IMG/VR virus record: IMGVR_UViG_3300001750_000005
Strand: one strand, 5' to 3'
Length of the DNA: 64,000 bases
DNA from: a virus
The translations under genes and the position numbers were made by a program. The notes beneath the pieces were generated by a model, which was given only the letters and a program-made list of their open reading frames with translations, was not told where the DNA came from and did no database searches. The number at the start of each line of letters is the position of its first letter. The first letter of the stretch is position 1. Below are positions 1 through 64,000 of the stretch, in pieces.

Positions 1-180
1 CGAGATATAGAGCAAATAGGCATGTATAAAGACCTTCCTGTTTATACGTTTAAATATATCTGGAGTGATGAAGAACAAATCGGATTTATGGCTCAAGAGG
101 TTAGAGAGCTATTTCCTGATGCTGTAGTTGAGAAAAACGGTATCCTTCACGTGAATTACGGAGCAGTTTATGCCCATTAA
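1..180 (+). CDS. 3' end of ejection/pilot protein (full copy at 40136-40945)
   Basis: Same sequence as the 3' end of ORF 40136-40945; ends at the TAA overlapping the next ATG. Confidence 0.85.
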   Translation, partial: RDIEQIGMYKDLPVYTFKYIWSDEEQIGFMAQEVRELFPDAVVEKNGILHVNYGAVYAH

Positions 181-1375
181 TCCAAATATCCCCTTAGGCG
201 TTCAAGGAAGTAAATTCGGAGAACTAATAAGTAAAGGGTTCCAGCAATACCAGCAAGCTCAACACACTAAAAGGGTTGATGAGCAGAATAACGCCTTGCT
301 TCTCCTGAAGCAGGAGCAGGCAGCCCAAAAAAACAAAGATATAGAACGTAAGTCAATTCAGCGCCAATTTGCTTCCACTGCTGTTTCACAGCTACTCCCT
401 GCTTACGAAAATGGTGATTTCGGTACTGTTGAGAAAATAATGACTGATGAAATAACCAGACTAGGAGTAGACAATAAAGAGTCTATTCCTATGGAAGATG
501 CTTTAACCGCTCACAAACAAGACCCTCAAAGGGCTTTTAATGCCATTAAACAGATCGTGTCACAAGCAAGGATGGAGAAGCTAATCCCTCAGCAGGAAAA
601 GGGAAAAAGAGTAAATGCACAGATCCCAGGGCAGTCAGGGATAGTCCCGGCTATTGAGACACCTCAAGGGTTTCTTACAGACCCTAAAACAGGAGCTAGG
701 CTTCCTGACGCTATTAAGGCTCCTTCACGCCAGGAGACTGGAGGAGCAGGGTCTTTAACTGGTTCTCAAGAAGGTAAGCTTATATCTGGAAGCATAGAAT
801 CTGAGCAAGCTATTTCTAATACTATTTTATCCATGGAAAGCATAAAAGAGCTTGTGAAAAGTCCTGACTTTATGGGAGGAGTATCTGGAGATATAAACTC
901 TTTAATTAATAGTGGATTACAGCAGATTAAACAAATTACTAAAACTGAAGATATTTTCATTAGAAATCCTGATGGAAAGGTCACACTTGACGAATCTAAA
1001 TTAGGAGATTTAGGGGTAAAAAATATGGGGAGATTTAGAAGGGCCGCTATTAATGATGATAGAGTTGATAGCGCCGTTTTAGATCTAGCTTATACACTTG
1101 CTCAAGTTAGAGACCCTGGAGGAAGATTATCGGATAAGGACGTTGAAGCAGCAGAAAAAACTATAAGGTCTGGAGCAGATAGAGTATCTATTTTAAAACT
1201 TTTAGAAGACACACAGAAAAGAGCAATACAGAAATTTAATTCAGATACTAGGATCTTAAATAAACGTACTGGGGGAAATATTCCTCAAATCTCTATTGAA
1301 GAGATCTTAGGAAATAAACGTGTTGATACAGAAGACGAAGTAGCCGATAGAATCCTTAAGAAGATGGGATTATGA
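170..1375 (+). CDS. Putative DNA ejection/internal virion protein (P22 gp20-like position)
   Basis: 401 aa, Q-rich helical N-terminus, sits between the pilot protein and the large ejection protein. Assigned by synteny only. Confidence 0.6.
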   Translation: MPINPNIPLGVQGSKFGELISKGFQQYQQAQHTKRVDEQNNALLLLKQEQAAQKNKDIERKSIQRQFASTAVSQLLPAYENGDFGTVEKIMTDEITRLGVDNKESIPMEDALTAHKQDPQRAFNAIKQIVSQARMEKLIPQQEKGKRVNAQIPGQSGIVPAIETPQGFLTDPKTGARLPDAIKAPSRQETGGAGSLTGSQEGKLISGSIESEQAISNTILSMESIKELVKSPDFMGGVSGDINSLINSGLQQIKQITKTEDIFIRNPDGKVTLDESKLGDLGVKNMGRFRRAAINDDRVDSAVLDLAYTLAQVRDPGGRLSDKDVEAAEKTIRSGADRVSILKLLEDTQKRAIQKFNSDTRILNKRTGGNIPQISIEEILGNKRVDTEDEVADRILKKMGL

Positions 1376-4071
1376 GAGAGCAATTACTAGAAGCAGTCGT
1401 TAGAAGGGGTGAAGAAGATATAAAGGCTCTTCCTCCTGAAAGACGCTCTGGAGCAGTAAGATCGATTATCCAAAGATTATCTGAGAAAACTGATGATGAA
1501 CTTATCTCATTAGTATCTACTGGTAAAAGGGATATTGATCCTGAATTATTAGGTAAAATTGAAGAATTAAAACCAATGTTAGAAACTCAGGCAGTGAGAG
1601 ACTCAATTGCCAGGGGAAAATTTTCAGGATTTCCAAAGCTTGAGGGTTTTGAGAATGAAGCAAAATTACAAAGCCTAGGGGTTGATACTAAAAGAGAACT
1701 TCCAGCCGGGAGTATTGAATTAGGATTTGGTGACGACCCTGTAAAGGCGGTCTCAAGAGCATTAACTAAGCATTTCAAAAAACCAGTTATCTCTTTTAAA
1801 AGAGGGGAAGATATTCTATATCTAGACCCTACAGATAATGTGCTTGTTAAAGCTAATCCTAATATCTTCGGCGCTGTTGGAAAAGCTCTTCCTATTGCTG
1901 GAGATATAGCCGGAACCATAGGAGGAGGAGCCGTAGGGGCAGTTCTGACTAAGCACCCTGCTGGTATGGTTGCTGGAGAGTCTCTAGGCTCTGGAGCGCT
2001 TACAGGTGGTGCAGAATACCTTAGATTGTACGTAGGTAAAGCCTTAGGGCTTCATGATCTAAGTCATAGCGATATGGCAATAAAAGCAGCAGAAAAGGGT
2101 GGAGATGCCGCTATTGCGACCTTAGCGACAGGAGGGTTAATTTCGGCTGCGAAAGGAGTTAATAACTTCCTTAAAGGAAGGATCTTCACCAAAGAAGCAG
2201 CATTACAACATGGGCTGACTACAAAAGAAGCTGATGCCGTAATAGGGGAGGTCAATAAAATATTAGGCAAGAATGGAGTAAAAGGAACTTTATTTACGAG
2301 AACCGGTGATGTAGTAACTGGATCGTCTGAAGCTCAGGTAAGGAAGAATATTAAACATGCTTCTGATTTTATAGAAAGAGATCTTTCCGATCAAAAAGCA
2401 TTAGTTAAATCACTTGATATCGTGACAAAGCCTGGGAAGGCAGAAGGTGGAAAAGCTATTCAAGATATAGCGGAGAAACAAATATCAAAACGTATCACGC
2501 AGGCAAAAAGCATTGTTTCAGATACAACTCAGAAGCTTGATGATAAGATATCCATATTAGGAAAAACTAATAAAGAGACAGTAGGAGAACCTACTAGAGA
2601 AGTTTTGCTGAGTCAGTCTAAAAAGGCTAAAAAGGGTGTTGAGGACGCTTGGCAATCAGTAAAAACTAAAGGTGGCTTTAATGAAAAGACTGAGTCTTTT
2701 GGTATAAAAATACCCTTAGGAAAGGAAACAGCAAGACGTAGCGACATAATGTTACGCAGATCTAAAGATGCTGTAACAGATATCACAAAACGTCCAATAG
2801 TAAAAAAAGGGTCTCCTGATCTTGCAGACTATAATCGTGAGATATCTGACTTAAAATCAGACCTTAGAGCAGCTAAGAAAAACAAACAGTTCGGAACTAT
2901 CCAGACAAAAGACCTTGACGATGTCATTCACTCATTAGAAGCTGATAGAAGAACCCATCTTGTCCAGATAGGAAGAGGCGATCTAATTGATGAAATAGAA
3001 AAGGCAGAAATTAAAACAGCAAAATTCCATGATGCATTTAATAGAAGTATTGTAGGAAAATTAACAAAGAAGGATGAGACAGGAGTTTTTACGATACAAA
3101 GTAAGAAATTCGTAGATACAGTATTGAAGGGTGATACAGAGTCAGCAAAGCAGCTTCTTGATGTAATAGGGACAAAACCATCCTTAGTTAATATGTGGAA
3201 AGAAGGTATATCAAATGCATATAAGCGTGATGTAATTGATAAAGTAAAGCCTTTTAAAGTAGGATCTAAGATTTCAAATGAACAGAGAAAAGAGGTAGTA
3301 TCTAAAACTGAAAGTTGGATAAGCAAACATAGTGATGTTTTAGGGCAATTCTTTACAAAGCAGGAACTTGGAAATATTAAGCAAACTGGCAATCTAGCTA
3401 TGACTGTTAAAAAACAGATAGCTCAATATAACCAAATTATAAACGGTGCTGCTAAGAAATTCGGAAGAGGAAAGCTAACATCTTTAGATCCAGAGAATCT
3501 TGTTAAATTCGTAACAGGTAAATCAGGAAGCTTTTCGTCTCCGACAGGAAGAGGTGTTGAAGCAACTATTAGTAAAATACGTTATGTGAAAAACATCACA
3601 AAAAATCATCCTGGAGCATGGGGTGAGTTTCAGAAAGAATATTCAACCTCTCTTAGAAAGACTGTTGTAGATCCAGATTCAGGGTTTATAAAACCAAAAG
3701 CAATAAGCGATTGGATAAATAGTCAGTCTGATGAAATCACAGAAGTAATGGGACCAGAATATGCAAAGAATATTAGAAGCATTAATAAAGTCACTCAATT
3801 GCTGAAGGAAAAACCAATTTCTTTAGGTGGCGATGAAACAAGGGCTGGAATAATACAGGCAATAAGGAGCGGTGCTGCTCCTCCACTTACTAGAAGAGGT
3901 AGAGCTTTCACGGCTGCTGTTATCTTCGATAATAAGCGCGCTCATGATGTTATAGCTAAAGCTTTATTAGACCCTACAACAATGAAGAAAGTAGCTAAAT
4001 TAGCAGAACATAAAACATTAAATAGAGAAGCTATTGAGCTTGCTGTTTCACTAGGAATTATAACGGAGTAA
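1372..4071 (+). CDS. Large DNA ejection/internal virion protein (P22 gp16-like position)
   Basis: 899 aa with a Gly/Ala-rich hydrophobic segment (IAGDIAGTIGGGAVGAV...), typical of podovirus ejection proteins; ATGA-coupled to the previous gene. Confidence 0.65.
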   Translation: MREQLLEAVVRRGEEDIKALPPERRSGAVRSIIQRLSEKTDDELISLVSTGKRDIDPELLGKIEELKPMLETQAVRDSIARGKFSGFPKLEGFENEAKLQSLGVDTKRELPAGSIELGFGDDPVKAVSRALTKHFKKPVISFKRGEDILYLDPTDNVLVKANPNIFGAVGKALPIAGDIAGTIGGGAVGAVLTKHPAGMVAGESLGSGALTGGAEYLRLYVGKALGLHDLSHSDMAIKAAEKGGDAAIATLATGGLISAAKGVNNFLKGRIFTKEAALQHGLTTKEADAVIGEVNKILGKNGVKGTLFTRTGDVVTGSSEAQVRKNIKHASDFIERDLSDQKALVKSLDIVTKPGKAEGGKAIQDIAEKQISKRITQAKSIVSDTTQKLDDKISILGKTNKETVGEPTREVLLSQSKKAKKGVEDAWQSVKTKGGFNEKTESFGIKIPLGKETARRSDIMLRRSKDAVTDITKRPIVKKGSPDLADYNREISDLKSDLRAAKKNKQFGTIQTKDLDDVIHSLEADRRTHLVQIGRGDLIDEIEKAEIKTAKFHDAFNRSIVGKLTKKDETGVFTIQSKKFVDTVLKGDTESAKQLLDVIGTKPSLVNMWKEGISNAYKRDVIDKVKPFKVGSKISNEQRKEVVSKTESWISKHSDVLGQFFTKQELGNIKQTGNLAMTVKKQIAQYNQIINGAAKKFGRGKLTSLDPENLVKFVTGKSGSFSSPTGRGVEATISKIRYVKNITKNHPGAWGEFQKEYSTSLRKTVVDPDSGFIKPKAISDWINSQSDEITEVMGPEYAKNIRSINKVTQLLKEKPISLGGDETRAGIIQAIRSGAAPPLTRRGRAFTAAVIFDNKRAHDVIAKALLDPTTMKKVAKLAEHKTLNREAIELAVSLGIITE

Positions 4072-4073
4072 TA

Positions 4074-5075
4074 ATGGCCTACTTACCTATATCAAGAAAC
4101 CTTATCCAGTATGTTGATGGTTCTGGAGTTCCGTACAGTGGTGCTGTTTTAAAGGCTTACAAAGCCGGCACAGCGACAAATCTGCCTATGGCTACAAGCA
4201 CAGCCGGAACCACAACTGCTACCTCAATAGAATTAAATTCATCAGGATATCCTGAGATAAACAGTAATATCGTACTACCTTATATTAATGAGGACTTCAA
4301 ACTAGCTCTATACCCAACACAGTCCGCAGCAGATTCTAATACAGGCGCTGTATGGGTAACTGACAATGTCCCTTTCACTGACTTAGGAACTGACTTTGCA
4401 GCTACTGAAACGGGTACTGGAGACGCTTATGAGATCGCTGTGATACTAGTCCCGCCTACCTACACAGCAGGACAAGAACTGTCTTTTGTCGCCTCAGAGG
4501 CTAATACAGGAGCATGTTCTTTAAATGTAAATGCATTGGGCGCAAAGTCTATAAAACTGGCAGATGGAACAGACCCTTACAATAATGCAATTGTAGCCAA
4601 TATGATTGTTTACGTTAAATACGATGGTACTAACTATCAGTTAATGAATCCACGTGTGTCATATATAAAACCATCATTTAGCGTTCATAAAAATGGAGTA
4701 AGTCAAACATCCGTTGGAACATCGTTAGAAATAATAACATGGTCAACTGAAGAGTTTGACACAAATAATAATTTTGCAAGTAATAGATTTACGCCTACTG
4801 TAGCAGGTAAGTATTTATTATCAGCCTCTTTATATTTTTCTGTAAATTTATTAGGTGATAGTCTTGATGTGGCAATTTATAAAAATGGAGCTCTTTATAA
4901 AAGAAGATTATTTACAACCTCGAATGCTAATTCAAAACTGATGACGGTAACGGCGATTGCTGATGCTAATGGAACATCTGATTATTTTGAAATATTCGGT
5001 GCTAATATAACTTCAGCCGATACCGTTCAAGGCGCCGCCACTAATACTTACTGGAGTGGATGTAAGGTAGATTAA
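4074..5075 (+). CDS. Tail fibre / receptor-binding protein with N-terminal particle-binding domain and C-terminal C1q-like domain
   Basis: N-terminus QYVDGSGVPYSGAVLKAYKAGT resembles phage head/particle-binding domains. C-terminus FSVHKN...ITWSTEEFDTNNNF...FTPTVAGKYLLSASL...IYKNG fits the C1q/TNF jelly-roll pattern. Confidence 0.7.
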   Translation: MAYLPISRNLIQYVDGSGVPYSGAVLKAYKAGTATNLPMATSTAGTTTATSIELNSSGYPEINSNIVLPYINEDFKLALYPTQSAADSNTGAVWVTDNVPFTDLGTDFAATETGTGDAYEIAVILVPPTYTAGQELSFVASEANTGACSLNVNALGAKSIKLADGTDPYNNAIVANMIVYVKYDGTNYQLMNPRVSYIKPSFSVHKNGVSQTSVGTSLEIITWSTEEFDTNNNFASNRFTPTVAGKYLLSASLYFSVNLLGDSLDVAIYKNGALYKRRLFTTSNANSKLMTVTAIADANGTSDYFEIFGANITSADTVQGAATNTYWSGCKVD

Positions 5076-5132
5076 AATTTACAACCAAGATAAATCATCT
5101 TAAATTCCATTCCCCAGTTTTTCCCTTTGGTA

Positions 5133-5161
5133 TTCCAAAGTATTTAATATATTTATACAAT
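5133..5161 (+). promoter_or_regulatory. Possible sigma70 promoter for ORF 5221
   Basis: TTCCAA-17 nt-TACAAT; the region is AT-rich, so this could be chance. Confidence 0.35.
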
Positions 5162-5220
5162 AAAAACATGATCTTCATCACACTTAACATTTAAAAACGC
5201 AACTATACTAAGGATTATAT

Positions 5221-5595
5221 ATGTCTCAACAAGGTGAAGAGATGAACGGACGCAGAGAGATAGATAAGGATACGCCTAGAAAGAATCTAGCGTTATATGC
5301 AACGATATCAATACAAGCTCTGGCTTTAGCTGTTACGTTTGGATATAAAGCTAACGACATTGATAAAATATTGGAGAACGATAGACGGCAAGATATGGAA
5401 ATAAAGGCTGTCGTTACTATTATTGCAGAAAAACATTATGACAAAACAGAACTTGATAGGTTTGTTATTAATCCATTTAAAGATGAAATGAAGGAACTAC
5501 AAGGAGCTATACGAGAAGTAGGGAAAAGTGTAAATCAGATACGAAACACTCAATATAAGTTTATTTCAGAATATCATATAAAAGCACGACAATGA
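5221..5595 (+). CDS. Single-pass membrane protein with coiled-coil tail (holin-like candidate)
   Basis: One hydrophobic segment LALYATISIQALALAVTFGY; last gene of the late operon. Confidence 0.45.
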   Translation: MSQQGEEMNGRREIDKDTPRKNLALYATISIQALALAVTFGYKANDIDKILENDRRQDMEIKAVVTIIAEKHYDKTELDRFVINPFKDEMKELQGAIREVGKSVNQIRNTQYKFISEYHIKARQ

Positions 5596-5703
5596 CAGAC
5601 CAGACATTTAGATTCACTCTACTTTTATACCTTTTTTGGTATAGCGCCTTCCAGGGATAATATCCACGATTTCCCATTCTACTTTCATAATTACTCCTTT
5701 TTA

Positions 5704-5982
5704 TTAATCAGTTAACAATTTTAACCTTTTCTCCAACAATTCAATTTTACCTTTCAGTACTATTACTAACTCATTATCCGAATCGCCAGAGTCAATATAT
5801 TCTTTTAACGCTTCATAGTCAGTTATTAAATCGTTGATAATAGAATCAAAATCCTCTGCATTTTCAGACAATCTTTTCCTGTAATCACTCATTAATTTAA
5901 CCTCATCTTTATCTATTTGCGCATTCATAAAATCAAAGAATCCTGGTGTTCTATTGCAAGATTTTAATTCATTCCTCATCAC
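5704..5982 (-). CDS. Hypothetical protein
   Basis: 92 aa, translationally coupled within the leftward early operon. Confidence 0.7.
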   Translation of the reverse strand: MMRNELKSCNRTPGFFDFMNAQIDKDEVKLMSDYRKRLSENAEDFDSIINDLITDYEALKEYIDSGDSDNELVIVLKGKIELLEKRLKLLTD

Positions 5983-6290
5983 TCCTCCCTAATTGCCTTA
6001 GCTATAATTCCGGATAATTCATAATCACTTGCATCACAAACAAAAACGCCATGGCATATATTCTCTGCTATCTCCGCATCTTTCTCCTGCTGCTCCAGTC
6101 TTGCCTGTTCTATTAATGCGTTCACATAGTCAATTTCATTATTATGTTTAACTGCATTTTTTATATTCACGTTATCACTCCAAACCTTAAATAAATACGC
6201 TTTTACTTCCTTCTCTCTCTGACCTCTATGCACCCATCCTATCCCCCAGCCAAGAAAGAGACCTAGTGAGAAGATAAGGATGTAGATCAT
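5979..6290 (-). CDS. Hypothetical protein with N-terminal membrane anchor
   Basis: MIYILIFSLGLFLGWGIGW hydrophobic start; coupled stop/start. Confidence 0.7.
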   Translation of the reverse strand: MIYILIFSLGLFLGWGIGWVHRGQREKEVKAYLFKVWSDNVNIKNAVKHNNEIDYVNALIEQARLEQQEKDAEIAENICHGVFVCDASDYELSGIIAKAIREE

Positions 6291-6523
6291 TGATGTAATG
6301 AATTAGCAAGCTTGCTTGCAATTGTATATGCGTCTTCTATATACCTTATCTCGCTTATATCCTCAACTTCTAAATTAAGAATTATTTCATTAACTTCCGA
6401 TACTATTAGATCAATAAACTCATTTAGCTCATCTTCGAAGCCATCAGGACACATATCAGTAATTTCTTTCCTTTTATCGCCTTTCATATTACCTCCTAGT
6501 GAAAAAATTAATATACAGATCAT
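6287..6523 (-). CDS. Hypothetical acidic protein (likely start MKGD at 6487)
   Basis: GGAGG Shine-Dalgarno precedes the ATG at 6487. Confidence 0.65.
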   Translation of the reverse strand: MICILIFSLGGNMKGDKRKEITDMCPDGFEDELNEFIDLIVSEVNEIILNLEVEDISEIRYIEDAYTIASKLANSLHQ

Positions 6524-6783
6524 TCAATGTCATCTACTTTCATAGGAAAGCTAACAGTTTTATGAAACATAATAACAAGTTCGACAGCAATCATAACGTC
6601 ATCAATTCCGGCTATTTTCCTAGCCTCTCCTATGTTCTTTCCGTCTTTTGTCATAGCTGCCCAGAATATTTTTTTTACCGATAACGGTAAGTTCTCTGCT
6701 TTTTCGCGTGTTTCTGCCCGTCTTTGTGCTGCTGTTTTAGGTGTCTCAACCACTAGATCTTTCCGTAAGCTTGATATTTTCAT
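6520..6783 (-). CDS. Hypothetical protein
   Basis: 87 aa ORF with RBS (aaggagaagaa) in the coupled operon. Confidence 0.7.
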   Translation of the reverse strand: MKISSLRKDLVVETPKTAAQRRAETREKAENLPLSVKKIFWAAMTKDGKNIGEARKIAGIDDVMIAVELVIMFHKTVSFPMKVDDIE

Positions 6784-6867
6784 TTCTTCTCCTTAGCGCT
6801 ATAAATCATAAAGATATGCAGTAGCTATTATTTTAGAATCTTCATCTCTTCTCATTAGCACGCGTAT

Positions 6868-7158
6868 TTAAAACGGTATCGGATCATTGAAATCATTTGT
6901 ATCTGGTGCAACATTTGCCGCTTGCTGTTGTTGATCCATCGGTTTTAATGATATAGAAATAAATGGTTTATTACTGTCATACCTGGAGAGGATTTCAGAC
7001 AGTAAGCGTTTATCGCTATCTGAAATGTCTTTAGAGAACCAAGCTGACGCCCAGAATCCTTTGTTTGTCTCACCTTTTCCGGTTAGATGCGGATGAGACT
7101 GTTCTTTACGGTCTTTGTTTTTCCATAATGCGAACCTATTACTATTGTCATAACTCAT
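6868..7158 (-). CDS. Single-stranded DNA-binding protein-like
   Basis: Short OB-fold-like protein with Q-rich linker and acidic C-terminal tail DFNDPIPF (SSB C-terminal motif); adjacent to the annealase. Confidence 0.7.
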   Translation of the reverse strand: MSYDNSNRFALWKNKDRKEQSHPHLTGKGETNKGFWASAWFSKDISDSDKRLLSEILSRYDSNKPFISISLKPMDQQQQAANVAPDTNDFNDPIPF

Positions 7159-7772
7159 GATTTTTGCTCCATTAACTTAGTCATTGATGTTCTCTGCTGG
7201 GAATTAAACATTCCCCATAATACAATCTTTTCCTCATTCCCAAATTCGTTCCAAATCTCCAATAAGCCCATAGCGTCCCCTTTAGACAGACAAGATAAGC
7301 TTTGATCAAATACATCTTTTTTGATCTGGTTGGACATTTTAATTACAGGATTAGGTGTTGCCCAATCAGGTAAACTGGGCGGAGTCTCGATTACATAGCT
7401 TCTTCCTTTCTGCTTGATTGGAACCCATACATTTGGTAAGTCATAGAGATATTGTCCTATTCCCCACAAAACAGCAGCCCTTTTGAAGGAATCAGAATAC
7501 TGGCCTTTCTCGGCCTCGTAATCAGTTACCCCAGCCCCGTTAGCCTTCCATATCCATTCTGATTCAACCTTAATCCCTACCTCACAGCAGCCTGTAAAAG
7601 GATAACGACACTGCCAGTTCTCAGGCCCGCAGACCTCATCTAAGCGCCCCATTACGTCCCTTGCATCAATATATGCTAAAGCAATCCCTTTGCTCTTATC
7701 GCTTGTCGTTGCCCCTACACGCCACCTGATAGAATTAACAGGAAAGGGTTTTTTCAATTGCACTAGATCCAT
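7155..7772 (-). CDS. Rad52/Rad22-family single-strand annealing protein (Sak-like)
   Basis: LAYIDARDVMGRLDEVCGPENWQ...EAEKGQYSDSFKRAAVLWGIGQYLYDLP are hallmark Rad52-like phage SSAP motifs. Confidence 0.9.
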   Translation of the reverse strand: MDLVQLKKPFPVNSIRWRVGATTSDKSKGIALAYIDARDVMGRLDEVCGPENWQCRYPFTGCCEVGIKVESEWIWKANGAGVTDYEAEKGQYSDSFKRAAVLWGIGQYLYDLPNVWVPIKQKGRSYVIETPPSLPDWATPNPVIKMSNQIKKDVFDQSLSCLSKGDAMGLLEIWNEFGNEEKIVLWGMFNSQQRTSMTKLMEQKS

Positions 7773-8229
7773 TGTTTTCTCCTAGTTTTAGGTTTAACCA
7801 ATTTACGAAATCATTCATTAAAGGAATGAACTCATTATAATTAATCTTAGTTGATGGATAAACATACATAAAAGCGCTAAATAGCTCTTTTTGATTATAC
7901 TCATCTACATCAACCTCCTCCATGCCCCATCGCCCTCTGTTTTTCTTGAGCATATCCTGAGTATTGTCTTTATGCGTTCCTAAGAACAAGTGATCAGGAT
8001 TTACACAAAAAGGCACATCACATCGGTGACAAACACACAATCCTTCTGGTATTTCGCCAACGTGTAATTCATACGATACCCTATGTGCCGCTAATGTCTT
8101 ATAGTTTACTGTTAAATGGCCATACTTTCCACTGACCAAATAATCAGTCCACAACCAGCAACCTGACTCCGTTACTGGAGTCCATTTTTCATTGAATCTA
8201 TCTATCAATGGCCTAATTTTAGGCACCAT
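7735..8229 (-). CDS. HNH homing-type endonuclease
   Basis: GCWLWT...YG...AHRVSYELH...VCHRCDVPFCVNPDHLFLGTHKDN. Confidence 0.9.
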   Translation of the reverse strand: MVPKIRPLIDRFNEKWTPVTESGCWLWTDYLVSGKYGHLTVNYKTLAAHRVSYELHVGEIPEGLCVCHRCDVPFCVNPDHLFLGTHKDNTQDMLKKNRGRWGMEEVDVDEYNQKELFSAFMYVYPSTKINYNEFIPLMNDFVNWLNLKLGENNGSSAIEKTLSC

Positions 8230-8279
8230 ACTTTCCTCCCAAGTCCTTTAAACAGGCCCAGGCTTCCCATTTAAGACGC

Positions 8280-8543
8280 TCATTCATTACTTAATTCCAG
8301 CGTACCGGTAAAGTTTTCAAAATTGTCCATATCCCAATAATCTGATTGTTTGCCTATTGTATGACGTCCTTTACCATGAACGACAAAACCTATTCCTTTA
8401 GCATGAACGACAAAACCTATCTTGTTGTCTGTAAATAAAACCACTGATCCGCTTAAAAAGCCATCTTTGATCTGCATTAGTTTAGGGTATTTATCTTTCT
8501 CTTTTTCAATTAATATACTTTTCATTGTTTGTCCTCGCATCAA
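8280..8543 (-). CDS. Hypothetical protein with an internal 9-aa duplication
   Basis: IGFVVHAKG/IGFVVHGKG; 27-bp tandem unit at 8367-8420. Confidence 0.65.
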   Translation of the reverse strand: MMRGQTMKSILIEKEKDKYPKLMQIKDGFLSGSVVLFTDNKIGFVVHAKGIGFVVHGKGRHTIGKQSDYWDMDNFENFTGTLELSNE

Positions 8544-8659
8544 TGGCTTGTTCGATTTCGTAAATTAAGATCGGATTTGTGATTTTTTGATCATCTATGT
8601 AATACTCGATTTCGTCAGTCTGACGAATCTCAATTGATGAACCATCTGCAAATTGTATG

Positions 8660-8974
8660 CTATTCATTATCTACTCCTTCAATAGCTAGTTCTTCACAGT
8701 AATCAGAAAATAAAATGTACATTCCGCTACCAACTGTAACATCATCATCTTTTTGCATAGATTCATGTATGCTTTCAAGAAGGTTGGAAGTTTCTTCGTT
8801 TATCTCAATATTCTGAATAAATTCGATAAAAGTCCCAGAATCTTCAAAATATTCCTTCCATTTCTGAGTAATCAATTCATTTCGTTTCTCTGATTCCATT
8901 TCCTTAGTCTCTCTCTGTCTATCCATTATCTCATCATAATGAGGTAGTATTCCTATTGCATCAATTATGTTCAT
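8660..8974 (-). CDS. Hypothetical acidic protein
   Basis: 104 aa ORF in the coupled leftward operon. Confidence 0.65.
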   Translation of the reverse strand: MNIIDAIGILPHYDEIMDRQRETKEMESEKRNELITQKWKEYFEDSGTFIEFIQNIEINEETSNLLESIHESMQKDDDVTVGSGMYILFSDYCEELAIEGVDNE

Positions 8975-9299
8975 TTTTTAACCCTTTCACATTACCATAA
9001 TAACCATGTGCTTTTTCAAGCTCTTGCTCCATTGCTTTTATGACATTTTCTCTTAAATTATTACCTTCAGTATGAACGATATATCCTTTCTTATTAAAAT
9101 ATTCAAGATAAGGAATTCCTTTATTATCGTGATGAAGTCCAATGGCTTTTTTTTCTATCCAATTCAATATCTCTGAATTTTTCTGTGACTCTTCTACTTG
9201 ATAACCTATTTTATCAAGAATATCCTGAAAAGTATCACCATGCCCGTAAGCAAATCCATACTTACTTGCCCATATGATCAATCTTTCTGTATCGTTCAT
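8961..9299 (-). CDS. Hypothetical protein
   Basis: 112 aa ORF in the coupled leftward operon. Confidence 0.65.
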   Translation of the reverse strand: MNDTERLIIWASKYGFAYGHGDTFQDILDKIGYQVEESQKNSEILNWIEKKAIGLHHDNKGIPYLEYFNKKGYIVHTEGNNLRENVIKAMEQELEKAHGYYGNVKGLKNEHN

Positions 9300-9508
9300 A
9301 ATAGTGTCACCCTGTTTTTTGGGAACAAAACTACCGAAAATATAGGGAAATCCATTATCTCATCCCACTTGACCTTCTCTCCGTTTATTACTAAAGCTTG
9401 GTTCTTGATCCATCGTTTTAGCTCTGAGTTACTAGCCTTCCCTGATCGCTCACGGCTCATAAAATGGCAAACTTTATTTAGGTTCATCAATAATTCCCAT
9501 GCATTCAT
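9296..9508 (-). CDS. Small protein with an S4-like RNA-binding motif (start re-called at 9508)
   Basis: ASNSELKRWIKNQALVINGEKV resembles the S4 motif SxSEARRLIxxGxVxVNGxxV; GGAG RBS before the ATG at 9508. Confidence 0.45.
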   Translation of the reverse strand: MNAWELLMNLNKVCHFMSRERSGKASNSELKRWIKNQALVINGEKVKWDEIMDFPIFSVVLFPKNRVTLL

Positions 9509-9567
9509 ACCTACTCCATAATCCTTTCTTGCAAGAGATTTCATATCTTCCGTCAACTTCTTTGCAT

Positions 9568-9849
9568 TCAGTGTTTTGACTTCTCTAACAACTCTTTGAT
9601 TACTTTCAATTCTTTTTTTCTTTCTGTCTTTCCGCAAATATGCACTCCTTCGCAGTCGCACAAATCTTCTTCTAGCCAAAATTCCATCCATTTCCCTGTT
9701 AATTCAAGCGCTTCTACCAATTCAGGAAATAGATTACACATTTTAACTATTGTATTTAAATTATCTTTTGAAAAAACAACAGCAATAGTATCTATATCTG
9801 AATCGTATATTTTATCATTTAATTCATCCTTTAATAAAGGTAACTTCAT
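9568..9849 (-). CDS. Hypothetical protein (CNLFPELVE motif)
   Basis: RBS aggagaaga; shares a motif with the neighbouring ORF. Confidence 0.65.
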   Translation of the reverse strand: MKLPLLKDELNDKIYDSDIDTIAVVFSKDNLNTIVKMCNLFPELVEALELTGKWMEFWLEEDLCDCEGVHICGKTERKKELKVIKELLEKSKH

Positions 9850-9893
9850 ATTCTTCTCCTATAGTTGAGTGTCAGTGTTTTTCTCGAAGACAT

Positions 9894-10145
9894 TCATTGT
9901 TTTGCCCTGGTTAGTAATTCTTTAGCCTTTTTTTGTGCGCTCATTAAATAACCATTAGATATTAATTCTGATATTTCCACTAACTCAGGAAATAGATTAC
10001 ATGCTTTAACGATGTATTCTGCATAATCTTTAGAGACGCATTTTATTTCACCTGTTAATATTGGCCGACCGCTATGATACAAACAAGGTGACTCTTGTTC
10101 AGGATCGTAATCCCAAACATTCCCATCCCATATCCAATTATTCAT
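9894..10145 (-). CDS. Hypothetical protein (CNLFPELVE motif), first gene after the PL leader
   Basis: AGGAGG RBS before the ATG at 10145. Confidence 0.7.
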   Translation of the reverse strand: MNNWIWDGNVWDYDPEQESPCLYHSGRPILTGEIKCVSKDYAEYIVKACNLFPELVEISELISNGYLMSAQKKAKELLTRAKQ

Positions 10146-10194
10146 ATCTCCTCCTATAGTTAGATGGATGGAGATTATCGCGTGACACCCCCTC

Positions 10195-10223
10195 TCGCCT
10201 TGTCGCCTTGTCGCCTTGTCGCC
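10195..10223. repeat. Tandem 8-mer (TCGCCTTG)x3.6 in the PL leader
   Basis: tcgccttg tcgccttg tcgccttg tcgcc, read directly. Confidence 0.9.
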
Positions 10224-10413
10224 GTTCAGCACTATTAACAATCTAGCCGCTTTTCAGTGCCCCTACTTTACGGCAATCATTAACTTCCGGGTGGCAAGCC
10301 GTTTTCAGCCTCATCGTCAGCACGACAAACTGGATTCCGCAATATTTGGATGCCTCCTACTAATTACTTTCCCCAGCAGAGGATGCCACTCGATAATCAC
10401 CATCCACAGTTCT

Positions 10414-10442
10414 AATGTATACCATCTGGTATTAAATGTCCA
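10414..10442 (-). promoter_or_regulatory. Leftward early promoter PL with palindromic operator
   Basis: Minus strand TGGACA-17 nt-TACATT; the spacer contains the palindrome TACCA-N2-TGGTA. Confidence 0.75.
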
Positions 10443-10450
10443 GCACTATT

Positions 10451-10666
10451 TCAGGATACTTCAATTTCTATCCAGTCTGTGCCATCCCATAATTCTATAT
10501 ACCCATAATTAGAATAGTCAGGCATTAGATATGTATTGTGAAGCATTAAAGTGTAATCAGCTATTGCATCGACGACAGCTTTTGCAGTTTCTAAAGAATC
10601 ATATCTTTTATCAAAATCATTGACCTTCATTTTTTCAAGGGCTGGATTAAATATTACCCTGTACAT
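10451..10666 (-). CDS. P22 gp17-like (superinfection exclusion / exclusion-escape) protein
   Basis: SLETAKAVVDAIADY...N..MPDYSNYGYIELWD matches the SxEE...MDALADY...N.IKPDYCN..GLEMWD pattern I recall for P22 gp17; strong AGGAGG RBS. Confidence 0.5.
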   Translation of the reverse strand: MYRVIFNPALEKMKVNDFDKRYDSLETAKAVVDAIADYTLMLHNTYLMPDYSNYGYIELWDGTDWIEIEVS

Positions 10667-10675
10667 AATTCCTCC

Positions 10676-10704
10676 TTTACATTTAATACCAGATGGTATA
10701 CTAT
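10676..10704 (+). promoter_or_regulatory. Rightward early promoter PR with the same operator
   Basis: TTTACA-17 nt-TACTAT; 10679-10701 is the exact reverse complement of 10417-10439. Confidence 0.75.
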
Positions 10705-10732
10705 ACTCCTTAATGAAGGAAAAGGAAAGTCA

Positions 10733-10936
10733 ATGTTACAAAAAATGATTGAGGATTTAACTGGCTGGTTGACTGAACAAGAAATAGCCGATGCTGTCGG
10801 AGTAAAACAGCCAACAGTCAACAGATGGAAAACCGGAGACAGGAAGACCACCAATCATTTGATTTATCCTAAGGTAGAAGCATTATGGAAAACAGAGAAG
10901 AAGAAATCAGAGAAGCGACGATCAAGGCTATCATAG
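10733..10936 (+). CDS. Cro-like helix-turn-helix regulator
   Basis: LTEQEIADAVGVKQPTVNRWKTG is a canonical XRE/Cro HTH; first gene after PR. Confidence 0.85.
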   Translation: MLQKMIEDLTGWLTEQEIADAVGVKQPTVNRWKTGDRKTTNHLIYPKVEALWKTEKKKSEKRRSRLS

Positions 10937-11021
10937 GCCGTATGGCTATCTGTGAAGGTTACGATGCTCAAACACGTCTTGAAATCATTAAGGAATTACG
11001 GGAATTATTGGAGGAGACGGT

Positions 11022-11312
11022 ATGATAGCAGAAATGCTAGAAACAATTGTAAAAAATGGCGAATATGTAAAAGAACTAGAGCAAAAACTAGAGAAGTGTA
11101 AAGAGGTTTTAGAAAGAAATAAATTAGCCTTAGATGATTGGCTAAACACTTTTGCTTCAGAGTATTGTGATCCTGATCGAGTAGCGCAAGCTAAATCCAG
11201 AATAATGCAATATGGGACGGTTGGTTATATTGCTGAAATTCAGCAAGAAAACCGCGCCCTATTAAAAGAAATAGCAGATAAGCTTGATGAACTTAATGGA
11301 GAGGACAAATGA
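11022..11312 (+). CDS. Hypothetical protein (C-terminal IADKLDELNG motif)
   Basis: GGAGG RBS, 96 aa. Confidence 0.7.
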   Translation: MIAEMLETIVKNGEYVKELEQKLEKCKEVLERNKLALDDWLNTFASEYCDPDRVAQAKSRIMQYGTVGYIAEIQQENRALLKEIADKLDELNGEDK

Positions 11313-11539
11313 AAGAGATAGAGTTTGAAGACATGCTTGGATACGGCTTAGATGGGAAGCCTGTCCATACAAACAACAAAGCTCTGTTTATAGCAACGGC
11401 ACATAACGTTGCTATTGCCATTAATAAAATTAACGAAATAGTTAGTTATCTACAGGAGCAAGAAAAAGAAAAGATAAAAGGAGAGAAAAATGAAGTACGT
11501 AAAAACAGAAACAGAAGAATATATGGATACCGAAGATAA
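11309..11539 (+). CDS. Hypothetical protein
   Basis: Coupled ATGA start. Confidence 0.6.
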   Translation: MKEIEFEDMLGYGLDGKPVHTNNKALFIATAHNVAIAINKINEIVSYLQEQEKEKIKGEKNEVRKNRNRRIYGYRR

Positions 11540-11702
11540 TGATCTTTATGATCAACCAATAATAGTGAGGAATGTTAAAGGGTATAAAGGTTGTGATATA
11601 GAGATAGAGGCCGCGGTCCTGACATGGGACCAATTAGATCTATTAAAAGCTGCAATATCAATAGCAGAAAATAGATGGAGAAAATATGAGAAAAGAATGT
11701 AG
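11490..11702 (+). CDS. Hypothetical protein
   Basis: RBS aaaggagag, 70 aa. Confidence 0.65.
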   Translation: MKYVKTETEEYMDTEDNDLYDQPIIVRNVKGYKGCDIEIEAAVLTWDQLDLLKAAISIAENRWRKYEKRM

Positions 11703-11760
11703 GATGAGTGGAAGAAGCAATTCTCACTAGAAAATACGCATAAACCCTTAGGAGAACAGA

Positions 11761-11988
11761 ATGAGACTAAATGTTAATAATCTAATATATACTTTAAAGA
11801 ATATTAGGCATATTCCAGAATATGCTGAAGAGGTTATTAGATTACCTATCCGTCCAGTGAAGGCTTTACAACCAATACAGGAAGATAATATAAATTATTC
11901 AGCGACATTTAAGACAATAGAAATTGTTGCTGTTCGGTACTGTGTTACACAAAGTGATTGCTGGTTAGAGTGGGAAGTTCAATGCTAA
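11761..11988 (+). CDS. Hypothetical protein
   Basis: RBS aggag, 75 aa. Confidence 0.6.
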   Translation: MRLNVNNLIYTLKNIRHIPEYAEEVIRLPIRPVKALQPIQEDNINYSATFKTIEIVAVRYCVTQSDCWLEWEVQC

Positions 11989-12149
11989 TATATAAAGTAT
12001 GTAAGGTTATAGAGTCTTGTGAGACTTTAGATCAACTCGAAGTAGCAGAGGAATATTTGAAGCGAGTTAAATATTATTTAACTCAGTATGAGCGAGAGGC
12101 AACAAGGCTTGTTTTTGAGATAAAAGAGAACGAACTGGAGGATGAGTAA
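11958..12149 (+). CDS. Hypothetical protein
   Basis: Small ORF in the rightward early operon. Confidence 0.55.
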   Translation: MLVRVGSSMLIYKVCKVIESCETLDQLEVAEEYLKRVKYYLTQYEREATRLVFEIKENELEDE

Positions 12150-12193
12150 ATTATGAACACAATACAAATTACAGATAAATACTGGGTTTTGTA

Positions 12194-12538
12194 ATGCAAT
12201 ACAAACGCAGACATCATCCTACTTCAGGATCAACAAAATGGAGTATTAGAAGAAAATCAGCAGGTGACGGAGGTTTTTTAGATTGCCCATATTGCGAAAA
12301 TGTTTTGCATTATATTAATGGTGAGATAGATCACATAGACCCTTGGGAAAAATCTTTTAATAACAGGAAAAATAACATGGTATTAGTATGTAAAGAATGC
12401 AATACAAAGAAAAATCGTAAAAGTTTATTGCAATGGTTAATAGAAGAAAAGATAGCGCCAGAAAGTGTTTACAATAGGCTTAAAAAGCTCAAGAAAAAGA
12501 TTCCACAAGATATGCTAGATTATCTTGGATATGAATAA
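12194..12538 (+). CDS. HNH endonuclease (Zn-binding CxxC...HNH...CxxC type)
   Basis: CPYC...EIDHIDP...NNRKNNMVLVCKECNTKK. Confidence 0.88.
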   Translation: MQYKRRHHPTSGSTKWSIRRKSAGDGGFLDCPYCENVLHYINGEIDHIDPWEKSFNNRKNNMVLVCKECNTKKNRKSLLQWLIEEKIAPESVYNRLKKLKKKIPQDMLDYLGYE

Positions 12539-12602
12539 AGATGCCTCAGAACGAGCCGCAAATGGCTTAGAATTGAATATTAGTAAAAGCTAACAGGAGA
12601 GA

Positions 12603-12893
12603 GTGATGAGAAATAATTTAAAGAAATTTAGAAATGAAGTCAATATAACATTACAAGAGTTTGCTGATATGTACGGCGGCACTAAAGCAAATTGTTGGAA
12701 TTTAGAAGAAAACAGATCGAACCCAACCTTATTGACCGCCTATGCAATAGCAAAAATTTTAAATAAAACTGTTTATGAAATATGGCCTGATGAAACAGAA
12801 GTAATAGAAGAAACAACTATTGTAAGGCGGATAAAGAAAGGGACCCCGAAAGGTCCCTCAGAGACTAGACCAAAAGGAGGAAATGGTCTATAG
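12603..12893 (+). CDS. XRE-family HTH transcriptional regulator
   Basis: NLKKFRNEVNITLQEFADMYGGTKANCWNLEENRSNPTLLTAYAIAKIL. Confidence 0.85.
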   Translation: MMRNNLKKFRNEVNITLQEFADMYGGTKANCWNLEENRSNPTLLTAYAIAKILNKTVYEIWPDETEVIEETTIVRRIKKGTPKGPSETRPKGGNGL

Positions 12894-13025
12894 TAGGTAT
12901 GCGAACACCTGAATTGATATTAGACCATTCAGTCAACAAATTCAAGTATTCGCCGCTCTTTAACAGGATTTGGCGCGTTAACCAGAATCCTTACACTTAA
13001 AGTCCTTAGTTTAAAGGAGGTTTAT

Positions 13026-13232
13026 ATGGGTTGGCCATGTGATTTATCTGTAGATGACTACTGTAATGATCCAAGGTGTCGCGGTGGACGCGAATGTCAA
13101 GCCTGGTTATGCGCCCCTAATGACTATCAAGGCAACCAAGAGACGGAAACCAAGAACTTGGGAACCCCTCATGACGATACACCCCACGGTCATGGTGGAC
13201 GACGCCAGAGTGTTACTGAGCGTCAAAAGTAG
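13026..13232 (+). CDS. Small Cys-rich hypothetical protein
   Basis: Perfect AAGGAGG RBS; C-x7-C-x4-C-x5-C-x4-C pattern. Confidence 0.55.
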   Translation: MGWPCDLSVDDYCNDPRCRGGRECQAWLCAPNDYQGNQETETKNLGTPHDDTPHGHGGRRQSVTERQK

Positions 13233-13399
13233 CGGGTTTATATAGGTGGAATGCAATGGCAACCATTGAAGAAATTATCAAAAAAGTCAATAACGGGGAG
13301 ATTGTGAAATTCTCTCGTAAGTATTGGCCTAATTTTCAAGATTACTTAAATTTCATGGTATTAATTTTAAATGCAAGATGGTAATTGATGATGATAATA

Positions 13400-13640
13400 T
13401 TCTTCTTGGCCCGGAGCAGATACAAGGCCCAAAGCAAATACGTTAACAGGGGTAAAAATAAACCCAAGCTCTCCGTAGCCGGAACTTGGTCCCGTGATGC
13501 TCGAGAGAGTTGGTAACGCCTTAAAGGATTAAGGTTCTCGAAAGAGAGGGGGAAGATGAGTACCATGTCGAAAGACATTGCCAGACAGGCGGCGGGATCT
13601 GAGGTGGATCACGGGGGAAAAGTTACAGTTATGTCTGGAG
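13400..13640 (+). ncRNA. Candidate structured RNA / cis-regulatory leader upstream of the GIY-YIG gene
   Basis: GC-rich intergenic-type segment with multiple stems: agctctc/gagagtt, ccttaa/ttaagg, tctc-GAAA-gaga, tgtc-GAAA-gaca, gatc/gatc, and ccagaca/tgtctgg next to the RBS. Confidence 0.45.
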
Positions 13641-13645
13641 GAAAT

Positions 13646-13969
13646 ATGTACATATATGTTCTAAGGAAAAAGGCTAATTCAAATGCTCCGATCAAGATTG
13701 GCAAGGCAAAAGATCCAGTAAAGAGATTAAAGGGTCTACAAACCGGAAATCCAGAAAAACTAAGGATTATCCATTTAGTGAAATGTCGTAGCGAAATGCA
13801 CTCTCGGTCTATTGAGCAGGAACTTCATAGCAGGCTGAAGAAATATAAAATGACTGGAGAATGGTACAAGTCTGGCGCCTTGGGTAAGTTTAGAGAAATA
13901 TTGGATTCGATGAATTATTTTGATCGAAAAAGGTATGAGCCAGCAACGAAAGGTTGTTGGACTTTATGA
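13646..13969 (+). CDS. GIY-YIG superfamily nuclease (T5orf172/Mug113-like); start re-called at 13646
   Basis: YIYVL...IKIGKAKDPVKRLKGLQTGNP...EQELHSRLKKYKMTGEWY; GGAGG RBS. Confidence 0.85.
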   Translation: MYIYVLRKKANSNAPIKIGKAKDPVKRLKGLQTGNPEKLRIIHLVKCRSEMHSRSIEQELHSRLKKYKMTGEWYKSGALGKFREILDSMNYFDRKRYEPATKGCWTL

Positions 13970-14006
13970 CCCTTGGGTAGATATGTCTTAAACAAAGGAG
14001 AATATA

Positions 14007-14201
14007 ATGGAAGTAGTGTTAGTCACTAAAGGTATTAATGACATAGTAGGTTTTGCGACTGTAAAGGTATTTAATAATACGATGGCAGCGCTAGACTTTA
14101 TCGACGAGGTGAACACAGGTAAAAAAAGAGAATGGACTGAAGCCATAATGATTGCTCTTGATGAAGAAGTAGAGCTTCTACAGCCAAGCTACTTTATTTA
14201 A
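14007..14201 (+). CDS. Hypothetical protein
   Basis: RBS aaggag, 64 aa. Confidence 0.65.
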   Translation: MEVVLVTKGINDIVGFATVKVFNNTMAALDFIDEVNTGKKREWTEAIMIALDEEVELLQPSYFI

Positions 14202-14549
14202 AAAATAGGGGAAGATAATGAGTAATTATAACAAAAAGAGGATAACAATATGCATAAACCAAAACAATTAGATAAAGGAATTGTTGAAATGTGGTGGAAC
14301 TCTGTTAAAGATAATCAATATTGGAGTGGCTCAATAGTTAATCTCACTTGGAATCAATTGTGGGATGAAGCAAAAGAGGAACTTTATCAAATAGCCAATA
14401 AACTGGAGGAGTTAAACCATGCCACCAAAAACAACTAAAGCGCGGATAATGGAAAAATACATTAAAAATTGCTTAACTTGTTCCTATTGGATTGGCGATA
14501 AAGATAAAACTTTATTTAAAAAATAGGAGAAGATAATGAGTAATTATAA
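14191..14549 (+). repeat. 41-bp direct repeat pair (14191-14231 and 14509-14549)
   Basis: actttatttaaaaaatagg(g/a)gaagataatgagtaattataa, one mismatch; each copy contains an RBS and an ATG (MSNYN). Confidence 0.92.
14250..14438 (+). CDS. Hypothetical protein (MHKPK start, IANKLEELN end)
   Basis: RBS agagga; lies between the 41-bp repeats. Confidence 0.65.
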   Translation: MHKPKQLDKGIVEMWWNSVKDNQYWSGSIVNLTWNQLWDEAKEELYQIANKLEELNHATKNN

Positions 14550-14669
14550 TGTGCATAAAGAAACATTTTTTCAGTCTGCCGATGATGGGGTGCCTTCAAC
14601 ATGTTATTGTCTAAAATAGGATAGAGGAAATCGATAAGCAATACTTAATAAAATGTGGGAATTATTTAA

Positions 14670-15371
14670 GTGCTAAATGAATTAAGTCTATTTTCGGGAG
14701 CTGGCGGAGGGTTGCTTGGCACCAGCCTTTTAGGGTTTACTCATGTCGGCTATGTTGAAAAAGAAGAGTATAATCAAAAAATTATAGCGCAAAGAATAAA
14801 AGAAGGGTATTTAAATGCTGCACCAATCTACAACGATATCGAAACATTCAATGATCGGGGATACGCCGACGAGTATAAGGGCATGGCTGAACTGGTTACA
14901 ATTGGATTCCCCTGTCAGCCACATTCAACAGCGTCAAGAGGAAAGAGTCCAAAAGATACTATGTGGACTCATGCCGCCGAAACCGTTAAACGAGTACAGC
15001 CTACATTCGTGCTATGTGAGAACGTATCAAAACGGGCAATTGAAATGGCAGAGAGAGACCTACACGCAATGGGTTATTTTACCAGAAAGACTAAAATCTC
15101 CGCGAAAGACTTGGGTGCAGACCATAACAGAATCAGATATTGGTTACTTGCATACACCGACCACGAAAGCGAATTATTGTGCGGACAGCATGCAGAAATG
15201 GAAAAGCTGCCTCTTATACAAACGAGTGTTTGGGAGACCTTCCCCGATTATTCAGGAATGGTTGATGGGGATGCCAATAGGGTGGACAGATTTAAAGCCG
15301 CTGGAAACGCACAAATACCAGCAATGGTTGTCGCAGCATGGTATACGCTAACAATACCCCAGCTTGGTTAG
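14670..15371 (+). CDS. C5-cytosine DNA methyltransferase, alpha-type polypeptide
   Basis: Motif I LSLFSGAGG, IV GFPCQ, VI ENV, VIII HNRIRYW, X GNAQIP; no motif IX in this frame. Confidence 0.9.
   Translation: MLNELSLFSGAGGGLLGTSLLGFTHVGYVEKEEYNQKIIAQRIKEGYLNAAPIYNDIETFNDRGYADEYKGMAELVTIGFPCQPHSTASRGKSPKDTMWTHAAETVKRVQPTFVLCENVSKRAIEMAERDLHAMGYFTRKTKISAKDLGADHNRIRYWLLAYTDHESELLCGQHAEMEKLPLIQTSVWETFPDYSGMVDGDANRVDRFKAAGNAQIPAMVVAAWYTLTIPQLG
14815..15351 (+). CDS. Overlapping alternative-frame ORF carrying a methyltransferase motif IX-like segment (beta-type polypeptide)
   Basis: Fully nested 178-codon open frame ending PSPIIQEWLMGMPIGWTDLKPLE (compare motif IX ExxRLQGFP); true start uncertain. 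Confidence 0.6.
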   Translation: MLHQSTTISKHSMIGDTPTSIRAWLNWLQLDSPVSHIQQRQEERVQKILCGLMPPKPLNEYSLHSCYVRTYQNGQLKWQRETYTQWVILPERLKSPRKTWVQTITESDIGYLHTPTTKANYCADSMQKWKSCLLYKRVFGRPSPIIQEWLMGMPIGWTDLKPLETHKYQQWLSQHGIR

Positions 15372-15399
15372 ATATACATTAAACAAAAGAGAGGTTATT

Positions 15400-15609
15400 A
15401 TGAAAATATCAATACCTACTAGAAAGCTTAAAGATATAGGGGAACTTGATACCATGAAATTATTACCAACGGTCGGAAGAATAAGAGCAGGAATGAAGAC
15501 TATCTGTGATAGATGTAGAAAGCCTATTGAAGACGAGTTTTTTATTGCTGGCTTCAAGAAAGGTTTTCCGAACATGAAATTTCACGAAACCTGTATCAAT
15601 AAAGATTAA
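15400..15609 (+). CDS. Small putative Zn-binding protein
   Basis: CDRC...HETC; RBS agagg. Confidence 0.6.
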   Translation: MKISIPTRKLKDIGELDTMKLLPTVGRIRAGMKTICDRCRKPIEDEFFIAGFKKGFPNMKFHETCINKD

Positions 15610-15638
15610 CAATCTATTATCTAAAACAGGAGGGAATA

Positions 15639-15815
15639 ATGCACAAACCAAGACGATTAGAATTAGCTGAAATACTTGACCATAATGGTTGGTTTGACGA
15701 TGAGGTATTACTTGATCATTACAACAATCTAATAGAGGTAGTTAATAATCTTGTTGAATCACATAACAATGATATAAGAAATTCAGGCGCGGTAATATTA
15801 TTCGAGGAGGAGTGA
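15639..15815 (+). CDS. Hypothetical protein (MHKPR start), not in the ORF track
   Basis: Translated by hand: 58 aa MHKPRRLELAEILDH...FEEE; RBS aggaggg. Confidence 0.6.
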   Translation: MHKPRRLELAEILDHNGWFDDEVLLDHYNNLIEVVNNLVESHNNDIRNSGAVILFEEE

Positions 15816-16033
15816 TGTTAGAATTTAAAGAGGCAGCAAACAATAAGTGTATGCTAAGGGTTGTCCAATTAGGACAAGAATGCGCGATCGGGATGATTGA
15901 TATAAATGACTATGGACATGGGATAAGATTTTATCCGCTTGAGGGTTCATATTCTTCTGGCGATTTAAAGCAAATAGCCGATAAACTAGATTCTTTGAAT
16001 GGTCATACAGATGGATTAAACTTTGGAGAATGA
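15812..16033 (+). CDS. Hypothetical protein (IADKLDSLNG end)
   Basis: GAGGAGG RBS. Confidence 0.6.
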   Translation: MMLEFKEAANNKCMLRVVQLGQECAIGMIDINDYGHGIRFYPLEGSYSSGDLKQIADKLDSLNGHTDGLNFGE

Positions 16034-16334
16034 AATGTTAGAAGTCTTGAATTTTGAGAAAAAACAAAGCAAAAAAGAACAGGCGACAGAAATAATACAA
16101 TTCCTTAACCTTAAAACGGGCAGACGATATAGGCCGACGCAGGTGAATTTAAATTTTATTTATGCTAGACTAAAAGAAGGATATACGATAGAAGAAATAA
16201 GAGCTGTTATAGCAATGAAAGTACGTGAATGGCAATACGACGATTTAATGAGTAAATATTTAAGACCAGCAACGTTATTTAATAACGTAAACTTTAATCA
16301 ATATGCAGGAGAATTAGGTGAAGACGTGTCCTGA
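16023..16334 (+). CDS. Replication-initiator-type conserved phage C-terminal domain protein (stand-alone)
   Basis: IIQFLNLKTGRRY...IYARLKEGYTIEEIRAVIAMKVREW...MSKYLRPATLF...FNQY is the signature of this C-terminal domain. Confidence 0.8.
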   Translation: MENEMLEVLNFEKKQSKKEQATEIIQFLNLKTGRRYRPTQVNLNFIYARLKEGYTIEEIRAVIAMKVREWQYDDLMSKYLRPATLFNNVNFNQYAGELGEDVS

Positions 16335-16545
16335 TTGTGGTAAACGATTAAAAGAACTACAGACTACTTGTATCTGTGGTTGGACGGAAGTTGTTAAGGA
16401 AACAAAAAAGTTATGTTTGTGCGGAGATATAATATTTAAGGAAGGTAAATGTTTTTCATGTTACTATCCTTCAACAAGCAAAGAGACAAAACAAAGATTA
16501 CATTTTAAACTGCTGGAGCTTAAAGAAAAATACGGATTAAAATAA
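16318..16545 (+). CDS. Small multi-CxxC Zn-ribbon protein
   Basis: CPDC...CICG...CLCG...CFSC. Confidence 0.65.
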   Translation: MKTCPDCGKRLKELQTTCICGWTEVVKETKKLCLCGDIIFKEGKCFSCYYPSTSKETKQRLHFKLLELKEKYGLK

Positions 16546-16622
16546 CCTTTCCAGTAAATAAAAATATTCTATTAGACAGACAATAGAACAAGCGGATATT
16601 ATAATAAATATTCTAGGTTTTA

Positions 16623-16805
16623 ATGATGAACAGCCACGTACAAGAATACAAAAGAAAGATTTGGCGTAACCTTGGAAACATGAAGGAAATAGTAAGCGCT
16701 TCAAATGACAAATGGACAACGGCAAAGTTTCTTTGGAGGCTTAAGACGGAAATGGGAGTAACATTTGAAAAAAACAGAAGATCGCAGGCACTGCATAGAG
16801 TGTAA
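16623..16805 (+). CDS. Hypothetical basic protein
   Basis: 60 aa ORF on the operon strand. Confidence 0.5.
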   Translation: MMNSHVQEYKRKIWRNLGNMKEIVSASNDKWTTAKFLWRLKTEMGVTFEKNRRSQALHRV

Positions 16806-16936
16806 TGGGTATATTCGTAATGAATATTTCTATGATGCATGGGTAAAAACTTTAGGAGGGTATATGTCAGGCAGAAGCCGGATCTGTGTAAAGTGCGAAA
16901 AAGAGAACTGGAATTGGGTATGGAGAATATTGTCTA

Positions 16937-17431
16937 ATGGATAATGCACAATTAATAAATCAAGATAGCGGTGACTACGAATGGTATACTCCGCCAGAGA
17001 TATTGCAGAAAGTAAGAGAATTATATGGCGTTATTCAATTAGATCCAGCATCCAGTGAGCAAGCAAACAAAATAGTTAAGGCTGTAATGTTTTATACTGA
17101 AAATGGTCTTGAGCAAAATTGGTATGGTGATGTTTGGATGAATCACCCATTTAGCAGAGAGAATAATCCTTTATGGATCAATAAAGCTGTATCTGAATAT
17201 GAATCAGGGCGAGTAAGACAATTAACTTGCATAACTTATGCTGCAACATCAGAGAAATGGTTTAAACCATTAGTAGTGTTTCCACAATGCTATCTTTGCC
17301 CAAGGACAAATTATTATCTACCAGACGGAACAAAAAAGAAGGGGGTAACTAAAGGGTCTGTGATAACCTATATGGGACAGAATAAAGACAAATTCCGTAA
17401 ATTATTTAAAGGTTATGGGTGGTTTAAATAA
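16937..17431 (+). CDS. Phage DNA N6-adenine methyltransferase (phage Dam family)
   Basis: EWYTP...LDPAS...GLEQNWYGDVWMNHPFS...TSEKWF; catalytic motif reads NHPF. Confidence 0.8.
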   Translation: MDNAQLINQDSGDYEWYTPPEILQKVRELYGVIQLDPASSEQANKIVKAVMFYTENGLEQNWYGDVWMNHPFSRENNPLWINKAVSEYESGRVRQLTCITYAATSEKWFKPLVVFPQCYLCPRTNYYLPDGTKKKGVTKGSVITYMGQNKDKFRKLFKGYGWFK

Positions 17432-17769
17432 TGGATAAAGAAAGAAAACAGCGCACTATCCTACAGAACAAAAGCCTGCATAAATATTGTGAGTTATTGG
17501 CCGAAGCCTTAAACGATGCAGGATACGAAATGAAAGCTGTTCTCGCCGTAAAGCAAGTCGATATACCATGGAATAAAGACAGAGTAAAAGGCGTGCTCTG
17601 GAAGCCGTTACAAGAGGCTATAACAGGAAAGGAATCAACAACAGAACTTAACACCGTAGACCCGTCAGAGATATATGCTATACTCGATAGACATATCTCT
17701 CAAAACTTTGGGGTCCACGTCCCTTGGCCATGTGAAGAAAGTTTATACAGAGGAGATTATGATGTTTAA
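17431..17769 (+). CDS. NinB/DUF1367-like recombination accessory protein
   Basis: RTILQNKSLHKYCELLAEALND...KESTTELNT...pattern. Confidence 0.6.
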   Translation: MDKERKQRTILQNKSLHKYCELLAEALNDAGYEMKAVLAVKQVDIPWNKDRVKGVLWKPLQEAITGKESTTELNTVDPSEIYAILDRHISQNFGVHVPWPCEESLYRGDYDV

Positions 17770-18154
17770 AAATAAAAGATTACAATACGCAGAGAAGAAA
17801 GCCGATAAGCTATCAGAATCTAATGATAGATTGGAGAAGGAAATCGAATCTTTAAGGGATGAAAAGATAAAACTCCACGAAAAGGTGGAAATCCTCAAGG
17901 TAGAGAAAAAGACCAGCGAAGAAGACATCAAGCATATGATGAGAAAGAAAGAGGAAATGCTTGAGCTTAAATTTCAGAAAAAAGAACTGGAAAATGAAAA
18001 GAAGAAAAATGATGAGGTAGCTAAGGTTAAAGATCAATACCGTGACAAGCTTGAAGTCAGGCTTGAGACAGAAGTTACAAATATCAAGGAAATGTATGGG
18101 CAAATTCTTGAGCGTTTACCTAATGTTAATGTGAAGATGAAAGGGGAAGTATGA
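17759..18154 (+). CDS. Coiled-coil hypothetical protein
   Basis: K/E-rich heptads; AGAGGAG RBS before the ATG at 17759. Confidence 0.7.
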   Translation: MMFKNKRLQYAEKKADKLSESNDRLEKEIESLRDEKIKLHEKVEILKVEKKTSEEDIKHMMRKKEEMLELKFQKKELENEKKKNDEVAKVKDQYRDKLEVRLETEVTNIKEMYGQILERLPNVNVKMKGEV

Positions 18155-18420
18155 TGTCAGGTGGTCTTTTAGATCCATTGTATGGCGGACAGGCACAAAT
18201 GGGCGGTTTAAATTCTGCTAGTATTATAGGCGAATATAAGCAAATGTCACTTATTATGGGCCAATATAAGAAAATGTCACTTGCGCAAGCGATGCGAAAA
18301 GCACAAGAACAGGCGTTTGGGTGGCCAACTATGGCGAGAGACTATGCAGAAGAAAAAGTAAAGCCTCCGCAATCCTTTCGTGAAGAACTCCAATCAGAGA
18401 TAGACGAATGGTTAAAGTAA
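18151..18420 (+). CDS. Hypothetical protein
   Basis: Coupled start; internal 10-aa near-duplication GEYKQMSL/GQYKKMSL. Confidence 0.65.
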   Translation: MMSGGLLDPLYGGQAQMGGLNSASIIGEYKQMSLIMGQYKKMSLAQAMRKAQEQAFGWPTMARDYAEEKVKPPQSFREELQSEIDEWLK

Positions 18421-18484
18421 CATGGGAAGTCAGATATGAAACACTCTTGTTAGAGCAGGCTAGTAAATTATTGGAGACCACAAT

Positions 18485-18772
18485 ATGAACAACAATTTAA
18501 GTACAGAAAAAGTGGAAATGGAGACAAATCCAAAAGCCATAGAATTAATTATTGAAGAAATATCATCACAAGTGGATGGGCTTCAACAAAGCGTAAAAAG
18601 ATTGGCTGACATTGAAGAAAGATTACAAGGGCCAACTCCAAAAACTCAAACGGAAGATATGTGTGAGCCTTCAAACGATTATTTAACAATGTTAAATAAT
18701 CAAATCGAAAATTTAAAAACTGCTAATCGAGCAGCAGAATATATTATAAATAATATTGAGATAATCTTATGA
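18485..18772 (+). CDS. Hypothetical coiled-coil protein
   Basis: 95 aa, RBS ggag. Confidence 0.6.
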   Translation: MNNNLSTEKVEMETNPKAIELIIEEISSQVDGLQQSVKRLADIEERLQGPTPKTQTEDMCEPSNDYLTMLNNQIENLKTANRAAEYIINNIEIIL

Positions 18773-18887
18773 AACCACAAATAGATGAAAAACGAATTAG
18801 GCAAATCAGATATAACCCTGAACTAGTTAAGTGTATCTGGGTTATTATATTCGCAACTATTTTCTTAATCGGAATATCGGAGTGGCC

Positions 18888-19082
18888 ATGCATTCAATAG
18901 AAGACATCAAACGGACTATCCCTCAGCATTGGCGACAGGCCGCAACGGAGTACGAGAAAGGAAACGAAAAGGAAGCGTTAACCTTAATCTATATGGGGAT
19001 AGATGCTGTAGACATATTAAAATCAAGAGAAATAGAAGCTGCTAGTTCTGTTAGCGGAATAGGAGAACAAGATTATTTCTAA
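18888..19082 (+). CDS. Hypothetical protein
   Basis: GGAG RBS before MHSIED. Confidence 0.55.
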   Translation: MHSIEDIKRTIPQHWRQAATEYEKGNEKEALTLIYMGIDAVDILKSREIEAASSVSGIGEQDYF

Positions 19083-19195
19083 TATGAAAGAGCAGGGCTT
19101 GTTAAAAGATGATGTTGTAAAGATACTCCTTGAAGGCAAGCAATATAGGCAGAAAAGTTATTGAGGTAGAATAATGGACACATGGGATACACTCA

Positions 19196-19588
19196 GTGCT
19201 AAAATATTCAGAGAGAATATCGAAGCCTACGCGATATATTGGAGGGAGCGTGAGCCTACAGAAATTCAAATACATCAGATCGAAGAAAGCCCGGCAATCG
19301 GCCAAAGGCGAAGACTGTCTGATGAATGGCCCTAGCTGTAACTATAACCCGGAAACCACGGTATTGTGCCATAGCAACAAGCAATTGCATGGGAAGGGTT
19401 GGGGAATAAAGGCAAGTGATGAGTACAGCTTCTACGGCTGTTCAGGGTGTAATATGTGGTTTGATTCTGTGTCTGCCCCAGAAGAAGAAAAAGAGCATTA
19501 TTATCAAATCGCTCACGAAAGAACACAGGAAAAGTTTAAGGAGAAAGGATTATGGGAGGTTGTGATAAATGGTAATTATAGGAATTGA
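19196..19588 (+). CDS. DUF1364-family putative nuclease-domain protein
   Basis: IRSKKARQSAKGEDC...CNYNPETTVLCHSN...GKGWGIKASD...YGCSGCN. Confidence 0.75.
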   Translation: MLKYSERISKPTRYIGGSVSLQKFKYIRSKKARQSAKGEDCLMNGPSCNYNPETTVLCHSNKQLHGKGWGIKASDEYSFYGCSGCNMWFDSVSAPEEEKEHYYQIAHERTQEKFKEKGLWEVVINGNYRN

Positions 19589-20033
19589 TCCGGGAGTTAC
19601 CGGAGCTATAGCCTTAAGATGGGAAGGATATTATGAGGTTTATGATATTCCATATACTGTTGCCGACAAAAAAGGAAAACGTAAACAAGTGAATCCGGTA
19701 GCGTTATGGGAATTGTTAAAAGTTCAAGCGCCAAATCGCACTAGAGTTTTCTTGGAGAAGACGCACGCAATGCCAAAAAACGGGGTGATTGCCTCGTATT
19801 CTCAAGGCGATTCAAACGGCTGTATAAGATCTGTATGTGCTTGTCTCGGTTTTCCAATAGAGCTAGTAACACCTCATGCATGGAAGAAATATTTTAAACT
19901 CGGAAAAGATAAAGAGGTAGTGAGAGCGAAAGCAATAGAGGTATTTCCAAAAGCAGAACTACATTTAAAAAAACATCACAACAGAGCTGAGGCATTATTA
20001 ATAGCTCAATATGGGATGGAAAATGAAACCTGA
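19569..20033 (+). CDS. RuvC-like Holliday junction resolvase
   Basis: IIGIDPGVTGAIA, FLEK, VTPHAWKK, RAEALLIA. Confidence 0.85.
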   Translation: MVIIGIDPGVTGAIALRWEGYYEVYDIPYTVADKKGKRKQVNPVALWELLKVQAPNRTRVFLEKTHAMPKNGVIASYSQGDSNGCIRSVCACLGFPIELVTPHAWKKYFKLGKDKEVVRAKAIEVFPKAELHLKKHHNRAEALLIAQYGMENET

Positions 20034-20173
20034 ATTACCAGAAAGAATATGGGAGCCAACTCGGATCATTGAGGTGGATGGGAAATATGGCCGGGAAGAC
20101 TTGCAACTATGGGCCTCTCGCCCTGCTACGTTGCAAGACCAAAGTGACAGACGGGAATTTCTGAGGAAATGGG

Positions 20174-20437
20174 ATGAGCGGAAATGAGCTAAAGCAAAAA
20201 GCAAATGAATTTTATGCTAAGGAAATATGGCAATCCAATGTTAAGAAGCGGGTGTACCTGGATTGGCGAGACTTATTTACCACAGAAATAAGGGGTATTT
20301 TTATTGGTGAATATGATAACCATACTGACGGTAGAGAGTTTTTTCTCGATGTTATCCAAAGGCTCAGAGAATATACGAAAGACTACGCTATTCCCACGAG
20401 CATGCAGAACATGACGATTGATTATGAGGATGAATAA
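20174..20437 (+). CDS. Hypothetical protein
   Basis: 87 aa ORF in the operon. Confidence 0.6.
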   Translation: MSGNELKQKANEFYAKEIWQSNVKKRVYLDWRDLFTTEIRGIFIGEYDNHTDGREFFLDVIQRLREYTKDYAIPTSMQNMTIDYEDE

Positions 20438-20724
20438 TGCTAGATAACATAACAGAAGCTGTTCGGAAGACTAAATGCGATTGCGTAACAAACTGCGGAG
20501 ACGATCCACGTGTAGAAAGAGGAGAGGTTGAACCATGTAATATGAGGAAAAATATGGCAGTTTCAATTATGCTGGATGAGCTTGGAAAGATTGTCATAGA
20601 AGCTGCTCGATTATGGTCAAATAAGCCTAGTCTATCTACTCTGCGCAACCTCGATGAGGCCGTAAAGAGGTATGAAAATTTTCTGGAGAAGCAATTGATT
20701 GGGAGGAATGATGGAGAATACTAG
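20437..20724 (+). CDS. Hypothetical protein
   Basis: Coupled TAATG start. Confidence 0.6.
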   Translation: MLDNITEAVRKTKCDCVTNCGDDPRVERGEVEPCNMRKNMAVSIMLDELGKIVIEAARLWSNKPSLSTLRNLDEAVKRYENFLEKQLIGRNDGEY

Positions 20725-20968
20725 GTTAATTAAAAGCTATGTTTTCTATAAGGATAAATGTTGGTTTGTCAGTACTATAGACCGTGATTCATCAGCCCTT
20801 TATGGGGGGCGGTATGCAGAGACCTTAGTTTGGGAATATAACTGGGACAAGGCTGAGAGAGGAAAAATTGTTGGTCAGGCTGACTCAGTATGGGGAGATA
20901 TTTCAGCACATACGAATATGTGTGAATTAATATTCAACACAGGTGAAACAGATTTAGAGGAGGAATAA
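20699..20968 (+). CDS. Hypothetical protein
   Basis: GGAGG RBS at the internal ATG. Confidence 0.6.
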   Translation: MGGMMENTRLIKSYVFYKDKCWFVSTIDRDSSALYGGRYAETLVWEYNWDKAERGKIVGQADSVWGDISAHTNMCELIFNTGETDLEEE

Positions 20969-21150
20969 TGGATGATCACATAACATCAGTAGTCTTAGGG
21001 AAGATAATAACCAGAGCGTCCGCAGGGAAGGTTAAATATGGCGTAACAATGGAGCGGACAGACCTTACAAGAAAGGAATGGTTAAATCATGCTCAAGAGG
21101 AAGCAATGGATTTGTGTGTATACCTAGAAAAGCTAATACAGGAGGAATGA
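20968..21150 (+). CDS. Small MazG-like/all-alpha nucleotide pyrophosphohydrolase-like protein
   Basis: GKVKYGVTMER...WLNHAQEEAMDLCVYLEK. Confidence 0.5.
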   Translation: MDDHITSVVLGKIITRASAGKVKYGVTMERTDLTRKEWLNHAQEEAMDLCVYLEKLIQEE

Positions 21151-21398
21151 TGGATAAATTATATTATACGCAACCGGTGAATAATGGAGAATGGATATCA
21201 GTTAAAGAGAGATTGCCAGATAAGAATGATTATTATATATGTATATACATAGACGATGAATCTGATCGAATGACAGATATTATGTTTTATAATAAAGGTA
21301 TCAGGAAATTTATTGGACGTTTAGAAGTTGGTGACGCAATGTATGGGGATGAGGTTACTCACTGGATGCCCATACCATCACTACCGGAGGAGCCATGA
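21147..21398 (+). CDS. DUF551-family protein
   Basis: WISVKERLP...VTHWMPIP. Confidence 0.85.
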   Translation: MMDKLYYTQPVNNGEWISVKERLPDKNDYYICIYIDDESDRMTDIMFYNKGIRKFIGRLEVGDAMYGDEVTHWMPIPSLPEEP

Positions 21399-21742
21399 AA
21401 GACGAATCTATGAAAGAATTAAATAAAATGATAAGGGCATTTATTAATGATAATCATGGGAAAATAATCACTCATGCAGGAATGACTTATAAACTAAGAG
21501 TTCTTGCACAGAGGGCAATGAAATATCAGTTTGACAAAGGCAGATCATTTGGAATGAAGGCGCGCAAAAATATAAGCAAGATTCCTAGATTTTATACTTT
21601 AAAAGACCTATCCGAAGAATTTGATAGAAACTTGAGTACGGTATATACGAGATTAGGATCCGGCCTAACTTTGAGAGAAGCATTAACGCGGCCTGTTGAG
21701 CCAAAAGACCATGAAGAAAAAAGGGTTTATTATGGAGACTAG
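21395..21742 (+). CDS. Putative DNA-binding protein
   Basis: C-terminal TLKDLSEEFDRNLSTVYTRLGSGLTLREALTRP is HTH-like. Confidence 0.5.
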   Translation: MKDESMKELNKMIRAFINDNHGKIITHAGMTYKLRVLAQRAMKYQFDKGRSFGMKARKNISKIPRFYTLKDLSEEFDRNLSTVYTRLGSGLTLREALTRPVEPKDHEEKRVYYGD

Positions 21743-22292
21743 AGAACCTTCAACACATTTAAACAGAGGGAAGAAGCCTGACGACAAATTAGAGCGAATA
21801 TTAGAGCCGTGGGGGCTCTATCGGCAAAAGGGTGTCGATGGGCTTAGCTCTAAAAGAAAGTCACCCCTAGAGGGTTTCAATTGCCTTGAAACAGAGTTAA
21901 CAGATCATATAGACAAAAAGAGAAAAGCGACAATACGTGAAAATTTAATAGAAATTGGATATGGGAAAAAGAATCTTAATTATTGGGTGGAATTTTTTTA
22001 TAAGATATGGAAGTATGGAATTTATGAGTTAAAATTCCCAAAAGAGACTTTGTCAGCCAAACCATCAAATCCTTTGTATAACGGTGACAAGAGATATTCA
22101 AAAATAAATATAATACTATCATCCATTAATAGTCATTATTATAATATTCTAATACAGAAATATGAAAACTTATGGGAAATAAGGGATTTTCAGATAAATT
22201 GGGGATGGTCAGGAAGCGTTGCCAGAAATAAGTTAAAAAGGGCGAGGGCAGCAGCCAAAAAAGCATTGCGGGAAAATGGATATAAAGTTTGA
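21696..22292 (+). CDS. Putative Q-like late antiterminator/activator
   Basis: Last early gene, LERILEPWG motif (compare LExWG of Q-type proteins), basic C-terminal helix; its stop codon overlaps a strong promoter, as for lambda Q/pR'. Confidence 0.5.
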   Translation: MSQKTMKKKGFIMETREPSTHLNRGKKPDDKLERILEPWGLYRQKGVDGLSSKRKSPLEGFNCLETELTDHIDKKRKATIRENLIEIGYGKKNLNYWVEFFYKIWKYGIYELKFPKETLSAKPSNPLYNGDKRYSKINIILSSINSHYYNILIQKYENLWEIRDFQINWGWSGSVARNKLKRARAAAKKALRENGYKV

Positions 22293-22317
22293 CAAAAACG
22301 TTATATAGAGCTATATT
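22289..22317 (+). promoter_or_regulatory. Strong sigma70 promoter (pR'-like)
   Basis: TTGACA-17 nt-TATATT. Confidence 0.85.
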
Positions 22318-22323
22318 TTCATT

Positions 22324-23505
22324 AGAATTTCCATTCCTGCCTGGGAAATTGTTAGCCGGTGAGATCGTTTACAGCCAATTGTACGATTAAGTCTCAGAAG
22401 TACGGCGTTTTATTCAACTTTACGAAACAATCGTAAAGTAGTACAGAGTTTGATGTTGTGGCGGAAGTTGCGGAATAGCTCACAGGACGCCATTTTAGGA
22501 ACAATGCAGGTTGGTGACCGCTTTAAAAGATGGTATAGCGAACTGTGACGGCACTTGATAGGCCAACGATATCAAGCCAACATCAAATACCCTAAGGATT
22601 GCGGATACGCGGTCGGGTGGGTTGCGAAGGTAAAGCTTCGCTTTGAGTCCCTGCCTCAGTAGTTTGTAGGGTGGAGGCGGCGGTAAAGCGCGCCAATTGA
22701 GGTACCAATGGTTAAATGTCAAAACGGTTAAAATCCGTAGACAGCCTTGACCGTCAAGCCCGGCGGTATATAAACGGGTATGATGTTATTATGTTCCCCG
22801 GTAAACTAGCTGCGATTTGTCATCGCATTGATGGGATAACATAATAGGTAGGATTAATCCATTAACATCAAACCTGACCCCGATGGTATACGGGGAACTA
22901 ACAACCAAAGAGAAAGGCCCTGATCCGGGGCGGAGCAGCTAGGGCCTCCAACCCTAGGGAGAGAGCAGAAAGGCACCTGTCTCCACTGTTCTAAGAAGGC
23001 TATGTGGAAATAGCTGGATTGGGACAGAGGATAATATTTAATTCACAGCATATGTGGTAACAAGTTTTTATATTGCGTACTGAGTCCCGTTACATAGTAC
23101 GCCTAGCGTGAGAAACCTATGGTTAATATAAAATATCCACCGTTGAGATAAAACGCGCAGCAGGTAATGACCGGAGAGTAATCGTCCGGGGCTAAAATAT
23201 CTCTGTAATACGGTGGACCTTAACCCTGATAGTCGTTACCTCGGTCGAGCTATCAGCGGTAACAACCGAGGGCGGAATAGCTTCCAGAGACAAAAGCCAC
23301 GTTGGTGAGAGGCCAAGACTCCACCGTAGGGTAATCCGGGCTAGCATAGCCAGTTGCTCTACGGTGGACCTTTTAAAACCGCTCAAGCCTCTATCAAAAG
23401 TGTAGGTATCGAAAAGCCTTGCTTGTAAGCTTGAGCGGTAATTTTTACTCCCGGACCCATTAAAATACTTCTCCTGTGACTAAAGTTTGGGTTCCGGGTA
23501 AAAAT
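22324..23505 (+). ncRNA. Candidate giant structured non-coding RNA (about 1.1-1.2 kb)
   Basis: No credible plus-strand ORF; GC-richer than its flanks. More than 20 helices found by eye, including tttgatgtt/aacatcaaa (22449/22579), attatgtt/aacataat, ttttatatt/aatataaaa, tccaccgt/acggtgga twice, and accgctcaagc/gcttgagcggt. Confidence 0.7.
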
Positions 23506-23549
23506 TATGGATTATACGGCATAATTCTCCAATCAAAGAGCCAACCAAA

Positions 23550-23570
23550 GCCGTAATTTTTTCTTACGGC
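23550..23570. terminator. Hairpin at the convergence of the RNA and the leftward operon (possible terminator)
   Basis: gccgtaa-ttttttc-ttacggc; followed by a T-rich stretch on the minus strand. Confidence 0.4.
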
Positions 23571-23707
23571 GATATAGTACTTAGCATCACCTTGTGCTTT
23601 TTTCATGTCATTAATTGATGTGATATAGACTGTTTTCCAAGTCCCAAAATATTTAAGTTTTCTTTGCACTTGTAAAGCCATTTTATTACTCCTATGTAAT
23701 TCATCTT

Positions 23708-24418
23708 TTAGATATAGTTGGATACATCATTGTATATTTCGATAAAATTTGTTTTATCAGCAGTATAAGCAGCACGAGCAGCACGAGCAGCACGAATAGC
23801 ATCAGCAGCACTAACAGCAGCACGAGCAGCACGAACAGCAGTACGAGCAGTATAAGCAGCATCAGCAGCACGAGCAGCAGCATCAGCAGCACGAATAGCA
23901 CGAACAGTATCAGCAGCACGAACAGCAGCACGAGCAGCACGAACAGCAGCAGCATAAGAACGATGATTATTATCACAAACATAATAAATATAAGAAGCAC
24001 AATCTTCTTTTGATATTACTTTATTGTTTAGATAATCATTTGACCATTTATCCCATGCCTCGATTGGATTAAGCAGTAAATGGCTGACGGATTTAGCGCA
24101 TAAAATTGCAAAAACTATTTTTTCCCGCTGTGTGATATTAGGCAAAGTTACTAGCTCTAAAGGTGTTTGCCATTTACTCCCTATTTTCAGTCCATCGTCA
24201 GCAACGATGTCGCACTCAATTTTAACAAGTAACGGATTCTTATATTCGGCGTGGATAGGGTTAAAGATAACAGCCAGTTCTGGTGATTTATAGGCATGAA
24301 ATACCTGGTCAGAACAAAGTTCATTGCCGCGAATATCAATGGTTTCTTTTTTCCCTATTTCCCATTTAAACCCTTTATGGGTTGTGAAATCTTGATTCAT
24401 TAATTTATAAGCGATCAT
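23708..24418 (-). CDS. Phage protein with conserved N-terminal domain (DUF7666-like) and Ala/Arg low-complexity C-terminus
   Basis: AYKLMNQDFTTHKGFKWEIGK...LCSDQVFHAY N-terminus; about 65 aa of AAR/AAD-type repeats. Confidence 0.75.
   Translation of the reverse strand: MIAYKLMNQDFTTHKGFKWEIGKKETIDIRGNELCSDQVFHAYKSPELAVIFNPIHAEYKNPLLVKIECDIVADDGLKIGSKWQTPLELVTLPNITQREKIVFAILCAKSVSHLLLNPIEAWDKWSNDYLNNKVISKEDCASYIYYVCDNNHRSYAAAVRAARAAVRAADTVRAIRAADAAARAADAAYTARTAVRAARAAVSAADAIRAARAARAAYTADKTNFIEIYNDVSNYI
23760..23956. repeat. Imperfect 9-mer (GCAGCACGA)/GCA microsatellite-like coding repeat
   Basis: gcagcacgagcagcacgagcagcacgaatagcatcagcagc... read directly. Confidence 0.9.
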
Positions 24419-24581
24419 ATTACCTCCAACTGGTTAATTGATCTGTTGTAATCCATTTAGCAATCCACAAATCAATGACAAACGAATGCCATGATCTGTC
24501 TGATTCTTTCCAAAGTTTAAGTGCTTCGTGTTTAGTCATTGGATAGAGATCCAAACTGATCCACCAAATTCATTAATGTTC

Positions 24582-24788
24582 CTACAATTTAGTTTTAAGC
24601 AATTCAAGCACATCGTCCGGTATCGGCATAGTCTGTCCTTTGCTTAACCATCCTTCTACTGTTCTTGTAGATCTTGGTTTGCCGTCTCTAGGGAGAGCAT
24701 CGGCGATGATCTGCTTAGCCTCTTCACGACTAGATCCACAGTCTATAATATCCTGTACAATGGCCTGTAATTCAGTGAGATTTGACAC
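24582..24788 (-). CDS. Small HTH-like protein
   Basis: SREEAKQIIADAL...STRTVEGWLSKG...IPDDVLELLK. Confidence 0.55.
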   Translation of the reverse strand: MSNLTELQAIVQDIIDCGSSREEAKQIIADALPRDGKPRSTRTVEGWLSKGQTMPIPDDVLELLKTKL

Positions 24789-24811
24789 TACGTAGCTCCT
24801 TAAAATATGCT

Positions 24812-25195
24812 TCAGAATTTAAGTTCAAGATTAAGTACTTCACCAAACCACGCAATAGATACATGTTTAGTAAGGTCGTATTCAACAGCAATTAACGGAA
24901 TAATAGAGGTGTCTGAGCCTTTGCCAACGTCTTTACCGTGTAGCTTGTATCCACTAATAACACCTGCTCCAAGACGCAGCCTAGAGTTAACGTGAGCCAA
25001 ACCAACCGCATAAAACGAAGGCCTATGATAAGAATTGTATAACCCTCCTGCCCTGAAATTAGGCGTAAAATCGTAAGCAATACCAGGGTTAATATTGTTA
25101 AGCCCAGTAGTTTTAAGATGATCTGACACTGTGTGTACAGTCCAATCAGCCTGGACACTGGAAGAAAGAAGAAGCAAAAATATTGTTGTTTTCAT
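24812..25195 (-). CDS. Secreted outer-membrane beta-barrel protein, PagP-like
   Basis: Signal peptide MKTTIFLLLLSSSVQA; SDH, NNINPG, GGLYNSYHRPSFYA and GVISGY motifs; C-terminal LELKF with terminal Phe. Confidence 0.6.
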   Translation of the reverse strand: MKTTIFLLLLSSSVQADWTVHTVSDHLKTTGLNNINPGIAYDFTPNFRAGGLYNSYHRPSFYAVGLAHVNSRLRLGAGVISGYKLHGKDVGKGSDTSIIPLIAVEYDLTKHVSIAWFGEVLNLELKF

Positions 25196-25785
25196 TGTAT
25201 TTTCCTTTTTATTGCTTTGATTAATGTTTCGGCAGATACGCCACGGTTCTTGGCATATCGAGAAGCCGCGAAAATTCCCCATTGTTTAACGTGTTTAGCA
25301 GCATATAGGGCATAATCCTGTTTAGTAATCATTTTTCACCTTCAGACCATATTTAGAGCCCTCAACAGAGAGAAAATCTAATAAGACTGGGATACTTTCT
25401 TCGTTTATATCAAGCCATTTTGTTTGCCTGTCTTGTGATATCAACTTTATCTTAACAGGACCAAGGCCGAGGATATTTTCAATTTCATTATCGTAGTACA
25501 TAATTAATCTCCATATTATTCAATTGAGTAATATAACTATAAAGAAATTACCCTTATTTCATCATTAGGATAGAAAATATTAGCAACATCGGTAGCCGCT
25601 AAACGTGTTTCGTACAGCTTGGGAAAGCCTTTCGGACAAACCGACACCCATGATTCACGTCTTTGTAAATCTACCCACTCACAGATCTTAATTTGTATTT
25701 TGTACATGATCAAAACTCACTTTAAAATTCCAGTTTTAATATAATGATTGCCGCCGCACCAATAGCAACAATATACAGGCCGATG

Positions 25786-25989
25786 TTACGCATTAAGCGT
25801 TACCTTACTAGAATCACTTCTTCCGTGTCCTGACATATCATATGTATGATGATCGGCACTAGGATCTGACAAATTATGGCGAGCACAGTACTTAACAAGC
25901 GATTCTGTTTTCCAATGACCACGCAAAGAATGAGCAATTAATTCACCGTCACGGCGTCCACAAACAGTCGTAAATTTGTAATAAGACAT
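25786..25989 (-). CDS. Hypothetical protein (leftward accessory operon)
   Basis: RBS gaggtt, 67 aa. Confidence 0.6.
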   Translation of the reverse strand: MSYYKFTTVCGRRDGELIAHSLRGHWKTESLVKYCARHNLSDPSADHHTYDMSGHGRSDSSKVTLNA

Positions 25990-25996
25990 AATAACC

Positions 25997-26185
25997 TCAC
26001 AAAGTAATGTTGTTAGCTAATTTATCGGATATGAACCCGTCACGATTCATTGATTCGACGAATACGGAGAAGTCGAAGCGAATATCCGGATTGTAATCGT
26101 TATGTGTCGATGTCCAGCCAGAAAAACCAGACCATTGCCTAGATAGCCAGAAAGCGCGACGAACTTGATTAATTGTTGTGTACAT
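25997..26185 (-). CDS. Hypothetical protein (leftward accessory operon)
   Basis: RBS aaggag. Confidence 0.65.
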   Translation of the reverse strand: MYTTINQVRRAFWLSRQWSGFSGWTSTHNDYNPDIRFDFSVFVESMNRDGFISDKLANNITL

Positions 26186-26196
26186 GATTAATCTCC

Positions 26197-26400
26197 TTAT
26201 TTGTATGGTTGATCCCTAAATCCACAGGTATAATCAGGTATCTGATATTGACCAAGTGGCTTAATTGGCTGTAATCCATTTTTAACTCCATCGTAAAGCT
26301 TTTGAACTGCCTCTGATTCAGTATTGACGCCACAAACAAGGTATTCAGATGCAGGGCGCGCGTGAGTTTCTTTTAAAGCCGTATAAACGTGGTAATTCAT
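26197..26400 (-). CDS. Hypothetical protein (leftward accessory operon)
   Basis: RBS agagga. Confidence 0.6.
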   Translation of the reverse strand: MNYHVYTALKETHARPASEYLVCGVNTESEAVQKLYDGVKNGLQPIKPLGQYQIPDYTCGFRDQPYK

Positions 26401-26427
26401 AACTAAAATCCTCTTATGTTGTATGGT

Positions 26428-26637
26428 TTACATGTTTTGTTTTACAATCTTCCAGTCAGTTATTGAAAGACGGGTGCTACTCATTGCTTGATCTCCTTTT
26501 AATAAGGCGTCGTTTCTCTCTAGCCAGAAAGGTGCTGCATAGCCATGCGTAAAGCACCTATCAACATTAGGATTATAAGGACGGTATTTACGCGCCCCTT
26601 TGCGTTTAACATATATCCGGTAGATAAACATAATCAT
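26428..26637 (-). CDS. Hypothetical protein, first gene of the leftward accessory operon
   Basis: GGAGG RBS directly after the promoter. Confidence 0.65.
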   Translation of the reverse strand: MIMFIYRIYVKRKGARKYRPYNPNVDRCFTHGYAAPFWLERNDALLKGDQAMSSTRLSITDWKIVKQNM

Positions 26638-26657
26638 TTCCTCCAGTAGTTAACTAA

Positions 26658-26686
26658 ATATTAGTCTATGAGTTGTAGGATTACAA
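26658..26686 (-). promoter_or_regulatory. Leftward sigma70 promoter of the accessory operon
   Basis: Minus strand TTGTAA-17 nt-TAATAT, then GGAGG and ATG. Confidence 0.7.
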
Positions 26687-26716
26687 GTACTATTGCCAAT
26701 TAAAATCGAGAAATAA

Positions 26717-27052
26717 ATGGAATACACAGTAACTCACAACAGACAGCAACAAATCAGGCGGATGGTCTCATTTGAAGACCAAGTAGAGCTGGTAACAACA
26801 GACTACACCCCCTGGGTAGACTCAAATGGGTCAGTAACAGTAGTAACGGTAACAGTAAAATCAGGATCCGCGACAGTAGCCAACGAATCACTAGCCGCCA
26901 GCGTACATACAATGACAGTATCAACACAGCAAACAGGATCATCAGTAATACAGCTAAAAGCCACCGCGGGAAATAATGTACATGTATCAAACATATGCAT
27001 ACTAACAAAAGACCCAAACTACCCAGTATATGACTATGGTTACTACATTTAA
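26717..27052 (+). CDS. Small beta-rich (Ig-like) putative virion accessory protein
   Basis: T/V/S-rich alternating beta pattern, DYTPW motif; first rightward gene before terS. Confidence 0.5.
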   Translation: MEYTVTHNRQQQIRRMVSFEDQVELVTTDYTPWVDSNGSVTVVTVTVKSGSATVANESLAASVHTMTVSTQQTGSSVIQLKATAGNNVHVSNICILTKDPNYPVYDYGYYI

Positions 27053-27100
27053 CCATTAAGTTAAATATCTTACATATCAATTATCTATAGGTTAATAACA

Positions 27101-27475
27101 ATGCCATTCGTAAAAGGACAATCAGGAAACCCAGGTGGACTTAATTCTGCTGACCGTAATGCAATCGTAAAAATACGCAAAGGTATTGATTTAGCTATAA
27201 ATAAAATGAAGAATGGCAAGACAGTAGGCATCGTGGCATTCCAGGAAAAGATGGCAGAGTCTTTCGAAAATGACTTCTTAGCTACTCTAAAGGCTGTAGC
27301 GCCACTGTTACCCAAGGACATAACAATAGAGTCAGGCGCCTCAAGAAGCGCTGTACAGTACACAGACGACGAGCTGGCTGACATCATTGCTAGTCGTGCA
27401 CGTCAGAAACGTCTTGATAATCAGGTAGTTGAAGCAGAATACACAGAGATAAAGGACGAGAGAGTAACCAAGTAG
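27101..27475 (+). CDS. terS: Terminase small subunit
   Basis: MPFVKGQSGNPGG N-terminal motif and TDDELADI C-terminal motif; upstream of terL. Confidence 0.75.
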   Translation: MPFVKGQSGNPGGLNSADRNAIVKIRKGIDLAINKMKNGKTVGIVAFQEKMAESFENDFLATLKAVAPLLPKDITIESGASRSAVQYTDDELADIIASRARQKRLDNQVVEAEYTEIKDERVTK

Positions 27476-27767
27476 CCAAGAATAATAATCCAATTGAGAA
27501 GCCTCAGTCCTATTCTAAGCTCATTACAGGCACGATCTAACAAGACCCCTACTGTTGGTATAGATTCAAACAGTTAGGCGTATCACAGGGCTTCTAATTA
27601 GGTCAATAAATCTCTGGAGGGGTGGGGTATAGGTATCGTGGGTATGTAGGGAACCTTATATACGGGCCATACCACAATACATTTCTGATATACCCATACA
27701 AATCTCCATATCCCATACATTTATGACGTAAACCCAAATTAAAAATATTTTATAAAAATGAAATGAT

Positions 27768-27833
27768 TTGTCCCACCACATGAGACATGATATTCTCTAG
27801 TGAATGTCCCACATTACACAGGAGAATGTCCCA
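27768..27833 (+). promoter_or_regulatory. Promoter with repeated TGTCCCA operator boxes
   Basis: TTGTCC-17 nt-TATTCT; TGTCCCA at 27769, 27805 and 27827, inverted TGAGACA at 27781. Confidence 0.55.
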
Positions 27834-28189
27834 TGGGTTTAACAGAAGAATTAGCCAGAGTCAGTATCACCAAGACACAGCTTGCCGAAGAGCTTGGAGT
27901 GAATCGTAAGACCGTCCAGAGAATGGGTGAAGATATTACACCTGAAGTGAGAAGGGTTTTAAACGCCGCTAAGGAACCTGACTACAAGTGGCAGGCGGTG
28001 ACAAACGATTTTATGGAAGAACTGAAATCACACGGCAGGGGTGTTCCGGTGAACGGATATGTCCTTGTTGCGAATAAGGATAAGAATTCATTCGGTTCAG
28101 TCGTTTCCGAGAAGGACTGGTTAGCACGTCTTGACTATACCTGCAAGCACGGACGAGAAGGATGGTCTTGTAAGGAGTGTCTTAAATGA
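27833..28189 (+). CDS. HTH DNA-binding protein inserted between terS and terL
   Basis: ITKTQLAEELGVNRKTVQRM HTH; AGGAG RBS. Confidence 0.75.
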   Translation: MGLTEELARVSITKTQLAEELGVNRKTVQRMGEDITPEVRRVLNAAKEPDYKWQAVTNDFMEELKSHGRGVPVNGYVLVANKDKNSFGSVVSEKDWLARLDYTCKHGREGWSCKECLK

Positions 28190-28389
28190 CGTATATGACA
28201 CAAGAAGAAATGGAAGAGTTAGAAACACTCCTAAAATATACGTTAGATGATACCATTTTCTGTTGGAAAGCAACTAGGCTGAACGGGAGTAGCGCGTCAT
28301 TAGCTTGCGATGGAAATATCTCCATACGTTTATTACGGGCGTTTGATGAAATAGCTAAAGAAATAAACACTCAGGAACGCCTGAAATGA
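28186..28389 (+). CDS. Hypothetical protein
   Basis: Coupled ATGA start. Confidence 0.55.
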   Translation: MTYMTQEEMEELETLLKYTLDDTIFCWKATRLNGSSASLACDGNISIRLLRAFDEIAKEINTQERLK

Positions 28390-28760
28390 ACGATATGCTA
28401 ATGAGACTAGACTCAGAAGTACTTCGCCAGGAGAATAGGTGTTGATGAGAAATCCGTAGGTCGATGGATAATCGAAAAACCAATTGCTATGGAGTATCTA
28501 AGATTAGCCTGTCATATTATGGGGGTGTAAGATGATTGTCCAGCATACAATTGAAGTTGTTGTTAAAGAGGGTCTGAAATGAACCCTTTTAATTGGTATA
28601 AAATTTATAAACTGACACTAATATTGGTTAATCTTCGAGAAGAACACGGATGCTCTTGGACAGACAAGGATTTATTTTGGGAGACCTGGGCAAAGATAGA
28701 GGGTCTCATAAAATAAGTGTTAAACCCATACTAAAATTCTTATTTGAACCCTTTAATATG

Positions 28761-28858
28761 ACGGGTACTCCCACTCGACTATTGATAGCGACCACCCGTT
28801 AAAGCAAGTAAATAGTCTGCTTGCTTACCCTATACGCCCCTTAATTGGGGTTTTTTAT
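28761..28858 (+). ncRNA. Candidate small structured RNA / attenuator in front of terL
   Basis: Stems acgggt/acccgt and aagcaag/cttgctt with a 7-bp loop-loop complement gactatt/aatagtc, then a terminator hairpin. Confidence 0.45.
28836..28858 (+). terminator. Intrinsic terminator just upstream of terL
   Basis: gcccc-ttaatt-ggggt followed by tttttatt. Confidence 0.7.
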
Positions 28859-28868
28859 TGAGTAAAAT

Positions 28869-30365
28869 ATGATATCAGATGCAGAAGCCGCAGAAGTCCT
28901 ATTAGAGAGAAGGCAAGCAAGGACTAGTCTAGCTGCGTTTTCTGCCTTTATGAACCCTGCACAGCCTCCTGCACTACATCACAGACTATTATGTGATGCT
29001 CTAGATCAAATAGTAGAAGGTACTCTTACAAGGCTTATGGTTTTCATGCCGCCAGGGTCAGCAAAAAGCACTTACACATCGGTTAATTTCCCGTCTTATT
29101 ATTTGGGAAGATTCCCGGATAAGAACATTATTTCATCCTCTTCAGGCAAGGACTTGGCAACAAGTTTTGGACGTAAAGTAAGAAATATCGTCGACTCAAA
29201 GGAATACGGGACTTTATTTGAAACACGTTTAGCAGAAGATTTAAAGTCTAAGGGTGAATGGGCAACACAAAACGAAGGGTCTTATTTTGCTTGTGGTGTT
29301 GGTTCTAATGTTGTTGGCCGAAGAGGAGATTTAGGGCTTATTGACGACCCGGTTTCTTCTAGAGAAGACGCAGACTCAGAAAACTCAAGAAATAGAACAT
29401 GGGAATGGTACTTAGCGGATTTCTACCCAAGACTTAAACCAGAGGCATCCCAAGCAATTATCCAAACCAGATGGCACGAAGACGATCTTTCAGGAAGGAT
29501 TCTTCCAGCAGACTGGAATGGTGAAAGCGGAGACTTTAAAGGATTTGACGGGCAGATTTGGAAAGTAATCTGTATCCCTGCCCAAGCAAGGGAAAATGAC
29601 GCTTTAGGTCGTAAATCTGGAGATTGGCTTTGGACCGAGTGGTTTAAAGACGACTTTTGGGAAATAACGAAAGCAGTTCAAACATCAAAAGACGTCCGTA
29701 ACTGGAACGCATTATACCAACAAATACCACAACCTGAATCAGGAGAATTCTTCCAAAGAGAATGGTTTAAACGTTTTAATATTGGAGAACAGCCAAAACT
29801 TTCTATTTACGCTGCTTCTGACTATGCCGTTACCGATGGTGGTGGTGACTTCACTGAACACGGAGTCGGAGGTTTTGATTCTAGCGAAAACCTTTATTTT
29901 ATAGACTGGTGGTCAGGCCAAACAAGCCCTGATGTGTGGATACAGACACAGTTTAAGCTTGCTAACATCCACCATCCATTATTGTGGGTAGCAGAAGGTG
30001 GGGTTATTCGTAGAGCCGTAGAACCTTTTCTAACGAAGGCTAAGAGAGACCAAAAGACATATTTTACGTCAGAATGGATCACAAGCGGAGCCGATAAAGC
30101 CGCTAATGCAAGAAGTTTCCAAGCCCTTGCATCAATGGGCAAAGTCTATATTCCTAGCACAGAATGGGGTGACGAGTTGATAAACCAATTAGTAAAGTTC
30201 ATCCCTAACACTAACTTTAAAGACGATAAAGTCGATGTTTGCGGGTTATTCGGACGTATATTAGGAAGGACTTACGGATCAAGGCCTACTCAGGCACCAA
30301 GCCCTAAAATAGTTGACTTATGGGGAAGACCCGTAAAAGACAATGAGAATTGGAAAATAGCATGA
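28869..30365 (+). CDS. terL: Terminase large subunit
   Basis: Walker A-like MPPGSAKS, Walker B LIDDP, QTRWHEDDL, nuclease motifs ASDYA and DDKVDV. Confidence 0.95.
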   Translation: MISDAEAAEVLLERRQARTSLAAFSAFMNPAQPPALHHRLLCDALDQIVEGTLTRLMVFMPPGSAKSTYTSVNFPSYYLGRFPDKNIISSSSGKDLATSFGRKVRNIVDSKEYGTLFETRLAEDLKSKGEWATQNEGSYFACGVGSNVVGRRGDLGLIDDPVSSREDADSENSRNRTWEWYLADFYPRLKPEASQAIIQTRWHEDDLSGRILPADWNGESGDFKGFDGQIWKVICIPAQARENDALGRKSGDWLWTEWFKDDFWEITKAVQTSKDVRNWNALYQQIPQPESGEFFQREWFKRFNIGEQPKLSIYAASDYAVTDGGGDFTEHGVGGFDSSENLYFIDWWSGQTSPDVWIQTQFKLANIHHPLLWVAEGGVIRRAVEPFLTKAKRDQKTYFTSEWITSGADKAANARSFQALASMGKVYIPSTEWGDELINQLVKFIPNTNFKDDKVDVCGLFGRILGRTYGSRPTQAPSPKIVDLWGRPVKDNENWKIA

Positions 30366-31237
30366 CTGACGGATTCGTATATGTAGATGGATTTCCATCA
30401 GACCCTAAAAGCCCTATCATTCAAAGATATTCAGGAGGAGCAAAATCTGTATCTGACTTTTATCTTGAAGTTAAAAAAGGCAATGTCCCAGGACATACTT
30501 TAATCCAGAAATTCGGTTCTTGTGTTTATACAGGAGCCAGTGGATGGAAAGTGATATCGACTTCCCTTACTTACCCCACTCCAACCGCCCTAACAAGTCT
30601 TGAGATCGTCTCAGACAGCATCCAGGACATTCATCCTGACAATGGTGTCGGAACGGGGATGTTCTCTGTAAACGTTTTAGGAATCTCTACAGGATGGGTA
30701 GACGCAGAAGAAATAGTAAAATTAAACGGTACAACTGCTGTTCCTTTATCAAACCAATATTACAGAAACTATAGACTAGAAGGCTATCTATCTGGTACTT
30801 ACGCCTCTCCTGGTGGGTCTAGTCATAACTCAACAATAACCATCAGAGAATCAGGAGCTGGAGCGACATGGTCAAATATCATCTCTGAAACAGGTTTCGG
30901 TTTAGGTCAGAGTGAAATAGGCGTTTATACAATTGCCGCAGGAGAAATAGGGTACTTAATGAACTACAGAGTGGACGTGTCAGACATCGGAGCCAATAAA
31001 GTCGGAGATATCGCTCTTTTTACAAGAGACAATGCAGACGATGTGACAACTCCTTTTACTGGGGTTATGAAGGCTAAATCAATAGCAAGAAATCTTGCTT
31101 CTGGGTCTTCTCTTCCTATTGATCCACGCGCCCCTATACTCCAATTAACAGGTCCGGCAGATATAGGCTTTATGATGGTATCCGCTTCTGATGCAGAGAT
31201 TGAAGTGAAATTTGAGATCATAAAGGTCACATTATAA
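30350..31237 (+). CDS. Conserved phage structural protein of unknown function
   Basis: EVKKGNVPGH...KFG, LNGTTAV and GQSEIGVYTI motifs typical of a widespread phage beta-protein family; lies between terL and portal. Confidence 0.6.
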   Translation: MENSMTDGFVYVDGFPSDPKSPIIQRYSGGAKSVSDFYLEVKKGNVPGHTLIQKFGSCVYTGASGWKVISTSLTYPTPTALTSLEIVSDSIQDIHPDNGVGTGMFSVNVLGISTGWVDAEEIVKLNGTTAVPLSNQYYRNYRLEGYLSGTYASPGGSSHNSTITIRESGAGATWSNIISETGFGLGQSEIGVYTIAAGEIGYLMNYRVDVSDIGANKVGDIALFTRDNADDVTTPFTGVMKAKSIARNLASGSSLPIDPRAPILQLTGPADIGFMMVSASDAEIEVKFEIIKVTL

Positions 31238-33054
31238 TGGCTTCTTTAGAAAAACTAAAATCGAACGTAGAGGACTTTTTAACTAATACAGAATACGCAA
31301 GAATTTTATCTGAGAAATGCCGTGATTATAAAGACCACAAACAATGGACGGCTGAAGAAGCGAACGTAATTAAAAGCCGAGGACAGGCTCCTATTGTTGT
31401 AAACAGGATCAAGCCTAAAGTAGACGGTATTAAAGGGCTTATAATTCAACGTAAAACAGACCCAAAAGCCTTTCCAAGAACACAAAAACACGAAAAGGCA
31501 GCAGAAGCCATTACAGACGGTTTAAGGTTTGTATCAGACAATAATAATTTCGATGATTTAAAAGTAGATGTAGCAGATAACGTTATTGTTGAAGGATATG
31601 GCGCGGTCATTATAGAAATGAAGAAAGCAGGGAAAGATAGGGAAATATCCTTGTCTCAAATCCCATGGGATCGATATTTCTACGATTTTCATTCAAGAAG
31701 GCTTGACTTCCAAGACAAGCGATGGGATGGAATAATCCTATGGATGGACGCAGAAGAAGTAATTGAAAAATTTAATATAGATGCAACAGCAGAAAGTTTT
31801 TTAGAGGAAGGCAGTGGTGAGACATTTGAAGACCGTCCAAGGTGGGTAGATAAGACAAGGAAACGTGTTCGCGTATGCCAGCACTTCTATATAGAGAAAG
31901 GTGTATGGATGATGTGCTACCACACCCATGCACGGTTCTTAATAGACCCTAAGCCTTCTCCATATCTTGATGAATTTGATGAGCCTACTAATCCAATTGA
32001 ATCAGTAGGGGCTTATATTGATAGAGATAACAACCGTTTTGGAGAAGTAAGATTCTGGCTAGATCTTCAAGATGAGATCAATCATCGTCGCTCAAAATTC
32101 CTTCATCTTCTTTCAGTTCGCCAAACAATGGGACGCAGGGGTGCAGTAGCAGACGTTCAAGCAATGAAGCGTGAATTAGCTAAAGCCAATGGTCACGTCG
32201 AATATGACGGCGAGAAGGGAGATTTCGATCTACTTAAGACTGGAGATATGGCAGAAGGTCAATTCGTCCTTTTAAACGATGCAAAAAATGAACTTGACGC
32301 AGTAGGGTTTAATGCCCAAATGTCAGGACAGCGTCAAGGAGACCTTTCAGGTAAAGCTATTGCAAATCTTCAGAATGCTTCCACTAACGAATTAACACCT
32401 TTATTCGCTGGAATACTTAATTGGGAGCGCAGGGTTTATCGTCAGCAATGGATGAGAATGAAACAGTTTTGGGACGAAGAGAAATGGATCAGAGTTACAG
32501 ACGACCAAGAGTCTCTAAGATGGGTAGGTTTTAATCAAAAAATAACACTTCAGCAGAAACTTGAAGAACAAATAAACGACGATTCTCTTGAGTTGCAAAT
32601 AAGACAGGAATCATCCGCTCTTTTTCAAAAGATGATGTCAGAGAAAGACCCTAGACTTCAAAATATTATCGAAACAAAGAACAATCTTGCAGAGCTTGAT
32701 TTAGACATAATGATAGAAAGTGCTTCTGAGTCAATTAATGCACAAGCTCAAGAGTTTGAGTTACTTGCAAATATCGCTCAAACAAGGCCAGAGATACCGT
32801 TTGAAGAGATTGTTAGACTTTCAACCTTTAGAGCTAAGACAAAAGATAAACTTATAAAGAACATGCAGGCTTCACGACAATCTGCATCCGAGCGCCAACA
32901 AGCTTTAGATCAAGTAGGTGCTCAGAAGGTTCAGGCTGAAATAGCTGATAAGTCTTCAGGTGCACAGAAGAAAGAACAGGAAGCAATACAGACACATGTG
33001 CAGACACAATTAATTTTAGAAACTCCGCCTGATAATACAGGCGTAGTAATTTAG
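31237..33054 (+). CDS. Portal protein (P22-like)
   Basis: 605 aa; Y.D..QW...RGQAPIVVNRIKPKVD...DLQDEINHRRSK...SGKAI motifs; long helical C-terminal barrel. Confidence 0.92.
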   Translation: MASLEKLKSNVEDFLTNTEYARILSEKCRDYKDHKQWTAEEANVIKSRGQAPIVVNRIKPKVDGIKGLIIQRKTDPKAFPRTQKHEKAAEAITDGLRFVSDNNNFDDLKVDVADNVIVEGYGAVIIEMKKAGKDREISLSQIPWDRYFYDFHSRRLDFQDKRWDGIILWMDAEEVIEKFNIDATAESFLEEGSGETFEDRPRWVDKTRKRVRVCQHFYIEKGVWMMCYHTHARFLIDPKPSPYLDEFDEPTNPIESVGAYIDRDNNRFGEVRFWLDLQDEINHRRSKFLHLLSVRQTMGRRGAVADVQAMKRELAKANGHVEYDGEKGDFDLLKTGDMAEGQFVLLNDAKNELDAVGFNAQMSGQRQGDLSGKAIANLQNASTNELTPLFAGILNWERRVYRQQWMRMKQFWDEEKWIRVTDDQESLRWVGFNQKITLQQKLEEQINDDSLELQIRQESSALFQKMMSEKDPRLQNIIETKNNLAELDLDIMIESASESINAQAQEFELLANIAQTRPEIPFEEIVRLSTFRAKTKDKLIKNMQASRQSASERQQALDQVGAQKVQAEIADKSSGAQKKEQEAIQTHVQTQLILETPPDNTGVVI

Positions 33055-33062
33055 TTTTACCC

Positions 33063-33110
33063 GCCGCCGGGGTTCCGGGCGTTAGCTGACGACGAGTTAC
33101 GGTCGAGGAG
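33063..33110 (+). promoter_or_regulatory. Two-hairpin leader upstream of the scaffold RBS
   Basis: cgccgccggggttccgggcg hairpin and cgac/gtcg hairpin abutting GAGGAG. Confidence 0.4.
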
Positions 33111-33115
33111 ATACC

Positions 33116-33823
33116 ATGAGTGATTTAGATGAAATGCTTGAAAACGTAGATTCTGTACCAGAAGTAGATTCTGTACCAGAAACCGAAACTGAGGCAGAAA
33201 CAGAAGATGTTCAAGTAGAGGTCGAAGATGTAGGTGAGACGACAGCACCTAAAGATGATTCATGGCAAATGAAGGCGGTACTAGACGAGAGACAGAAACG
33301 TCAAGCGATTGAGTTAGAAAATGCTGAATTAAGGGCAAAACTGGAAACTCAAGAAAAGCCGCAACGTCCAGATATATTTGATGATCAAGAAGGTGCGCTA
33401 TCCCATGTAATGGGAGAATTAAACGAAGCGCGCACAACAGACAAAGTCCTTTTATCTCAAGATATGATGAGAATGCTAAAGGATGACTATCAAGATATGG
33501 AAGATGTTTTCGTAGAAATGGCCAAAGCAGACCCTAAGCTGACATCTGAGATGTTTTCTCATGCTAATCCTGCTCGTTTTGTTTATGAAACTGCACAAAA
33601 GCAGAAAACATATAATGAAATGCAGAATGTAGATGAGTACAAATCAAAGTTAGAAGCACAAATAAGGGGAGAAATTGAGGCCAAAGTAAGACTTGAACTA
33701 GGACAAAGCGCAGAACGTGAAGATAAGAAGTCTCAAGCAGATGTACCGTCATTAGCTAACGCAAGTTCATCCGGTGGGTTCAATACCCCTAAAGATATCT
33801 CTTTAGGTGAGCTCCTGGACTAG
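33116..33823 (+). CDS. Capsid scaffolding protein
   Basis: Acidic N-terminus, coiled coils (VLDERQKRQAIE), located between portal and capsid genes. Confidence 0.8.
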   Translation: MSDLDEMLENVDSVPEVDSVPETETEAETEDVQVEVEDVGETTAPKDDSWQMKAVLDERQKRQAIELENAELRAKLETQEKPQRPDIFDDQEGALSHVMGELNEARTTDKVLLSQDMMRMLKDDYQDMEDVFVEMAKADPKLTSEMFSHANPARFVYETAQKQKTYNEMQNVDEYKSKLEAQIRGEIEAKVRLELGQSAEREDKKSQADVPSLANASSSGGFNTPKDISLGELLD

Positions 33824-33832
33824 GAGAATATA

Positions 33833-34945
33833 ATGGCGAATACACAAACAGCAGCAGAATTAGTCGTCACTAATTTTTTAAGTGACTTTTGGAAAGAGTA
33901 TATCCGCAAAAGCCGTTTTGCACGATATACTAAAACAACCAACAATGGCGTCATTACGATCAAAGAAGGTCGGCAGAAGATTGAGATACCTCTTGTTACT
34001 CGTTTAAAGGGTAATGGTGTTTCTGGTTCTAACACCTTGCGAGGTAACGGTGAGGCTATTGGTAACTATGGCCTTACTCTAACGCCTACTTATGCCCGTC
34101 ATGCAGTAGAGTTTGACCGTGAAGAATTGGAAAAGCCTAATATCGATCTAATGATGGCGGCCCGCCCACTTCTGATGGATTGGGCAATGGAAGACCAGCG
34201 TGATAAGATCATCGAAGCTCTTGGAGCAATCTATAACGGTACTACCTATGCAAATTACGGTACAGCAACAGCTGCCGCTATGGATACCTGGAATACGAAC
34301 AACAATGACCGTATTCTTTATGGTGCGGCTAAGTCAAACAACACTTCTGGAGACCACACTACTTCATTGGCTACGCTTGATGCAACGGCTGATAAGTTAT
34401 CCCCGGTAATCGGTTCTTTGGCTCGTCGTATTGCGCAGCAGGCAGATCCACACATTCGTCCTATCACCACTGGTGAAGATGAAGAATGGTTTATTATGTT
34501 CTGTGAAACCTATTCGTTCAGGGATCTAAAGACCAATTCAACCATGACTCAGGCCAATCGTGAGGCCCGTATCCGTAGTCCTAACAACCCTCTGTTTACT
34601 GATGGCGATCTCGTTTATGACGGTATCATCTATCGTGAAATCCCTGAAATCTCAGGATTTATCGACAGCGCAGCAGCAGGAACTTGGGGTTCTGGTGCAA
34701 CTGGTGACGGTCTTGATAACGCTGGCGCAGCAGGTATTCGTGTAGGGGTTAACTTCCTTTGCGGACAACAGGCTGTTAGCTTTGGTATGGGGCAACGTCC
34801 TCGTATCGTTGTAGATCGCCTTTACGACTATGAGTTCCAGCCCGGTGTTGCTGTTGAATTGAAGAATGATATCCAAAAATCATACTTTAATGATGTACAG
34901 CATGGTGTTGTAACTGTTTTCGTTGCTGCCGCAGCAGACGCGTAA
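33833..34945 (+). CDS. Major capsid protein (P22-coat/N4-gp56-like HK97 fold)
   Basis: 370 aa; L.G.GV.G...L.GN.E motif, biased high-expression codon usage, synteny. Confidence 0.9.
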   Translation: MANTQTAAELVVTNFLSDFWKEYIRKSRFARYTKTTNNGVITIKEGRQKIEIPLVTRLKGNGVSGSNTLRGNGEAIGNYGLTLTPTYARHAVEFDREELEKPNIDLMMAARPLLMDWAMEDQRDKIIEALGAIYNGTTYANYGTATAAAMDTWNTNNNDRILYGAAKSNNTSGDHTTSLATLDATADKLSPVIGSLARRIAQQADPHIRPITTGEDEEWFIMFCETYSFRDLKTNSTMTQANREARIRSPNNPLFTDGDLVYDGIIYREIPEISGFIDSAAAGTWGSGATGDGLDNAGAAGIRVGVNFLCGQQAVSFGMGQRPRIVVDRLYDYEFQPGVAVELKNDIQKSYFNDVQHGVVTVFVAAAADA

Positions 34946-34954
34946 GGAGGACTA

Positions 34955-35221
34955 ATGGCCTTAACATCAGAAAGTGAATTAACTGGTAACGGAATGAATC
35001 AAGGGGACATTTATGTCCTTATGAGTAATATCGTTGATCTTGTCAATGAAATCCAAACAGACCATGCAACAATGATTTTGGCTCTAGATGGAATCTTGGC
35101 AAAACTAGATGCAGACGCAGGTATCACAGATACCGATTACGCGGCTGTCCACGGAACAGCAGGCTCTGGAGCCGCTATCCCAGCAACATTAACAAATATT
35201 ACCGCGCTAACGCTCGGATAG
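34955..35221 (+). CDS. Small capsid-associated protein
   Basis: AAGGAGG RBS; short trimer-like helical protein after the capsid gene. Confidence 0.55.
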   Translation: MALTSESELTGNGMNQGDIYVLMSNIVDLVNEIQTDHATMILALDGILAKLDADAGITDTDYAAVHGTAGSGAAIPATLTNITALTLG

Positions 35222-35231
35222 GAGAAATAAC

Positions 35232-35711
35232 ATGGCTGCTGAAACACTTGTAGCAACACACGCGGCAACCGGATTCCCGGTGAGCGCAATCGGTCCTGCT
35301 GGAGATGTAAAAGTAGCATATGGCACTTATGCCATTGCCGCTAATGTCGAAGCAGGAGATATCTTTGAACTGTGTAAATTACCTGCCGGGGCGACTATTG
35401 TCGGTGGAGAGCTTCGTGCCGACCCACTTGACACGCATGCAACCCCTACTCTGGATATGGATTTAGGCTGGAAAGCAACAGCCGATGAAGTAACCGATAC
35501 AGACGGGCTAGGTAACCTAGGGGTTTGGAGTGATACGGCTGTAGCAGGATATAGGACTGAAGTTGGTCATATATTCCCATTGCAAGGTATCGTAATGACT
35601 GCCGGGTTTAAGACGTTTACTGCTGAAGCTGTAATTCAGTTGTACGCCAATGCAGCAGCCGCTACATTTGCTGCTGGTGACGTAACAGTCGTTGTCTATT
35701 ACACAATGTGA
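35232..35711 (+). CDS. Capsid decoration/cement protein
   Basis: AGDIFELCKLPAGATIVGG...TLDMDLG motif, typical of post-capsid decoration proteins. Confidence 0.7.
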   Translation: MAAETLVATHAATGFPVSAIGPAGDVKVAYGTYAIAANVEAGDIFELCKLPAGATIVGGELRADPLDTHATPTLDMDLGWKATADEVTDTDGLGNLGVWSDTAVAGYRTEVGHIFPLQGIVMTAGFKTFTAEAVIQLYANAAAATFAAGDVTVVVYYTM

Positions 35712-36223
35712 TTATATGCATGCCAACAATCCAGCATTCTGGAACTTTGTTCACTAGAGCTTTGATCCCGTTTGATCCTCTTCCTTTAACAGATAAACCA
35801 AAGGAAGGGGACTGGATATATTGGGGGCACATGCATAGAGATGTAGCGGGGCGGGATAACTGGAAGGAATTAGCAAGACAATTCCCTACTATTGTTCCGC
35901 TCCGCCACCCTTACCTGATTTCAGAATCATGGAATAGAAGAAGCGTAGATAATGAAAAGGAACCATGGAGATTAAGAGAAGAGTGGGATTTTTTGATAAA
36001 TGAAATAGATAAATACGATCCTTATTATCTTCCAATAGATTCAAATAATAGACAAGAATATTTAGATAAAATTAATAATGATTTAAACTTAAATATAAGA
36101 ACAAGATGGACACCAGTTCATTCAAAAAAGAATACACATGGTCTTTCTATAAATGAAGTAGAAATAGATCAAGAACTAATTAATCATATAAAACCTTTTA
36201 TAGGAAGATTCTATGAAATATAA
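35708..36223 (+). CDS. Sulfotransferase-like protein
   Basis: 5'-PSB-like loop TIQHSGTLF and 3'-PB-like IVPLRHPYLISESW. Confidence 0.55.
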   Translation: MIICMPTIQHSGTLFTRALIPFDPLPLTDKPKEGDWIYWGHMHRDVAGRDNWKELARQFPTIVPLRHPYLISESWNRRSVDNEKEPWRLREEWDFLINEIDKYDPYYLPIDSNNRQEYLDKINNDLNLNIRTRWTPVHSKKNTHGLSINEVEIDQELINHIKPFIGRFYEI

Positions 36224-36461
36224 ATACATAGGTTACGGAGAAGACCCTCCTGAAGAGATAATCTTTTTTGGGTTCAAGTTCTTATTGAATGGTGACTCTG
36301 TAGAAGTTGGTGATTTAGAACGTATTAAAGGACACCGATGCTTTGAATTACAAGGACAAGAAAAGTCTATACAGAAACAATACGAAGATAAATTCGGTGA
36401 AAAGCCTCATCATCTTATGAAAGAAAAGACAATCAAGGCAAGATTAGATGCAAAGTCATAA
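36213..36461 (+). CDS. Small virion-module protein with a HeH/LEM-like C-terminus
   Basis: QYEDKFGEKPHHLMKEKTIKARL. Confidence 0.5.
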   Translation: MKYKYIGYGEDPPEEIIFFGFKFLLNGDSVEVGDLERIKGHRCFELQGQEKSIQKQYEDKFGEKPHHLMKEKTIKARLDAKS

Positions 36462-37923
36462 CAATGTAGTTCAAAGATCAACAGGGTCTGTAATTCCTCT
36501 TGCTAATGTTGAAGTATATCTAGCAGGGACTGCAACCGTAGCAACTATCTATTCTGACAATGGTGTTACTCCAATAACTCGTCCTTTCCTGGCTAATAGT
36601 GAAGGTGAGTTTAAGTTCTGGGCTGCTGATGGTCGCTATGATGTAGTTGCTACGTATGATGGTATTACAGATAGTTATGAGATTATATTAAGTGACTCTC
36701 CAGTAAATGTTAGGAACTTTGGTGCATTAGGGGATGGAGTAACAGATGATACGTCATCATTTCAATTGGCTATAGATAGTATCATTGATAAGGGAATAAT
36801 ATTCCTACCAGAAGGAGATCACATAGTTACTGTTTCCTCATTAATCAGAGGAACAAAAACTATTCTTTGGGATGGTCCTGGAACAATAAATGGGACAAGC
36901 GTTAAAACATTGCCTGGGCTTAATATTGGTTATGCTTCTGGTAGACAGATCTTTAATAAAGATGATAGTACTCCAGGTGATTATGCAGATTTTGAATTTT
37001 TAAGAAATGCTGATTATACAGGAGATGATGGGGCTAACTCAGTAGCAAGTAATATTAGAGTAGATACAACAGTTGGAGCTAATGCTGGGTCTGCTTCTTT
37101 TACGTCTTCAGAGTGGGCAATTAATAGTGTAATAGATTCTAGTAGCCCAGACGCACATTCTGTTTCTGTTAGTGGAGTCGCATATAGAAGGTCTACTGGC
37201 CCAGTATGGGGGGGACATTTTAATGCTAGAGAGGAAACCGGAGGGACTACTACAATAAATGCTATTAGAGCTATTGAGGCAAATATTCAAGCAACAGGAG
37301 CAGATAATAATAATCTAAGGTCTGTTATTGATGTGGTTGCTCATAATATAGCTCTATCTTATGCTGGTTTAGGAGTTGACACTATAGCTTATGGTCTTAG
37401 AGTATATTCTGAATCAGCAGATTTAAAGAAAGGTATCCAATTACAAGAGAATGGATCTAGTAAAATATATAACGGTATAGTAAATAGCATAACAGGAAAT
37501 GGATCTGGTTATCTTGATGATGGTACTAGAACCGGTAGGGCTATATATCTAACAGGAGGAGGGTCTATAGGATTAGACTCAAGTGCGGGAACTTGGACAT
37601 CATGCGCTATTCGTATAGGAGATGATTCATATATACAGTGGAGAGCAAATGGAGCAGTACAAACAAGGTTTAATACATCAACTAGTGAATTTGAATATAT
37701 TGTTTCAGGAACCAATAGAGTAGATTTTAATTTATCAGGTACTCCTTCTATAAATCTTAATAGTACTCAAGTTATTGGTACTAGGAAAACTGGATGGTCG
37801 GCTGCCACAGGGACGGCAACAAGAACAACATTTGTTACTTCAACCGTAACATTGGCTCAACTTGCAGAAAGAGTAAAGGCATTAATTGATGATTCAATTT
37901 CTCATGGTTTAATAGGCACTTAG
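36448..37923 (+). CDS. Tailspike-like receptor-binding protein (beta-helix)
   Basis: N-terminal VEVYLAGTATVATIYSDNG particle-binding domain; NVRNFGALGDGVTDDT pectate-lyase-3-like start; C-terminal TGWSAATGTATRTTF...LAERVKALIDD. Confidence 0.85.
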   Translation: MQSHNNVVQRSTGSVIPLANVEVYLAGTATVATIYSDNGVTPITRPFLANSEGEFKFWAADGRYDVVATYDGITDSYEIILSDSPVNVRNFGALGDGVTDDTSSFQLAIDSIIDKGIIFLPEGDHIVTVSSLIRGTKTILWDGPGTINGTSVKTLPGLNIGYASGRQIFNKDDSTPGDYADFEFLRNADYTGDDGANSVASNIRVDTTVGANAGSASFTSSEWAINSVIDSSSPDAHSVSVSGVAYRRSTGPVWGGHFNAREETGGTTTINAIRAIEANIQATGADNNNLRSVIDVVAHNIALSYAGLGVDTIAYGLRVYSESADLKKGIQLQENGSSKIYNGIVNSITGNGSGYLDDGTRTGRAIYLTGGGSIGLDSSAGTWTSCAIRIGDDSYIQWRANGAVQTRFNTSTSEFEYIVSGTNRVDFNLSGTPSINLNSTQVIGTRKTGWSAATGTATRTTFVTSTVTLAQLAERVKALIDDSISHGLIGT

Positions 37924-37924
37924 T

Positions 37925-38077
37925 ATGAACTTACTAATATCTAAAGAATTAGCTCAAGCAATTCATGATTATCTACATAATAGACCTATGATAGAAGTGG
38001 AAAGTCTTGTTATCGCTATTAGAGAACTTAAAAAACAAGAAGAAATAATTAAAAACGAAACTACAGTATCTTCATAG
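37925..38077 (+). CDS. Small tailspike-associated protein (50 aa), not in the ORF track
   Basis: Translated by hand: MNLLISKELAQAIHDYLHNRPMIEVESLVIAIRELKKQEE... Confidence 0.55.
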   Translation: MNLLISKELAQAIHDYLHNRPMIEVESLVIAIRELKKQEEIIKNETTVSS

Positions 38078-38120
38078 CTATGGATAATCCTACAGAACAT
38101 ATTTTCATAGAGAATAAATA

Positions 38121-38498
38121 ATGGCAATAATACTTAATCCAACACCTACCAAGATAGCAAAGACTGGAATCAAGCAACGTGCCCTTGAAGATCTTGCTGT
38201 CATAATGATAGGCGAACCTGCCCAGTCTCAGGATGATATACGTATAGACCTGGCATACAATGAGGTTTACGAAGATCTTAAGGTTTTAGGTCTTGCTACA
38301 TGGGGAATTAATGGATATGTACCAAATGGTCTCGTTCCTCACGTAGTAGCTCTTGTAGCATGGAATGCTGTTGATTCTTATGGAGTATCTCCAGCAAGAT
38401 ATCAGAGGATACAATTGAAAGCGGCTTCTGCGAAGAGAGAAATTAGCCTTTTAACAGTACCTAAACATGAATCACTAGAAGAACCGAGAGATTTCTAA
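38121..38498 (+). CDS. Head completion/adaptor protein (P22 gp4-like)
   Basis: ALEDLAVI..GEPAQSQD...YNEVYEDL..LG..WG...VP...LVA pattern and synteny. Confidence 0.65.
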   Translation: MAIILNPTPTKIAKTGIKQRALEDLAVIMIGEPAQSQDDIRIDLAYNEVYEDLKVLGLATWGINGYVPNGLVPHVVALVAWNAVDSYGVSPARYQRIQLKAASAKREISLLTVPKHESLEEPRDF

Positions 38499-39889
38499 TG
38501 CCAACAGTTGCTATTAATCTTACTGGTCCTTCTTATTCTCATCGCTCAAGGTCTTTAAGTTCTCAAAGAACGATAGGATTTTACCCTGAAATAATCGACA
38601 CCCAGAGTTCTAAAAGTAAATATATCCTTAATTCTTTTCCTGGATTAAAGTTATTCGGTACGTCTTCAGGTAGAGATAGAGGGATGTTTGAACACCAGAA
38701 TGTTCTTTATAAAGTAACCGACACAACCCTAAACACAGTCGCATTTGATGGCACTCACACTTCTGTAGGGACTATTCCAGGGACAGGAAGGTGTATCTTT
38801 GCAGGAATAGGAACTAATGTAGTTATCGTCACAGGAGGGCGTGTATGGCAATACACAGGGACACTTACTGAGATAACAGATGTAGATCTTGAAACTCCTA
38901 ATGGTGCTGCTCATCTCAACAATCAAATAATATATGATGGTGATGGAGGCAGGTTTGTTACATCAGATGTAGGTGACGCTACCACAATAAACGGTCTTAA
39001 TTATGCTGCTGCTGAGAGTAATGCCGATGACTTAAAAATACCTTATGTATTTAATCAGATACTATATTTAATGGGCGATAAAACAATTGAGACATGGTGG
39101 AATTCAGGAGTGGGGAATCCTCCATTTGACAGGATAGAGGGTGGAATATACCCGATAGGTCTAGCCGCTATATATTCCGCTGCAAATAATGATAACCACT
39201 TATATTTTCTTGCTGATGATAATAAAATCTATCAACTCCCAAATAAAGAGAATATATCAACTATCGCATTAACTCATGAAATTGATTCTTATTTAGTTGT
39301 AGATGATGCAATTGGATACTGTTTAACGTTTGAGAACCAGAACTTCTACCTATTAATTTTTCCGACAGTCAATAAAAGCTGGTGTTATTCTGAATCTTCA
39401 GGGCAATGGTTCGAGCTCAATAAAGACCGTTATATTGGTAGTTCTTATGCGTACGCATTTAGAAAGAACCTAATAGCCGATTATCGAAATGGGAACATCT
39501 ATGAACTAGATATAGATACTTACTCAGAAAATAGTGAATTTGTAGAAAGAGTAAGGGACTCTGGGCCTATATTCGGTGAGCTTATGGGCGCATCTGGTAA
39601 AAAGATAGAAATGAGCCGTTTTGAGCTTATTATGGAAGTCGGGGTTGGTGGACTTCCATCAACTACAGATAATAGTGAAAACCCTATTATCATGCTTCAA
39701 TTCTCAGATGACGGTGGAAAAACGTTCTCTACTGAAAAATGGGGTAAAATAGGGAAGATGAACAAATACGTAAAAGTAGAATGGTTTTCTTTAGGCTCAT
39801 TCTTTGAAAGGATTATAAGGATCAAAGTATCAGATCCAAACTTCATCTCTATCCACTCGTCCTCAGCAGACCTAGAGGCAGGTATATGA
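38498..39889 (+). CDS. Packaged-DNA stabilisation / tail hub protein (P22 gp10-like)
   Basis: 463 aa beta-propeller-like; YAAAESNADD, TIETWWNSG, GEL...FELIMEVGVG...QFSDDGGKTFS...W..LG. Confidence 0.88.
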   Translation: MPTVAINLTGPSYSHRSRSLSSQRTIGFYPEIIDTQSSKSKYILNSFPGLKLFGTSSGRDRGMFEHQNVLYKVTDTTLNTVAFDGTHTSVGTIPGTGRCIFAGIGTNVVIVTGGRVWQYTGTLTEITDVDLETPNGAAHLNNQIIYDGDGGRFVTSDVGDATTINGLNYAAAESNADDLKIPYVFNQILYLMGDKTIETWWNSGVGNPPFDRIEGGIYPIGLAAIYSAANNDNHLYFLADDNKIYQLPNKENISTIALTHEIDSYLVVDDAIGYCLTFENQNFYLLIFPTVNKSWCYSESSGQWFELNKDRYIGSSYAYAFRKNLIADYRNGNIYELDIDTYSENSEFVERVRDSGPIFGELMGASGKKIEMSRFELIMEVGVGGLPSTTDNSENPIIMLQFSDDGGKTFSTEKWGKIGKMNKYVKVEWFSLGSFFERIIRIKVSDPNFISIHSSSADLEAGI

Positions 39890-40134
39890 ACCCACCCCCC
39901 GTTCAAGTTCCATTAAAACTGCAAGATCAATCAGATGTAAAACTATTTTTCAATACTCTTATTAAAAGTAATTACTTAGTTTGGTCAAATATAATAACGG
40001 CTTCTCAAACAACATTAACCACTTCAGATACAAATACTCCTAATTCAGGGGATGCTACTACCGACTTAATAATAGCAAACCTACAAACGAGAGTTGATGA
40101 ATTAGAAGCAATCATTATAGCTATAGGACAATAA
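39886..40134 (+). CDS. Small tail-associated protein (needle/plug-like position)
   Basis: 82 aa with C-terminal heptads LQTRVDELE; synteny. Confidence 0.45.
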   Translation: MNPPPVQVPLKLQDQSDVKLFFNTLIKSNYLVWSNIITASQTTLTTSDTNTPNSGDATTDLIIANLQTRVDELEAIIIAIGQ

Positions 40135-40135
40135 T

Positions 40136-40945
40136 ATGGGAATCAGTTTAAATCCTATCGAGAATTTCGATTCTTTTTTTGGTACTGATCTATCTGGAGA
40201 AGGGGCAGCACAAGCTTCAGTAGAAGCAGCAAGACTACAGTTAGAGGGAACTAAATTAGGTATTGCCGAGGTAAAAGCCGGTAGGGAGCAGGCTAGAGCT
40301 GACCTATCACCTTTCAGGCAGGCAGGTGTAGACGCCCTTCCAGGGCTTTCAAGCCTTATTCAAGACCCTAATGCTCAAAAGAGCTTTATCACAGATAACC
40401 CATTCTTTACTGCGCTGGCAGATGATGCTCAAAGTAGGTTATTTGCGAATCAAGCTGCAAAAGGAAAGATTGGATCTGGAGATACTCCAAAAGCCCTTCA
40501 AAACAGTCTTCTTCTTCTTGGAAACGATCTTCTAAACCAGAATATATCCCAAAGGTTTAATCTAGCTACCCTTGGAGCTAATGCAGCAGCAGGGCAAGCC
40601 ACAGCTACCCAGAGCGCAAGCGCAGGAATATCAGACCTATTCACGCAGGGCGCTAACGCGCAAGCAGCAGGGTTTGTAGGAGCCGCTAACGCTAGAACAA
40701 ATGCTACTAACCAGCTTCTTCAATTAGGAACCACTGCTCTGTTAGCCTCAGATAGGCGCGTTAAGCGAGATATAGAGCAAATAGGCATGTATAAAGACCT
40801 TCCTGTTTATACGTTTAAATATATCTGGAGTGATGAAGAACAAATCGGATTTATGGCTCAAGAGGTTAGAGAGCTATTTCCTGATGCTGTAGTTGAGAAA
40901 AACGGTATCCTTCACGTGAATTACGGAGCAGTTTATGCCCATTAA
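40136..40945 (+). CDS. DNA ejection/pilot protein (P22 gp7-like) with a C-terminal S74-type chaperone domain
   Basis: A/G/Q-rich, PFRQAG...L motif; C-terminus SDRRVKRDIEQIG...YTFKY...GFMAQEV...P.AV...G.L.VNY. Confidence 0.8.
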   Translation: MGISLNPIENFDSFFGTDLSGEGAAQASVEAARLQLEGTKLGIAEVKAGREQARADLSPFRQAGVDALPGLSSLIQDPNAQKSFITDNPFFTALADDAQSRLFANQAAKGKIGSGDTPKALQNSLLLLGNDLLNQNISQRFNLATLGANAAAGQATATQSASAGISDLFTQGANAQAAGFVGAANARTNATNQLLQLGTTALLASDRRVKRDIEQIGMYKDLPVYTFKYIWSDEEQIGFMAQEVRELFPDAVVEKNGILHVNYGAVYAH

Positions 40946-42140
40946 TCCAAATATCCCCTTAGGCGTTCAAGGAAGTAAATTCGGAGAACTAATAAGTAAA
41001 GGGTTCCAGCAATACCAGCAAGCTCAACACACTAAAAGGGTTGATGAGCAGAATAACGCCTTGCTTCTCCTGAAGCAGGAGCAGGCAGCCCAAAAAAACA
41101 AAGATATAGAACGTAAGTCAATTCAGCGCCAATTTGCTTCCACTGCTGTTTCACAGCTACTCCCTGCTTACGAAAATGGTGATTTCGGTACTGTTGAGAA
41201 AATAATGACTGATGAAATAACCAGACTAGGAGTAGACAATAAAGAGTCTATTCCTATGGAAGATGCTTTAACCGCTCACAAACAAGACCCTCAAAGGGCT
41301 TTTAATGCCATTAAACAGATCGTGTCACAAGCAAGGATGGAGAAGCTAATCCCTCAGCAGGAAAAGGGAAAAAGAGTAAATGCACAGATCCCAGGGCAGT
41401 CAGGGATAGTCCCGGCTATTGAGACACCTCAAGGGTTTCTTACAGACCCTAAAACAGGAGCTAGGCTTCCTGACGCTATTAAGGCTCCTTCACGCCAGGA
41501 GACTGGAGGAGCAGGGTCTTTAACTGGTTCTCAAGAAGGTAAGCTTATATCTGGAAGCATAGAATCTGAGCAAGCTATTTCTAATACTATTTTATCCATG
41601 GAAAGCATAAAAGAGCTTGTGAAAAGTCCTGACTTTATGGGAGGAGTATCTGGAGATATAAACTCTTTAATTAATAGTGGATTACAGCAGATTAAACAAA
41701 TTACTAAAACTGAAGATATTTTCATTAGAAATCCTGATGGAAAGGTCACACTTGACGAATCTAAATTAGGAGATTTAGGGGTAAAAAATATGGGGAGATT
41801 TAGAAGGGCCGCTATTAATGATGATAGAGTTGATAGCGCCGTTTTAGATCTAGCTTATACACTTGCTCAAGTTAGAGACCCTGGAGGAAGATTATCGGAT
41901 AAGGACGTTGAAGCAGCAGAAAAAACTATAAGGTCTGGAGCAGATAGAGTATCTATTTTAAAACTTTTAGAAGACACACAGAAAAGAGCAATACAGAAAT
42001 TTAATTCAGATACTAGGATCTTAAATAAACGTACTGGGGGAAATATTCCTCAAATCTCTATTGAAGAGATCTTAGGAAATAAACGTGTTGATACAGAAGA
42101 CGAAGTAGCCGATAGAATCCTTAAGAAGATGGGATTATGA
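40935..42140 (+). CDS. Ejection protein (copy of 170-1375)
   Basis: Identical translation. Confidence 0.6.
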   Translation: MPINPNIPLGVQGSKFGELISKGFQQYQQAQHTKRVDEQNNALLLLKQEQAAQKNKDIERKSIQRQFASTAVSQLLPAYENGDFGTVEKIMTDEITRLGVDNKESIPMEDALTAHKQDPQRAFNAIKQIVSQARMEKLIPQQEKGKRVNAQIPGQSGIVPAIETPQGFLTDPKTGARLPDAIKAPSRQETGGAGSLTGSQEGKLISGSIESEQAISNTILSMESIKELVKSPDFMGGVSGDINSLINSGLQQIKQITKTEDIFIRNPDGKVTLDESKLGDLGVKNMGRFRRAAINDDRVDSAVLDLAYTLAQVRDPGGRLSDKDVEAAEKTIRSGADRVSILKLLEDTQKRAIQKFNSDTRILNKRTGGNIPQISIEEILGNKRVDTEDEVADRILKKMGL

Positions 42141-44836
42141 GAGAGCAATTACTAGAAGCAGTCGTTAGAAGGGGTGAAGAAGATATAAAGGCTCTTCCTC
42201 CTGAAAGACGCTCTGGAGCAGTAAGATCGATTATCCAAAGATTATCTGAGAAAACTGATGATGAACTTATCTCATTAGTATCTACTGGTAAAAGGGATAT
42301 TGATCCTGAATTATTAGGTAAAATTGAAGAATTAAAACCAATGTTAGAAACTCAGGCAGTGAGAGACTCAATTGCCAGGGGAAAATTTTCAGGATTTCCA
42401 AAGCTTGAGGGTTTTGAGAATGAAGCAAAATTACAAAGCCTAGGGGTTGATACTAAAAGAGAACTTCCAGCCGGGAGTATTGAATTAGGATTTGGTGACG
42501 ACCCTGTAAAGGCGGTCTCAAGAGCATTAACTAAGCATTTCAAAAAACCAGTTATCTCTTTTAAAAGAGGGGAAGATATTCTATATCTAGACCCTACAGA
42601 TAATGTGCTTGTTAAAGCTAATCCTAATATCTTCGGCGCTGTTGGAAAAGCTCTTCCTATTGCTGGAGATATAGCCGGAACCATAGGAGGAGGAGCCGTA
42701 GGGGCAGTTCTGACTAAGCACCCTGCTGGTATGGTTGCTGGAGAGTCTCTAGGCTCTGGAGCGCTTACAGGTGGTGCAGAATACCTTAGATTGTACGTAG
42801 GTAAAGCCTTAGGGCTTCATGATCTAAGTCATAGCGATATGGCAATAAAAGCAGCAGAAAAGGGTGGAGATGCCGCTATTGCGACCTTAGCGACAGGAGG
42901 GTTAATTTCGGCTGCGAAAGGAGTTAATAACTTCCTTAAAGGAAGGATCTTCACCAAAGAAGCAGCATTACAACATGGGCTGACTACAAAAGAAGCTGAT
43001 GCCGTAATAGGGGAGGTCAATAAAATATTAGGCAAGAATGGAGTAAAAGGAACTTTATTTACGAGAACCGGTGATGTAGTAACTGGATCGTCTGAAGCTC
43101 AGGTAAGGAAGAATATTAAACATGCTTCTGATTTTATAGAAAGAGATCTTTCCGATCAAAAAGCATTAGTTAAATCACTTGATATCGTGACAAAGCCTGG
43201 GAAGGCAGAAGGTGGAAAAGCTATTCAAGATATAGCGGAGAAACAAATATCAAAACGTATCACGCAGGCAAAAAGCATTGTTTCAGATACAACTCAGAAG
43301 CTTGATGATAAGATATCCATATTAGGAAAAACTAATAAAGAGACAGTAGGAGAACCTACTAGAGAAGTTTTGCTGAGTCAGTCTAAAAAGGCTAAAAAGG
43401 GTGTTGAGGACGCTTGGCAATCAGTAAAAACTAAAGGTGGCTTTAATGAAAAGACTGAGTCTTTTGGTATAAAAATACCCTTAGGAAAGGAAACAGCAAG
43501 ACGTAGCGACATAATGTTACGCAGATCTAAAGATGCTGTAACAGATATCACAAAACGTCCAATAGTAAAAAAAGGGTCTCCTGATCTTGCAGACTATAAT
43601 CGTGAGATATCTGACTTAAAATCAGACCTTAGAGCAGCTAAGAAAAACAAACAGTTCGGAACTATCCAGACAAAAGACCTTGACGATGTCATTCACTCAT
43701 TAGAAGCTGATAGAAGAACCCATCTTGTCCAGATAGGAAGAGGCGATCTAATTGATGAAATAGAAAAGGCAGAAATTAAAACAGCAAAATTCCATGATGC
43801 ATTTAATAGAAGTATTGTAGGAAAATTAACAAAGAAGGATGAGACAGGAGTTTTTACGATACAAAGTAAGAAATTCGTAGATACAGTATTGAAGGGTGAT
43901 ACAGAGTCAGCAAAGCAGCTTCTTGATGTAATAGGGACAAAACCATCCTTAGTTAATATGTGGAAAGAAGGTATATCAAATGCATATAAGCGTGATGTAA
44001 TTGATAAAGTAAAGCCTTTTAAAGTAGGATCTAAGATTTCAAATGAACAGAGAAAAGAGGTAGTATCTAAAACTGAAAGTTGGATAAGCAAACATAGTGA
44101 TGTTTTAGGGCAATTCTTTACAAAGCAGGAACTTGGAAATATTAAGCAAACTGGCAATCTAGCTATGACTGTTAAAAAACAGATAGCTCAATATAACCAA
44201 ATTATAAACGGTGCTGCTAAGAAATTCGGAAGAGGAAAGCTAACATCTTTAGATCCAGAGAATCTTGTTAAATTCGTAACAGGTAAATCAGGAAGCTTTT
44301 CGTCTCCGACAGGAAGAGGTGTTGAAGCAACTATTAGTAAAATACGTTATGTGAAAAACATCACAAAAAATCATCCTGGAGCATGGGGTGAGTTTCAGAA
44401 AGAATATTCAACCTCTCTTAGAAAGACTGTTGTAGATCCAGATTCAGGGTTTATAAAACCAAAAGCAATAAGCGATTGGATAAATAGTCAGTCTGATGAA
44501 ATCACAGAAGTAATGGGACCAGAATATGCAAAGAATATTAGAAGCATTAATAAAGTCACTCAATTGCTGAAGGAAAAACCAATTTCTTTAGGTGGCGATG
44601 AAACAAGGGCTGGAATAATACAGGCAATAAGGAGCGGTGCTGCTCCTCCACTTACTAGAAGAGGTAGAGCTTTCACGGCTGCTGTTATCTTCGATAATAA
44701 GCGCGCTCATGATGTTATAGCTAAAGCTTTATTAGACCCTACAACAATGAAGAAAGTAGCTAAATTAGCAGAACATAAAACATTAAATAGAGAAGCTATT
44801 GAGCTTGCTGTTTCACTAGGAATTATAACGGAGTAA
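42137..44836 (+). CDS. Large ejection protein (copy of 1372-4071)
   Basis: Identical translation. Confidence 0.65.
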   Translation: MREQLLEAVVRRGEEDIKALPPERRSGAVRSIIQRLSEKTDDELISLVSTGKRDIDPELLGKIEELKPMLETQAVRDSIARGKFSGFPKLEGFENEAKLQSLGVDTKRELPAGSIELGFGDDPVKAVSRALTKHFKKPVISFKRGEDILYLDPTDNVLVKANPNIFGAVGKALPIAGDIAGTIGGGAVGAVLTKHPAGMVAGESLGSGALTGGAEYLRLYVGKALGLHDLSHSDMAIKAAEKGGDAAIATLATGGLISAAKGVNNFLKGRIFTKEAALQHGLTTKEADAVIGEVNKILGKNGVKGTLFTRTGDVVTGSSEAQVRKNIKHASDFIERDLSDQKALVKSLDIVTKPGKAEGGKAIQDIAEKQISKRITQAKSIVSDTTQKLDDKISILGKTNKETVGEPTREVLLSQSKKAKKGVEDAWQSVKTKGGFNEKTESFGIKIPLGKETARRSDIMLRRSKDAVTDITKRPIVKKGSPDLADYNREISDLKSDLRAAKKNKQFGTIQTKDLDDVIHSLEADRRTHLVQIGRGDLIDEIEKAEIKTAKFHDAFNRSIVGKLTKKDETGVFTIQSKKFVDTVLKGDTESAKQLLDVIGTKPSLVNMWKEGISNAYKRDVIDKVKPFKVGSKISNEQRKEVVSKTESWISKHSDVLGQFFTKQELGNIKQTGNLAMTVKKQIAQYNQIINGAAKKFGRGKLTSLDPENLVKFVTGKSGSFSSPTGRGVEATISKIRYVKNITKNHPGAWGEFQKEYSTSLRKTVVDPDSGFIKPKAISDWINSQSDEITEVMGPEYAKNIRSINKVTQLLKEKPISLGGDETRAGIIQAIRSGAAPPLTRRGRAFTAAVIFDNKRAHDVIAKALLDPTTMKKVAKLAEHKTLNREAIELAVSLGIITE

Positions 44837-44838
44837 TA

Positions 44839-45840
44839 ATGGCCTACTTACCTATATCAAGAAACCTTATCCAGTATGTTGATGGTTCTGGAGTTCCGTA
44901 CAGTGGTGCTGTTTTAAAGGCTTACAAAGCCGGCACAGCGACAAATCTGCCTATGGCTACAAGCACAGCCGGAACCACAACTGCTACCTCAATAGAATTA
45001 AATTCATCAGGATATCCTGAGATAAACAGTAATATCGTACTACCTTATATTAATGAGGACTTCAAACTAGCTCTATACCCAACACAGTCCGCAGCAGATT
45101 CTAATACAGGCGCTGTATGGGTAACTGACAATGTCCCTTTCACTGACTTAGGAACTGACTTTGCAGCTACTGAAACGGGTACTGGAGACGCTTATGAGAT
45201 CGCTGTGATACTAGTCCCGCCTACCTACACAGCAGGACAAGAACTGTCTTTTGTCGCCTCAGAGGCTAATACAGGAGCATGTTCTTTAAATGTAAATGCA
45301 TTGGGCGCAAAGTCTATAAAACTGGCAGATGGAACAGACCCTTACAATAATGCAATTGTAGCCAATATGATTGTTTACGTTAAATACGATGGTACTAACT
45401 ATCAGTTAATGAATCCACGTGTGTCATATATAAAACCATCATTTAGCGTTCATAAAAATGGAGTAAGTCAAACATCCGTTGGAACATCGTTAGAAATAAT
45501 AACATGGTCAACTGAAGAGTTTGACACAAATAATAATTTTGCAAGTAATAGATTTACGCCTACTGTAGCAGGTAAGTATTTATTATCAGCCTCTTTATAT
45601 TTTTCTGTAAATTTATTAGGTGATAGTCTTGATGTGGCAATTTATAAAAATGGAGCTCTTTATAAAAGAAGATTATTTACAACCTCGAATGCTAATTCAA
45701 AACTGATGACGGTAACGGCGATTGCTGATGCTAATGGAACATCTGATTATTTTGAAATATTCGGTGCTAATATAACTTCAGCCGATACCGTTCAAGGCGC
45801 CGCCACTAATACTTACTGGAGTGGATGTAAGGTAGATTAA
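44839..45840 (+). CDS. C1q-like tail fibre (copy of 4074-5075)
   Basis: Identical translation. Confidence 0.7.
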   Translation: MAYLPISRNLIQYVDGSGVPYSGAVLKAYKAGTATNLPMATSTAGTTTATSIELNSSGYPEINSNIVLPYINEDFKLALYPTQSAADSNTGAVWVTDNVPFTDLGTDFAATETGTGDAYEIAVILVPPTYTAGQELSFVASEANTGACSLNVNALGAKSIKLADGTDPYNNAIVANMIVYVKYDGTNYQLMNPRVSYIKPSFSVHKNGVSQTSVGTSLEIITWSTEEFDTNNNFASNRFTPTVAGKYLLSASLYFSVNLLGDSLDVAIYKNGALYKRRLFTTSNANSKLMTVTAIADANGTSDYFEIFGANITSADTVQGAATNTYWSGCKVD

Positions 45841-45985
45841 AATTTACAACCAAGATAAATCATCTTAAATTCCATTCCCCAGTTTTTCCCTTTGGTATTC
45901 CAAAGTATTTAATATATTTATACAATAAAAACATGATCTTCATCACACTTAACATTTAAAAACGCAACTATACTAAGGATTATAT

Positions 45986-46360
45986 ATGTCTCAACAAGGT
46001 GAAGAGATGAACGGACGCAGAGAGATAGATAAGGATACGCCTAGAAAGAATCTAGCGTTATATGCAACGATATCAATACAAGCTCTGGCTTTAGCTGTTA
46101 CGTTTGGATATAAAGCTAACGACATTGATAAAATATTGGAGAACGATAGACGGCAAGATATGGAAATAAAGGCTGTCGTTACTATTATTGCAGAAAAACA
46201 TTATGACAAAACAGAACTTGATAGGTTTGTTATTAATCCATTTAAAGATGAAATGAAGGAACTACAAGGAGCTATACGAGAAGTAGGGAAAAGTGTAAAT
46301 CAGATACGAAACACTCAATATAAGTTTATTTCAGAATATCATATAAAAGCACGACAATGA
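45986..46360 (+). CDS. Membrane protein (copy of 5221-5595)
   Basis: Identical translation. Confidence 0.45.
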   Translation: MSQQGEEMNGRREIDKDTPRKNLALYATISIQALALAVTFGYKANDIDKILENDRRQDMEIKAVVTIIAEKHYDKTELDRFVINPFKDEMKELQGAIREVGKSVNQIRNTQYKFISEYHIKARQ

Positions 46361-47632
46361 CAGACCAGACATTTAGATTCACTCTACTTTTATACCTTTT
46401 TTGGTATAGCGCCTTCCAGGGATAATATCCACGATTTCCCATTCTACTTTCATAATTACTCCTTTTTATTAATCAGTTAACAATTTTAACCTTTTCTCCA
46501 ACAATTCAATTTTACCTTTCAGTACTATTACTAACTCATTATCCGAATCGCCAGAGTCAATATATTCTTTTAACGCTTCATAGTCAGTTATTAAATCGTT
46601 GATAATAGAATCAAAATCCTCTGCATTTTCAGACAATCTTTTCCTGTAATCACTCATTAATTTAACCTCATCTTTATCTATTTGCGCATTCATAAAATCA
46701 AAGAATCCTGGTGTTCTATTGCAAGATTTTAATTCATTCCTCATCACTCCTCCCTAATTGCCTTAGCTATAATTCCGGATAATTCATAATCACTTGCATC
46801 ACAAACAAAAACGCCATGGCATATATTCTCTGCTATCTCCGCATCTTTCTCCTGCTGCTCCAGTCTTGCCTGTTCTATTAATGCGTTCACATAGTCAATT
46901 TCATTATTATGTTTAACTGCATTTTTTATATTCACGTTATCACTCCAAACCTTAAATAAATACGCTTTTACTTCCTTCTCTCTCTGACCTCTATGCACCC
47001 ATCCTATCCCCCAGCCAAGAAAGAGACCTAGTGAGAAGATAAGGATGTAGATCATTGATGTAATGAATTAGCAAGCTTGCTTGCAATTGTATATGCGTCT
47101 TCTATATACCTTATCTCGCTTATATCCTCAACTTCTAAATTAAGAATTATTTCATTAACTTCCGATACTATTAGATCAATAAACTCATTTAGCTCATCTT
47201 CGAAGCCATCAGGACACATATCAGTAATTTCTTTCCTTTTATCGCCTTTCATATTACCTCCTAGTGAAAAAATTAATATACAGATCATTCAATGTCATCT
47301 ACTTTCATAGGAAAGCTAACAGTTTTATGAAACATAATAACAAGTTCGACAGCAATCATAACGTCATCAATTCCGGCTATTTTCCTAGCCTCTCCTATGT
47401 TCTTTCCGTCTTTTGTCATAGCTGCCCAGAATATTTTTTTTACCGATAACGGTAAGTTCTCTGCTTTTTCGCGTGTTTCTGCCCGTCTTTGTGCTGCTGT
47501 TTTAGGTGTCTCAACCACTAGATCTTTCCGTAAGCTTGATATTTTCATTTCTTCTCCTTAGCGCTATAAATCATAAAGATATGCAGTAGCTATTATTTTA
47601 GAATCTTCATCTCTTCTCATTAGCACGCGTAT

Positions 47633-47923
47633 TTAAAACGGTATCGGATCATTGAAATCATTTGTATCTGGTGCAACATTTGCCGCTTGCTGTTGTTGAT
47701 CCATCGGTTTTAATGATATAGAAATAAATGGTTTATTACTGTCATACCTGGAGAGGATTTCAGACAGTAAGCGTTTATCGCTATCTGAAATGTCTTTAGA
47801 GAACCAAGCTGACGCCCAGAATCCTTTGTTTGTCTCACCTTTTCCGGTTAGATGCGGATGAGACTGTTCTTTACGGTCTTTGTTTTTCCATAATGCGAAC
47901 CTATTACTATTGTCATAACTCAT
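47633..47923 (-). CDS. SSB-like protein (copy)
   Basis: Identical translation. Confidence 0.7.
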   Translation of the reverse strand: MSYDNSNRFALWKNKDRKEQSHPHLTGKGETNKGFWASAWFSKDISDSDKRLLSEILSRYDSNKPFISISLKPMDQQQQAANVAPDTNDFNDPIPF

Positions 47924-48537
47924 GATTTTTGCTCCATTAACTTAGTCATTGATGTTCTCTGCTGGGAATTAAACATTCCCCATAATACAATCTTTTCCTC
48001 ATTCCCAAATTCGTTCCAAATCTCCAATAAGCCCATAGCGTCCCCTTTAGACAGACAAGATAAGCTTTGATCAAATACATCTTTTTTGATCTGGTTGGAC
48101 ATTTTAATTACAGGATTAGGTGTTGCCCAATCAGGTAAACTGGGCGGAGTCTCGATTACATAGCTTCTTCCTTTCTGCTTGATTGGAACCCATACATTTG
48201 GTAAGTCATAGAGATATTGTCCTATTCCCCACAAAACAGCAGCCCTTTTGAAGGAATCAGAATACTGGCCTTTCTCGGCCTCGTAATCAGTTACCCCAGC
48301 CCCGTTAGCCTTCCATATCCATTCTGATTCAACCTTAATCCCTACCTCACAGCAGCCTGTAAAAGGATAACGACACTGCCAGTTCTCAGGCCCGCAGACC
48401 TCATCTAAGCGCCCCATTACGTCCCTTGCATCAATATATGCTAAAGCAATCCCTTTGCTCTTATCGCTTGTCGTTGCCCCTACACGCCACCTGATAGAAT
48501 TAACAGGAAAGGGTTTTTTCAATTGCACTAGATCCAT
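47920..48537 (-). CDS. Rad52-family annealase (copy)
   Basis: Identical translation. Confidence 0.9.
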   Translation of the reverse strand: MDLVQLKKPFPVNSIRWRVGATTSDKSKGIALAYIDARDVMGRLDEVCGPENWQCRYPFTGCCEVGIKVESEWIWKANGAGVTDYEAEKGQYSDSFKRAAVLWGIGQYLYDLPNVWVPIKQKGRSYVIETPPSLPDWATPNPVIKMSNQIKKDVFDQSLSCLSKGDAMGLLEIWNEFGNEEKIVLWGMFNSQQRTSMTKLMEQKS

Positions 48538-48994
48538 TGTTTTCTCCTAGTTTTAGGTTTAACCAATTTACGAAATCATTCATTAAAGGAATGAACTCAT
48601 TATAATTAATCTTAGTTGATGGATAAACATACATAAAAGCGCTAAATAGCTCTTTTTGATTATACTCATCTACATCAACCTCCTCCATGCCCCATCGCCC
48701 TCTGTTTTTCTTGAGCATATCCTGAGTATTGTCTTTATGCGTTCCTAAGAACAAGTGATCAGGATTTACACAAAAAGGCACATCACATCGGTGACAAACA
48801 CACAATCCTTCTGGTATTTCGCCAACGTGTAATTCATACGATACCCTATGTGCCGCTAATGTCTTATAGTTTACTGTTAAATGGCCATACTTTCCACTGA
48901 CCAAATAATCAGTCCACAACCAGCAACCTGACTCCGTTACTGGAGTCCATTTTTCATTGAATCTATCTATCAATGGCCTAATTTTAGGCACCAT
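48500..48994 (-). CDS. HNH endonuclease (copy)
   Basis: Identical translation. Confidence 0.9.
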   Translation of the reverse strand: MVPKIRPLIDRFNEKWTPVTESGCWLWTDYLVSGKYGHLTVNYKTLAAHRVSYELHVGEIPEGLCVCHRCDVPFCVNPDHLFLGTHKDNTQDMLKKNRGRWGMEEVDVDEYNQKELFSAFMYVYPSTKINYNEFIPLMNDFVNWLNLKLGENNGSSAIEKTLSC

Positions 48995-51215
48995 ACTTTC
49001 CTCCCAAGTCCTTTAAACAGGCCCAGGCTTCCCATTTAAGACGCTCATTCATTACTTAATTCCAGCGTACCGGTAAAGTTTTCAAAATTGTCCATATCCC
49101 AATAATCTGATTGTTTGCCTATTGTATGACGTCCTTTACCATGAACGACAAAACCTATTCCTTTAGCATGAACGACAAAACCTATCTTGTTGTCTGTAAA
49201 TAAAACCACTGATCCGCTTAAAAAGCCATCTTTGATCTGCATTAGTTTAGGGTATTTATCTTTCTCTTTTTCAATTAATATACTTTTCATTGTTTGTCCT
49301 CGCATCAATGGCTTGTTCGATTTCGTAAATTAAGATCGGATTTGTGATTTTTTGATCATCTATGTAATACTCGATTTCGTCAGTCTGACGAATCTCAATT
49401 GATGAACCATCTGCAAATTGTATGCTATTCATTATCTACTCCTTCAATAGCTAGTTCTTCACAGTAATCAGAAAATAAAATGTACATTCCGCTACCAACT
49501 GTAACATCATCATCTTTTTGCATAGATTCATGTATGCTTTCAAGAAGGTTGGAAGTTTCTTCGTTTATCTCAATATTCTGAATAAATTCGATAAAAGTCC
49601 CAGAATCTTCAAAATATTCCTTCCATTTCTGAGTAATCAATTCATTTCGTTTCTCTGATTCCATTTCCTTAGTCTCTCTCTGTCTATCCATTATCTCATC
49701 ATAATGAGGTAGTATTCCTATTGCATCAATTATGTTCATTTTTTAACCCTTTCACATTACCATAATAACCATGTGCTTTTTCAAGCTCTTGCTCCATTGC
49801 TTTTATGACATTTTCTCTTAAATTATTACCTTCAGTATGAACGATATATCCTTTCTTATTAAAATATTCAAGATAAGGAATTCCTTTATTATCGTGATGA
49901 AGTCCAATGGCTTTTTTTTCTATCCAATTCAATATCTCTGAATTTTTCTGTGACTCTTCTACTTGATAACCTATTTTATCAAGAATATCCTGAAAAGTAT
50001 CACCATGCCCGTAAGCAAATCCATACTTACTTGCCCATATGATCAATCTTTCTGTATCGTTCATAATAGTGTCACCCTGTTTTTTGGGAACAAAACTACC
50101 GAAAATATAGGGAAATCCATTATCTCATCCCACTTGACCTTCTCTCCGTTTATTACTAAAGCTTGGTTCTTGATCCATCGTTTTAGCTCTGAGTTACTAG
50201 CCTTCCCTGATCGCTCACGGCTCATAAAATGGCAAACTTTATTTAGGTTCATCAATAATTCCCATGCATTCATACCTACTCCATAATCCTTTCTTGCAAG
50301 AGATTTCATATCTTCCGTCAACTTCTTTGCATTCAGTGTTTTGACTTCTCTAACAACTCTTTGATTACTTTCAATTCTTTTTTTCTTTCTGTCTTTCCGC
50401 AAATATGCACTCCTTCGCAGTCGCACAAATCTTCTTCTAGCCAAAATTCCATCCATTTCCCTGTTAATTCAAGCGCTTCTACCAATTCAGGAAATAGATT
50501 ACACATTTTAACTATTGTATTTAAATTATCTTTTGAAAAAACAACAGCAATAGTATCTATATCTGAATCGTATATTTTATCATTTAATTCATCCTTTAAT
50601 AAAGGTAACTTCATATTCTTCTCCTATAGTTGAGTGTCAGTGTTTTTCTCGAAGACATTCATTGTTTTGCCCTGGTTAGTAATTCTTTAGCCTTTTTTTG
50701 TGCGCTCATTAAATAACCATTAGATATTAATTCTGATATTTCCACTAACTCAGGAAATAGATTACATGCTTTAACGATGTATTCTGCATAATCTTTAGAG
50801 ACGCATTTTATTTCACCTGTTAATATTGGCCGACCGCTATGATACAAACAAGGTGACTCTTGTTCAGGATCGTAATCCCAAACATTCCCATCCCATATCC
50901 AATTATTCATATCTCCTCCTATAGTTAGATGGATGGAGATTATCGCGTGACACCCCCTCTCGCCTTGTCGCCTTGTCGCCTTGTCGCCGTTCAGCACTAT
51001 TAACAATCTAGCCGCTTTTCAGTGCCCCTACTTTACGGCAATCATTAACTTCCGGGTGGCAAGCCGTTTTCAGCCTCATCGTCAGCACGACAAACTGGAT
51101 TCCGCAATATTTGGATGCCTCCTACTAATTACTTTCCCCAGCAGAGGATGCCACTCGATAATCACCATCCACAGTTCTAATGTATACCATCTGGTATTAA
51201 ATGTCCAGCACTATT

Positions 51216-51431
51216 TCAGGATACTTCAATTTCTATCCAGTCTGTGCCATCCCATAATTCTATATACCCATAATTAGAATAGTCAGGCATTAGATATGTA
51301 TTGTGAAGCATTAAAGTGTAATCAGCTATTGCATCGACGACAGCTTTTGCAGTTTCTAAAGAATCATATCTTTTATCAAAATCATTGACCTTCATTTTTT
51401 CAAGGGCTGGATTAAATATTACCCTGTACAT
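51216..51431 (-). CDS. P22 gp17-like protein (copy)
   Basis: Identical translation. Confidence 0.5.
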   Translation of the reverse strand: MYRVIFNPALEKMKVNDFDKRYDSLETAKAVVDAIADYTLMLHNTYLMPDYSNYGYIELWDGTDWIEIEVS

Positions 51432-51497
51432 AATTCCTCCTTTACATTTAATACCAGATGGTATACTATACTCCTTAATGAAGGAAAAGGAAAGTCA

Positions 51498-51701
51498 ATG
51501 TTACAAAAAATGATTGAGGATTTAACTGGCTGGTTGACTGAACAAGAAATAGCCGATGCTGTCGGAGTAAAACAGCCAACAGTCAACAGATGGAAAACCG
51601 GAGACAGGAAGACCACCAATCATTTGATTTATCCTAAGGTAGAAGCATTATGGAAAACAGAGAAGAAGAAATCAGAGAAGCGACGATCAAGGCTATCATA
51701 G
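51498..51701 (+). CDS. Cro-like HTH (copy)
   Basis: Identical translation. Confidence 0.85.
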   Translation: MLQKMIEDLTGWLTEQEIADAVGVKQPTVNRWKTGDRKTTNHLIYPKVEALWKTEKKKSEKRRSRLS

Positions 51702-52958
51702 GCCGTATGGCTATCTGTGAAGGTTACGATGCTCAAACACGTCTTGAAATCATTAAGGAATTACGGGAATTATTGGAGGAGACGGTATGATAGCAGAAAT
51801 GCTAGAAACAATTGTAAAAAATGGCGAATATGTAAAAGAACTAGAGCAAAAACTAGAGAAGTGTAAAGAGGTTTTAGAAAGAAATAAATTAGCCTTAGAT
51901 GATTGGCTAAACACTTTTGCTTCAGAGTATTGTGATCCTGATCGAGTAGCGCAAGCTAAATCCAGAATAATGCAATATGGGACGGTTGGTTATATTGCTG
52001 AAATTCAGCAAGAAAACCGCGCCCTATTAAAAGAAATAGCAGATAAGCTTGATGAACTTAATGGAGAGGACAAATGAAAGAGATAGAGTTTGAAGACATG
52101 CTTGGATACGGCTTAGATGGGAAGCCTGTCCATACAAACAACAAAGCTCTGTTTATAGCAACGGCACATAACGTTGCTATTGCCATTAATAAAATTAACG
52201 AAATAGTTAGTTATCTACAGGAGCAAGAAAAAGAAAAGATAAAAGGAGAGAAAAATGAAGTACGTAAAAACAGAAACAGAAGAATATATGGATACCGAAG
52301 ATAATGATCTTTATGATCAACCAATAATAGTGAGGAATGTTAAAGGGTATAAAGGTTGTGATATAGAGATAGAGGCCGCGGTCCTGACATGGGACCAATT
52401 AGATCTATTAAAAGCTGCAATATCAATAGCAGAAAATAGATGGAGAAAATATGAGAAAAGAATGTAGGATGAGTGGAAGAAGCAATTCTCACTAGAAAAT
52501 ACGCATAAACCCTTAGGAGAACAGAATGAGACTAAATGTTAATAATCTAATATATACTTTAAAGAATATTAGGCATATTCCAGAATATGCTGAAGAGGTT
52601 ATTAGATTACCTATCCGTCCAGTGAAGGCTTTACAACCAATACAGGAAGATAATATAAATTATTCAGCGACATTTAAGACAATAGAAATTGTTGCTGTTC
52701 GGTACTGTGTTACACAAAGTGATTGCTGGTTAGAGTGGGAAGTTCAATGCTAATATATAAAGTATGTAAGGTTATAGAGTCTTGTGAGACTTTAGATCAA
52801 CTCGAAGTAGCAGAGGAATATTTGAAGCGAGTTAAATATTATTTAACTCAGTATGAGCGAGAGGCAACAAGGCTTGTTTTTGAGATAAAAGAGAACGAAC
52901 TGGAGGATGAGTAAATTATGAACACAATACAAATTACAGATAAATACTGGGTTTTGTA

Positions 52959-53303
52959 ATGCAATACAAACGCAGACATCATCCTACTTCAGGATCAACA
53001 AAATGGAGTATTAGAAGAAAATCAGCAGGTGACGGAGGTTTTTTAGATTGCCCATATTGCGAAAATGTTTTGCATTATATTAATGGTGAGATAGATCACA
53101 TAGACCCTTGGGAAAAATCTTTTAATAACAGGAAAAATAACATGGTATTAGTATGTAAAGAATGCAATACAAAGAAAAATCGTAAAAGTTTATTGCAATG
53201 GTTAATAGAAGAAAAGATAGCGCCAGAAAGTGTTTACAATAGGCTTAAAAAGCTCAAGAAAAAGATTCCACAAGATATGCTAGATTATCTTGGATATGAA
53301 TAA
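52959..53303 (+). CDS. HNH endonuclease (copy)
   Basis: Identical translation. Confidence 0.88.
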   Translation: MQYKRRHHPTSGSTKWSIRRKSAGDGGFLDCPYCENVLHYINGEIDHIDPWEKSFNNRKNNMVLVCKECNTKKNRKSLLQWLIEEKIAPESVYNRLKKLKKKIPQDMLDYLGYE

Positions 53304-53367
53304 AGATGCCTCAGAACGAGCCGCAAATGGCTTAGAATTGAATATTAGTAAAAGCTAACAGGAGAGA

Positions 53368-53658
53368 GTGATGAGAAATAATTTAAAGAAATTTAGAAAT
53401 GAAGTCAATATAACATTACAAGAGTTTGCTGATATGTACGGCGGCACTAAAGCAAATTGTTGGAATTTAGAAGAAAACAGATCGAACCCAACCTTATTGA
53501 CCGCCTATGCAATAGCAAAAATTTTAAATAAAACTGTTTATGAAATATGGCCTGATGAAACAGAAGTAATAGAAGAAACAACTATTGTAAGGCGGATAAA
53601 GAAAGGGACCCCGAAAGGTCCCTCAGAGACTAGACCAAAAGGAGGAAATGGTCTATAG
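53368..53658 (+). CDS. XRE HTH regulator (copy)
   Basis: Identical translation. Confidence 0.85.
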   Translation: MMRNNLKKFRNEVNITLQEFADMYGGTKANCWNLEENRSNPTLLTAYAIAKILNKTVYEIWPDETEVIEETTIVRRIKKGTPKGPSETRPKGGNGL

Positions 53659-54410
53659 TAGGTATGCGAACACCTGAATTGATATTAGACCATTCAGTCA
53701 ACAAATTCAAGTATTCGCCGCTCTTTAACAGGATTTGGCGCGTTAACCAGAATCCTTACACTTAAAGTCCTTAGTTTAAAGGAGGTTTATATGGGTTGGC
53801 CATGTGATTTATCTGTAGATGACTACTGTAATGATCCAAGGTGTCGCGGTGGACGCGAATGTCAAGCCTGGTTATGCGCCCCTAATGACTATCAAGGCAA
53901 CCAAGAGACGGAAACCAAGAACTTGGGAACCCCTCATGACGATACACCCCACGGTCATGGTGGACGACGCCAGAGTGTTACTGAGCGTCAAAAGTAGCGG
54001 GTTTATATAGGTGGAATGCAATGGCAACCATTGAAGAAATTATCAAAAAAGTCAATAACGGGGAGATTGTGAAATTCTCTCGTAAGTATTGGCCTAATTT
54101 TCAAGATTACTTAAATTTCATGGTATTAATTTTAAATGCAAGATGGTAATTGATGATGATAATATTCTTCTTGGCCCGGAGCAGATACAAGGCCCAAAGC
54201 AAATACGTTAACAGGGGTAAAAATAAACCCAAGCTCTCCGTAGCCGGAACTTGGTCCCGTGATGCTCGAGAGAGTTGGTAACGCCTTAAAGGATTAAGGT
54301 TCTCGAAAGAGAGGGGGAAGATGAGTACCATGTCGAAAGACATTGCCAGACAGGCGGCGGGATCTGAGGTGGATCACGGGGGAAAAGTTACAGTTATGTC
54401 TGGAGGAAAT

Positions 54411-54734
54411 ATGTACATATATGTTCTAAGGAAAAAGGCTAATTCAAATGCTCCGATCAAGATTGGCAAGGCAAAAGATCCAGTAAAGAGATTAAAGGGT
54501 CTACAAACCGGAAATCCAGAAAAACTAAGGATTATCCATTTAGTGAAATGTCGTAGCGAAATGCACTCTCGGTCTATTGAGCAGGAACTTCATAGCAGGC
54601 TGAAGAAATATAAAATGACTGGAGAATGGTACAAGTCTGGCGCCTTGGGTAAGTTTAGAGAAATATTGGATTCGATGAATTATTTTGATCGAAAAAGGTA
54701 TGAGCCAGCAACGAAAGGTTGTTGGACTTTATGA
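54411..54734 (+). CDS. GIY-YIG nuclease (copy)
   Basis: Identical translation. Confidence 0.85.
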   Translation: MYIYVLRKKANSNAPIKIGKAKDPVKRLKGLQTGNPEKLRIIHLVKCRSEMHSRSIEQELHSRLKKYKMTGEWYKSGALGKFREILDSMNYFDRKRYEPATKGCWTL

Positions 54735-55434
54735 CCCTTGGGTAGATATGTCTTAAACAAAGGAGAATATAATGGAAGTAGTGTTAGTCACTAAAGGTAT
54801 TAATGACATAGTAGGTTTTGCGACTGTAAAGGTATTTAATAATACGATGGCAGCGCTAGACTTTATCGACGAGGTGAACACAGGTAAAAAAAGAGAATGG
54901 ACTGAAGCCATAATGATTGCTCTTGATGAAGAAGTAGAGCTTCTACAGCCAAGCTACTTTATTTAAAAAATAGGGGAAGATAATGAGTAATTATAACAAA
55001 AAGAGGATAACAATATGCATAAACCAAAACAATTAGATAAAGGAATTGTTGAAATGTGGTGGAACTCTGTTAAAGATAATCAATATTGGAGTGGCTCAAT
55101 AGTTAATCTCACTTGGAATCAATTGTGGGATGAAGCAAAAGAGGAACTTTATCAAATAGCCAATAAACTGGAGGAGTTAAACCATGCCACCAAAAACAAC
55201 TAAAGCGCGGATAATGGAAAAATACATTAAAAATTGCTTAACTTGTTCCTATTGGATTGGCGATAAAGATAAAACTTTATTTAAAAAATAGGAGAAGATA
55301 ATGAGTAATTATAATGTGCATAAAGAAACATTTTTTCAGTCTGCCGATGATGGGGTGCCTTCAACATGTTATTGTCTAAAATAGGATAGAGGAAATCGAT
55401 AAGCAATACTTAATAAAATGTGGGAATTATTTAA

Positions 55435-56136
55435 GTGCTAAATGAATTAAGTCTATTTTCGGGAGCTGGCGGAGGGTTGCTTGGCACCAGCCTTTTAGGG
55501 TTTACTCATGTCGGCTATGTTGAAAAAGAAGAGTATAATCAAAAAATTATAGCGCAAAGAATAAAAGAAGGGTATTTAAATGCTGCACCAATCTACAACG
55601 ATATCGAAACATTCAATGATCGGGGATACGCCGACGAGTATAAGGGCATGGCTGAACTGGTTACAATTGGATTCCCCTGTCAGCCACATTCAACAGCGTC
55701 AAGAGGAAAGAGTCCAAAAGATACTATGTGGACTCATGCCGCCGAAACCGTTAAACGAGTACAGCCTACATTCGTGCTATGTGAGAACGTATCAAAACGG
55801 GCAATTGAAATGGCAGAGAGAGACCTACACGCAATGGGTTATTTTACCAGAAAGACTAAAATCTCCGCGAAAGACTTGGGTGCAGACCATAACAGAATCA
55901 GATATTGGTTACTTGCATACACCGACCACGAAAGCGAATTATTGTGCGGACAGCATGCAGAAATGGAAAAGCTGCCTCTTATACAAACGAGTGTTTGGGA
56001 GACCTTCCCCGATTATTCAGGAATGGTTGATGGGGATGCCAATAGGGTGGACAGATTTAAAGCCGCTGGAAACGCACAAATACCAGCAATGGTTGTCGCA
56101 GCATGGTATACGCTAACAATACCCCAGCTTGGTTAG
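55435..56136 (+). CDS. C5 DNA methyltransferase alpha (copy)
   Basis: Identical translation. Confidence 0.9.
   Translation: MLNELSLFSGAGGGLLGTSLLGFTHVGYVEKEEYNQKIIAQRIKEGYLNAAPIYNDIETFNDRGYADEYKGMAELVTIGFPCQPHSTASRGKSPKDTMWTHAAETVKRVQPTFVLCENVSKRAIEMAERDLHAMGYFTRKTKISAKDLGADHNRIRYWLLAYTDHESELLCGQHAEMEKLPLIQTSVWETFPDYSGMVDGDANRVDRFKAAGNAQIPAMVVAAWYTLTIPQLG
55580..56116 (+). CDS. Overlapping methyltransferase beta-like ORF (copy)
   Basis: Identical translation. Confidence 0.6.
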   Translation: MLHQSTTISKHSMIGDTPTSIRAWLNWLQLDSPVSHIQQRQEERVQKILCGLMPPKPLNEYSLHSCYVRTYQNGQLKWQRETYTQWVILPERLKSPRKTWVQTITESDIGYLHTPTTKANYCADSMQKWKSCLLYKRVFGRPSPIIQEWLMGMPIGWTDLKPLETHKYQQWLSQHGIR

Positions 56137-56787
56137 ATATACATTAAACAAAAGAGAGGTTATTATGAAAATATCAATACCTACTAGAAAGCTTAAAGAT
56201 ATAGGGGAACTTGATACCATGAAATTATTACCAACGGTCGGAAGAATAAGAGCAGGAATGAAGACTATCTGTGATAGATGTAGAAAGCCTATTGAAGACG
56301 AGTTTTTTATTGCTGGCTTCAAGAAAGGTTTTCCGAACATGAAATTTCACGAAACCTGTATCAATAAAGATTAACAATCTATTATCTAAAACAGGAGGGA
56401 ATAATGCACAAACCAAGACGATTAGAATTAGCTGAAATACTTGACCATAATGGTTGGTTTGACGATGAGGTATTACTTGATCATTACAACAATCTAATAG
56501 AGGTAGTTAATAATCTTGTTGAATCACATAACAATGATATAAGAAATTCAGGCGCGGTAATATTATTCGAGGAGGAGTGATGTTAGAATTTAAAGAGGCA
56601 GCAAACAATAAGTGTATGCTAAGGGTTGTCCAATTAGGACAAGAATGCGCGATCGGGATGATTGATATAAATGACTATGGACATGGGATAAGATTTTATC
56701 CGCTTGAGGGTTCATATTCTTCTGGCGATTTAAAGCAAATAGCCGATAAACTAGATTCTTTGAATGGTCATACAGATGGATTAAACT

Positions 56788-57099
56788 TTGGAGAATGAAA
56801 TGTTAGAAGTCTTGAATTTTGAGAAAAAACAAAGCAAAAAAGAACAGGCGACAGAAATAATACAATTCCTTAACCTTAAAACGGGCAGACGATATAGGCC
56901 GACGCAGGTGAATTTAAATTTTATTTATGCTAGACTAAAAGAAGGATATACGATAGAAGAAATAAGAGCTGTTATAGCAATGAAAGTACGTGAATGGCAA
57001 TACGACGATTTAATGAGTAAATATTTAAGACCAGCAACGTTATTTAATAACGTAAACTTTAATCAATATGCAGGAGAATTAGGTGAAGACGTGTCCTGA
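56788..57099 (+). CDS. Conserved phage C-terminal domain replication protein (copy)
   Basis: Identical translation. Confidence 0.8.
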   Translation: MENEMLEVLNFEKKQSKKEQATEIIQFLNLKTGRRYRPTQVNLNFIYARLKEGYTIEEIRAVIAMKVREWQYDDLMSKYLRPATLFNNVNFNQYAGELGEDVS

Positions 57100-57701
57100 T
57101 TGTGGTAAACGATTAAAAGAACTACAGACTACTTGTATCTGTGGTTGGACGGAAGTTGTTAAGGAAACAAAAAAGTTATGTTTGTGCGGAGATATAATAT
57201 TTAAGGAAGGTAAATGTTTTTCATGTTACTATCCTTCAACAAGCAAAGAGACAAAACAAAGATTACATTTTAAACTGCTGGAGCTTAAAGAAAAATACGG
57301 ATTAAAATAACCTTTCCAGTAAATAAAAATATTCTATTAGACAGACAATAGAACAAGCGGATATTATAATAAATATTCTAGGTTTTAATGATGAACAGCC
57401 ACGTACAAGAATACAAAAGAAAGATTTGGCGTAACCTTGGAAACATGAAGGAAATAGTAAGCGCTTCAAATGACAAATGGACAACGGCAAAGTTTCTTTG
57501 GAGGCTTAAGACGGAAATGGGAGTAACATTTGAAAAAAACAGAAGATCGCAGGCACTGCATAGAGTGTAATGGGTATATTCGTAATGAATATTTCTATGA
57601 TGCATGGGTAAAAACTTTAGGAGGGTATATGTCAGGCAGAAGCCGGATCTGTGTAAAGTGCGAAAAAGAGAACTGGAATTGGGTATGGAGAATATTGTCT
57701 A

Positions 57702-58196
57702 ATGGATAATGCACAATTAATAAATCAAGATAGCGGTGACTACGAATGGTATACTCCGCCAGAGATATTGCAGAAAGTAAGAGAATTATATGGCGTTATT
57801 CAATTAGATCCAGCATCCAGTGAGCAAGCAAACAAAATAGTTAAGGCTGTAATGTTTTATACTGAAAATGGTCTTGAGCAAAATTGGTATGGTGATGTTT
57901 GGATGAATCACCCATTTAGCAGAGAGAATAATCCTTTATGGATCAATAAAGCTGTATCTGAATATGAATCAGGGCGAGTAAGACAATTAACTTGCATAAC
58001 TTATGCTGCAACATCAGAGAAATGGTTTAAACCATTAGTAGTGTTTCCACAATGCTATCTTTGCCCAAGGACAAATTATTATCTACCAGACGGAACAAAA
58101 AAGAAGGGGGTAACTAAAGGGTCTGTGATAACCTATATGGGACAGAATAAAGACAAATTCCGTAAATTATTTAAAGGTTATGGGTGGTTTAAATAA
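57702..58196 (+). CDS. Phage Dam-family adenine methyltransferase (copy)
   Basis: Identical translation. Confidence 0.8.
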   Translation: MDNAQLINQDSGDYEWYTPPEILQKVRELYGVIQLDPASSEQANKIVKAVMFYTENGLEQNWYGDVWMNHPFSRENNPLWINKAVSEYESGRVRQLTCITYAATSEKWFKPLVVFPQCYLCPRTNYYLPDGTKKKGVTKGSVITYMGQNKDKFRKLFKGYGWFK

Positions 58197-58534
58197 TGGA
58201 TAAAGAAAGAAAACAGCGCACTATCCTACAGAACAAAAGCCTGCATAAATATTGTGAGTTATTGGCCGAAGCCTTAAACGATGCAGGATACGAAATGAAA
58301 GCTGTTCTCGCCGTAAAGCAAGTCGATATACCATGGAATAAAGACAGAGTAAAAGGCGTGCTCTGGAAGCCGTTACAAGAGGCTATAACAGGAAAGGAAT
58401 CAACAACAGAACTTAACACCGTAGACCCGTCAGAGATATATGCTATACTCGATAGACATATCTCTCAAAACTTTGGGGTCCACGTCCCTTGGCCATGTGA
58501 AGAAAGTTTATACAGAGGAGATTATGATGTTTAA
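58196..58534 (+). CDS. NinB-like protein (copy)
   Basis: Identical translation. Confidence 0.6.
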   Translation: MDKERKQRTILQNKSLHKYCELLAEALNDAGYEMKAVLAVKQVDIPWNKDRVKGVLWKPLQEAITGKESTTELNTVDPSEIYAILDRHISQNFGVHVPWPCEESLYRGDYDV

Positions 58535-59960
58535 AAATAAAAGATTACAATACGCAGAGAAGAAAGCCGATAAGCTATCAGAATCTAATGATAGATTGGA
58601 GAAGGAAATCGAATCTTTAAGGGATGAAAAGATAAAACTCCACGAAAAGGTGGAAATCCTCAAGGTAGAGAAAAAGACCAGCGAAGAAGACATCAAGCAT
58701 ATGATGAGAAAGAAAGAGGAAATGCTTGAGCTTAAATTTCAGAAAAAAGAACTGGAAAATGAAAAGAAGAAAAATGATGAGGTAGCTAAGGTTAAAGATC
58801 AATACCGTGACAAGCTTGAAGTCAGGCTTGAGACAGAAGTTACAAATATCAAGGAAATGTATGGGCAAATTCTTGAGCGTTTACCTAATGTTAATGTGAA
58901 GATGAAAGGGGAAGTATGATGTCAGGTGGTCTTTTAGATCCATTGTATGGCGGACAGGCACAAATGGGCGGTTTAAATTCTGCTAGTATTATAGGCGAAT
59001 ATAAGCAAATGTCACTTATTATGGGCCAATATAAGAAAATGTCACTTGCGCAAGCGATGCGAAAAGCACAAGAACAGGCGTTTGGGTGGCCAACTATGGC
59101 GAGAGACTATGCAGAAGAAAAAGTAAAGCCTCCGCAATCCTTTCGTGAAGAACTCCAATCAGAGATAGACGAATGGTTAAAGTAACATGGGAAGTCAGAT
59201 ATGAAACACTCTTGTTAGAGCAGGCTAGTAAATTATTGGAGACCACAATATGAACAACAATTTAAGTACAGAAAAAGTGGAAATGGAGACAAATCCAAAA
59301 GCCATAGAATTAATTATTGAAGAAATATCATCACAAGTGGATGGGCTTCAACAAAGCGTAAAAAGATTGGCTGACATTGAAGAAAGATTACAAGGGCCAA
59401 CTCCAAAAACTCAAACGGAAGATATGTGTGAGCCTTCAAACGATTATTTAACAATGTTAAATAATCAAATCGAAAATTTAAAAACTGCTAATCGAGCAGC
59501 AGAATATATTATAAATAATATTGAGATAATCTTATGAAACCACAAATAGATGAAAAACGAATTAGGCAAATCAGATATAACCCTGAACTAGTTAAGTGTA
59601 TCTGGGTTATTATATTCGCAACTATTTTCTTAATCGGAATATCGGAGTGGCCATGCATTCAATAGAAGACATCAAACGGACTATCCCTCAGCATTGGCGA
59701 CAGGCCGCAACGGAGTACGAGAAAGGAAACGAAAAGGAAGCGTTAACCTTAATCTATATGGGGATAGATGCTGTAGACATATTAAAATCAAGAGAAATAG
59801 AAGCTGCTAGTTCTGTTAGCGGAATAGGAGAACAAGATTATTTCTAATATGAAAGAGCAGGGCTTGTTAAAAGATGATGTTGTAAAGATACTCCTTGAAG
59901 GCAAGCAATATAGGCAGAAAAGTTATTGAGGTAGAATAATGGACACATGGGATACACTCA

Positions 59961-60353
59961 GTGCTAAAATATTCAGAGAGAATATCGAAGCCTACGCGAT
60001 ATATTGGAGGGAGCGTGAGCCTACAGAAATTCAAATACATCAGATCGAAGAAAGCCCGGCAATCGGCCAAAGGCGAAGACTGTCTGATGAATGGCCCTAG
60101 CTGTAACTATAACCCGGAAACCACGGTATTGTGCCATAGCAACAAGCAATTGCATGGGAAGGGTTGGGGAATAAAGGCAAGTGATGAGTACAGCTTCTAC
60201 GGCTGTTCAGGGTGTAATATGTGGTTTGATTCTGTGTCTGCCCCAGAAGAAGAAAAAGAGCATTATTATCAAATCGCTCACGAAAGAACACAGGAAAAGT
60301 TTAAGGAGAAAGGATTATGGGAGGTTGTGATAAATGGTAATTATAGGAATTGA
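59961..60353 (+). CDS. DUF1364-family protein (copy)
   Basis: Identical translation. Confidence 0.75.
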   Translation: MLKYSERISKPTRYIGGSVSLQKFKYIRSKKARQSAKGEDCLMNGPSCNYNPETTVLCHSNKQLHGKGWGIKASDEYSFYGCSGCNMWFDSVSAPEEEKEHYYQIAHERTQEKFKEKGLWEVVINGNYRN

Positions 60354-60798
60354 TCCGGGAGTTACCGGAGCTATAGCCTTAAGATGGGAAGGATATTATG
60401 AGGTTTATGATATTCCATATACTGTTGCCGACAAAAAAGGAAAACGTAAACAAGTGAATCCGGTAGCGTTATGGGAATTGTTAAAAGTTCAAGCGCCAAA
60501 TCGCACTAGAGTTTTCTTGGAGAAGACGCACGCAATGCCAAAAAACGGGGTGATTGCCTCGTATTCTCAAGGCGATTCAAACGGCTGTATAAGATCTGTA
60601 TGTGCTTGTCTCGGTTTTCCAATAGAGCTAGTAACACCTCATGCATGGAAGAAATATTTTAAACTCGGAAAAGATAAAGAGGTAGTGAGAGCGAAAGCAA
60701 TAGAGGTATTTCCAAAAGCAGAACTACATTTAAAAAAACATCACAACAGAGCTGAGGCATTATTAATAGCTCAATATGGGATGGAAAATGAAACCTGA
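60334..60798 (+). CDS. RuvC-like resolvase (copy)
   Basis: Identical translation. Confidence 0.85.
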   Translation: MVIIGIDPGVTGAIALRWEGYYEVYDIPYTVADKKGKRKQVNPVALWELLKVQAPNRTRVFLEKTHAMPKNGVIASYSQGDSNGCIRSVCACLGFPIELVTPHAWKKYFKLGKDKEVVRAKAIEVFPKAELHLKKHHNRAEALLIAQYGMENET

Positions 60799-62460
60799 AT
60801 TACCAGAAAGAATATGGGAGCCAACTCGGATCATTGAGGTGGATGGGAAATATGGCCGGGAAGACTTGCAACTATGGGCCTCTCGCCCTGCTACGTTGCA
60901 AGACCAAAGTGACAGACGGGAATTTCTGAGGAAATGGGATGAGCGGAAATGAGCTAAAGCAAAAAGCAAATGAATTTTATGCTAAGGAAATATGGCAATC
61001 CAATGTTAAGAAGCGGGTGTACCTGGATTGGCGAGACTTATTTACCACAGAAATAAGGGGTATTTTTATTGGTGAATATGATAACCATACTGACGGTAGA
61101 GAGTTTTTTCTCGATGTTATCCAAAGGCTCAGAGAATATACGAAAGACTACGCTATTCCCACGAGCATGCAGAACATGACGATTGATTATGAGGATGAAT
61201 AATGCTAGATAACATAACAGAAGCTGTTCGGAAGACTAAATGCGATTGCGTAACAAACTGCGGAGACGATCCACGTGTAGAAAGAGGAGAGGTTGAACCA
61301 TGTAATATGAGGAAAAATATGGCAGTTTCAATTATGCTGGATGAGCTTGGAAAGATTGTCATAGAAGCTGCTCGATTATGGTCAAATAAGCCTAGTCTAT
61401 CTACTCTGCGCAACCTCGATGAGGCCGTAAAGAGGTATGAAAATTTTCTGGAGAAGCAATTGATTGGGAGGAATGATGGAGAATACTAGGTTAATTAAAA
61501 GCTATGTTTTCTATAAGGATAAATGTTGGTTTGTCAGTACTATAGACCGTGATTCATCAGCCCTTTATGGGGGGCGGTATGCAGAGACCTTAGTTTGGGA
61601 ATATAACTGGGACAAGGCTGAGAGAGGAAAAATTGTTGGTCAGGCTGACTCAGTATGGGGAGATATTTCAGCACATACGAATATGTGTGAATTAATATTC
61701 AACACAGGTGAAACAGATTTAGAGGAGGAATAATGGATGATCACATAACATCAGTAGTCTTAGGGAAGATAATAACCAGAGCGTCCGCAGGGAAGGTTAA
61801 ATATGGCGTAACAATGGAGCGGACAGACCTTACAAGAAAGGAATGGTTAAATCATGCTCAAGAGGAAGCAATGGATTTGTGTGTATACCTAGAAAAGCTA
61901 ATACAGGAGGAATGATGGATAAATTATATTATACGCAACCGGTGAATAATGGAGAATGGATATCAGTTAAAGAGAGATTGCCAGATAAGAATGATTATTA
62001 TATATGTATATACATAGACGATGAATCTGATCGAATGACAGATATTATGTTTTATAATAAAGGTATCAGGAAATTTATTGGACGTTTAGAAGTTGGTGAC
62101 GCAATGTATGGGGATGAGGTTACTCACTGGATGCCCATACCATCACTACCGGAGGAGCCATGAAAGACGAATCTATGAAAGAATTAAATAAAATGATAAG
62201 GGCATTTATTAATGATAATCATGGGAAAATAATCACTCATGCAGGAATGACTTATAAACTAAGAGTTCTTGCACAGAGGGCAATGAAATATCAGTTTGAC
62301 AAAGGCAGATCATTTGGAATGAAGGCGCGCAAAAATATAAGCAAGATTCCTAGATTTTATACTTTAAAAGACCTATCCGAAGAATTTGATAGAAACTTGA
62401 GTACGGTATATACGAGATTAGGATCCGGCCTAACTTTGAGAGAAGCATTAACGCGGCCTG

Positions 62461-63057
62461 TTGAGCCAAAAGACCATGAAGAAAAAAGGGTTTATTATGG
62501 AGACTAGAGAACCTTCAACACATTTAAACAGAGGGAAGAAGCCTGACGACAAATTAGAGCGAATATTAGAGCCGTGGGGGCTCTATCGGCAAAAGGGTGT
62601 CGATGGGCTTAGCTCTAAAAGAAAGTCACCCCTAGAGGGTTTCAATTGCCTTGAAACAGAGTTAACAGATCATATAGACAAAAAGAGAAAAGCGACAATA
62701 CGTGAAAATTTAATAGAAATTGGATATGGGAAAAAGAATCTTAATTATTGGGTGGAATTTTTTTATAAGATATGGAAGTATGGAATTTATGAGTTAAAAT
62801 TCCCAAAAGAGACTTTGTCAGCCAAACCATCAAATCCTTTGTATAACGGTGACAAGAGATATTCAAAAATAAATATAATACTATCATCCATTAATAGTCA
62901 TTATTATAATATTCTAATACAGAAATATGAAAACTTATGGGAAATAAGGGATTTTCAGATAAATTGGGGATGGTCAGGAAGCGTTGCCAGAAATAAGTTA
63001 AAAAGGGCGAGGGCAGCAGCCAAAAAAGCATTGCGGGAAAATGGATATAAAGTTTGA
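62461..63057 (+). CDS. Q-like regulator (copy)
   Basis: Identical translation. Confidence 0.5.
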   Translation: MSQKTMKKKGFIMETREPSTHLNRGKKPDDKLERILEPWGLYRQKGVDGLSSKRKSPLEGFNCLETELTDHIDKKRKATIRENLIEIGYGKKNLNYWVEFFYKIWKYGIYELKFPKETLSAKPSNPLYNGDKRYSKINIILSSINSHYYNILIQKYENLWEIRDFQINWGWSGSVARNKLKRARAAAKKALRENGYKV

Positions 63058-63082
63058 CAAAAACGTTATATAGAGCTATATT
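63054..63082 (+). promoter_or_regulatory. pR'-like promoter (copy)
   Basis: TTGACA-17 nt-TATATT. Confidence 0.85.
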
Positions 63083-63088
63083 TTCATT

Positions 63089-64000
63089 AGAATTTCCATT
63101 CCTGCCTGGGAAATTGTTAGCCGGTGAGATCGTTTACAGCCAATTGTACGATTAAGTCTCAGAAGTACGGCGTTTTATTCAACTTTACGAAACAATCGTA
63201 AAGTAGTACAGAGTTTGATGTTGTGGCGGAAGTTGCGGAATAGCTCACAGGACGCCATTTTAGGAACAATGCAGGTTGGTGACCGCTTTAAAAGATGGTA
63301 TAGCGAACTGTGACGGCACTTGATAGGCCAACGATATCAAGCCAACATCAAATACCCTAAGGATTGCGGATACGCGGTCGGGTGGGTTGCGAAGGTAAAG
63401 CTTCGCTTTGAGTCCCTGCCTCAGTAGTTTGTAGGGTGGAGGCGGCGGTAAAGCGCGCCAATTGAGGTACCAATGGTTAAATGTCAAAACGGTTAAAATC
63501 CGTAGACAGCCTTGACCGTCAAGCCCGGCGGTATATAAACGGGTATGATGTTATTATGTTCCCCGGTAAACTAGCTGCGATTTGTCATCGCATTGATGGG
63601 ATAACATAATAGGTAGGATTAATCCATTAACATCAAACCTGACCCCGATGGTATACGGGGAACTAACAACCAAAGAGAAAGGCCCTGATCCGGGGCGGAG
63701 CAGCTAGGGCCTCCAACCCTAGGGAGAGAGCAGAAAGGCACCTGTCTCCACTGTTCTAAGAAGGCTATGTGGAAATAGCTGGATTGGGACAGAGGATAAT
63801 ATTTAATTCACAGCATATGTGGTAACAAGTTTTTATATTGCGTACTGAGTCCCGTTACATAGTACGCCTAGCGTGAGAAACCTATGGTTAATATAAAATA
63901 TCCACCGTTGAGATAAAACGCGCAGCAGGTAATGACCGGAGAGTAATCGTCCGGGGCTAAAATATCTCTGTAATACGGTGGACCTTAACCCTGATAGTCG
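63089..64000 (+). ncRNA. Candidate giant structured RNA (copy, truncated by the window end)
   Basis: Same sequence as 22324-23235. Confidence 0.7.

Follow-up and report, generated by a model that had tools for sequence, protein, structure and literature searches.

A gene-free stretch of about 1.2 kb in a marine lambda-like phage genome opens, as read from its sequence, with a late-gene switch of the lambda PR' type, and comparison with related phages indicates that the RNA body behind this switch is a string of modules, not one fixed fold. We tentatively propose, at somewhat less than an even chance, that the region would give rise to an antitermination-gated late transcript carrying cassettes of structured RNAs. 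The window, i.e. the whole 64,000-nucleotide stretch of DNA that was analysed, contains 1.6 successive copies of a 40,765-bp phage genome recovered from a marine metagenome, and the gene-free stretch examined is 22293-23504. Each of its six frames contains 16-29 stops, with all three stop codons present in every frame, and a recoded gene is therefore ruled out. An earlier sequence-only reading, which saw no credible ORF in about 1.2 kb, was thus borne out. No ORF exceeds 42 aa on the + strand or 75 aa on the - strand. ORFs of 75, 64 and 42 aa were considered as sources of small proteins and rejected, having no Pfam or PHROG family match.

The G+C content of the RNA region is 0.45-0.49 compared to ~0.33-0.42 in its flanks. 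Its minimum free energy of -395 kcal/mol fell below that of 40 dinucleotide-shuffled controls (-347 +/- 10; + strand z -4.9), the - strand reached a z of -3.8, and segment-wise z across the region ranged from +0.4 to -4.7. The + strand is favoured as the RNA, since the promoter, the U-runs and a tRNA found in the relative L044 share one direction and the z of this strand is better; furthermore, the closing helices described below contain four G-U pairs versus one A-C pair. The proposal of a structured non-coding RNA on the + strand is accordingly supported.

The region is preceded by a regulator gene at the position of Q (21732-22292, + strand), which encodes 186 aa from ATG in an ORF open from TTG 21696, and whose stop codon overlaps the -35 hexamer of the promoter. 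The protein has 19 homologues with 34-64% aa identity, all metagenomic, and the upstream neighbours of these are of nin-region types (NinG, YbcO, DUF551 and a RuvC-like resolvase). Searches against Pfam and PHROG gave no match, and by sequence the protein resembles no Q family, be it that of lambda, 21 or 82. The C-terminal ~60 aa have a sigma region-4 fold: a PDB profile search returned sigma region 4 alone (E 0.03-0.7), and a fold search returned sigma-4 domains with Z 7-8 over ~65 aa. The single match across most of the protein was the Q protein of phage 21 (6jnx_P), a weak one with 93 aa aligned at an rmsd of 3.6 and a Z of 7.2 that lies in the tool's own unreliable range. Its likeness to Q21 in fold is weak, and its putative assignment as Q comes from gene position and promoter anatomy. 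A scan for the regulator protein recovered one already-known contig from viral data and no prophage from GTDB genomes, and cultured phages gave no match to it. The protein is probably a Q-like regulator of late genes of a type new among marine lambdoid phages.

A sigma-70-type late promoter lies at 22289-22317 (+ strand), with -35 TTGACA at 22289-94, a 17-nt spacer and -10 TATATT at 22312-17, matching the consensus at 11 of 12 positions. The sequence-only reading had taken it for the RNA's own strong promoter; the promoter is indeed there, but its anatomy is that of a lambda PR'-type late promoter with a terminator ~30 nt further on. The -35 TTGA(C/T/A) and -10 TAnnnT are kept at the same place in 13 loci, and a GGTNA-like motif recurs in the spacer of most relatives and is a candidate Q-binding element. 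A -10-like hexamer, TAGAAT, occupies 22323-22328 (+ strand, about -1 to +5), and TAGAAT, TATAAT, TACAAT, TAGACT or TAATCT stands 4-6 nt past the -10 in all aligned relatives. A Q-binding element combined with a sigma-dependent pause element is the known mechanism of Q-dependent promoters (PMC9388147, PMC6606751), and by analogy with these TAGAAT is a candidate sigma-dependent pause element.

The promoter is followed on the + strand by a predicted leader hairpin with a C/U-rich loop (22326-22350), whose stem varies among relatives yet stays paired (CCUC:GAGG, CCCU:AGGG, UCCC:GGGA and UUUCC:GGAAA), and by a tR'-like intrinsic terminator (22355-22414) consisting of GCCG...CGGC, an inner helix and a U-run at 22408-11. 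When ten loci were aligned, 7 of 11 consensus pairs of the terminator showed compensatory double changes and the U-run was present in all ten. The window's copy is weaker than those of its relatives, with an outer helix of 4 bp and a run of four U, and in L044, L051 and L065 the terminator is missing or unrecognisable. Its end lies ~90 nt downstream of the transcription start; in known systems, PR' transcripts ending at tR' form a short RNA (PMC7547250).

From the terminator to its end, the body comprises ~1.03 kb of G+C-enriched RNA, built of domains that each close by pairing of their own 5' and 3' ends, of hairpins termed D and G, and of an H-type pseudoknot; all coordinates that follow are on the + strand. 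The long-range helices previously listed by eye in 22324-23505 were all found in place, and most were also returned by a repeat search, which gave the inverted pairs 22449-58/22578-87, 22777-88/22863-74, 22787-95/22838-46, 23066-74/23125-33 and 23378-88/23429-39, as well as TCCACCGT/ACGGTGGA and a CTTTACGA hairpin. The body starts with a hairpin from the same search, ACUUUACGA/UCGUAAAGU (22417-22439; z -4.7), and domain 1 (22449-22587), closed by UUUGAUGUUG/CAACAUCAAA. Closing helices of this type were found in 18 domains in 14 loci, compared to 0.1 in shuffles. The consensus of such end-paired domains is UUUGRYRUUG/CAAYRYCAAA, and the central triplets are AUG:CAU, AUA:UAU, GCA:UGC or GUG:CAC.

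Downstream of domain 1, a segment that is 91% identical to L045 (22619-22671) holds the hairpin GCGAAG-GUAAAG-CUUCGC (22624-22641) and the H-type pseudoknot UGAG-U-CCCUGC-CUCA-GUAGUUU-GUAGGG (22644-22671). In an alignment of seven loci, 95.7% of the pseudoknot cells were paired, 4 of 10 pairs showed compensatory changes, and the covariation score was 0.362 compared to 0.173 in shuffles, with 0 of 500 shuffles reaching the observed score; pairing in slid controls was 34-50%. This comparison favours pairing of AGGG 22668-71 with CCCU 22649-52 over a previously proposed helix between ACCCTA 22589-94 and TAGGGT 22667-72, because several relatives lack the upstream ACCCTA partner. A conserved segment of 44 nt (22750-22793; 95% identical to L065) leads into domain 2 (22779-22872), which is closed by UGAUGUU/AACAUCA and AUUAUGUU/AACAUAAU according to repeat search and MFE folding, and whose inner part, 22803-22839, has 81% identity to L044. 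Hairpin D (22873-22902; CCUGA-CCCCG-loop-CGGGG-AACUAAC) follows directly, and is shared by the window, L043, L044, L051 and L065 with an invariant stem and a loop of 8-12 nt. A resemblance of hairpin D to type I-E CRISPR repeats gives rise to the speculative idea that it may mimic such a repeat. Behind it lies a variable insert (22903-23057; z -1.7) with the helices GGCCCU/AGGGCC and CUGUCUC/GGGACAG; no homologue of it was found, and its position is taken by 45 nt in L043 and by a tRNA-Met in L044.

Domain 3 (23066-23133), closed by UUUUAUAUU/AAUAUAAAA around two inner hairpins, is 91.5% identical to L043 over 94 nt, with the closing pair changed from U-A to G-C in a compensatory manner. It is followed by hairpin G1 (23136-23217), UCCACCGU..GAGAU ... 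AUCUC-UGUAA-UACGGUGGA, and this unit of a domain plus hairpin G is kept in 6 loci. Hairpin G1 encloses module F (23151-23197), which is 85% identical to L045, where it sits inside a different closing helix and ahead of the pseudoknot. A block-complementary segment for which no homologue was found (23219-23319; complementarity at 23226-23271, with a second GCGGAAUAG motif) is part of a larger segment, 23219-23376, with a z of -4.0, which also contains hairpin G2 (23320-23368), a second copy of UCCACCGUAG...CUCUACGGUGGA returned by the repeat search; the unbulged form of G2 matches the copy in L042. The terminal hairpin (23378-23446; z -4.7) has a perfect 11-bp stem followed by UAAUUUUU. It was missed by a terminator pattern scan because its loop is long, and it is likely the 3' end of a stand-alone RNA, with a putative terminator role. 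The 3' element (23439-23524) carries CCCAUUAAAA and CUCCU in a hairpin loop, and then an ATG at 23507 that opens just 5 codons. A similar 3' element occurs in L045, and the homologous one in L043 stands right before the first downstream gene, where the aligned ATG opens an ORF of 187 aa.

Homologues of the region were found behind a homologous gene of 167-198 aa in ~13 other marine metagenomic phage contigs, each with a gene-free gap of 0.3-1.5 kb; the gap was present, with raised G+C, in every relative fetched. The gaps share patchy modules with 81-97% nucleotide identity and sharp borders, always in the orientation of the regulator gene, and these modules are more conserved than the flanking genes (~75% nt, ~50% aa). 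Related phages differ in how many modules they carry, in which ones and in their order; the size of the region varies five-fold, and no module is common to all complete loci. Several helices carry compensatory base changes; in the closing helices, the triplets change in concert even within one genome, and L052 has GCA, AUA and AUG closures. All supported helices are local, and no conserved long-range helix joins the modules. The successive multibranch domains closed by long-range helices that had been seen by eye thus do not make up a single conserved fold: they are independently closed modules that vary between phages. In hairpins D and G and in many stems the sequence does not vary among the loci that carry them, and these provide no covariation; recent exchange of DNA segments could explain their conservation just as selection on the RNA could. 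About half of the window's RNA (22459-22618, 22672-22749, 22903-23057 and 23223-23438) has no detectable homologue.

The region of L044 contains a tRNA-Met (50.6 bits) that begins 6 nt after hairpin D and, directly after hairpin G, a tRNA-like element (28.8 bits) that is decayed and lacks an acceptor stem. The earlier statement that no tRNA is nearby thus holds for the window but not for this relative. Neither ARAGORN nor the Rfam tRNA model gave a cloverleaf in the window's RNA. Lowering the ARAGORN thresholds to 80% brought up two poor candidates, one per strand, neither with a canonical T-loop and both absent from the homologous segment of L065; tRNA-like cargo in the window was rejected on these unconvincing candidates.

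The RNA family is small and absent from Rfam. The whole window gave no match at the gathering score, and Rfam 15 at E<=10 on 22100-23700 and in relatives gave no match to GOLLD, ROOL or another large RNA; the OLE, HEARO/omega RNA, raiA, group I/II intron, RNase P, tmRNA and rRNA models likewise matched nothing. Of the two options raised previously, a known class of large RNA or a new one, the first is contradicted as far as GOLLD, ROOL, OLE and the other Rfam families are concerned. When IMG/VR, JGI metagenomes and GTDB genomes were scanned with patterns of the pseudoknot and of hairpins D and G, just two contigs came up, both already known, and cultured phages matched nothing in the RNA of the window or of L044, L051 and L060 save the tRNA-Met. 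A blind scan for the motif GCGGAATAGCTYMCAG gave 28 chance matches. The closing-helix pattern alone had at least 120 matches in IMG/VR, none with other modules or blastn similarity, and is thus not diagnostic by itself; beyond the region, the motif occurs once in the window, and a MITE spread through the genome was rejected. Among relatives identified by terminase, 13 IMG/VR loci with the structural module, neither the RNA nor the Q-position gene was found. An rRNA mimic was considered on the strength of AGAGTTTGAT at 22445-54, which recalls the 16S 5' end, and rejected: the regions of the window and five relatives gave nothing but short, non-collinear, chance-level matches to E. coli 16S/23S rRNA. 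Complementary targets of the GAGUCCC loop motif did not exceed chance. No RNA run contained the sequence, and the sole match was the probable source DNA sample.

The arrangement resembles the PR'-6S RNA-tR' unit of lambda, and the StxS sRNA of Stx phages, in several respects: a regulator gene past nin-type genes with a sigma-70 promoter directly after it, a -10-like element at the transcript start, an intrinsic terminator within ~100 nt and, by implication, a short terminated RNA with regulator-dependent read-through (PMC9388147, PMC6606751, PMC7547250). It differs in what lies behind the terminator. In lambda these are lysis genes, whereas here it is 0.3-1.4 kb of structured RNA, with no + strand gene in the window. 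In lambdoid Stx phages such as 933W, tRNA genes separate the Q-dependent promoter and terminator from the late genes. In contrast to these tRNA islands, the window and most relatives carry unclassified structured domains, and a tRNA-Met is found in one relative.

We propose that, without the Q-position protein, polymerase would stop at the terminator and yield a short RNA of ~90 nt, and that this protein, loaded at the pause, would permit read-through, so that large amounts of the long RNA would be made at a late stage of infection. Since the conserved terminator lies ~30 nt past the promoter, the long RNA would be made mainly upon such read-through. It may be a cassette array or a polycistronic precursor of stable structured RNAs, in which the conserved hairpins would act as insulating or processing signals ahead of variable cargo, and it would occupy the genomic niche where other lambdoid phages have tRNA islands. 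That the transcript is cut into separate RNAs is conjecture; the cargo RNAs might bind a host protein or RNA or serve as its decoy, or they might aid late translation. A bolder version, in which the locus is a new kind of phage RNA locus whose modules act in trans late on host machinery, we consider unlikely. Under it, closing helices and spacer hairpins would be standard connectors between which cargo, tRNAs included, is swapped, duplicated and reordered, and the modules, released or assembled, would be decoys for host defence or an RNA-binding protein, or RNA-only assemblies.

A clearly less probable alternative to the gated cassette transcript is a long cis-acting 5' leader of the late operon that has no role in trans and would be left over in the window after loss of the downstream genes; it might protect late mRNA from RNase, aid processive antitermination or control translation of the first late gene via the 3' element. 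The regions of L043, L045 and L061-63 run directly into + strand genes, the 3' element with its CUCCU loop ends where the first gene of L043 has its start codon while the window keeps the ATG and 5 codons, and the put RNA of HK022 is a precedent for a structured RNA made just past a phage promoter that acts on the transcribing polymerase (PMC9378689). In HK022, put measures ~70 nt, has two stem-loops and stands in for a protein antiterminator; here a protein regulator is encoded and the RNA is modular and 10-20 times longer. However, no + strand gene follows the RNA in the window, L042, L044, L060 or L065, and yet 0.3-1.4 kb is kept ahead of convergent - strand genes in five loci, which argues against a purely cis-acting leader. 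Such a size range and shuffled modules would be odd for a leader with a single job, an embedded tRNA is no leader function, there is no Rfam match, and a quick look for boxA-like sequence gave nothing convincing. The + strand genes that lie downstream in the relatives match no family and are without homologues in the window. The patchy homology with its sharp module borders could also indicate a functionless mosaic at a recombination hot spot past the late promoter, assembled from decayed tRNA genes, terminators left by lost morons and exchanged segments, with high identity reflecting recent horizontal exchange. We consider this rather unlikely: the decayed element of L044, the half of the window's region without homologue, the frequent breaks of relatives' contigs inside the RNA region and the regions of L045, L061 and L052, which fold no better than shuffles (+ strand z +0.3 to -1.5), are in line with it, but compensatory changes in terminator, closing helices and pseudoknot indicate selection for pairing, modules are better conserved (85-97% nt) than flanking genes, and the G+C-raised gap is present in all relatives.

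It is quite unlikely that the region encodes a single large ornate RNA that adopts a defined fold as a whole, is analogous in function to GOLLD or ROOL and perhaps forms RNA-only multimers. GOLLD (RF01998), a large structured RNA found in phages and prophages, likewise has marine members, tRNAs beside or inside it, a Met-tRNA among them, a part that varies and an expression tied to lysis (10.1101/2024.12.08.627333). ROOL (RF03087), from phages or prophages, measures several hundred nt, has pseudoknots and lies near tRNA islands (10.1101/2024.12.08.627333; PMC5737381). Traits reported for GOLLD and ROOL are a place near tRNA islands, tRNAs in the linker region of GOLLD, a marine GOLLD member downstream of a Met-tRNA, expression that rises during lysis and a variable 5' half (10.1101/2024.12.08.627333). 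The present RNA, too, is large, marine and phage-encoded, would be expressed late and is near a tRNA, in that the L044 region holds a tRNA-Met while the window has none; its whole-length z is low, and its closing-helix sequences recur in identical form, so that partners might in principle be exchanged from one molecule to another. However, neither covariance model matched even at E<=10 on short inputs, and that of GOLLD includes a conserved 3' domain, whereas the modules here are shuffled, with no universal 3' core, no fixed order and no conserved helix between them; moreover, ROOL comes from rumen and Firmicutes and the present family is marine. A DNA-level element is very improbable, whether as a site for packaging, as an origin of replication or as an array of inverted repeats bound by protein. 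The numerous 10-bp inverted repeats, which belong to a single sequence family, would suit it, as would the position of the L045 region directly upstream of the packaging genes, but terL is 5.4 kb from the window's region, the spacing of the arms ranges from 29 to ~145 nt, and G-U pairs favour one strand. Furthermore, the arms change together while pairs within L052 differ, which fits base pairing and not the binding site of one protein.

To our knowledge, phages have yielded few large structured RNAs so far. The present family adds a case in which the logic of expression is legible in the sequence itself, with an antiterminator-type switch directly in front. This switch provides a simple experimental handle: supply the regulator and watch the RNA appear. 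A further gain is a compact pseudoknot motif supported by covariation, together with what is probably a new Q-like regulator of late genes. By its modular build and the tRNA in a relative, the family shares a late, tRNA-adjacent niche with GOLLD and ROOL but differs from them in architecture, and this contrast may help to show what the niche is for. If the bolder version of the cassette array is right, the locus would be an RNA counterpart of gene-cassette systems.

The region at 22293-23504 extends from the stop codon of a + strand ORF (21696-22292) to a - strand ORF ending at 23505. Each of its frames carries 16-29 stop codons and, since all three kinds occur in every frame, the region is non-coding, in agreement with the sequence-only reading, which had seen no credible ORF on the transcribed strand. 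On the same count a recoded gene was rejected. The longest ORFs in the region (42 aa on the + strand; 75 and 64 aa on the - strand) had no protein-family match, and its G+C content was 0.45-0.49 compared to ~0.33-0.42 in the flanks. The + strand folded at -395 kcal/mol compared to -347 ± 10 in dinucleotide shuffles (z -4.9), and the - strand reached z -3.8 against shuffles of the same kind. By segment, the highest signal came from a hairpin at 22417-39, from 23219-23376 and from the terminal hairpin at 23376-23447 (z -4.0 to -4.7), with z +0.4 to -2.5 in the remaining segments. The folding energy thus fell below shuffled controls, a comparison proposed by the sequence-only reading, and the helices listed there are all in the sequence, most being recovered also by a repeat search. 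Rfam 15 gave zero matches at gathering scores, and likewise zero for the region alone at E<=10.

The window covers a 40,765-bp circular phage genome 1.6 times: all ORFs repeat at +40,765 and 1-23235 recurs as 40766-64000, so that the 5' part of the candidate RNA is present again at 63089-64000. The genome codes for a large terminase, a portal protein, an HNH endonuclease and a RuvC-like resolvase. The region was present in just one public run, a marine metagenome that is probably the source of the phage genome, and no cultured phage had anything similar to it. Relatives found through their terminase had structural genes in common with the window and lacked the region. In two of these from IMG/VR, L002 (9199-10001) and L003 (3707-4509), whose terminase is ~79% identical to the window's, ~800 bp breaks the large-terminase gene between window-protein residues ~199 and 200, probably as an intron- or intein-type insertion; the best terminase matches in cultured Brucella phages are likewise in two pieces and adjoin an HNH endonuclease gene.

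Homologues of the regulator gene directly 5' of the region (n=19, 34-64% aa identity) were metagenomic without exception, and in every contig fetched a gap without called genes lay directly 3' of this gene. The gaps measured ~330 nt in L042 (a 57-aa called ORF inside the homologous region being set aside), 523 nt in L043, 741 nt in L045, 745 nt in L061-63, 702 nt in L065, 1391 nt in L060, 1554 nt in L044 and ~1100 nt in L047/L051; others ran to the contig end after 628 nt (L052), 599 nt (L064) or 204-354 nt (L053-58). The L044 gap includes an uncalled 74-aa ORF (~5930-6153, - strand), which leaves a non-coding part of ~1.1 kb; its product looks like a Cro/CI-type helix-turn-helix protein, and it overlaps one copy of the TCCACCGTAGAG motif, probably by coincidence there. 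Many of the ~14 distinct loci in the family sample were partial, and no further members came from pattern searches in IMG/VR, JGI metagenomes or GTDB genomes. The contigs of L052, L053-L056, L057, L058 and L064 stop within the RNA region; shared modules that tangle metagenome assembly graphs would explain such contig ends, and the family may therefore be under-sampled in assemblies.

Alignment of the 5' ends of 13 loci revealed a -35 element, TTGA(C/T/A), overlapping the upstream gene's stop codon, a 17-nt spacer, a -10 element, TAnnnT, and, 4-6 nt further on, a second -10-like hexamer (TAGAAT in 8 loci; TATAAT, TACAAT, TAGACT or TAATCT in the others). The promoter named by the sequence-only reading in the window, TTGACA-17-TATATT at 22289-22317, scored 11/12. 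The 13 loci also share a small leader hairpin with a C-rich loop and compensatory stem changes, and ten loci have a GCCGG...CCGGC hairpin with a U-run behind it. This terminator-type hairpin shows double compensatory changes in 7 of its 11 consensus pairs; the window's is weaker than those of its relatives (outer helix of 4 bp, 4 U), and none was recognisable in L044, L051 and L065 in this alignment. Lambdoid Q-dependent late promoters have the same anatomy of promoter, pause-type hexamer and terminator: a binding element and a sigma-dependent pause element of -10-like sequence are where Q loads before it takes polymerase past the terminator (PMC9388147, PMC6606751), and without Q transcription stops early, giving a short RNA (PMC7547250). 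The gene context fits this Q/PR' reading: nin-region-type genes (NinG, YbcO, DUF551, RuvC-like resolvase) precede the regulator gene both in the window and in its relatives. Pfam and PHROG gave no match for the regulator protein itself, whose C-terminal domain resembles sigma region 4. Phage 21 Q was the sole structural match over most of the chain (Z 7.2, in the tool's warning range; 93 residues), and the placement of the protein is loose. The promoter, hexamer and terminator tests support the DNA part of the reading. The long form of the RNA would be made dependent on the upstream protein and, therefore, late. Small genes on the - strand, among them DUF7666 and one for a PagP-like protein, occupy ~3.9 kb (23505-27400) and converge on the RNA region; an antiterminated polymerase, if any, would produce antisense transcripts of them. 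The DUF7666 homologue of L043 is located 3 kb farther downstream, beyond six + strand genes.

Within the body of the region four kinds of element recur: end-paired domains, an H-type pseudoknot, hairpin D and hairpin G. The domains span 47-164 nt, with a 10-bp closing helix, UUUGRYRUUG/CAAYRYCAAA, as in domain 1 (22449-22587, + strand), with variant closures at 22779-22872 and 23066-23133 (+ strand). Across 14 loci (11.2 kb), 18 closing helices were found compared to 0.1 in shuffles. Their central triplets covary (AUG:CAU, AUA:UAU, GCA:UGC, GUG:CAC), different versions are present even in one genome, and G-U pairs number 4 against 1 A-C; within the window's genome the motif is nearly restricted to the region. 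Between 23066-23133 and its L043 homologue there is a compensatory change from U-A to G-C. The pseudoknot (22644-22671, + strand; seven loci) was paired in 95.7% of cells compared to 34-50% in slid controls, with compensatory changes in 4 of 10 pairs and a covariation score of 0.362 against 0.173 in shuffles, 0 of 500 of which scored as high. The stem of hairpin D (22873-22902, + strand) is invariant and its loop variable; CCCCG-loop-CGGGG followed by AACUAAC is loosely like type I-E CRISPR repeat hairpins (CCCCGC..GCGGGG plus AUAAACCG), and a role as a repeat mimic is conceivable. Hairpin G (UCCACCGUAGAG...CUCUGUAGUACGGUGGA), present twice on the window's + strand (23136-23217 and 23320-23368), comes after a domain in six loci, with next to no sequence variation. 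Several conserved stems show no change at all and so are uninformative on pairing; covariation among homologues, which the sequence-only reading had named as a check, was found as compensatory changes in several helices. Thus, the region is a structured, non-coding + strand element with several covarying helices, and its family is kept behind a unit of PR'-type promoter, pause element and terminator.

The elements are differently combined from phage to phage. Module F (23151-23197, + strand) lies within hairpin G and 3' of the pseudoknot in the window, and within a UUUGAUAUCUG/CAGAAUCAAAU-closed domain and 5' of the pseudoknot in L045. Hairpin D is followed by 155 nt without homologue in the window, by 45 nt in L043 and, in L044, by a tRNA-Met beginning 6 nt on, which resembles other phages' tRNA-Met; the window's region has no detectable tRNA, as had been noted from sequence. 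Like initiator tRNAs, this tRNA-Met(CAT) (L044 5370-5443) carries a C1 x A72 mismatch; its anticodon stem is imperfect. In the same contig hairpin G is followed by a tRNA-Gly-like element (5785-5846) whose T-arm is canonical and whose anticodon loop has UCC, but which lacks an acceptor stem. Module order and content vary among phages: the region has been assembled from shuffled modules, with tRNA cargo in one relative. At 23226-23271, for which no homologue was found, the blocks CTGATAG, GTTACC and TCGGT precede their complements, which come in unchanged order (A B C A' B' C'); of these pairings the minimum free energy fold uses mostly A/A', and the segment may be a set of alternative pairings. 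The motif GCGGAAUAG(C) occurs at 22470-22485 and 23272-23287 and at position 265 of the L065 intergenic region, and a repeat search found further short direct similarities (5 pairs) between 22470-22590 and 23272-23400, which suggests an old internal duplication.

In the window, a stand-alone RNA would seem to end at an 11-bp terminal hairpin with a U-run (23378-23446, + strand). A further + strand hairpin (23439-23507), with CCCAUUAAAA and CUCCU in its loop, is homologous to the element directly 5' of the first downstream + strand gene in L043 and L045; in the window the ATG that aligns there (23507) has just five codons after it. The next genes are convergent, on the - strand, in the window, L042, L044, L060 and L065; + strand genes follow the region in L043, L045 and L061, with no window homologue and no family assignment. 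That the region is a cis-acting leader and nothing more is unlikely.

Between the window and the relatives' gaps, nhmmer and blastn found similarity in patches: modules of 20-94 nt with 81-97% identity, higher than in the flanking genes (~75% nt in the best stretches, ~50% aa in the regulator). For about half of the window's region, nhmmer and blastn detected no homologue in these gaps; the + strand fold reached z -4.5 in L043 and -4.2 in L065, and was no better than shuffles in L045, L061 and L052. We regard functionless mosaic remains as improbable. The shared modules without exception have the orientation of the upstream gene. A DNA-level element is highly improbable. The sequence-only reading had proposed one ornate RNA like GOLLD or ROOL. 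These have a comparable biology, with a phage origin, a tRNA neighbourhood, a marine member 3' of a Met-tRNA and expression that rises during lysis (10.1101/2024.12.08.627333). Their covariance models gave no match; no module is universal to all complete loci, no conserved helix joins distant modules, and a single RNA of this kind is very doubtful. Our leading reading, held tentatively, is that the region is a cassette array of stable structured RNAs occupying the niche of other lambdoid phages' tRNA islands, in which hairpins D and G and the closing helices would act as insulating or processing signals.
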